A DNA stretch of 47,453 nt, counting the filler, from Platydemus manokwari (lineage: Eukaryota), in NCBI GenBank assembly GCA_037951405.1. It is 3 parts of 3 records of this genome, joined end to end, with 100 filler letters (N's around TTAATTAATTAA, not from the genome) between each part and the next. Parts side by side here need not be neighbours in the genome. Positions count along the whole stretch, not along the records: positions 35,695 to 47,453 come from JBBMOY010479998.1; 2 more parts are not named here. One strand, written 5' to 3'. Both the position numbers and the translations under genes were made by a program. Under the pieces are notes generated by a model that saw only the letters and a program-made list of their open reading frames with translations, did not search any database and was not told where the DNA came from. Position 1 is the first letter of the stretch, and each line of letters opens with the position of its first letter. This document shows, one piece after another, positions 1 to 47,453 of this stretch.

Positions 1-830
1 AGAAGGTTAAAAATAAAAGAACATTTGGTTTCTTACCATATCATATCAAAACAAAGGTATCACCAAGATTAACAATTACATTTTGAACTATCTGTGATAC
101 CATCTGGATAGGATTAAGACCATTATTAGCATTTCAGAAATTATTTGGCGTTGTAAAAAATAATCCACAACATTTCCTGATCCAAGTTTCGATTATTTCC
201 TATATTAATCGATAATTTGCCATTATATTAAAATGATGAACACATTTCAAATCACTCGTTGCGATTTATCAGCATTGTTGTCACCTTGCTTTAGTTGAAT
301 CCTGATGGTATTTTGTCTTGAACAATCATCTTGAATCATCATAACAATTACTCGAAGATATCTACTGATAAAACTATCGAATAAATTTCTGAAAGAATTA
401 AAATGAATAAACTTAATTTATTATTTTGAATTAATTAGTTGATTATAATGAGCGATCTCTCGTGAAAATAATCCATACGTGTGTTAATTATGTCTTTCTC
501 ATATTCAGTAATATGTGATAACACAGGATGTCGGTAAAGGGAATGACTGATAGTCGAATCTCATTAAATTTCTTATTATGATGCTTATTTAAAAATAAAA
601 TGTAGTTTTTATAGAAAATTATTAATAATTATTATAAAATTTAAAGTCAAAGAGTAGAATTTGTAAAATTTCAGCTGAGAAATAACTGTTTAATGTGGAA
701 TATAACCTTCTGAACTGCAGTACTTTTGTTTTGAACGATAAACATACATGCACAGCCAAGTAGACTCGATAACTTATAATTAAAAGGGAACATAAAACGA
801 GGATTTCAATATGACAATATATAATAATGT

Positions 831-868
831 CACACAAACACACACACACACATACATATATATATATG
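831..868. repeat. (CA)n/(TA)n compound microsatellite
   Basis: cacacaaacacacacacacacatacatatatatatatg. It explains the YIYVCVCVC run in the spurious ORF 622..975. Confidence 0.9.
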
Positions 869-870
869 AC

Positions 871-1010
871 AATTGACCAATCCTGGTCATGATAGATCAA
901 AATATTCAATTGGAATTGTGTAAAATAAATGTTAGGCATACGAAACACAAACGGACTTCTGATTATAAATAACATTGAATATTTAACGAGTTTCCAATTG
1001 AAAGTTGTTA
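871..1010 (+). repeat. diverged copy of dispersed LTR-like repeat family A
   Basis: aattgaccaa...caattggaa...tataaata occur in the same order as in the copy at 12784-12895, but more diverged. Confidence 0.4.
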
Positions 1011-4000
1011 TAGTCAGTTCAAATCAGTGTAGTGGGAATATTTTTTTAGGGATATGATCGTGATAAGCATCACTTATTGGTCAATAAACATATATATTTA
1101 TATTTCAGTAATTAATCAGAATTAAATTCGCATTATGAGATCAATAGGAAATGTTATTGATTTTCTAACATCTATTTAGGAATAGTGATGAAATTCATAA
1201 TTATATCAATAATAATCATTATAATAATCATTATTATTATCACAATAAAGTAATATTTTTAATAACTATTGTTATTAAAGTAATTCTAATATTAACCTAT
1301 CAAATCTTAGTTATAATATTTTCATAAATAAAATATTACTATTATCTGTATTATTTCATTTCACGAATGGAGTTCAATTATCTAGACATTGTTTTAAAAT
1401 ATTAATTATCACTGGATAAAAACTCTTAATCAAACCACTTTCCTCTTAGACTGTGACAAGCCTTTAGCGTTGGGTAATATTATTAACTCTCTAATTAGTC
1501 CAGCGCATTGTAGATCACATCTGAAAGTAGATGCAAACATAAAAATCTTCTCTACATAACAAAATAATAAGAGTCAATGTTAGAAATTTTCTATTAATTT
1601 AATTTTTTGCTTTATTTTTAGATTTATATCTTATTACGAAGAAGAAAATATTGATGAAAAGAAAATTTTGTTCCGTATATCTCTAAATTGATTTTTATCT
1701 ATTGGTCGTTGTAAATTAATTTCGTGCTGGAAAACTGAATCAGTGAATAGAATGTTAAAAATAACTACGACAGACTCATTACTTTATAAACATTTCTATA
1801 TAATTTCTGAACTTCTTGGGCACACATTCCCACAAAGATAATTCAATGACTACAGTAAAATAAAATAAAAACAGCTAATTAAAAATTACATGATATGATT
1901 TAAAATAACAAGGGCTATTGGGGCTAGGATATGTATTAAGACTCGCTTTAAGAATAGAAAAATTTCGGATATCTAACCATTTTAGATCATTACTAAAAAC
2001 AATTCTGCAAAAGAAATGTGAAAATTATCTAAATGTATTTCTTTTGCTTTTTATATCGTTATTTTATTATTAATTATAAATATTTTACTTTTATAACAAC
2101 CGTACTGGAGTTATTTAACTAAGCAAGATCAGCATTTCGCAAATTTTAATGAATACAACCAAAAACTTTATACTTCACAAGAAATACTTTAACAACGAAT
2201 TAATTTCCACTTGGTGATCGTTGTCATCCAATTATAATTAGTGGGAAATTACCGGTTTGATCAATATTAAAATAACCCTATGTAATTTTAAACAAAACCA
2301 AATAATCAATAATAGGCTGACAAATACAATTTGTTTATGTCAAATGCCGATTTGATTAAATAGTAGTAAATTTAGAAATAAATTAACGGTTATGTAACAA
2401 TGCAGATACACACTGTATGATTGACATTTCTATACAATAGGATAGAGCTACATGATTCAAAGCCTAATAATAAGTCTAATAATAATAAACAGAAATTTGT
2501 CCCAAATTTTAAATTGATAAACAATTACAGAACTCCTTGTGTTCCTGCTAAGCTTAGTACGTATAGTGGTACTCACGAAGATTGATTGTACACACTACTA
2601 TAAACTGCTCCTATATTACTATACAGTGCGTTTACCGTACTTTATGCTTCTATGTCTATACTAGTATGTGAACTACAATCGCAATTTATAATCATAAATC
2701 ATTCTTATCTTTCTGCTGAATTTCTTGAAATTACAAACTACTTTCTCTGATCATTCATTATTCACTTTTTCACCAAATAATCCTAAAATACTTAATAGAT
2801 ATTTTTTAACTTTTAGTTTTCCACATTTTCTTCAAGTTGGTATTTCTAGCACAGGACCACTGAATATAAGATAATTATTCCATAAATAATACATTCATAT
2901 ACCATTTCTTATTATTATTTAATATTCTCATCATCTTATTTTCTGTTACCAATAATCAATTAGTTCTTCTATTTAATAATTGTATTATTCCACAATTAGC
3001 ATCCATTAAATAATTTCCATTTCATCAATTTGTATTTTTAATTGTCGATTAAGTATGTCCATAAATTTAACCTGGTAAGATATTTAAATACCGTTTTTTT
3101 CCGATAAAAAATACACGGACCTTATCTAACCAAATACAACTTTAAAAAATTGAAATTATTATGTCTGATCACAAGATACAATCAAGCGCGTTTTGTTTTT
3201 CCGTTATAAATGATGATGGGGTTAATGTTTATTTTTTGTTTTGATGCTACATTTTTATTCGATGGAGTCCCTATTTGATTTCTTATCCTAATAGGTAGAT
3301 CGTCATATCAGCTATTACATTGATAGATCTTCCCTTTGTTCTTTTATTTACAGTTATAACTGATTTGTATTTCCCTCTTCTATTACATAAAAACAATTAA
3401 AAAAATTAATAAATGATAAAGAATCATAAATATGACAAGTGATTCTTTGAAAGAAATTCACTTCTTTTTTCATTCACCTTGGTTAAGCACCAGGAAACAA
3501 GATATAATCAATTTAAGAATATCATGAAATTTATTTTTCCCTGAAGTTGAGAATAACAAATTATAAGAAAATCATTTAATATAGCTCATTTATTTTTCAT
3601 TTGAGTTTTTTTATTTTCAATTCAAAAGAAGTTTTAAATTAATAATATTCGTGAAGAAAGTCAAGTCTCTCAGTTCCAAACCATTCAAAGATGTGAAATT
3701 TCCTCACTTAATTGTAACACATAGCCTAGTAACATATGTTAAGGATGCACCATATACATCATCCTTAAAATCACCCTCCCAATCGCAGATATTCAAATTT
3801 TATCGATAATAGACCACAATCATTCTAGCTCCAGTAAACAGTTAGCCATCCAAAAACCAATCCAAATTCAATATCGAATTCAGCAGCCCAATCCAGTAAT
3901 CCAATCATCCTCTAATAATTCAGTCAACAAATCTTGTCGGAATCAACAAACAACTTAATCATTCAATCGTTCTCATTCAAACCCAATTATTTACTCATTT

Positions 4001-4099
4001 TCGAATAATTCAATACTCTGAATCAATTATTTAATTGTCCTCAAACAACGCAATTGGTCAATCACTATCGATCAAATAATTCTCAAGAGCGCTGTACAA

Positions 4100-4730
4100 A
4101 TATATGGAATAAAATAATAATCTCAAGGAATAAAAATGGCGCCAGCTATAGAAACTGCATCATAGAGAAATACTATATAAGCACAACATAAAAACATGGC
4201 AAACACCCATCTTTAACCAAGTGAACCAGCTCATAGGCGAAATCACAGAAGCTCATTACAAAACACGTGAAGAATAATTTGAAGACTGCTCGACGATTTT
4301 CAGCCATATTCGTAAGATTATTTTGTTACGGTAGAGTTACTGTTCGGTAATTAATTATCTTGTGTCGTCTCCCGAACTCTTCCCTTCCGGTACTCGGTGT
4401 TTTGGGTACCACGTAGTTATCTGCTTGCTCAGTGTACTACACAATTTAGCAAAATTTGTTTTTGTTCTTTTTTATTTTTGCTTATTTTTTCATTCTTCAT
4501 AAATAAATTATTTAATTAATCAACGTCTTATCGTGTTGTCAGTATTATTAACTGTAATCGTAGGTTATTCTGGTGACAGCGGGAAGTCATAAGTCCTTGT
4601 TTTCGCAGTTGATCATTTATCACAGGGGTATTATTATTACCTTTCAGTCTAATTTTTCAGTAGTTCGTCCTCATATGAGCTATTGAAGCCCTCTAAAGGA
4701 CCAATAAAATCATTAATAACCCTAACTCGA
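4100..4730 (+). mobile_element. LTR/leader-like repeat family B, copy 1
   Basis: Shares blocks with 35940-36565: aaaatggcgccagc vs aacatggtcccagc; cagttgatca; catatgagctattgaagccctctaaaggacca vs catattagctactggcgccctctaggacca. Has a TATA-like tatataag, AATAAA near 4502 and a PBS-like TGGTGACAGCGG at 4571. Confidence 0.5.
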
Positions 4731-5641
4731 AACAAAATTTATTTCACATATAGTGTATAATTTCGCACCAATCTTAATTGATTATTATCTTTTGAACTGT
4801 TTGTCTAATGAAAAGTGATAATTTGGAAAACATCAAAAAATCGATTCAACTAAGTTTTGTGAATCCATAATTTATTTGTAATCTGGCTTGCCGACCATTT
4901 TGGTTTAGTCTTATTTAACTCTGGTATGAATTAGGCCTATGACTTTGACTAATCGGATATGGAATTGACTGAACGTGAAACCCTACCAATGGAGGAGTTG
5001 ATAATTAAAGTCTAAAGATATTTATCCATCAATTGAAATGCACGTGATTGTTTAGCCAATCACATAAGAAGCTTCAGTGTTTTAGCAAGTTCTTGATATC
5101 TTAATCTTTTAAAGTAATTCTAAAATCCAATCTCTATTAGCTAAGTAGCTATTTTTATAAACATATTAATTATAGGAAAATATAAAAATTTTAACTCAAT
5201 TGCTTTAATTGACTAAGGTCCCCGCATAGTTAATCAATTTAACACACTTGACAATCGTTATGTTTTAATACACAAATTCAAAATTAATTTTGTGTGCAAT
5301 AATTATAATTTATTGTAAGAAACCCAAAATAAAAAAAAAATCTTACTTAAAAAGAAATGGATAAACTTAAACGAATATCTGAGACTCTCTAAATAGAGTC
5401 AAAGAATTTGAAGTTGAAAAATTTAAATTATTTATCAATAAGGACCGAATTGGTTGTTTAAGAACGGAACATAAGGAAAGCCAATTAAAATAGAAATTCC
5501 AGAAAAAACTACAGATGGTTTATTTATATAAGATTGGAATTTGGATAATTGTAGAATTAAATTGAATCATTGACGGTTGATAGATCTATTACTTTTTGAT
5601 AGGATATTAGTTGATATCATGATCGATAATTTTATATAGAT

Positions 5642-5965
5642 CAGTGATTCTCAACACTGGAGTCGAGACTCCAAATTGGGTCGGCAAGCATTTTTAAAGA
5701 AGTCGCCGAATTATGGTAATGTGTTCACAATCTCCTCGAGTACTACAGTTAAGCATTTTATAGATAATGTTATTATCTGATAACCTTATTATTATAGGTA
5801 ATTCATTACTTGCTATATCAACATTATGATTAAATTGTTACAAATTGATTTTATTAAATATAGTGAGTTATGACTTATTTTTAGTAATATTAGTTTTCTT
5901 TGGAGTCGCAAAATTCTTAAAAATGGGAAAATGAGTAGCCATAGAAAAAAGGTTGAGAACCATTG
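5642..5965 (+). mobile_element. hAT-family MITE (non-autonomous DNA transposon), complete copy
   Basis: TIRs CAGTGATTCTCAAC (5642) and GTTGAGAACCATTG (5952-5965) match the CAGTGGTTCTCAAC-type hAT/Charlie end. The 8-bp flanks atatagat and atatatat (7/8 identical) fit an hAT target-site duplication. Confidence 0.8.
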
Positions 5966-5971
5966 ATATAT

Positions 5972-6216
5972 ATAACTCACCATATTTAATAAAATCAATT
6001 TGTAACAATTTAATCAGAATGTTGATACAACAAGTAATGAATTACCTATAATAATAAGGTTATCAGATAATAACATTACCTATAAAAGACTTAAGGTAAT
6101 TGTGAACAGAAGTAGTTTAGTCAGCATCACAAACTATTTATTTAACAGCATCATTAAACACATTTTTACATGTAATGGTTTGTACACCTACCATGATTCG
6201 GAGTTGAGAACCACTG
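5972..6216 (-). mobile_element. second, inverted and truncated copy of the same hAT MITE
   Basis: 5972-6094 is a near-perfect reverse complement of 5749-5871. TIR GTTGAGAACCACTG lies at 6203-6216. Confidence 0.75.
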
Positions 6217-7195
6217 CACTAAATGAATATTTCATATCATACTATGAATATTACTGATTATTTTATGGTTACACCTGGAGTTTATCTTACATTTATCTGG
6301 AATTATAAAAGTATTCATTTATTGCCATATTTTAGAATTTCCAGTTTAATATCATCAGTTTATTTTGGGTCTAAACAAGGTATTGTCAAACTTTACCACC
6401 CAGTGATGTTTTAAATAAAAGAGAGGTGCATATAATAGGAATACAAATTAAAATAATAAATAATATGAAATTTCTTCTATGGCAATTCAATGTATTTTGG
6501 AGTGTAGTTCTATCAAGATATCTGACAAAAAGGTAGATATTTAGATGGGCTGATTGTTTGTTTACTTATTTCTTTCCTTTCGAGTATTGTTTATATGATG
6601 GTTTAAATCTTGGAGGAATATTTGGAACTGCTGGAAAGGAACTTCTTTCGCATATCGAAGTACTAATTGTTTATATATTTACTTAATTCGAAAAACGCTG
6701 GCTATCATGAAAGTAAGGACAATGTTTTAGAAACACAACTAGCAGGTGTTCAATAATTATTGGCAATTTCTTTCTTAACCCTTGATTAAAATTAAAAACA
6801 TGTGTTTCAGCGGAAAATTTAGACTTTCGGTAATCATTTCAATTATTACTGACAAATATTTAGGTGATCATTTACAAGTTATCAACACGGCTTTCAACAA
6901 AATTAAATAATAAATTACTTTTTGCTCAACTCTATAAATATTCAAACAATTAACTCTATAGAAAAATACAGTCAGCATAAATTAACAGAAAAATCGAAAT
7001 AAAAAAATAATTTAAGTTGAAAAAGTTAATGATGATAAAATTTTAATTTATGAATAAATAAATTAAAATTCATTGCTGAAACTGGTATGAATTCGTCACC
7101 AGTGAAATGGTGTATATAGTAGACCATTTCAAAAGGAAAATACGAGAAAAATCTGATGCCCTAAATTTGAGGCTTTAAAGTATGACTGAAATTCA

Positions 7196-7246
7196 AAAAA
7201 TCGAAAATTTCCAAAAATCGAAAATTTCCAAAAATCGAAAATTTCT
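7196..7246. repeat. 17-bp tandem repeat x3 (aaaaatcgaaaatttcc)
   Basis: Three consecutive units are read directly; the last ends in ct. Confidence 0.9.
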
Positions 7247-9615
7247 AAATTTGAAGTTGAGCAGCGATAATTTCAACTGATAAATTTGAGAAGTGATTTT
7301 TGAATTTTAAATTTCAACATGACAATCGAATTAAAAAATATTACTAGGTGATTAGATGATATAGACACTACAACTCCCAAAACGGGAACATATTTTTGTA
7401 ACTTATATTTTTACTATAATTGTGTTTTGTTTCACTAATATTGACCATCATTATTTATTAAAATAAATCAGAGGATTTTTGTTCAAATGTTCAAAATGAA
7501 AATTGTGAACAGATATCTTTTGAGGATGCAGAGAATTCAATGGAGACTGCTCAAATTCATAAAGAATAATCATCGTTTTAAAGAAGACTGCATTATGCAG
7601 CCATATGCGTTACAAAGAGAAATAGATAAGCAGAAGTTTCAATGCCGCTGAAATTCCAACCTTCGTAATCTTGTTCAAGGCACTCTAGAAGCAGGTGAAT
7701 ACGCAACAAATGCGCTAGTCATTGATGAAGACGAAAAAATCCAGCACAACAGATGAATAAAGATTTTATTTAGTTACAACACCAACCACCTGTAAAATTA
7801 AATATTGATAAAATTTGGTCAATAAGCAGTCAATACTTAAAAGCGTATAAAATCACTAGTTATTCAGTTTAGAGAATCCATTTCTTTATTTAAACTCTAT
7901 TTATTATCTAATTTTCAGTAAGCATCTGTTATTATGTACATAAGGTTAACAAAATACACTCATTTGATTTTGTAAATCTTTTATTTTAACTAAAACTAAC
8001 TTCTTCCTGAAACTGGAACAACACTTCTACAACCGGAACATTAAAAGTGATCCACTTTTTGGAGTTATAGTACATATGTTGAGTTTATTTTATATGATTT
8101 ATTTTTAATATTATATGGGTCAAAATAAATTGATTAAATAGTAAAAAGACAAAAAATTCTAGAGAAATTTCTGGAACAATAAAACATGAATTTGATAAAA
8201 TATATTTATTTTAATCGAAAACTTAAGAAAATACTATATTAACTGATGATGAAATTTTAAAACAAAAGAAACTATAAAATATTTAAAAGAAGAGATTTTA
8301 AAAATAAAAAATAATAATAATGAATAAAAAAATAAATTACAAAATAAGGTTCAAAAAGAACAGAAAATAAACATGAGAGATAAAAGAAAAATATAGAGAG
8401 GTGTTATAGAATTTTAAAATACATGAATAAATTTAACTAAAACTTAAAAAATTTAAGAAATTAAAAAAATGTATAAAAATGAAAAAAAATAAAGAAAGTA
8501 TTAAATGAATGTTTACCTTAAAATACGCGACTTATTTAGAGAATGTGTTAATTTTTTTATTACAAATATTAAAGAATTTAATGATTATAGACAAATTGTT
8601 ACTTGTCAAGATATGGAAATACTAAAAATATAAATATTAAACAATTCAGATTAGAACTTGAAAAAATATTTCAAATATCATTTTTGTTAAAAATTTTAGG
8701 TTTTTGTTGTTTAAAGACTAGTGTTATAAAACTAAACAGCATGAATTCGTGATAACGTATCCGTACTTATTTATTCCGTTTTTAGATAATGATCACAACA
8801 TAAGCATAAATCCACTCTTTAAAGTTTAATAACGTAAGTTTACAATAACAAGTATGGTTATTTTGTTGAGCTTTCAGGAACTTGATTACGGCATTAATGA
8901 TTTTAGTTTACAGATTTTTAAATAATTTATTTTGATTCCAAGAGAAGCAGAATCTTTTGGTAATTCATTTAAATTAGTTATGGAAAAGTTTTACTAAAAT
9001 TTAATAAGGTGGTTATTTCTGTTTGATAATTATTAAAGTTAGTTCACAAACTACTGTTTGTAGTAGTAAAAGTCAATTTGTAATTCAAATTATCAATTTG
9101 AACGGTTAAAATTAATTCTTCAAGCTGTTAGTTATCGAAGCTTTTGTTTGAGTGAAATGTTAGCATTTTTCTTCGACTTATATAGTAGTCGACTTTGGGT
9201 ACTTTGTGCCCGACGATTATTTGAAAAATTTAATACTTTTTGTTACTTTGTACAGTTATTCTAAACTTGTAAATTACTTACCTGACTATAATTTCAAAAT
9301 TTAAAATTCTTAATTAACTAACCTTTAAAATTCCCTATCAATTTTCTTATTTTATTTTAATAATTAAACCGGCTCCCTGTTCTGATAAAAATCAAGAAAT
9401 ACTAATACATAACATTAATTTTAAAATTCATTATTATTAAAAATTTAGAAAAATATCTTTTGAGTTATACTAATTAGTTAGGTTTCAATTTAGAATTTTA
9501 AAATTTAAAAATTAATTAATTTTTTAATTACCTAATTATAAAATAAAAGTGTTTGTTTAAATATTTAAAATTTCATATCTGTTTTGAAGTTATCTTTAAA
9601 TTATTAATTTAATAG

Positions 9616-11361
9616 ATGTCATTTATACCAAATTTACCACCATCAGTTTTGGTTAAGCAAAACGATGATGCTAGTAAACAGAAATATACTAAAGAGGATT
9701 TTAAAAAGATGAAAGAGTTAGAAGAAGCTAGAAAGCTAGCTCAAGTTCCAGCAATGAAAGATGAACATGGAAACGATATAAATCCTCATATACCACAATA
9801 TATTATGCAAGCGCCGTGGTTTTATAATTCTGAAACACCTACTTTACGTCATCAAAGATTGGAGCAAGCCAAACAAGAGCCTGTAGGATTGAGTCAAATA
9901 ATTGCATCTCATAAAAATAAGATTTTAAAAAAAGAGGTGGTTGTAAATTCTTTTCGAAAAGGTGCTTGTGAAAATTGTGGAGGATTTGGTCATAAAAGAT
10001 CTGAATGTTGTGAGAAGCCAAGAGCAAGGCTAGCTAAATTTTCTAACAAACCAATGGTTGTAGTTGATATCACGTCAAATAGTATTAATGATAAAAACCT
10101 TGGATATGATGCTAAGAGAGATCGATATAACAATTATGATTCTGTGGAACATACAGAAGTCGTCGATAGGTTCTACCAGAAAGAAGAATTACGGAAACAA
10201 GCCAATGCAAGACAATTGGAAGAACAGTTAAAATCTTGTGATGAAGAAACAAAGAAAAAATTATTTGAAAAAGTAGACGAAGATGAAAGTCGAACCGGAG
10301 AAGATGTTGACATGCCAGGTCAGAAATTTGATGCAAAACAACGCCAATCGATTCGAAATTTACGATTGCGAGAAGATATTCCGAAGTATTTGCTAAATCT
10401 CGATCCAGATTCGGCATATTATGACCCAAAGACTCGTGCTATGAGAGGAAATCCGTTTGAAAATACTGGAAAAAGTGTTGAAGAAGTACCATTTGCCGGT
10501 GATAATTTTATTCGTTTGGAAGATGAAGCGAAAGAAATGTTGCAATCGCAAGTTTTCGTTTGGGAAATGCAAAAGCGGGGCGTCAATCTTCATTTGCAAG
10601 CCGATCCGACTCGAGTAGAATTATTGGCCCGTCAAATCGAAGAAGGCTCGAAGACTGTGAAGAGTAAAATCAATCAGGAAATCTTGGACACATACGGTGG
10701 TGAGGAATTCCTTCAGCCACCTCCAATGGAATTGATTTACGGCCAATCGGAATCCTATTTTGAATACGATTCGTCGGGACGACAAATCAAAGGTCCGAAA
10801 AAACCGAAGGTGTTGTCTCGATATGAAGAGGACGTCTACAAGAACAATCACAGCTCCGTGTGGGGATCTTATTGGAAGCATGGTCGATGGGGCTATAAAT
10901 GTTGTCATTCGTTTGAAAAGGCCAGTTATTGTTTAGGAGAAGCTGGAATAAAAATTGAAACTCAAACTGATATGGAAGAATTAATGCATAATCAATCCAA
11001 TGACGTCATTGAACCGGCCTGTCAAACTTTATCTCAACCAGATAATGAGAAAGCGACAAAACGAAAAACTGAAAAGGAAAAATCGAGAAATAAAAAACGA
11101 AAAAGATCGAATAGTTCCCAATCGGATAGTAGTGATTCGAGCAGTTCTAGTGATGAAGGCCAACATGAAAAACAGATCCAAAAAGCTCTTGATAAAGAAA
11201 GGAAACGATTGAAATATGTTGAGGAATGTTTATCAAATAATGAAAGAAATCGACCATATAATTCGAATTATGGCGACTCCACAAATCTGTCTGAAGCTGA
11301 AATCGAAGCATATCATCGATTGAAAATGATGAAAGATGATCCAATGAGAAAATTTGTTTGA
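9616..11361 (+). CDS. SLU7: pre-mRNA-splicing factor SLU7 (second-step factor), intronless, 581 aa
   Basis: Family motifs ELEEARK...DINPHIPQYIMQAPW, TLRHQR, zinc knuckle FRKGACENCGGFGHKRSECCEKPR, YDAKRDRY, RNLRLREDIPKYLLNLDPDSAYYDPKTRAMR, SRYEEDVYKNNHSSVWGSYW..GRWGYKCCHS and C-terminal DDPM. Confidence 0.98.
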   Translation: MSFIPNLPPSVLVKQNDDASKQKYTKEDFKKMKELEEARKLAQVPAMKDEHGNDINPHIPQYIMQAPWFYNSETPTLRHQRLEQAKQEPVGLSQIIASHKNKILKKEVVVNSFRKGACENCGGFGHKRSECCEKPRARLAKFSNKPMVVVDITSNSINDKNLGYDAKRDRYNNYDSVEHTEVVDRFYQKEELRKQANARQLEEQLKSCDEETKKKLFEKVDEDESRTGEDVDMPGQKFDAKQRQSIRNLRLREDIPKYLLNLDPDSAYYDPKTRAMRGNPFENTGKSVEEVPFAGDNFIRLEDEAKEMLQSQVFVWEMQKRGVNLHLQADPTRVELLARQIEEGSKTVKSKINQEILDTYGGEEFLQPPPMELIYGQSESYFEYDSSGRQIKGPKKPKVLSRYEEDVYKNNHSSVWGSYWKHGRWGYKCCHSFEKASYCLGEAGIKIETQTDMEELMHNQSNDVIEPACQTLSQPDNEKATKRKTEKEKSRNKKRKRSNSSQSDSSDSSSSSDEGQHEKQIQKALDKERKRLKYVEECLSNNERNRPYNSNYGDSTNLSEAEIEAYHRLKMMKDDPMRKFV

Positions 11362-11385
11362 ATTAATTTTATTTGTATATTGTTT

Positions 11386-11391
11386 AATAAA
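11386..11391 (+). promoter_or_regulatory. polyadenylation signal of SLU7
   Basis: AATAAA lies about 25 nt after the TGA stop and is followed by T-rich sequence. Confidence 0.55.
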
Positions 11392-12783
11392 GATTATTTT
11401 CAATTTTTATTTCATCAATTGCTGCAATTTGATTGGTTCATTCATTTTGGTTTAATAATCGATAAATAATATTTTGTTAAATTGATGTAATGTATGGGTT
11501 TGGTATGTGTTATCGTTTCTAGATTTCATCATTTATTTTCTAATTGACATTCTCGAAGAACATATTGGTGTTTTGATTAGTAAGTTAGTGTTTATAGATT
11601 GGTAGAATTTGATTGTCAAACAATATTGATTTGATTTAGAGAAATAGAATAAACAATATCTAAATGTGGGGGCGACATGCAATGTGACCCTCGATGTTGA
11701 TTTGAATTAATAACTTGTACAGAATTTCTGATGTTCACCATTATAAAATAAATAGTTTTCATTCAATTTTTCAATCCATACTGTCTCATTCTTAGTTGAG
11801 CTCATACGCATATTTTATTCTTTGGAAATGTAGGCATGTATGTGTTGGGAATCTAACCTAAAAAGATCATACAATTAACAAATAACATTGCTGTTGACAA
11901 TTATATATACTCAAATTAAACAATAATACTGATGGAATTTGATGTTGGTGATAATTTATTAGCTGTGAGGGTAGATATATGGTAAGACAATTTTACAAAT
12001 GTTTGACTCGTCACAAAATTGGTTACCTGCTTAAATTCAAGTTTAAGCCAAATAAATAAATAATTAATAAAAATGAATAATTGAAGTCGATAATCTTTAT
12101 TCAATCAATATGATATATACACGTATACAATAATAACAATTTCTCAAGATGATTTTAAGTTTCACTGATTTTACATTTATTAATGCTGTCGTGCCCCACA
12201 GATGATTGAAAAACCAACGTTGGTAACTTTTATCACCCAACTCTGGTTAAAAAAGAAGATCTGTAGCAGTATAAAATTAGTATGAAGTCAAATGTTCTTT
12301 GAGAATTTCGACGTGGATATTTTATGATTTAAATACCCCTTTCGGATATTATTAGTATTAATTATGATTAATATCTTTTAAATAAAAATTACTCATAACG
12401 AAACTCGAATTCTATTCGTCCTATTGTTAAATTATGTTCTGTTTGTCAAAAAATTATTTGAGCAAATTTGTCTAAATTACTTTGTCTCTTATACTAAATT
12501 TTATGCTCCTTTTCGTAGGGTCTACGTTTTGTTCCTACTGTATCGGGCATTTTCCTCATCAGTTGTCATGGCAACATGGTAATTGTCACGATTATTTGTA
12601 TTTGTGAATGTTTATTATTTATTTATTATTTTATTTCAGTTAAACAAATTTGTTGTTTTAAAATGAGTATGCGCTTTTAAAGTGCACAACCATAAAGGCA
12701 TAGAAACCAACTAATCACAGAAAATTTAAATATGAAATTCTAATTCGACAAATGGAAATAACTACATAATAACGCACACTAGT

Positions 12784-13030
12784 AATTGACCAATTCCGAT
12801 CATACAAAAGCAATAAATCCAATTGGAACTTGAGAAATAAAAGATCAAATCAAACTGTGATACAAAAATACACACAAATCTGGTCTATAAATACTTATGT
12901 AAAAATGACCAACTGCCATTTAGAAGCCGAATTTTATGTCGTTGTTTTATATTGATTCATGGAGTTTTGGCTAAATTTGAGATTCATTTACGTACGTACT
13001 GATTAGTACGATTGAGTGGAATATAATTTT
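12784..13030 (+). mobile_element. solo-LTR-like repeat family A
   Basis: Colinear with 41250-41490: ccgatca, caataaatcc, gaacttgagaaa, tgataca, cacacaaat, tataaat, ATGACCAACTG (12905 vs 41365) and TAGTACGATTGAGTG (13004 vs 41466). Confidence 0.75.
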
Positions 13031-14219
13031 CAAGATTCGATTCTTTTGGACCACAACATTCAAAATTTTGTTACTTTTTAAAGTCTGCAAGTCAAAACTG
13101 CCAGAATAAATCTTTTCTCTCAATTTTCAACAAATTTATACTTATGAAATGTTTCAAATTTGTTTCCCATATCAATATTAATAAAAATGATAATATAAAT
13201 GAATATTGTTCTCCAAATATCTTGTTAACATCTGAAGTGAATCCAAAGTTCCAATGCAATAATTGCCATAATTATCATTTCCAGAATTAACAAAAATAAC
13301 CGACAATGTTAAGAGAAGATAAAATTTTAGATTTAAACAATATTTAATTATAATAGAAGTTTAAAAAGAAACATTTCTACTAAATAAACGACGGTTATAA
13401 ATTCGGAAAATTATATTTCAAAGAATATAATTTTAGACCTGTAATATTCTTATTAAAGGAATTAAAAATGTAACAATTAATTTCAAAAAACATTGGGGGA
13501 ATTTAAAATAAAATTGATACAGTTAAAACAATGAGAGAGATTAAAAATCCAAGTAGAGCTATCATACAAATAGAGAAAAAATCGGTTTCGAGGGCTCATT
13601 AATTTGGAAACCGTTAATACGTTAGAAGATTTGATTCAGCATGCGTGTTAGCATCTATAGCAATTCGTTTAAGTCCGACAATTCGCAGAACGTTTGTCGA
13701 TAAGCCTATAAAGTCTAGTAAGCATCAACTTGTGTAAACAACTGATTGGTATTATAATTACTGTAATTTCCTATTATCGTTGGTCATTGGTGTCATTTTT
13801 ATATCGATGTCTTATTTTAGTTTGCAATAAATTTTTATAAAATCAAGAGTTGGTTTTTGATTGATTGGAATTGGAATAAAGATAGTAAAAAACAGGAATA
13901 AAATTAGCATTCAGAGGCATTAAGGCGAAGAGACTTATTGAAGCATTAACATTAAGTTATAGGACATTGTTGTCGCATTTTATCGTCTTCATACGGTATT
14001 AAGTGTGTGGTGTAAAATATTAGTCATAATAGAGTTAAACTGCACCTGAGGCCTTAACCGAAACTCACAGAGACTGATTAAAACAACGGTGATCCTAGAT
14101 TCAAAATCAGTTAATAAGTTGATAATAAAAACTAATATGGCTCATACGTTACAACTGGTTCCGAGTGAGGAGCAAAATTGCTTTAAAATTCAGTAAAATT
14201 TTAAAGATTCGAAAGAGGA

Positions 14220-14525
14220 AAAGTTTATGTAAAAATATAATAAACAACAACTGGTGAATTGAGGATAAATTTTGGTTTAAATGTTAATAAAAGTTTAGAG
14301 ACTCGGGTGAAGATTAAAATTGATTTTAAATAATCAACAACTGATGAATCAATTGGGAAGAAAATTTACACAAAAATAATCAACAATTGTTGCCCAAAAT
14401 AAAGTAAAACTTTGTCAAAAAATAATTGAGTTAGGAATAAAATTTCGTGAAAAATAAATAATCAACACCCGGTGCAATTATGAGAATTAAAATTTGTGAA
14501 AATAAATCAATAACTGTTGCCTGCA
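14220..14525 (+). repeat. degenerate tandem array with roughly 45-bp units (aaaattt...aataatCAACAACTG core)
   Basis: Cores caacaactggtg (~14245), caacaactgatg (~14335), caacaattgttg (~14381), caacacccggtg (~14463) and caataactgttg (~14508). Confidence 0.6.
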
Positions 14526-15479
14526 AACTAAAATAGTGACATTTAAAATTGATAAATTTAAATTTAAATTGAGCCAAAAAGCTATTGATAAATTAATTAT
14601 TAATAATTTGAGATTAAGCCAAAAAATCGCTGATTAATTTGATAAATTAATTAGTGACTCGCATTTGATAAATTTCTGCCTGAACCGGATAGATACAAAT
14701 TTAGCTAAGTAAGTTTATAAGAAACATCGGAGTATAAAAAGAGGATTCCTGCATTTAAATTGTTTAAGTGTGATAAATGTTAAGACAGATAAATATAGCC
14801 TCGCAATAAACGCTAATAGTTTTGGAAGACTTAATCCTGCTCATAGTGTTATTTTTCATCAGGAATTGAAAATTTAATAGTTCTGATTTCGTGACAAGTG
14901 CTGATTTTGCAATAAGCGTTAATAGACTTAGTGGTTTGATTTAACCTTAAGCGTTAATTTCACATTGAGGATAACTTGAATAAATTTAGAGCTAGCATGA
15001 GCGTTGACAGATTGAATCTCGTTGACAAATATGATAAATTTGTTTCCGGGTCAAGCGTTGACAAAATTAATAAATTTGAAATTAACTCCGCAAAAAGTGT
15101 TGATAGGAACAAAGTGCATATAAATAGAAAAAGTTCAATACTTGATAAATCTGATAGGAAATTACGTGGCTCAAATAAAAGTAATTTATTAAAAAGCCTG
15201 GACATGATGAATGTGCGACTTAGCAAGAGAAAAGATAATAGTGAAATTGAAACGTCACTACAGATAGCGTATTAGAAAATAGCAGCAAGGGAAATCATAG
15301 TAATAATTATTTTGGGACAATAGAGTCCAGTAGTAGTAAATTATTAGAAATAAGTGAAGACTCAAATATCCACTAGTAAGTAGTGACATTTAGGGGTGTT
15401 AAAAAGAGACATCTCCCACTACAAGTAAAAATAATATAGTAACGAAAGAGGATGAGTAAAATTCATATATGAATGTAAC

Positions 15480-16790
15480 ATGGGGACAATTAAATAAAGT
15501 ATTAACACAATTCCAAATTATGGATGACAATATTTAACAAGACAAAACTTATGAGAATAATAGGTCAAATAATAGGAGTAGAAGTCCTTTGGATAAAAAT
15601 GAAAATAAACGGGAATACAGCAACAATAATAATTACAACAATAGGCAAAACAATAGAAGTAAAAATCTACATGATGGGAATAATAACAATTGGAAAAATC
15701 AGCAGGGAATAATGAAAAATATAAATCAATACCAATAATGGATATGTTGAAATGATGATAAATAAAAATAGTGAAGAACAATTAGTACCACATGAAAGAA
15801 ATAGGAGTCCATCATCAGAGAGATCATTAAATGATGATAATAGGGCAGAAATGCTTGATTATACAAGAGACAAAGTAAATACTAATGAAGAAGTTCAATG
15901 TGAATATTGTAAACAAACAGTCTATATGATTACATCATGTGTATTAATAAAAGAACAATATGATAGACAAACAAGGCAGTAATGAAATAAAGAGCCAGAG
16001 AATTTTGATCGGGAAATTATTAAAAGAAAAATATTAGAAGAATTAGCTAAGGAACGGTACTTGATATGAGAAGAAAAACAAGAAAAATACTTTGAACGGA
16101 AAGAGACGAAAAAATTAGACATGGAAAAAAATTAGACACAGAAATTAAAAATTTGGAAAATATCTGGAGAAATTCGGAACAAGAATACCACAAGGAAATG
16201 TAAAAATTAAAGAAAGAAAAAGAAGGCCTAATAAAGAACTTAGAAGAATTTCCTCTAAATAGAAATAGGAAAATAAACGAAGATGAAATAGGAAACATCG
16301 AAAAAATATATGAATTCAAGTGAAGAATAAGAGAACACATTAGTAAAAAAAATGTAGTTGTGGACTATACTCATTTGGTATAAATTTCAATGGATCATGC
16401 GTAATGAAAACAATCAGAATACAAGTAGAAAAGGTACAACAACTAGTTGAAAATGATAATTTTAAAAAGACTAGAGAAATGATCAGAGAAATATAATTAC
16501 AAGCCAGAGAATCAAGAAAGTTAACAGAGGAAAAAGAACTAAAATTAAAAGATTGCGGAAGAATAATTAGGATAAATACGGAATTACAAAAACCATTTAG
16601 CTCAGCATTTGGACATTCGTAGGAGAAAAAGATTATGAAATAAAATTCCCTATACATCCATGCATTAACATAAGAAAACATAAAAAATGGTAACACAGAA
16701 ATGATAGTAAAAACATAGCATAGTAGCAGAGGATATGATAATATTATGTAAAGCAAAACATTTTGGATATAAGGAATACCTAACACAGGA
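15480..16790 (+). pseudogene. decayed Ty3/Gypsy-like gag-pol remnant
   Basis: Strongly A/G-rich strand with many stops. CEYCKQTVYMITSC has CX2CX4(H>Y)X4C zinc-knuckle spacing. Downstream fragments loosely resemble the RT N-terminus. Confidence 0.55.
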
Positions 16791-16848
16791 TTTATTTAGA
16801 AAAATAAATCAATGTTAAATCAATATTAAATTTATGAAATATTAAAAC

Positions 16849-17172
16849 ATGAAGCGTCATTATAATGATGAAGACAATCCTTCAAATACATGTGGCTGTA
16901 AAAATAACAAGACCAGTGATTTAAAGAAATCTGATCGAGAAAGTTTTCAAAATTCATGCGATATTGAAAATCAGAACCAAAAGCATAAACTTGATAAACA
17001 AGCTAAAAATTTACTACTTCAAAGAGAAATTCTAAACTGGAAATCCAAAGATATTACCGAGGACTTAAATGACACAAAATACATTGGGAAGAATGTATAT
17101 TTTATAAATGAAAGTCTTCTTTGTGAAAATGATGATGATGAAGAAGAATCAAACTTATGTGGATGTAACTAA
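16849..17172 (+). CDS. hypothetical 107-aa hydrophilic protein with CGC motifs near both ends
   Basis: Clean ATG-TAA ORF with protein-like composition in AT-rich flanks and AATAAA near 17235. I recognise no family. Confidence 0.45.
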   Translation: MKRHYNDEDNPSNTCGCKNNKTSDLKKSDRESFQNSCDIENQNQKHKLDKQAKNLLLQREILNWKSKDITEDLNDTKYIGKNVYFINESLLCENDDDEEESNLCGCN

Positions 17173-20100
17173 AAATTTATTATAAAAATGATATCTCAAT
17201 TTTTAATAGTCAAAGCTTGATTTTTAATTAATTAATAAATTATTCGGGTCTCAATAATTTTTTTCATTTTTAAATAAAAATGATCGTAGGGGTTTAGCTA
17301 ACAAACATTCAATTAGTGTAATGATTATGTACACAGTATGTTTGGCTTGTAAAATCATCAGCTCTTCGTCATTCAACTCGCCTCTCTAATCATTTAGAAT
17401 ACCCCATCAAAGATGATCAGAAGAAGAACTAAACATAATGACATAATATTAATCATAAGCATGTTTATTCTATTTTAGTTGCTATTCTATTTTAAGTAAT
17501 TCTTAATAAGTTCTGTATTATTACACCATAAGATATAATGCAATAATAATAATCATAACAACAATAATAATAATATTTGTTCTTTTATCCATTAAGTCTA
17601 CAGTACTAGGAAATCAGTTTAACCCGAGAACATTAAGCATAAGTTGATATCATCAAATAAATAGTAATCAACAAGAAAGCAGAGTGAACTAAACAACCAC
17701 ACGTAATATACCGATCATATCAAATACGACAACTTACAATTCAAGTCTCCAGAATCACAATCGTTTATAAAACACTAATAAGACGTAGATGTTACACATG
17801 CTCTCCAAAATCGTTAAAATAATTCTTTAAAATCGTCAAATCGATTTCTGTAAGAATTATATATTTGTATTTATCGATTTGGGTTATTTGTTTGTGCTAA
17901 TATGCCATAAGGAGTAAACTACTAAGATTCCACTATGTATTTAATTAATTAAAACCAGTAATGAAGTCTTAGACGCCATATTGCTTTTCATACTAATAAA
18001 CACCATTAACCTCTCGACGCAATCCGTAGTGGTGATAATAAGTCACCATTTGTATATAATTTTTATAATACCCTAACAGAATAAAAATTTAAAATTAAAA
18101 AACAACTTCAATTTATTAATGGGAAAAAAATGAAGTAATTTCAAACCATAATCAAAAAGCGACATAATTTCTCTGTATTTACTTGTTAGGGTGTCACATG
18201 ATGAAATAATTATTTTATTTATAAAATTTCAATTATATCCCTTTACAGATTATAAATGCATTTTTGTTTATTACTCAACTACCAGATTTTCATTCCAGAT
18301 TTAAGCTACTATTTTACAAAGCAGTAGCTAAATTGTGTTATGTTTCAGATGGTTTAAATATTTTTAAGATAGATTGAAAAATCTAAAGAGGCTTAAAATA
18401 GCTATAACGATTAAGCGTCTATTGATAATTTATGTTCAAACTATAAAAGAATTAAATTAAAAATCTGACTCCAATAGGGGTGTTTATAAAAATATGACAA
18501 GTAAATTGTAAATAAAAATGAACCAATAAAGGAAGCACATTGGGATGCACACAGTCAATCACATCAAACAATGATAAACAAAAAATACTATAAAAACCAT
18601 AAGTAAAATTAGGAAGTAAAGAAAATGTAAACTCACGAAAAGACGACGACTTCGACTACTACTCCAAAACACCTTCAACAATCTTCATGATAACGAGTAA
18701 TTGTATTTCATTTAATTTTGAATTAACTCCCTCAAAGGAATTATTATTCATTCATAACTTCCATCAAAGTTCGTGCTGAAAATTCCACACCTTTCCAAAA
18801 ATAATCTTCCTTCAACCTTCTTTTGCTTCCAGAATTTGTAGGCTTCTAGTTCTGTTGGATTATAATAAAATAAAATCGAAGATTTGGTGTTATTCTAAAT
18901 TTTATGATTTCGATTCTCAACTTAATCTGACCATTTCAGAAAATCAGGAGGTGTTCGATAATAGTTTATATAATATTTAAAATATAAATAAACAAGGATA
19001 AATTAAGAGTTTCTAAAATGTATACCACAATAAAATGAGTTCAATTGCCTGAAAAATGGATTATTAATTTAAAAAAATAGAGTTTACAAAGCTCAATACA
19101 TACAATGCACTATTGCTTACGATTCATTTCTTCGGATAAAGAATTCAATGTTCCCAACTAAGTGGGGAGACACCCTTATGGAAAAAATGAAAGAGGGGCT
19201 AATTTAGAGTAACCATTGCTATTGAAATAGCTGTGGGTGCAAAAAAAATTAAATTTACTTATTAATCATTTTCATCGGAAAACATAATTAAATTAATTCT
19301 CTCCTAGCTGAAAAATATGACAAATAACAATAATGCTATGCCTTTAAAATATTTAAAGAGAATTCTCGCAAAGTAATTTTTTGTGGTAATATTAATTGCA
19401 AAGCCGTGATGTTGGATTGTGTTTATATATATTATTTTTGAGGTCACATGCCTAGTTAGTGTGCCTCATTATATGCCATACAAGGCTGAGTATAGACTGC
19501 ACAGTTCCCAATATTGGTTGTTATACTATACAAGGTACTACAACTTTGTCATATTAATTTCATTTCAATATCACATTTGCTATTGTTATTTTCATTAAAT
19601 ATTAAATAGACATTTTTACTTCATTTTTTATTTATTATATCAGTATCTGCAGTGTTAGAAAAATGGGGCAGGCTGGTACGCTGCTTCTCGCCCTCTCATC
19701 TATCACAGAGACCGCTGAAGAACTTCCACCTATATCGAAAGTATAGATCTTTACACACCAAGCTCGAAACAACTTGCTTCTCCTGAATTTAAACCACACT
19801 TTGCTGCAGCTGTAATACCGATTACGAAAAGGATGCCCACATCTTTATCCGTTGTCAAGCGGTCCTAGGTGTAGTATCAAAAATACCAACAGCCTTGGTA
19901 TATTGGTGCATACATTAGTGTATGCAGCTGATAAAAAAAAAGATTTTAGAGTATTGTTGTTTTTTTAGGGAAACATTCTTCTGTATTTAATGAAAGTGAA
20001 ATGTAAAAATATCTCAGTTGAAGATGCTCACAAAGAAACGTGTAAAATTATGATTTATTAACAAGAATTGAGATCTAGACTTCATGTTTAATAACTTTCT

Positions 20101-20725
20101 GTTCATGATATATATTTTGCATTGCTTATATCATGTAATTATTGTTAAATTATTTATTTGATTTCTGATTATAGAAATTTATTGAAAGTTAATTTTCAAA
20201 TATTTTGTGTTTTTTGTGTTTTATGTATATCAGAAACAAAAGGATTTTGGATATAGTTTGATTTTATTAAATAGTTGGACAATATATTTTCGTTACACTT
20301 GTGGATGGAACTTACAATTTAGTTTTAGTTTAATCTTAAAAATCAACTTCTATTGCTAAACTAGTTATATAATAGAAGCATTATGACAAATGAGAGCTTA
20401 ATTTAAAATGATTAATTCCATAATTGCAGGCTTAAAACACTGAACACTTCAAACCAAAAACTCGAATTAAGAAATCCACACATGATTTTAGAAAAATAAA
20501 ATTTCTTATTTCTAAATTTACAAAAAAGATTTAAGATTTTTAATTTTATTTATAATATCTAATATGTGCAAAAAATTTCTTGTAATCCTGAATATTTAAA
20601 ATTCTTAAGAAAATTAAAATGTATTTTATTTCAAAGAAAAACTTAAAAATAATCAAAGTCAATATCGAACATTTTATGAAATATGATTAAATATTTAATC
20701 ACGATTTGTTTAAGTGGATCATTTG

Positions 20726-21060
20726 ATGAAACCATTTATTCGTCTATCTTTGCTTTGTAACATAAATAACACTTTTAAATTATTTAAGCTTTGTAACAAA
20801 AGTTTTTCAATAATCGCTACGAAATCTATAATGGCCGAAAGTAATATGCACAGACTCCCTCGTGACGTGAAACCTATTAATTATAATTTGACTCTTATAC
20901 CTAATTTTGAAGATTGGTCATATACCGGATATGAAACTATCGATTTAAATGTAGTCTAATTTTTGTGTCTTAACATTGGTTTATTGTCACATCATCTAGG
21001 TTTCTAATCAAGTGAAGGAAATCGTATTGAATGCTACAACACTTGCAATTACTGAAGCTT
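20726..21060 (+). CDS. M1-family (puromycin-sensitive-like) aminopeptidase, 5' part only; exon 1 ends at 20950, intron 20951-20999, exon 2 runs from 21000 into the gap
   Basis: RLPRDVKPINYNLTLIPNFEDWSYTGYETIDLN matches the M1 N-terminal RLP..V.P..Y.L.L.P motif. Removing a 49-nt phase-0 GT..AG intron continues in frame as VSNQVKEIVLNATTLAITEA (the I.LN...L.I motif). In-frame ATGs are at 20726 and 20831. Confidence 0.92.
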
Positions 21061-21160
21061 NNNNNNNNNNNNNNNNNNNNNNNNNNNNNNNNNNNNNNNN
21101 NNNNTTAATTAATTAANNNNNNNNNNNNNNNNNNNNNNNNNNNNNNNNNNNNNNNNNNNN
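21061..21160. other. assembly gap / contig linker
   Basis: 100-nt block of N with a central TTAATTAATTAA, which gives stops in all six frames. Confidence 0.98.
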
Positions 21161-22950
21161 ATTTGTCCCCTATGTCCGTATACTGGCTGTGTTCTTATTC
21201 TTATTTGCTCAGCTTCCCATAACACTGGACATCGTTTGGCTATATCCTTATATATCCTATTCATTGAATCATTCAGGTTTATTTCCACATAAATTTGTCT
21301 CTTAATCCCGTATCTATCTTCTACCAGAATTGCCAACTCGTATTCTCCTTCTTCTGCATTTTTTCTGGTCTCTTCTTTGTCATCCATTTTATCATATATT
21401 CCTTTACTTTCCAATATCTTCATCATTAGCTGCTCCGCCCATACTTCTTTTTCTAAATAATTTGTCTCTATAGTACTTGCCCATTCCGGGTGTGTGGCTA
21501 CAATTGTATCTTTCCCCTGTGGTATTGGCAATCTTTTACATGTTCCTATTATTTCCTCTTTTTCTTCCTCTTTATTCATTTCTACCGTTGCCTCTTCCAT
21601 TATTATCTTGCTTCCTGTTGCTGTTAACTGAATCAGTGAGTATCCTGCTTTCTTTCCCAGTTTCTTAACTCCTTCTACTATCCTCTGAAACTCAAGAGGA
21701 TTATTTTTTCCGAAAAACGGCATTCCTATTCCCAGTTTTTGTTCGAATGTTAATAATTTTTTCAATAGTATGGTTACACTTGATGGTTCTAATTCACCTT
21801 CCCGTATGTCATCTTCTGCACATTCCACTATTCTCCATACTTGAGGATCGAAAGTTTCTTCTCTCTTTTCTCTAATCCTCTTTTCACTTGTTGTTTCATC
21901 TATTAATTCTCTAAATATGTCTATCAACGTCTGCACATTAATGTGATCCCTATTATCCTGTGTTAGCTTCATCCACAGACCATCTTTATCTTCCTGTGGC
22001 AACTGTTTCCATATCTCATCCATTTTTTCGTCGATATTTCCATATCCCTCGTAGCCTTTCTACAAACTCATCCATGGTCTAATATTCAATTTCTCTATTA
22101 ACTAAATATTGTCCTACATATCCAACATCTCTATTGCTTGTGGCATGTCCCTGCATCGTTACTATTTCTGATGGGACATATACTGGTGACGTTGCTGGCA
22201 CATTTAAAACTTTTGGCAAGATTCTCTCAATTATAGGCATTGTTAAAGCTGGTTTTATTGGAATATTTTCCAATATTAGTGCTACTGCTACTTTGTATTT
22301 GTTTTTCCTTATCACTGGGTCTTCTTGAACCTGTTTTTCTTGTATCCTGGCCATCCCGTCTTCCTCGTTTTTATCATGTGATTCATCAATTACCCCTTCT
22401 TGATTTTCCATGCTTCATTTTACTGGTCTTCCTGTCTCCTCTGTAACATCTGCTGATTGGATATCTTGTTTGTCTTCCCGTATTTCACTAGCTTCGTCCA
22501 ATGAACTCACTTCTTCTATATCTGATTCTGCTTCTTTTTCCACTTTTGTGCTATTTTCATCTGCTGTCGCCTTGTTTGACACTTCTTTACATTCTTCTTT
22601 TTCCATTAATTGTTCTCCTGTCTCTTCCAGCTTAAACTCTTCCTTATTTTTGTTAACATTTTCCCAAAATTGCTCATTTGAGGGTATTCCAGTTATTTGA
22701 CTTAACGTGTAGTTCATGAACCTCTGACACAGTGTTTTCACATTGATTTTATCTCTGTCCCTTTGTGTAAAACTCTTCCATGATGTGATATATTTCTCTA
22801 TCTTAACATATTTTTCCCAGAACTGCTTGTATTTCTCTATCTGTCCCACTAATTTGTCATTATCTACCTCATACCATAAATCACTACCATCTCTTCTAAC
22901 AATGATTTCCCATGACGGTTTATAGGTTTTACTACAGGCATCATCATCGG
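21161..22950 (-). pseudogene. long interrupted ORF (~590 codons) of unknown, probably mobile-element, origin, with an internal repeat and a C-terminal ubiquitin-like segment
   Basis: ORFs 22415-22849 and 22079-22411 share a frame separated by one TGA. A frameshift then leads to 21109-22023, which runs into the gap. No introns are evident, and the strong purine bias resembles the retroelement remnants here. Confidence 0.55.
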
Positions 22951-23414
22951 GCTTTTTTCACAAATAAAAATAAAAATAAAAATAAAATATTATCAAATTT
23001 TTCACGCAATACAAATAAATGTTATTACAATATTGAAACACATAGAACACATGAATGGAATATTGTTAAAATATCAATATCAACACATAAGTAGGATAAC
23101 GTCAAGTGAAGTTAATAATGATTGTTGTTGATTTTGATGTCCGAGGCGAATTGTTGTCTTGCTGCATTTTTATTCTTTCTTTGAAGTTGGGTTGTTGGCA
23201 ATTCAATCCATACTCAAGGGCGACCTATGGCGCATATTTTATGGGAAAAATAGTTTACATTCGGGACTTTTATTATTAACTGGGTTACATAGTTATGGAA
23301 GGGAGAGAATATTTTTACAAATATCTTTCTGGACTATTTATACAATTTGAATTTGTTCTGTTTTTGGATTGTTTATCCAGTTTCGGATTTGGATTTTGTT
23401 ATATTTTTGGAATG

Positions 23415-23528
23415 TTTATACAGTTATGGATTTGGATTTGTTTATACAGTTTGGAAGTGCTTGTTTATACAGTTTGAAAGTGCTAGGTGGGGATCCCAAC
23501 ATTTTCTATAACTAAATATACAGTTGGA
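23415..23528. repeat. four copies of TATACAGTT
   Basis: tttatacagttatgg, tttatacagtttgg, tttatacagtttg and tatacagttgg lie upstream (minus-strand sense) of the long interrupted ORF. Confidence 0.7.
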
Positions 23529-23769
23529 AATGAAAATTATAAATTACATTTTATGTGTATAAAATATTTAAGTAAATCTAAATTCGGTTATAATGTCTAT
23601 ATGAGTATTTGAAAATTTCTACACATACATAATGTAGCTTTTATTTTTATTATAACAACATTTCCATTTTTCTTCTTTACCAGGGTCTTTACCTGGATTG
23701 AGTTTTTTATTCTCAACAATTTAACTTTAATAATTATTTCATAAGATTTATCGATTACCTTTGATTAGA

Positions 23770-24570
23770 TAAATCCAAGATTTGTTTAAATATTTAAGAA
23801 AACTTGTGTGATTTGGAAAGCAATTAATTTTGATGGAAACAGACGATCACTTTTTTTTACTAGGGACCACTCAGAAATAAATTCTCTTACAAGAACCAAA
23901 GGAGAAGACAAGCAAAATTTTTTGCGAATCTGCCTAAAAAAACTCAGGACTTATTGATTGCGAAGCTGTACGTTTTTCGATGCATCTTTCCAAGATGATG
24001 ATAAATGGTTCCAATAACCAAATATTTTGATATATTTAGTCAAATTGAACTATCATTTGCATTTGACATATTGTAGAGAGAAAACATCAAACGACTAAGG
24101 CAAGAATTCAGCAATTTCAAAGGTGCAGTTTTAAATGAAGAAATTTAGAAAGAATTTTTGGTAACTATCTCACATGCCAAAACATTAATGCGGCAAAGAC
24201 CTGATAAAACATACCACAATTTTGAACTGTTTGACAAGAAAAACACTCTTGAAAATTTTCAAGACTATTTATTCTGCAAGGTCTAAATAATAAAAAATTG
24301 AAAGAGTCTTTTATTTTCTACCCTGTGATGTTTGATGATAGAAGTAGAGAGCTAGCTGTCAATTTTGAGAAGTTAACTCCGACAAAGCCCGTAAAAGCCA
24401 ACAAGAAGACATATGCTCAGTTAGTATTTCAAAACGAAACAAGAAAAATCTGAGATTTATTTAAATATTCGAAAAAACGCGTATAATTTTGAAATCAATA
24501 ACTTTTGATGGAAACAATCGATATTTTTACTCTTTCAAATAAAAATTATTTAAATATCTCTGAATTTTCT
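23770..24570 (+). mobile_element. DNA-transposon-like remnant bounded by ~90-bp imperfect direct repeats
   Basis: 23770-23860 resembles 24446-24535 (agattt.tttaaatatt...ttttgatggaaaca..cgat). The interior has a broken frame RENIKRLRQEFSNFKGAVLNEEI, reminiscent of a transposase C-terminus. Confidence 0.35.
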
Positions 24571-24769
24571 TATACAATTAATAGCAATATTAAATTATGT
24601 TTTTATTAATATAATTTTAATATTACATAGCATTAATTTTGCTTAGTTAAGCAGAAAATAGAAAATTCCAAACATTTATTATTAATGTGCTATCTTGTTT
24701 AATCTTGTAGTTTAACTTGTCAAGGTTAAATTTTTTATATGACTTTCCATACCAATTCCTAAACAAAGA

Positions 24770-25530
24770 ATGGATTCATTTATTAAAGCGATTGATGAAG
24801 TTGCTATATCTGAAATAAATTCATCATCAGTGACAGATGTGGAAGAATGCAATGATAAACTGGAAAATTGGATTAAATCTAAAAGGCGGCATGAAATTTC
24901 TCATTATTTTGACGATTCTTTATTTGGGTATTGATTTAATTTTTAAATACCTTGATTTGAAGCTACTATAAATTATCTTAGTGCTTTATATGCTCGGAAA
25001 AAATTCAAAAATTCAATTTAGGATATTCAGGAAATCCTTGAGAGATATTTCCATAAAGTATCAAATGAAATCGTTATTTGAATCGGTGAGTTATTTTTAT
25101 CTGTGATAATATATTGGATGTTTTTCGTTCATTAATTGATCAATGAAAATGGAATTTAGAGCCATTCGATCGTGAGTTTTGGTTGTGGACCTGGACCAGA
25201 TATTGTGGCATATATTAATCACATTCGTAAAGTCTTGAAATGTGATAATTTACCATTGAATATTATGGCGGTTGACAGATTAGAATATTGGGGGAAATAT
25301 ATTTCCAAGCTGAATGAAATTTCAGATTCTAATACCTCAATTCGATTCAAAGTATTTTATATTACTTGAATAACAAATATTGTTTTTATAAGTAGTATGA
25401 AATCAATGATAAATTTATATAAATAATATCATAGTTGGATGTTATTTGATTGTGATTAAAATTCTATAAGCGATGGGAAATTAACTTGAAATCTAAATGT
25501 ATTCTATTCTAATGATAGACGGATTTCTTA
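24770..25530 (+). pseudogene. class I SAM-dependent methyltransferase-like multi-exon pseudogene (exons 24770-24927, 24982-25085, 25160-25351, decayed exon from ~25393)
   Basis: Exon 3 encodes SIVSFGCGPGPD (motif I) and IMAVDRLEYW (acidic residue ending strand 2). GT-AG introns are 54, 74 and about 41 nt. Exon 2 has an in-frame TAG at 25019 plus a frameshift, and exon 4 has multiple stops. Confidence 0.7.
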
Positions 25531-26832
25531 TGCAGCTTTTTAAATCTGTATTATAATTTGCTTATTAGTGGATTCGAGCCATTAATCATTTCAATTACAT
25601 TCGCAGTCACCTGCATTGAGCTTCTTGTTTTCATTATTGTATTTACAAAATAGAAAAAATGATTCAGTTTTTACGTTTAAAATCAAATCACATCTCTAGA
25701 GATATTTATTTCAAATTGTTTTATGTTCTCAACGAAATCTCTCTGAATTGCAAGCGATGCCAATATTTGCAAAGACATAATACTGTGTGTTACTATTTCA
25801 TATAAAAATCATTTAGTTTGAGTTTCATAATGTTTGAAATGGAAATAATGACATTGAACTGAAATAGAATTCCAACATGTTTACTCAGGATTACTGATTG
25901 AGTGACAGTGAATATATGATGATTATAAGATTTATTAAAATAAAAATTTGGTAATTTTCTCGGTTTGAATTTGACCTGCATGGGTCTGAATGCTTCGATT
26001 TGTGACGTCATCGGCGCAGTAGAGGCACATACTCTTACAATGTTGCTTTCTTCTTTCACTCATTTCAGCTTCTGTGTGGGTATATTTGGATATATTTTAA
26101 ACTTGTCTGGCATTTATGATATTTTATCGGCAGTAAAACAAACAAATAATTTTTCATCAGTTATAATTTATTTATATCGAGTTATTTTAGTTAAATTTTA
26201 TATTTTATGTTTTCATACAATTAGTTCGTTAGTCGCTACTATTTTTAAAAAAACCACACATCGAAATCAAACAAAAAAATTAAAAAAAACAATCGATCTA
26301 CTTTAAATCCAAATATTTAAACAAATAATTCTAATTTCACATTAATTTTTTATAAAATTAAAATTGAATAAAATTTAAATAAAATGTGAATTAAAATTGT
26401 TTTGAATTGAATTGAAATTTAATTCAAATATGTCACACAGTTGGTGAAATTGAGTGAGTCATTGTTGTGTAATAAAATAGTCACACGAGGTGTTAAAATA
26501 TCATTAAATTTCTCTTTAAAAAGTGGATTGAGTAATGAGCGATCATCTAATTAGTTGATTAATGAGTCACTTTGAGTTTTAGTGAGATAACCAGTAAACA
26601 ATAAATGGAAATACCGAACTGATGAAGTCTCAAAGATTTTCAGATTTACGAAATGGAATTTCATTAAAATTTTGCCATAAAATAATTTTTTAATTTAAAT
26701 TTACAAAACTCATTTCAACTCATATTTAATAATGTTTATGCTTGTTTGAATGAATACTCCATTCTATTGTTGTCATTAAAATTTGATTTCGAATGAGTTG
26801 AACATGACAATATTTTATAAATGATATTTTAA

Positions 26833-27219
26833 ATGACAACAACTTTATCAATTAAGAAAGGCGACCTATGTGAAACATTTCTTCAAAATATGTCAAATGA
26901 TGCCGATGTTTGTATAATGTTATTCCCTCATTCGATGAATTTCTCGGATGTCTGGAATCTGATGAAAAAGAGATTTGATTTGATAATACTTGTTGATAAT
27001 TTGACTCGGGCAGGAGATTTGAAGATGAGAAATCATGGTTTTAAAAAGAGAACTTTAGATGGGATGGGGATTTATAGTTATATCAAGAATAAATTTTCTG
27101 ACATGGAAACCGATGGATTTGTATGCGAAGCAGGTGAGGATTTCGATTATAATATCGATTCTGATGACGAAATTGATTCTGATGATTATTATAATATTGA
27201 TGATAGTGATTCTGGCTAA
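26833..27219 (+). CDS. open frame, probably a terminal exon (from 26857) encoding the C-terminal half of a methyltransferase-like fold plus an acidic tail
   Basis: Clear paralogue at 34562-34849, sharing NDADVCIMLFPHSMNFSD.WN, LIIL.DN and GFKKR.L.G.GIY with many synonymous differences. AATAAA lies near 27353. Confidence 0.65.
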   Translation: MTTTLSIKKGDLCETFLQNMSNDADVCIMLFPHSMNFSDVWNLMKKRFDLIILVDNLTRAGDLKMRNHGFKKRTLDGMGIYSYIKNKFSDMETDGFVCEAGEDFDYNIDSDDEIDSDDYYNIDDSDSG

Positions 27220-27424
27220 TATGGTGACGACATTTGCGATTAGCAATTTGATACATTTATTAATTCTGATTTGATGTATTTGATTGAGAATTTGCTTATG
27301 AGCTATTTTTGGATGATATTCATTGGTAATTAATGTAGATTGCATGAGTAAAAATAAAACTGATATTAATAGATGTGTTGTTCTGAATATATTTATATAT
27401 ACACAAATCAATAGAATAATAAAA

Positions 27425-28980
27425 CACGTTATAATCTTCGGTTTCATGTGCTCAACTATTATGAATGATATTGTCTTGGACTGACTTCCTAACTTGACTT
27501 TTATTATTATTCTGCCAAGAACCTCACATCTACTGTCGTTGGTACATCGTAAATTTTCACTGGTATATTCGATCTCTACCTGGTGGAGTGTCTCTAATAT
27601 CGTCTTATCCATGAGATTTACTCTTACGCCGGTGTCTAAAAAACATTCAAATTCTTTACTCTATTTTAGTAGTTATAATCGGACTCCTTTGCATTTTAAC
27701 ATAAGAAATCTGGAGAAGATTTAACTCCTTGATTGTTAATATTCTTATTATTTTCTTCTATCATTTTGTCAGTCATCTCTTTCTTTATAAATTTTACAAC
27801 TTTACGCTGTACTCTCTTTCCTGATTCTATATCATCGTTTTTGTTTTTCTAATTTCCAGTTTTTTATGTTCTGGGGACTGCGTTGCTTATTTTTTTATTT
27901 TGTTCATTTTATTTAAATTACTTATTATAAATATCAATATGACTATATATACTCGTTATCTTGCTCAGACTGAGATTTATTGGTTTGTGCATTGCCCCGA
28001 CCGACTCTCCTAGAGTCGGAGCGTTCTCCTTTGGGTATTCTTCGTTGTATTCTGAATCAGATTCTTGTTCGACCGCCAATACTTGTCTATTATTTCGGTT
28101 CACCATTCTGTAATTTTATCCGTTGAAATCCTGACTGTTTTTATTTATTCTATTATTACTCTGTTCCGTGTTCCAAGCTTCGCTGGATTATTGATGTTCT
28201 TTACTTGTAATTTGACCATTGTTGTCCCCTTCTCTCTAAATCTATGTAACATTCACTCTCTTAATGTCCTCGGTATTGACATCTACGGCACTTTATGACA
28301 TTTGTGCAATTTCTCGCTTTATGACCATTCGGTGGCAGGCGTAGCACGTCACCACTTTCGTGCTATATGACCTGGATTTTTTGCAATTATAGCACGTCCT
28401 ATTAACTACTTTCCTTTCCAGAGCCCTGGGATTTGGTTGTGCTCTGACTATCGTGGTCTATTCTCCGGCTCCCACCGTATTTACTTTTCTTTCTTTATTT
28501 CTTACTTCATCTATCTTTTTTCGGTTTTCTTTATTTGATTCACTTCCTCAATATCCCTAATTTTAATTTCTTTCTCTATCTGCACAATGCACCAAGAGGA
28601 AAGCAGTTAGCTCCTCTTATATTGTGAGGCAATATGTCTTCCACCAGTTTATCTATTTTTTTTAAATATACGTCGGCCGGAGCGGCTTTCCTTCTGAACC
28701 TTAGGACCTCCATCTAATATTGAACAAAGGATTTATTTTGGCCAAACGCCTTCCTCAGTCTGTCTTGGTACCCCATTTTGGCGTCCGTCGACTCAAATTG
28801 CTTTACTAAGCCGTCATTTAATCTTGCTGATACGATAGCGTATTGAATATGCTTTGGGATTTTCCAAGCCTCGAAATATTGATTACACTTTTTAATAAAG
28901 TGTTCGACGTTATCACCCAATTTGAATCTGTCTGGCAACAGCGAACCTAGGATCGCATTCAGTGCGTGACCGCCATGTTA
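27425..28980 (-). mobile_element. Ty3/Gypsy-like LTR retrotransposon fragment: PBS, gag with three zinc knuckles, aspartic protease; frameshifted and 3'-truncated
   Basis: ...TAACA followed by PBS-like TGGCGGTC (28980-28968). Gag N-terminus PDRFKLGDNVEHFIKKCNQYF. Knuckles CYNC..GHIAR, CYAC..GHKARNC and CRRCQYRGH.ESEC at ~28250-28400. Protease FLDTGVRVNLM at ~27610-27642. Confidence 0.85.
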
Positions 28981-30764
28981 GCTTCTAACAATTATTCGTT
29001 TTTTAAGTTATATTCAAAACTCAATTCTCAATATGTAAAAAATAAATTCTATAAACAAATATTCTATTATTTTTAACTTTCTTTAATGATTCACATTTCA
29101 GTTAATATAAAAATTAATTTTTAAAACATTTTAATTTTTTTAAAATTTTATAAATTATTTTTTAAATATTGAGAGATTACAATAATTATCTGAACAAGAT
29201 AAATATTAAATATTTTTAATATAATCAATTAAATTTTTTTTTTAAATGATTAATCGTCATTTAAATTTTAAACCTCACATATGTGACTGTCAATAAATAG
29301 TATTTATTGATTTTTGGCAATTGAAAAATTAATATTAATGTGTTTTTATTGTGAAAAATATTTAAATGTGAATAAATGTCGAGGGTTTTGACAATTTGAA
29401 TCAATCAAACCAAACCTTTGCACGGTATTATTATAATTGTATTTTTATGCATGACATAAGTATTACACATGTATTATTTTTTATTTTATTGGTGTTTATT
29501 CTTCACGAATTGACAGTTCTTGGAAATTGGTTTGAAATGAAATTTATAAAATAATATTTTGATTATTTATTATAATTATTATCCATAAGTATTTAAAATA
29601 ATAATACTTGAAAAATCTCATAGAAGAACCTATTAAATTACTTAAATAATAAATTTATTCATAGTAATAGCTCATAATAAATTATCACGTAATAACATTG
29701 AAGAATAAACTGCCACCTATTATCGCGCACAATATTGAGTCGATTGAATTTAATCGTAGAAAATATCTACGAAAATATCACTGCCAATATAAGGCAGCAC
29801 TCACACTTACCACCTCCACACTGATACATTATTTTAGACGCAATTACAAAGCAACCTTTTATTTTGCAATCAAGAACAACACAAGAAAACATCATTCAGT
29901 ATACTCCAGACCCCCATGTGCCCACTATTTTACATGAAGATCCTACAGTAAGATACATTTTTGTTGGAGTTAGTATTTTATTGTTCGAATTCTATCGTGT
30001 ATTCTACACTGCCAGTTGAAGCGTGATACCGATTCGGAATGTGCGTGTATTAAAATATTATAATAAAAATAAATCGAAAACAATATTTTTATTTAAATTG
30101 ACCTAAAATACATAAAATTATGATACAGAAAATAATTCAAATTCCTTTATTTAACTAAACTTAATTCATTTTGAAACAATTCAAAATTACAAATCTTCTC
30201 AGAGACACGGGATAAAAACGAGGATCAACTATGGAAGGTTCTCATAACGAACCTCTTTTGTGTTTAATGTAGATTTCAGATATTACATATTTTAATATAT
30301 GAACAGATCTCTATTATTATCATCCTTATTAGAGTTTGTACTTATTATTTATTTTAGTGATAGATTTTTTATCTTACAAAAGTCTATCACAGACACACAT
30401 GTTATCTCTTATGTCTGTTCAAGGCTTTCACTTTCAGTCAGAAATATATTTTTTGTGAATGAATTTTCTTATTTTTCTACTGCTTATATATTGTTTTCTA
30501 TTAGGGATTATGAATAATTGTTTTTGTTTATTATTTTCTTTTTTCCTGTTAAATTTTAAAATTACTTTATAAGTACGCGTACATTATTAATTTTAATTTA
30601 GTTTTCCCCCACATGTAAGCTGCTACTATTTTAAAAATAATACATGAAAAACAAGCTGAACATTCACGAAATCATATTGTTTTGAGTTTTGTTAATTTAT
30701 TAAATAAATATATTTTTGTTTTGACTGTATTTTAGTCCACTTTACTGGTCCTATAAGGAACTTC

Positions 30765-31140
30765 AATGACGGAAATGGAGACCTGGCTATTGAAAATTTA
30801 TAAATATGGTTATCTAAAGGTTAATTTAATGGATGGCGTTATACCATATTGGTGATGACAAAGCTGGTTGACGGCGCTGCAAAATTGAATAAATTAATCA
30901 ACTACTTTAATTATTGTACGAAAGTGTCTTTGGGTTTTACGTAAATTAATCTTTATAGTCAGTTAGTTACTGTATAAATTTGTCTTGAAATCAAAACAAT
31001 TATATTTTTCGAGAAAAATAACGGAACAAGTGAAATTATAACACAACAATAAGACTGAATGGCCAGCATGTTGCCTCAGCAAGTAGCTAGCAAAGTCCGA
31101 AGTGGACAGAGGAAAGATCTGTTGAATGGAAGAGAGTTAT
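30765..31140 (+). mobile_element. non-LTR retrotransposon (RTE/L2-like) 3' ORF remnant
   Basis: Fragments METWLLK (cf. YG.ETW.L) and RLNGQHVA...KWTEERSVEW (cf. RL.W.GHV.R....WT....EW) occur in the expected order. Confidence 0.5.
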
Positions 31141-34100
31141 TGGTAAAATATACAGTCATACACAATTATGACTGTGTAATGTAATTATCAATGATTAATA
31201 TAATTAAATGATACAATCAAAGATGTTAGAATACGACGGTTTTATGTTTATATGCATTGTTATTATGTGCCTGCGGTGTAACTATGATTGGGGATATATT
31301 CTGATAATTATCCAATCAATATTAGATGGGGATCTCAACAAATTGAGTGGCTCTGATAAGTCATTATTTTCTTTTGAATAATACCAGAGATATTATTATT
31401 AGATAAATAGGACAGGCTGTGCTTTCTTTGGATTCTTATTCATCTAGATTCGGTATATAGTCGACATTAAATTCTCTTTTTATCTGATATAAGTGATGCT
31501 TCTGAGCTGAGGATATGGATTTATTATGAGAATAATCTGATTTCATTCTGTTAGGTCTTATATATATTCTATTGTATTGTAAATTTGTTTTATATCAAAT
31601 TATTTTTGGCATGCGGTTGATTTGTTATGAAATTGTCTTTCAGTTTATTTAGACATTTAAAAGAGTAAAATATGCATTCCAGTTTGGTCCAATTTTGTTC
31701 AGTTGATGTCTCGTTTTCCGAATAGGGCAATTATTAGTTTTATTATTATTAGATCAGATTAGAATGTGTTCAATGATAGCTTTTCGATCGAGGAGCGAAC
31801 TGACATACCTTTTGAATGCTTGTCCATCCCAAGCATAAATAAAGTGTGTTAAAATAAGACAATCAGACCTCTGATTTTCCTATGACATATGTAATGTCGT
31901 GTGATAATAGTATTGATTATGATTCTTCCAGTATAATCTAAGCTGATGACTGCACACACAGTTTTGATTGTATCCCTACTGCCTATAACTTATATCGTTT
32001 CTACTATTAGCAAGAAATAATGCGAATATATACCGTTCTGAATTTAAAGAACTCTTTGGAATAAAACGTCAGCCAATAAAAAATTGATGAATATGTAATC
32101 TGCATATCATAATTCACGATTTTAATTTTATACTTTATATTTTCGGAATTATTAATTTGGCTTCCATTTTGTTAACAAAATTCAAAATTATTTTTATTAT
32201 TTTTTATAAAATATATATTTATTTTTAGTTTTGATTTTCTGATAACTAGGACAAATTAGTCAATCAAAATAAATTTAATATAAATATTTTATTATTAATG
32301 TTGGGGTTTTGGGAAAATTGTCATTTATGTGCAATTCATATTAAACAAATAGAAGTAGAAAAATCTTAATAATAAAAAAAGAAACCTAAAAGTAAATTGG
32401 TATTTTTAATAATAATAATGATGATTATTTTGATGATGTTGATTTTAATAATGGAATTCTTTCTATCATGATTAAAATTGTTAAAGATTTTATTTATGAT
32501 AATTTTAAAGTTAATTGCATCAATTTAAATTGTCGATAGTTTTAACAAAAACTTATTTTAGCTTGACCACCAAAAATATTAATTATTAATCCATTATATT
32601 TTCCCAACTTTTACCCGCATTTTTAAATAATACCAACAAATAAGCCCATATAAACCCGTGTGGCAACTACTTAGGAGAAAATATTCCCAATGATTTGTGA
32701 AAAGTCATCACAATTGAAGCGGAAATCAAGCCAAAATATTTTATTTGAACACAATTTTTCCCCCATTTCCCGAAAATTATATATAAGTCAGCTGAACATC
32801 ATATACCCAGAAACTACTAGTATTGTGCGTTTCGTGTTAATCGTCGAGAAGATCAATTTTGCCATCAATTTTATGCCTTATAGAAATATAGGAAGAGTAT
32901 AAAAAATATACTGTTTGTTGAGGAATTCAAAGACACGTGATATTTGTTCTTGTAAATCATTTACATCAAATATTCTCGCTATTTATCGAGCCGAGTTCGG
33001 AAAACTCTCTTGTAAATGGACACTTACCCAATATTACGACAGGTCTTGCTGGTCCACAATCTCCTATCCTGAATTGCATATTGAATAAATCCCATCGTTT
33101 GAATGTATAGAAGTATTACTTAAAATCATCGTATAAAAGTAGTAATTCATATTTATTTTGATGTTGTATAATTTATTGTCTAAAAGTCTTAATTTATAAC
33201 CATTGTTGAATATATAATTTGGTGTATTTTGTTATTCATAATGAGCATTTGTAATATTAAACTCAAGTTGGTTTTCAATCATCCATTTGGCACAGGATAT
33301 CAAAAATTCATCGTATTTATAACTTCAGTGTCACACATCACCTATTTTGGGAATAATTCTGTTGATAAAATTAATAATTGAGGTTGATAAAGAGAGTTGT
33401 AAAACGGCAATAATAGAGGTAGAATATAAAATAAGAACTAAAATCAAATCTATTTCTACGCCTTTTCACTTATCTTCATATATAAGTTGAGAATGTCGAG
33501 GTGAGGGCCAAAACGGACTCAGAGTATTTATAAAGACGTAGGTCTCGGTCAAGTGGTGATAATAAAATAGAAAAGTAGTGACTCCAAAACGTATCATTAA
33601 TATATTTAACGTGATGAACAATTTTTAACTATTCCATTTCCATGAAAAAAGTGAAATAAAAAAAGACAATAAATCAATGGAATATTTTGACACATAACAA
33701 ATGAAATATCAAATTATGAAAACACACAAAAGGAAAGTCCATTGGAAGACACTCAAAAAATGTGCATAAATAAAAGTGATAACAGAGAAGGAAAATTAAA
33801 TAAATTATTTAATGACGTAGCTATTAATGAGAAAAGAAAGATTGAAGCGGTAGGAAAAATAAATATGAAATTAAAAAATGGTCCTTTTGTAATATCAATA
33901 ATCCAGAGTGTTCGCACTAACTAGATACCTAATGACATAAAAAATCAGTCTTCTCAAAATAATCTAAATTAAGCTAAATTCTTTAAATTTTGGCTGTTGT
34001 CTTTGTCAAATTATCTACACTTTCCAATGGTAACGTACATTCTAACACCCTCATTATGAAACATGTTTATATTTATCATGTTGTTGAGTTTTATAAAACA

Positions 34101-34561
34101 TCCACAATCCTAATATTTTGTATAAATAATTTCACTCTCAAATTTTCCTTTCGATATGTACGACATTTGTGGATAGTAAGAGTAATTTAATTTTTATCAC
34201 TTCTAGAACATGGGCTTGCTTCACATGGCTACATGTACTTTACGTAATTGTATTTTGTTTCTATATAACATTATTATTTACAGCGTTATTGTAAGATTAT
34301 TTATATTGTCAATATTATTATTATTGTTGTTGTCTTCAAATGATGTATTTTTAATTTAAATTTAACTTAGATATTTCAATTGAATGAAAATAATTGTTAC
34401 TGTTTATTCATAAATTGATTGGATAATTGAAATGAAATTAAAAATAACATATATACAAAAACATTTATTACTTGTTCTACAATGGCGAGTAAAATATTTT
34501 TACAAAAATACAATGACATGGTAATTAAATTAATAAAATATAAATTATAATAATAAATATA

Positions 34562-34849
34562 TTACCACGAATCATCACTACTACCATCCGAATCTATTAT
34601 GGTTTTGAATTTATCATCATCCATATAAATATAGATTCCTATACCGTTTAAACTTCTCTTCTTAAAACCTTTACCTTTCAATTTGCATTTACGTCCAACA
34701 GCCACATTATCAATCAAAATTATCAAAGTAAATTTTTTAATCAATGTGTTCCAGAAATCAGAAAAATTCATCGAATGAGGAAATAGCATAATACATACAT
34801 CGGCATCGTTGCATGTTTTATTCAGAAATTGTTGACAGACCGTTTCTTT
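34562..34849 (-). CDS. paralogous terminal exon of the methyltransferase-like family (upstream exon decayed)
   Basis: Acceptor-like ttgtatatttag, then KETVCQQFLNKTCNDADVCIMLFPHSMNFSDFWNTLIKKFTLIILIDN...SDDSW*, stop-free for 95 codons. Confidence 0.6.
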   Translation of the reverse strand, partial: KETVCQQFLNKTCNDADVCIMLFPHSMNFSDFWNTLIKKFTLIILIDNVAVGRKCKLKGKGFKKRSLNGIGIYIYMDDDKFKTIIDSDGSSDDSW

Positions 34850-35239
34850 CTAAATATACAAATTATTCATAGATTTGTTTTAATATATTCAAATAATGTT
34901 TTTGGTTTTAATATTTTGTTCAATAAAACCTGTCCATGTAAATTCATCTCAATGAATGCGCAATATCTCGATTGAGTATGTATTCGTTACGATTGATCAA
35001 CAGGTAAAAACATAATCCATGGAATGCATAAGAAATTGGGAACATGGGAACATTTACGATTAAAATCGAAGTATGTAAGTGATGTTGTGTGTCTGCGACG
35101 TTTTGAATGTCTACTATTTAAAATATTTTTACAATAGTTAAGTTAAAAGCACATTCCGTCATAATAGTTATTTGAAAAACTGCAATCAACCGCCAATCAA
35201 TTATTTAAACGAACACCATGTGTTTATTTATTTAATAAC

Positions 35240-35594
35240 GTTACTCGCCTCCTCTTAAGGCCCGCTCCACCGTTTCAGTCACTCTAATCGTCTGGATTTT
35301 ATCTCATGAGGGAAATGAATCTCCACCTGTCTGTCTGACTTGAATCCGGTAATTCGATAGAGGCCTTCGTACTGATATCCACTTTTCTTCCTCTTATGGG
35401 GATCTACGCGAACTAGCACCTTCTCTCCCACCTGAAAAACCAGATGTGTTCTTTTTTCTCTGTCTCGATTAGACATTATGTCGGCTGCCACCTTAGAATT
35501 TCCTCTAGCCGCTGCTTCAATATCGTCTCGAGTTTGATTCTCGTGGCTCACATCTGCATGAACATTGATCTTCCGCCCGTAGATTATCTCGAAA
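35240..35594 (-). mobile_element. Gypsy-like integrase C-terminus plus polypurine tract
   Basis: FEIIYGR...FQVGEKVLVR...YEGLYRI matches the (P)FE..YGR and GPY/F-module pattern. It is followed by purine-rich AAGAGGAGGCGAG (35256-35244). Confidence 0.8.
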
Positions 35595-35694
35595 NNNNNN
35601 NNNNNNNNNNNNNNNNNNNNNNNNNNNNNNNNNNNNNNTTAATTAATTAANNNNNNNNNNNNNNNNNNNNNNNNNNNNNNNNNNNNNNNNNNNN
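35595..35694. other. assembly gap / contig linker
   Basis: Second 100-nt N block with TTAATTAATTAA. Confidence 0.98.
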
Positions 35695-35705
35695 AACAGC
35701 CATAA

Positions 35706-35706
<1 letters not shown>

Positions 35707-35760
<54 letters not shown>
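35707..35760. repeat. (AAT)n microsatellite
   Basis: About 18 units with one interruption. It produces the poly-Leu ORF 35643..35840. Confidence 0.95.
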
Positions 35761-35762
<2 letters not shown>

Positions 35763-35939
35763 GAATAAGATTAGTACAAAATATAAAGAAAAACAAATAA
35801 AACCAAGTTTAAACCAGGAAATAACAAAATAAATAATCATTACTTGACCTAGAAAAGGAGTGGGTCAGAGAAAATGATCGCGCAGTTATAAGATAAAAAA
35901 TAATAATAACAAACATTGTACCGGAAAGAACAATAAAAA

Positions 35940-36565
35940 TTTATATAGGCAAAATAAACATGGTCCCAGCGCAAGAAAGACTACAGTAAAGAAATTATGT
36001 CTAAAAACACTTATACAAACGGCCATACAAACCGAAGTAAAACTAAAAGCAATAGGTTCAGCGAAATTAAATAAACCAGAGATTAATCGATATTTCGTGT
36101 TATATATTTAATCAAAGATTTAATACTTGCCAAATTTGGGATTCGTGATCAGGAATTCGAGACTATATTTACAATCGTGAGTAATATAAAAGGAGAACTG
36201 ACGTAAAAATCATAATTTAATTAATTTATCATAATTCATCATTATAAATCGCCTTTAGTTGTTATCTTAAACTACCTGAGTGGTGCATTCCATATATTTG
36301 TAGTTTTGCTGTTTACGTTGTTTTGTTCTTAAATAAATTTTATTATTAAATCATCCTGTTATTATTCACGTTGTAAATAATTATATTTATTAATCTGGTA
36401 ATTGTTAACGTGTTATCGTGTGCTACAATGGGGCAATCCAGTCCTTTGATATTAATCAGTTGATCAACTATTAATTATCTTCTATATTTTTTGGTATATA
36501 CATCTTCATATTAGCTACTGGCGCCCTCTAGGACCAGTGTAGCACTAAAATTAACAAACACTCAT
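35940..36565 (+). mobile_element. LTR/leader-like repeat family B, copy 2
   Basis: Shares colinear blocks with 4100-4730. Confidence 0.5.
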
Positions 36566-37778
36566 AATAATATTGTAAATAATATGGTTACTTTTTAACT
36601 AGATGTAAAAGACTTTAAGACTGGCTTTATTATATAAAGTGTTCTAGCGTATATTATGGAAATTTTCTGTAAGACCTGTCTTCATTCTATTATTTATTAA
36701 AAAATTACACTGAAACCCTTTTTATTTCCCTTGCTCTAATATAGATGTTGGGTTTTGGTACTTATATGTTTGTATTCCCAACACCGGTGAGTTCTTAAGA
36801 TTGATCTGATTTAAATTTAAATCAACCCTATCGATTATCAGTCTATTTAATAAATACAATATCTTATAAAAATACTTATTTACTATATCAAATTCTTATA
36901 AACCAAATTATTATGAAAATATAAAATAAGACGTAAGACGATTTAATCTGAAAATTCCTCAATTGAACTTAAAACAATATTACAGAAATTTCCAATAAAT
37001 TACAATTACCAATAATTAATCAATTAATAATTCGGACCAACAAACAAGTTAATTATATTACACCAAAATGAATTTAACTCAAACAATTTAAGGTTAGGGA
37101 GTGGTAATTCAAATTTGACGAATCAACCTATATATTAATATTTTAAAGAGATATAGATTTTAAGATATAATTATTGACTTTCTCTCAAACATCGCACCTT
37201 TGAATTGATTCCTTGCTGATATAAAATCCAATATTGCCAATTGTTTTTAAGCTGAAGCCTGTGCGCTTTCCGTAATTTATGGATACGTCTTCTTGAAATT
37301 AATACGGTTGTCGGCAGTTTGATGAATTAGAGTTTTCGCTTCTTCAATTCCTTTTCTATTTTCAGACTCTCTGATTTTTCTCACTTCAAATTCTTGTATT
37401 TCAGATATTTGTGTTTAAGTTTTTATGAGTGAAATTAATGATTTTAGGTGCTTATTTATAGTATTTTAGAAGTGGAAAATTCGCTTTAGAAATTTAAAAT
37501 ATTTTTATTTTCCAACTTCAAAATTAAAATTATTTTATTTTACCCAAAAATTTAATTCTAATAATTTTAGACTTCTAGAAATTCCAACGAATTAATTTTG
37601 GAATTTCTATATATTATTAGCTCACTTAAACATTTATCTAAAATTCTATATAAATTAAATTAATTTTTCTATTATTGTTATTTTAGGAGCGCTATTTATT
37701 ATTTTTGTTGTCCTATTTATTTTAAAGTTTATTATCATTAATATTTCCATCATAATAATTGTCATTAAAAATATAATT

Positions 37779-38292
37779 TGTGACAAATACATTATACAAA
37801 CATTTGAATACAGTACACATTTAAAAGGAAAGATTTGGGAATTACATAATATAAGATATACAGATTAGAGACAAAATCATGAATAAATCAAATGTAAAAA
37901 TCAAATGTAAATGTTCATGAGAATCCGAGATCATATTGTTCGTCCAGATCTACACGTTTGTGCATTCCCCACCATCGGGAATTCTCATCTCTCGGATCTG
38001 TTGGGATTATTGGCTCCGTCTTGATTGTTTCCTGGGGTTCTTTCCGGGCGACCTTCTCGGGCTTATCTCCACGATAAACCATTCCATCCCAGTTACCATC
38101 TTGGTCGAACTCAATCCTTTCATCGGCATTTGTGGCTGTTATACTTTGAGCATTTGGTGGTATGTAATAAGATGTGCTTGGGGCGTTAGAGGCGCTTTCC
38201 CAACAGTGTGTTGATTTGAAATACCTAAGACTCCCACTTATTTATTTCCCAGTTTTTATTCACAAAGGTGTCTCTCCACTTAGTTGGAGACA
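37779..38292 (-). mobile_element. solo-LTR-like element (TGT...ACA, ~514 bp) containing a 108-codon stop-free frame
   Basis: A relatively GC-rich island. The minus-strand start tgtctccaactaagtggagagacacc recurs at 19149 (+) as tgttcccaactaagtggggagacacc. No target-site duplication is seen. Confidence 0.5.
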
Positions 38293-41178
38293 TATGACTT
38301 CAATTGACGAGTCTAACTGATAACAATAGATATCTTTTGTATTTATAAATAACAATTCGATTTATTTCATACAATTTATTTTCAGCCGAATTTGTTTTAT
38401 TTATCATTTATTATTTTTCAGGAATTTTACAGTGGCTCGACCTATTTATATTTTAATTATTATTGTTATTTATATTTTAACTAGAATTGTAATTATTATT
38501 GATAGAATTCTACTAGCCTGACGCTAAGGAATCTGAAAATATTGTCTAGATTTCTAATCAAATAAAAAGTTAAATTAAATACAGTTACTCTGTAGAGGTT
38601 TCCAGAAATTTAATAATCTTTTATATATTTTAAAATGTTTTAAAGTATCGTAAAATGAAAAATAATCTAATCTGACGTGCCAACTTGGTGATATTTCCCG
38701 AGTTTCTAAATCAAGATTCAGTCTAAGTCTATTAATTGGCTTTCGTACTGATTTAATTTAAATGTGCTTGTAAGTAAACAAATTTCTTTGTTTGCAAACT
38801 TAAAAATATGTACTTCTTCCTATTGCCATCTTAGCTAATTTCACTTTTAAAAATAAATCACTTAAATTAACCAATCAGAATTTATCCTAGGATAAGTCAG
38901 ACAATATTGTCAAGTTCATCAAATTATTTTTAATTAATATTTAAATAATAGTTTATAAATATATTACTTTCAAATTATAAACTATCGAAGATCAAAATTA
39001 AAATTATTTGTGAAAATGCTTTTAAAAATAATTTTATTTAAAACATATTTTCTGAAAAAACCCTTTAATTCCATTCAATACAAAATTTAAACCAAACAGC
39101 AGTTACGAATAAATATTCTTTTTAATAAGTACCGTATTTTCCGAATTATGACTATGAGTTAACTGATTAATATATTAAATTAAATCAAAAATGTAAAGCA
39201 AGATTTAATGCTCACATTCGCTTATATTAACATCACCATCTTTTTTTAATATTCCAGCCTTAATAAATTCTAAAATCTGTTTTAAGGTTTTAAATTATTC
39301 ATTATTTATTCCAATTTATGAATATAAAACGGGTTTGCTCACTAAAATTCATAAATATAGGCAGTAGACTTAGAAACATTTCTGTAAGTCTTTTGTGGTT
39401 AATTCAAGTTGGTTTTGATTGTTTTTAACTTCTTTAATAATTTGCTAAAACCAAAACTGATTAATTTTAGGTATAAATTAATATCTATAAAATGACGACA
39501 TATTAATTGATAAACGACAGAAATGAAGCAGAAATAAACAAAATGATTTCTTATTTTAAAAGTTCAGAAAATAATTTAAAATTTTAATCTCTAAAGAAGT
39601 TGTTTGAATTGTTGATGTAAAATTGAAATTGCCATGATGGAACAGCGCACATTGCCATTGAAGTATTGCCATTTAAATATAACCAAATTCGTCTATCTTC
39701 CTTTAAATTGGATTGGAGATAATAATTCCCTATTTGGTTTATGATAATCCAACAATTTCGTTATCTTGTTGCATGACATGGTTTTTAATTAAATTAAAAT
39801 TTATGTATTTCAAATTAATATTTTGTATTTCAAATTATTTCCATGGTTTTTATTGATTTTATTTATGAAAAATTAGTTTAAAACATTATTCCATTACCGT
39901 TAAATCAAATAATAGTAATGTAATAATAATTTGTTTGATATTATCATTGGTTTTCTCCTTCAACTTTGATCATGTCGTTCGATGTCTGATTTGAACAAAA
40001 AATAATATGATTGAAAATGGATTCCATAAACAATTGTTTTGTTTTTGTTATCATAACAATTTGATTAATGGCCTCACTAATTGACATTTAATTATTTAAT
40101 GAGAAAGTCATTATATTGGATTATTTATTTGTTGGATTTGTTTTTGTATGGAATGACTTTCATCTGGGCCGGTTATATTATAAGTATTGTCGTAATAAAA
40201 TGACACATTTCAAAATATCGGTTCTATTTTTATCAGTTTTATTTTCAATCTCTATTAATTTTTGTATTAGCAATTCTTAATAATACAATTCTGTATGATT
40301 GGCTGACATATATCGTTCGACTTGACTCATGTGTGGGTGATGAAATAAGTGACGAAATTTCACGTCAGATTGTAGAAAAATATTTTTGACAACTAACTAG
40401 TCTGAACTTTTTATTTTCTTCATGCTTGGACTTATAACAATGTAATACTAAATATATCAGTGTCGTTATTTTATTTTACTTTAATAATGTTTTGTTTGAA
40501 TCGCTATTTATATTTCTTTTTGTTAGTGTTTGAATGTCAGTTCATGTTTATTTAAAATGACATTTAAATCAACCGCATCAACAAATTCATTTGAAATTAT
40601 AAAATATAATAAGGTTTTAATATGTAGAAATTGGTTATAATGATTTTATAATCATATATTATTTTTAAAATAATAAATTATAATTTTTAGTTAGATTTTT
40701 AGTTTTACTATTGTTAATAATATTTTCGTAATTATGATATAAAAGAGTTTTTGTCACTGGTTGTATTTACTTAATTTATAACTCAATTAAAGCACGGTTT
40801 GATAGAATCTTAAAAGATACCAATTAAATAGTTAATGAAAACTTATCAACGACTAATAGGAATGGAAGTTGTTTTTATTGTTGTGTATATTTATCAACGA
40901 AATTCTAAAGAATTATTTTCAAAGAAGCTCTTTATTTCAAGTTCGCTTAACATTTCAAAAAGCTCTTGTCGTTCTAATATAAAGTTACTTGTGATCGGTA
41001 GATCGAACCATTGATAATCCCAACAGATCATTCAGTGCATATCGATTTCACAGTGCTTTCTCCTGATAAATAATAAATTGACCATTGAATTAATCATTTT
41101 GTAGAGTAAAGATGGAATATCCCAAAAGGAGTGCCTTTTCGCACCTTGAGCATTTGCTTCTATACACAGCCACACAGG

Positions 41179-41518
41179 TGTAGCAACCAGCCAATAAGAG
41201 AGGACTTTGGTGGAAGATTCTTACTAAAAAATGAGCATAACTACAAGTACACTCCCGATCACAAAAAAATCAATAAATCCTATGTGAACTTGAGAAACGA
41301 AAATCAAATTCAAACGTGATACACAAATTGCACACAAATTTCATGTATAAATGCTGATGTAGAGATGACCAACTGACAGTTGGAAGCCTAGTATTATAAG
41401 ATTTTTTGTATGTGATATGTGGAATGTTTTTGATGAATTTTGGGAACGTTTTTGTAAGTTCTGACTAGTACGATTGAGTGAAATATAAATTGCAACCTTA
41501 AATTTTTTGAACCCGACA
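41179..41518 (+). mobile_element. solo-LTR-like repeat family A
   Basis: Begins TGTAGCA and is colinear with 12784-13030. TATAAA lies about 20 nt before ATGACCAACTG. Confidence 0.7.
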
Positions 41519-43251
41519 ATTTGACAGTTCATTCACAAATGGAGAACTTATCAAGACTAAATATCAGTTCTTTTTCAATTATTCTCTAGACCGTAAACAC
41601 CTCTTGATACCTTGTTTCATACTGGATATTCATAATGCAGAATCTTATAACAAGAAAAAATTTCCTCCAATGATCTCAAAATGTATTTGATTGTTCTGAA
41701 TCATTTGAATATCTAAATAACTATCTTATAAATGTTTACTGCTTTCTCCTCTTATAATGACATGAGTACTGCTTCCTTAAACATTGTACCCAGGCTTCTA
41801 TTAAAATTATATCATATAAAAGAAACCGTGTTAAGCCAGACTAGGAACTCAGGACTTTGCCTTGCGTAAAATGAACTAAATTAAGTTAGAGATAATATCT
41901 AGAAATTCATAATGTTTTGTTCTAACTAATAAAGTAAAATTTTATTATAAAAATGATGATAATAAAAACAAGAATAATAAATAAAATTATTAATAATATT
42001 AAATCACCATAATAAATAGTGATAATAATATTTTACAATTATTTATAATTCTTTTGAGATCTATGATGTTCGATTGTGTTTGCTATGACAATAAATCATT
42101 CCTCGAATGAATATTTATTTTAATCATTGAATCCCAATTTACTAACAAATAATTCACAGTTTTCCTTTTGATAAAATTAAATACCAATAATAAAATATCA
42201 GTAAAATTGATATCATATATAAAAACTAGTCAACTCCACCATAATTATCGAACAAATAAAAAACATGACATTATCAATCACCATAATTGTTTTTTCCAAT
42301 CCGATCTCAACTTGAAATTCAACTTGACCAACTGTAAAAAGTTGTACTTTTACATTGAAAATTCCATTCATTTTGTCTGTTGTTGTTCCAATACAATATT
42401 TGATGATTATTTTCACGAAAATATGTTGTTACCAAATTCCAATGATAAAATCTGTTAATACCAGAACTAGATTTGTTAATGACTTAAAGCTTAGCAGGAA
42501 TTTCCTAGAGCGATTTAGTTCATCAAATTATGTATGTGGTAATTACATGAAATTAAAGCAAATACTATCGCTACCACTTGGAGAAAAGGTGTTTATTATT
42601 ACGAAAATAAACTATTGCTATTATTATTTTCATAACTATTATTAATTTATTATTATCATTATTAATAGTAACTTTTAGAATTTTATTATTATTTATTATT
42701 ATTTTAGTCAATCTGACCAAATGAAATCTTAAACCGTTCCATTATATTATTATTTTATTAAAGATTTCCTTGTTTTCCGCAATAAATACTTAGAATAATC
42801 CTATTAATTGGATTTATTATTATTAAAATAAATAAATAAATATTCAGATGACTATGATAAAAACATGTTGGTGTCTGCATTTATCATCGAATTATCACGG
42901 AAACTGTTATTTTTGGAAGTTCATAAATTATTTATGATAAAACTTAAAAATCATATTCGCACATTTTTATTTCATAACCATTGGACAAAAAAATAAATCA
43001 TGGAAATCATAATCGAAATATGAATGTACATTAATATATATATTTTTATCACAACATTTAATGAGATTCTCTGTATCCGTTTTACAGTCGCAAGAGGCAA
43101 GGGTAGTAGTAATGATTGTGATCTGACAATTCTGCTATCACAATACAATGACAATTGGATGGTTCTCACAACACAAAAACTTTGGATAAAATACTGAAAT
43201 GCCACCTCAGAAAAATAAAGGATTTCCCATAACCAAATCACCACTACTCCA

Positions 43252-43676
43252 TCAGACATTGACGTAATAATGGCATATGTTCATTTCCTGTAGACATTTA
43301 CAACGAACATTGGAAAGAACTGTATGATCGAAAGGCCACGCAACATTGTTCATAGACCATTCTCGACACATCATTCGGGCACAAGCATCCAGACATTTGT
43401 AAGCTGTATTAAGTTGACATTGGAATATTCCAGTCGCTAGAACGAAAAACATTGTTTATTCAAATGATATAGCAATAAACGAGAGTTACTTACAATCTTC
43501 TTGAACCTCTGCTAAATTTTCTGGGCACGGTCGATTCATTTTATCAATGGTGAATGCTGAAATACCAATGAAACAAAATAATAATATCAACTTCTAATGA
43601 TAAGATTACCCGAGCTAAGTGCTATTAAAGCAATGACAATAAAAACATTATATTTGAAAAGTATTTTAGTATTCAT
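43252..43676 (-). CDS. secreted cysteine-rich protein, 104 aa, 3 exons (43676-43610, 43556-43494, 43436-43252)
   Basis: Two phase-1 GT-AG introns (53 nt gtaatc..ttcag; 57 nt gtaagt..ttctag) join into one frame: MNTKILFKYNVFIVIALIALSSAFTIDKMNRPCPENLAEVQEDSTGIFQCQLNTAYKCLDACARMMCREWSMNNVAWPFDHTVLSNVRCKCLQEMNICHYYVNV*. It has a signal-peptide-like N-terminus and 8 Cys. Confidence 0.85.
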
Positions 43677-43714
43677 AGTATTTAGATATAAAAGGAACAA
43701 GTTGAGAGTCGATA

Positions 43715-44455
43715 TTTATATACGTCATTGACCAATGCACTCCACGATATATTCTTATTGGACGATTGTAATTCCATCAATGAAGAGTAGGTGTGGTCAA
43801 TTATCGTGACGAGAGAACCACGTGATTAAATCGTGTGAGAAATGCATGCATTCAACATGCCAAAAAGATGTAGTGAAATGACATTTGTAAGGCCACTGGG
43901 ATTACGTGACAGAGATTCTGAGTTTTGATCTGTCATTTGTTGTTCCATCCACTGATGATTTGGAAACATTACGTGATTTCATATCAACTGGTCAATTTGT
44001 ATGCGATTTCCCCAAATCTATTTCAGCAACTCAAATATTTGTGATATCCACAGACAAACTATCAATATGATATCGATTAATCGAGGAAATGGATTTTCGT
44101 TTTAATCAATTTTGTTAGAAGATCACTCATTCGAAATTCACTCATGAAGCTTATTTAAACAAGAATTCGTATTTTTATCAATAATAATTTATCGTGAATG
44201 TCGAACAATATTTTGAAGATGTATTTCGATTTTAAGATGTAATTTGGACAACTCAAATATATCGATTTTTATTCGACATTTTTTTCGGTAGTTATTGATA
44301 ATTCGTGTTTATCATTAAAGACTATTTTACTTGTCTTCCCCAGTTCCGAAAGTTGTCAAATTAAAAAAAGGAAAAAGCTTGGTGGCACTTTCATTTTGTG
44401 TATCCGTTTTGTGACAACTCGTGTGAATGTAGGTGTTGAGAACACGTGATTAAAG
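43715..44455 (-). promoter_or_regulatory. putative promoter of the Cys-rich gene: TATA box plus clustered ACGT-core motifs
   Basis: Minus-strand TATATAAA at 43722-43715 next to TGACGTA. GAGAAC(C)ACGTGATTAAA occurs twice (43813, 44438) and ATTACGTGA twice (43901, 43968). Confidence 0.5.
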
Positions 44456-46855
44456 TGGATTTTGTTTTTCATGAATAAATGAGTTGTTATTGAGTTGGTG
44501 AATGAAAACTGGTTGATTCTATTTCACATGAATTTAGTCAATCAATAATTCGATTTTAATCAATTGTTTGGAATAGACTATTCTGAATATCAAGCAGATA
44601 TACTGATAATTTAACCTTAAACTAATCATATTATGCAATGAAGTTATTGATTTGATTTCATTCCGCTCTGTGGAGATGAGTCCGACATGTTGCACTATTG
44701 GCAAATCAGAAATCATAATAAGTTAAAATTAGATAAATCAATTGATGGATTTTGTTTTGCAACGTAAATATTGAACAATAAAAAACAAATCAGTTATTTT
44801 TTTAATCTAGGTCATAATTTTTTCGTTACGAAGTGTATGTGTGTGTGTCATTTAAAACAAAAAATTAACAAAAACTCATCATAAATAATAATGAGACGGT
44901 GATAAATCGAGTGGCTGATAAAATCAATTCAATATCATAATAATAATAATATTTTGTTTACAAAATCTGAAATGTTCAGAAGGCTTTTCTATCATATTCC
45001 ATTATTGGAATGGCATCGTAACGGAAAGAACGAGTTTGTACGCAATCATTTGAATTCGAGCCAAATCTAATATTAATCGAATAAAGACTTGATAAACTAT
45101 ATTTCAGAAAAATATTGATTTGGTCAAATGTATTTACAATAAAATGAAAAATTCACTTTATTCAAACAATGCCATAATATTTATTGATTATCATGAAAGG
45201 TTATCATGTGAGTTATTTAGTAATTGTCTGAATAGCTGACACATTTTTTGACATGTTGCCAAATATCTTGAAACTAATTATTATTATGATTATTATTATT
45301 GTCATGGCACCAAAAGATTCGACAACATGCTCATTCTTATATTTAAATTATTAGTCAAATTTGAAGGTAATTTTTCTGAAGTGAAAATAAGAAAGAATTT
45401 TTTATAATATTAGAAAATTCTTATCAAATCAAACTAAAAACAAGCTCATTGGTTGCGCTTAATTGATTTTCTCTTTGTGTCTTCAATAGATTCTGATAAA
45501 CAAAAGTGAGGGAAAATGTATTTTCTGAAATTTAATTGATATCAATTGTGATGTAAAAACTATTTGAAAACAAATATCCCAGATGTAACACGTGAAATAA
45601 TGAAATCTAAAACATTTATAAATAAACTCTCCAATGATTGATATTGATTGTTAATGCTATATAAAACATTGATCGAATTTTCAACGAGCTCCAGAGAGAG
45701 CTTATCAATTTTAATTTGGGTCAGTTCTATTAAAAGTCTTGTCTGATTTGGGTGATTGGTAAAACAATTTTCAATATAGTCTGTCAAGGAATTACCTGTT
45801 GTGGATACCAGAATTACTGTTTTCGACAGAACAAAAAAAATATTTTTATAATACATCAGTTTTCAAACATATTTTAAAATATTTAAAATTTATTTCCATC
45901 TAATTTGTCTTCGTTTAATTTAATTCCAATCAAAATGCTCACATTTTTATACTAAATCTTTATTTTTTTATTCAAAAGATTTAAATTTTATTTTTAATAA
46001 TTTTAATAATTTTTAAAATTGAGAGGTTATCAGTAATTTTTTAACCAAGATCATTTTATAAATATCAATATGGTATATTTATTTTTAATTTAATTTTTTA
46101 AAAATATCTTTTAACTCAAATTTTAATAATTTTAATCTTATATAAATTTTAATTATTTATCGTATTTTTAAATAAACTTCACAATAGATATGTTTGATAG
46201 ATTATTTAGAATTGATCGATCATTATCATTATTGTGGGGAAAATTTAAAAGAAAAAAATCAACAATAATTTAATAATAATTTATTTAATGAATTTAAATA
46301 ATTTAAAAATAATTTTAAAAATTAAAAAAAAATATATTATAATTATTAAGAAAGTTTTTAGAAAAAAATTGAACATTAGGTAATTTTAAATAATTTAAAT
46401 TTATTAATCTACTTATACGAGTGATTAAAATAAACAGTCCTTCCTTTCTATCATCCTTTTGAATATTGTGATAAAATTTTATGTTTGGATTTGTATATAT
46501 TGAATTATCATTTGCTAACAATTATCGCTACTACTGTCTATTATCAGTAGCATATGATATACACTTTTCCATTATAATGCCTTACATATAATGTTATCAT
46601 AAAAAAATATAAGTTCCATGTTTGAAAATGTTAAATCATGATTAATTCAATAAACCATTGATTTTTTGCACATATTGTATGTTGTTCCTATGAATTGAAT
46701 GAATGCAATCTTAACTCTGACATTTCACTATGTGCTGTTATTGAAGCCTTAATTAAATTTTAATTAGAAGAACTGAACTGTCAAATATAATTGTCATATA
46801 TATTGCAATTAATAAAGTTATTAGTATAATTCTGAATAAATTTTAATTATAGTAT

Positions 46856-46885
46856 CACACACACACACATGTATATATATATATT
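46856..46885. repeat. (CA)n/(TA)n compound microsatellite
   Basis: cacacacacacacatgtatatatatatat. Confidence 0.9.
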
Positions 46886-47002
46886 GTTGAGTGACATGAA
46901 ATTCTGCAAAACGAAATTGCACCTTGCTTAAGCATTTTAAATATTGACATGCTTACACTCCAGTACAGGAATAATAATAAGCCAATCATAGTGAAGTTTA
47001 GA

Positions 47003-47260
47003 TGTAATCGACCATTGGAAGAAAGAGCACGATTGGAGCAACAAAGCACGTATAAGTGAGTGACCATTCCCACTCATACAAAAACTTAAAAATCAATAAG
47101 AACATAGACAAACAAATAACGAATTAAAATGATACATGACACAAAAAATTACAAACCGATTACAAAATCGATGTAAAGATGACCAACTGCCAGATGGAAA
47201 CTAAGTTTTTGGTGATATTTTTAGCAGAAAGGTTTTTGTGTAGTGTACAGAATACTAGAT
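47003..47260 (+). mobile_element. solo-LTR-like repeat family A, diverged copy
   Basis: tgacca.tc...tcatacaaaa, tgataca and gatgtaaagATGACCAACTGcca (47179) match the 12.8-kb and 41.3-kb copies. Confidence 0.6.
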
Positions 47261-47453
47261 AAGAAATTATATTAATTACCCTCTATTTCACAGTCTGAGT
47301 TTAATTCATTCTTTAAAACTATTCAACAATATATAAATAATTGGCTAAAGTTAAAAAAAGGGTCCTACAATAAAAATTTAAAATTGTGGAGTGTATTGCA
47401 AAAATCTATATAGATTATTTAATTAAATTCTTTAATAACTTTTTGAATTTTTT

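Follow-up and report, generated by a model that had tools for sequence, protein, structure and literature searches.

A three-exon gene for a small protein with eight cysteines and a predicted signal peptide lies on the minus strand of the analysed DNA, a stretch of 47,453 nucleotides from Platydemus manokwari that we call the window. Judged from its sequence, the gene is real and functional, and its product belongs, as a divergent member, to an unnamed protein family otherwise seen only in flatworms. We consider it probable that the gene encodes a secreted domain with four disulfides that acts as an extracellular binding module. The gene is located in the JBBMOY010479998.1 part of the window, an 11.7-kb piece of about 25% GC.

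Gene structure and genomic surroundings

Exon 1 (43610-43676, minus strand) begins with an ATG at 43676 and codes for the predicted signal peptide in 22 codons and the first base of a split alanine codon. It is followed by intron 1 (43557-43609, minus strand; 53 nt, GTAATC...TATTTCAG, phase 1, 22.6% GC). Exon 2 (43494-43556, minus strand; 38% GC) encodes the N-terminus of the mature chain, with Cys1 inside the PCPE motif of the family. After intron 2 (43437-43493, minus strand; 57 nt, GTAAGT...TTCTAG, phase 1, 28% GC), exon 3 (43252-43436, minus strand; 39.5% GC) encodes Cys2-Cys8, including the CxxxC and CxC motifs, and ends with a TGA stop at 43254-43252. Direct reading of the minus strand and translation of the exons one by one demonstrate that both introns are of the GT-AG type, and the three-exon model of the original prediction is exact to the base. 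The joined coding sequence, assembled by a local script, has 315 nt, that is, 104 codons and a stop. Its product contains eight cysteines in all, separated by 16, 7, 3, 4, 21, 1 and 6 residues, which reproduces exactly the predicted spacing C-x16-C-x7-C-x3-C-x4-C-x21-C-x1-C-x6-C. We used the joined sequence only for length, cysteine gaps, mass and pI; the searches described below were made with separate exons. The GC content of exons 2 and 3 (38-40%) exceeds that of the introns (23-28%) and of the whole piece. If intron 1 were retained, translation would stop after five codons, and retention of either intron leads to a stop within a few codons.

The two splice junctions were assessed by different means. 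Exon 2 aligns to the K-P-C-P-E stretch of the family and exon 3 starts at T-G-x-F-x-C, and these two stretches are contiguous in the homologous proteins (alignments A1 and A2). Splice junction 2 is therefore supported, because the exons abut exactly where the family domain runs uninterrupted. Splice junction 1 is placed only by the reading frame, the GT-AG boundaries and the logic of a signal peptide. For RNA support of the junctions we turned to a search of sequencing runs, which matched a single DNA data set and no RNA run; the matching DNA has the same sequence as the window and is probably its source.

Exon 1 has the features of a signal peptide: a basic n-region (K4 and K8), a hydrophobic core with a Kyte-Doolittle maximum of 3.19 over 11 residues (residues 11-21), and S-S-A ahead of the proposed cleavage site. 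These n-, h- and c-regions agree with the prediction of a signal peptide that essentially coincides with exon 1, a cut near SSA|F and a mature chain of about 81 residues. Hydrophobic N-terminal leaders are present in the homologues of alignment A2 as well, and one homologue is named 'Secreted protein' in UniRef. The predicted product would thus enter the secretory pathway and shed a signal peptide of 23 residues; the mature chain would then form one compact domain of 81 residues with four predicted disulfides. The computed mass of this chain is 9.5 kDa and its pI is 5.5, and it has no N-glycosylation sequons. It had been described as not strongly cationic, and is in fact acidic.

The closest relative of the window protein, P0001, provides a second view of the gene. 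It is a 268-residue read-through ORF on a contig of 2148 nt from a public assembly and contains many tryptophans, which suggests that TGA was read as tryptophan in its translation. This apparent artefact runs from the promoter through the introns and exon 3 into the UTR, on a eukaryotic contig rich in AT, and only residues 139-196 appear to be real coding sequence. In a tblastn comparison with TGA coded as tryptophan, P0001 is collinear with the window from about 43847 through exon 3 to 43036, and its presumed stop is at the same codon as the TGA of the window gene. Collinearity from the promoter to the 3' UTR means that the same locus has been kept in a related species. The 16 residues of the C-terminal hairpin around R-C-K-C are 100% identical in the window protein and P0001. 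The helix and loop of exon 3 differ at many positions, with every cysteine kept.

The conserved segment includes putative regulatory signals. The sequence TATAAATA, a TATA box at 43713-43720 on the minus strand, was read directly 44 nt upstream of the ATG and could serve as the promoter. It is preceded by an inverted CCAAT (ATTGG) and TGACGTA; all three motifs fall within 40 nt in the region 43700-43847 of the minus strand. The stretch flanking TATAAATA is conserved on the contig of P0001 too. A putative promoter block at 43760-43847 (minus strand) aligns with P0001 in tblastn, with a 9-residue block of pseudo-translation identical in both. About 100 nt farther upstream than the three motifs, the sequence is nearly unchanged in the contig of the related species. 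On the other side of the gene, the collinear stretch at 43036-43251 (minus strand) is the probable 3' UTR. It contains ATTAAA at 43062-43057, and an AATAAA is found just past it at 42971-42966. Either hexamer may be used for polyadenylation; poly(A)-type hexamers are frequent in DNA of 25% GC.

These data bear on the possibility that the ORF is fortuitous, or that it belongs to a pseudogene or a silent relic. In its favor are the lack of a matching RNA run and the surrounding 11.7 kb, in which no other recognisable gene was found. Against it are the match of exon 3 to an independent flatworm profile (E 7e-15, see below), the intact frame, the eight cysteines, the splice sites and the stop codon, each of which the relative shares, and the TATA box with its conserved promoter block. 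We regard this explanation as very improbable and proceed with a functional gene.

Elsewhere in the 11.7-kb piece, Rfam and tRNA scans detected no RNA genes, and the other ORFs have no Pfam match. An island of about 340 nt at 37898-38241 has 46% GC against a background of 25% and is open in several frames on both strands. Its longest frame, on the minus strand, has 108 residues and includes a calcium-loop-like stretch D-Q-D-G-N-W-D-G. The island has no match in Pfam, PDB or Rfam; it could be part of a gene not yet recognised, as one of its exons, or could have been left behind by a mobile element. Two trinucleotide (ATA/TAT) microsatellites were observed at 35702-35768 (22 copies) and 42618-42703 (28 copies).

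An unnamed protein family in flatworms

A search for relatives had been proposed together with the gene, and it was productive. A HMMER scan of exon 3 against 1.84 billion representative proteins yielded seven matches with E-values from 7e-20 to 9e-4. The best is P0001 (66% identity, E 7e-20). The other six, with 33-38% identity and E-values between 1e-5 and 9e-4, all belong to flatworms, namely Mesocestoides, Hydatigera, Protopolystoma, Fasciola/Fasciolopsis and Trichobilharzia. A profile word search identified 21 proteins of 89-129 residues, all from Neodermata, in the genera Schistosoma, Heterobilharzia, Trichobilharzia, Calicophoron, Paragonimus and Clonorchis; Opisthorchis was added through 90% clusters. 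The relatives thus come from trematodes, cestodes and one monogenean. Direct searches with exon 3 in Pfam, by 5-residue words, in PDB sequences and in the ESM Atlas returned blanks or noise.

Membership of the window protein in this family is supported by a profile built from 23 flatworm proteins with the window sequence excluded. Scored against the 660 open segments of the 11.7-kb piece, the profile detected the exon-3 frame over profile positions 56-115 with an E-value of 7.2e-15 and 50.5 bits; no other segment did better than an E-value of 1.7. In the 25-row alignment A2, the eight cysteines are nearly invariant, as are G, F, A, R-C-R-C and Y, and seven of the eight spacings do not vary. 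The window product and 44 of the 52 family proteins share the cysteine pattern x13-16, x7, x3, x4, x21, x1, x6, the exceptions being truncated or fused predictions. Motifs common to the window protein and its flatworm relatives are PCPE, TG-x-F-x-C and R-C-[RK]-C.

Trematode genomes have two or three copies of the gene, and schistosomes have three groups of paralogues. The two genes of Clonorchis carry consecutive locus tags. No paralogue was found in the 11.7-kb piece by tblastn or with the family profile; a weak match at 35897-35965 is low-complexity sequence. A metagenome scan for the DNA of relatives produced no confirmed locus. The cestode entries P0002 and P0003 contain two copies of the domain linked by unrelated sequence, and one entry from Schistosoma curassoni is a fusion with a protein called 'Amiloride-sensitive sodium channel'. 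The cestode and schistosome entries with a duplicated or fused domain (P0002, P0003 and P0041) are probably merged predictions of tandem or neighbouring genes.

A maximum-likelihood tree was built from the exon-3 region of the window protein, P0001 and the trematode and monogenean copies, leaving out those of cestodes. In it, the window protein pairs with P0001, and the two share a very long branch that lies outside the trematode and monogenean copies. The source is therefore none of the parasites sampled; a GC content of 25% and introns of 53-57 nt would fit a flatworm with a free-living habit.

Literature searches by locus tag, accession and topic, and Pfam, revealed no name, Pfam match or paper for any member of the family. 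The original suggestion of a possibly undescribed protein holds to this extent, although the family is already present in databases as an uncharacterised group of proteins found across flatworms.

Predicted fold and possible function

The original prediction also proposed a cysteine-stabilised alpha/beta (CS-alpha/beta) fold, in which a helical CxxxC is paired with a CxC in a strand. The single-sequence AlphaFold model of exon 3 from the window is poor (pLDDT 62). It contains a strand, a helix, a long loop and two strands in this order, with CxxxC in the helix (11-19) and CxC in a strand (43-48). For the Fasciola hepatica member P0010, AlphaFold with the 25-row alignment A2 gave a confident model, with block means of pLDDT between 91 and 97 across the domain. 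There, C68 and C72 lie on helix 65-73, whereas C99 and C101 are part of strand 97-102. Cys1 is on an N-terminal arm, Cys2 on a short strand, and Cys5 four residues past the helix, followed by a long loop; the hairpin 97-102/107-112 carries CxC and Cys8. Both models have the same strand-helix-strand-strand order. The layout predicted for the family would accordingly comprise an arm with Cys1, a strand with Cys2, the CxxxC helix, Cys5, a loop of 21 residues and a hairpin with CxC and Cys8. No solved chain matches the confident model: the best E-value in Foldseek is 1.9, and neither VIA-align against 48,161 chains nor a second look with VIA gave a match. AlphaFold thus predicts the helical CxxxC and the strand CxC of the proposal. 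Neither structure search found a chain to identify the fold. On these models the proposed CS-alpha/beta fold is plausible.

Three interpretations of the models can be considered. The first is a true CS-alpha/beta domain of the four-disulfide scorpion-toxin type (C1-C8, C2-C5, C3-C6, C4-C7), active as a toxin-like modulator of ion channels or a defensin-like effector. The order C..C..CxxxC..C..CxC..C is the same as in long-chain scorpion toxins, and CxxxC and CxC are predicted in the expected helix and strand. The ten best family-bearing neighbours in a protein language model are all PF00537 scorpion toxins (score 0.78), and kurtoxin is among the Foldseek matches (E 6.3); both results are below the reliability limits of the tools. 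We consider this interpretation possible, though unlikely in its full form.

The second is a very divergent PAN/apple module, with C3-C6 joining helix to strand, C4-C5 as a short staple and C1-C8 and C2-C7 as outer pairs, which would function in adhesion or in binding of proteins or carbohydrates. The C-x3-C-x4-C segment, the aromatic-rich strand and the later strand cysteine mirror the spacing of the PAN core, as it is known from factor XI and HGF N domains. Two cestode members are called 'Apple domain-containing protein' in UniRef, where names are assigned automatically, and P0003 from a cestode has a PAN_4 match of E 1.2 (9.7 bits, against a cut-off of 27 bits). HGF N-domain chains with 22-23% identity came up for the low-confidence model of exon 3, at E-values of about 2. 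On the other hand, the Pfam PAN models are below threshold on all of more than 30 members and absent from the window exons, the CxC motif is foreign to PAN, and neither Foldseek nor VIA-align retrieved a PAN, apple or HGF chain with the confident model. Raised by Foldseek on the poor exon-3 model and not borne out by the confident one, a PAN/apple module is a doubtful explanation. It is distinguished from the scorpion-toxin type by the partner of C4, which is C5 in the former and C7 in the latter.

The third interpretation is an undescribed disulfide-rich fold of flatworms, in which first strands like those of C1q would be combined with a helix-hairpin core resembling CS-alpha/beta, in a conserved secreted signalling ligand. 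This specific combination has a limited chance of being correct. As far as the fold class is concerned, the models leave a CS-alpha/beta-like, a PAN-like and a not-yet-solved fold at roughly equal odds.

The protein would probably serve as a stable extracellular module for binding, either a ligand or a factor that binds proteins or glycans. The size of the protein, its secretion signal and its pattern of conservation point to a binding role. The likely contact surface would be the conserved hairpin, in which R-C-[RK]-C and the following aromatic residue are invariant; strand geometry suggests that the basic side chains of this motif face away from the disulfide core. Net charge varies from -3 to +8 across the family. 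Because of this range and the acidity of the window protein, a membrane-disrupting peptide is improbable, so that a cationic membrane-killing role appears unlikely; a toxin-like channel modulator would be possible. The family has been kept in every flatworm class sampled.

Small secreted disulfide-rich proteins serve signalling and defence in invertebrates and the handling of hosts by parasites. The gene described here links an AT-rich genome to a family that all sequenced schistosomes, liver flukes and lung flukes possess in two or three copies and that occurs in tapeworms and a monogenean as well, with no name, Pfam model, solved structure or paper. The finding is a solid annotation with no mechanistic surprise, and it points to an unstudied secreted family of medically important flukes of humans and livestock. 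With a confident AlphaFold model and no PDB counterpart, the domain is a reasonable target for structure determination and, being restricted to flatworms, a candidate marker or target for intervention. If the interpretation as a ligand with a new fold is true, the family would represent a lineage-specific extracellular factor, druggable or diagnostic in schistosomes and liver flukes and common to free-living and parasitic flatworms.

Comparison with known proteins

The long-chain scorpion sodium-channel toxins (PF00537) have no significant match to the family in sequence or structure. In contrast to these toxins, the family has a long insert between the helix and the hairpin, and the window protein is not basic. 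PAN/apple domains (PF00024, PF14295) are similar in size (about 85 residues) and, like the predicted structure of the family domain, have a helical C-x3-C, a nearby cysteine and an aromatic strand.

Another resemblance is to the C1q globular domain (PF00386), where the strand B-C motif is similar to the first 27-40 or so residues of the family domain. The C1q-like motif, F-x-K...Y...TG-x-F-x-C-x-VP, corresponds to 43420-43554 of the window (exon 2 and the start of exon 3) and is weaker in the window protein. Several members have sub-threshold Pfam matches to C1q (E 0.016-0.9, at most 15 bits against a threshold of 23.7) that cover only positions 2-44 of the 127 profile positions, i.e., the first third. 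Adiponectin and C1q chains were drawn by a PDB profile search with the family. The remainder of the domain, a cysteine-rich helix and hairpin, is unlike the C1q jelly roll. The sequence similarity may be due to chance or may be a remnant of a C1q head.

SmKK7 (Smp_194830) is a small secreted protein of the schistosome nerve net that was likened to a scorpion venom protein, and its reported taxonomic range is similar to that of the eight-cysteine family (PMC9062357). The two are not the same, since not one of the 52 family proteins contains the peptides encoded by the published cloning primers of SmKK7 (PMC9062357).

The closest counterparts are the flatworm proteins themselves. Examples are Fasciola hepatica D915_004135, Schistosoma mansoni A0A5K4F563 and A0AA82N7X6, Clonorchis sinensis CSKR_106959 and CSKR_106960, Opisthorchis viverrini T265_06924 and T265_06925, and Protopolystoma VEL32614.1. 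Like the window protein, they consist of a predicted signal peptide and one domain of about 84 residues, and the cysteine gaps x7, x3, x4, x21, x1 and x6 are identical. The window protein differs from them by its low identity (33-38%), a shorter N-terminus ahead of the domain, its acidic character and the absence of the C-terminal YNP-x-P tail of the family. Given the missing tail and the very long branch, its function may differ from that of the trematode copies.
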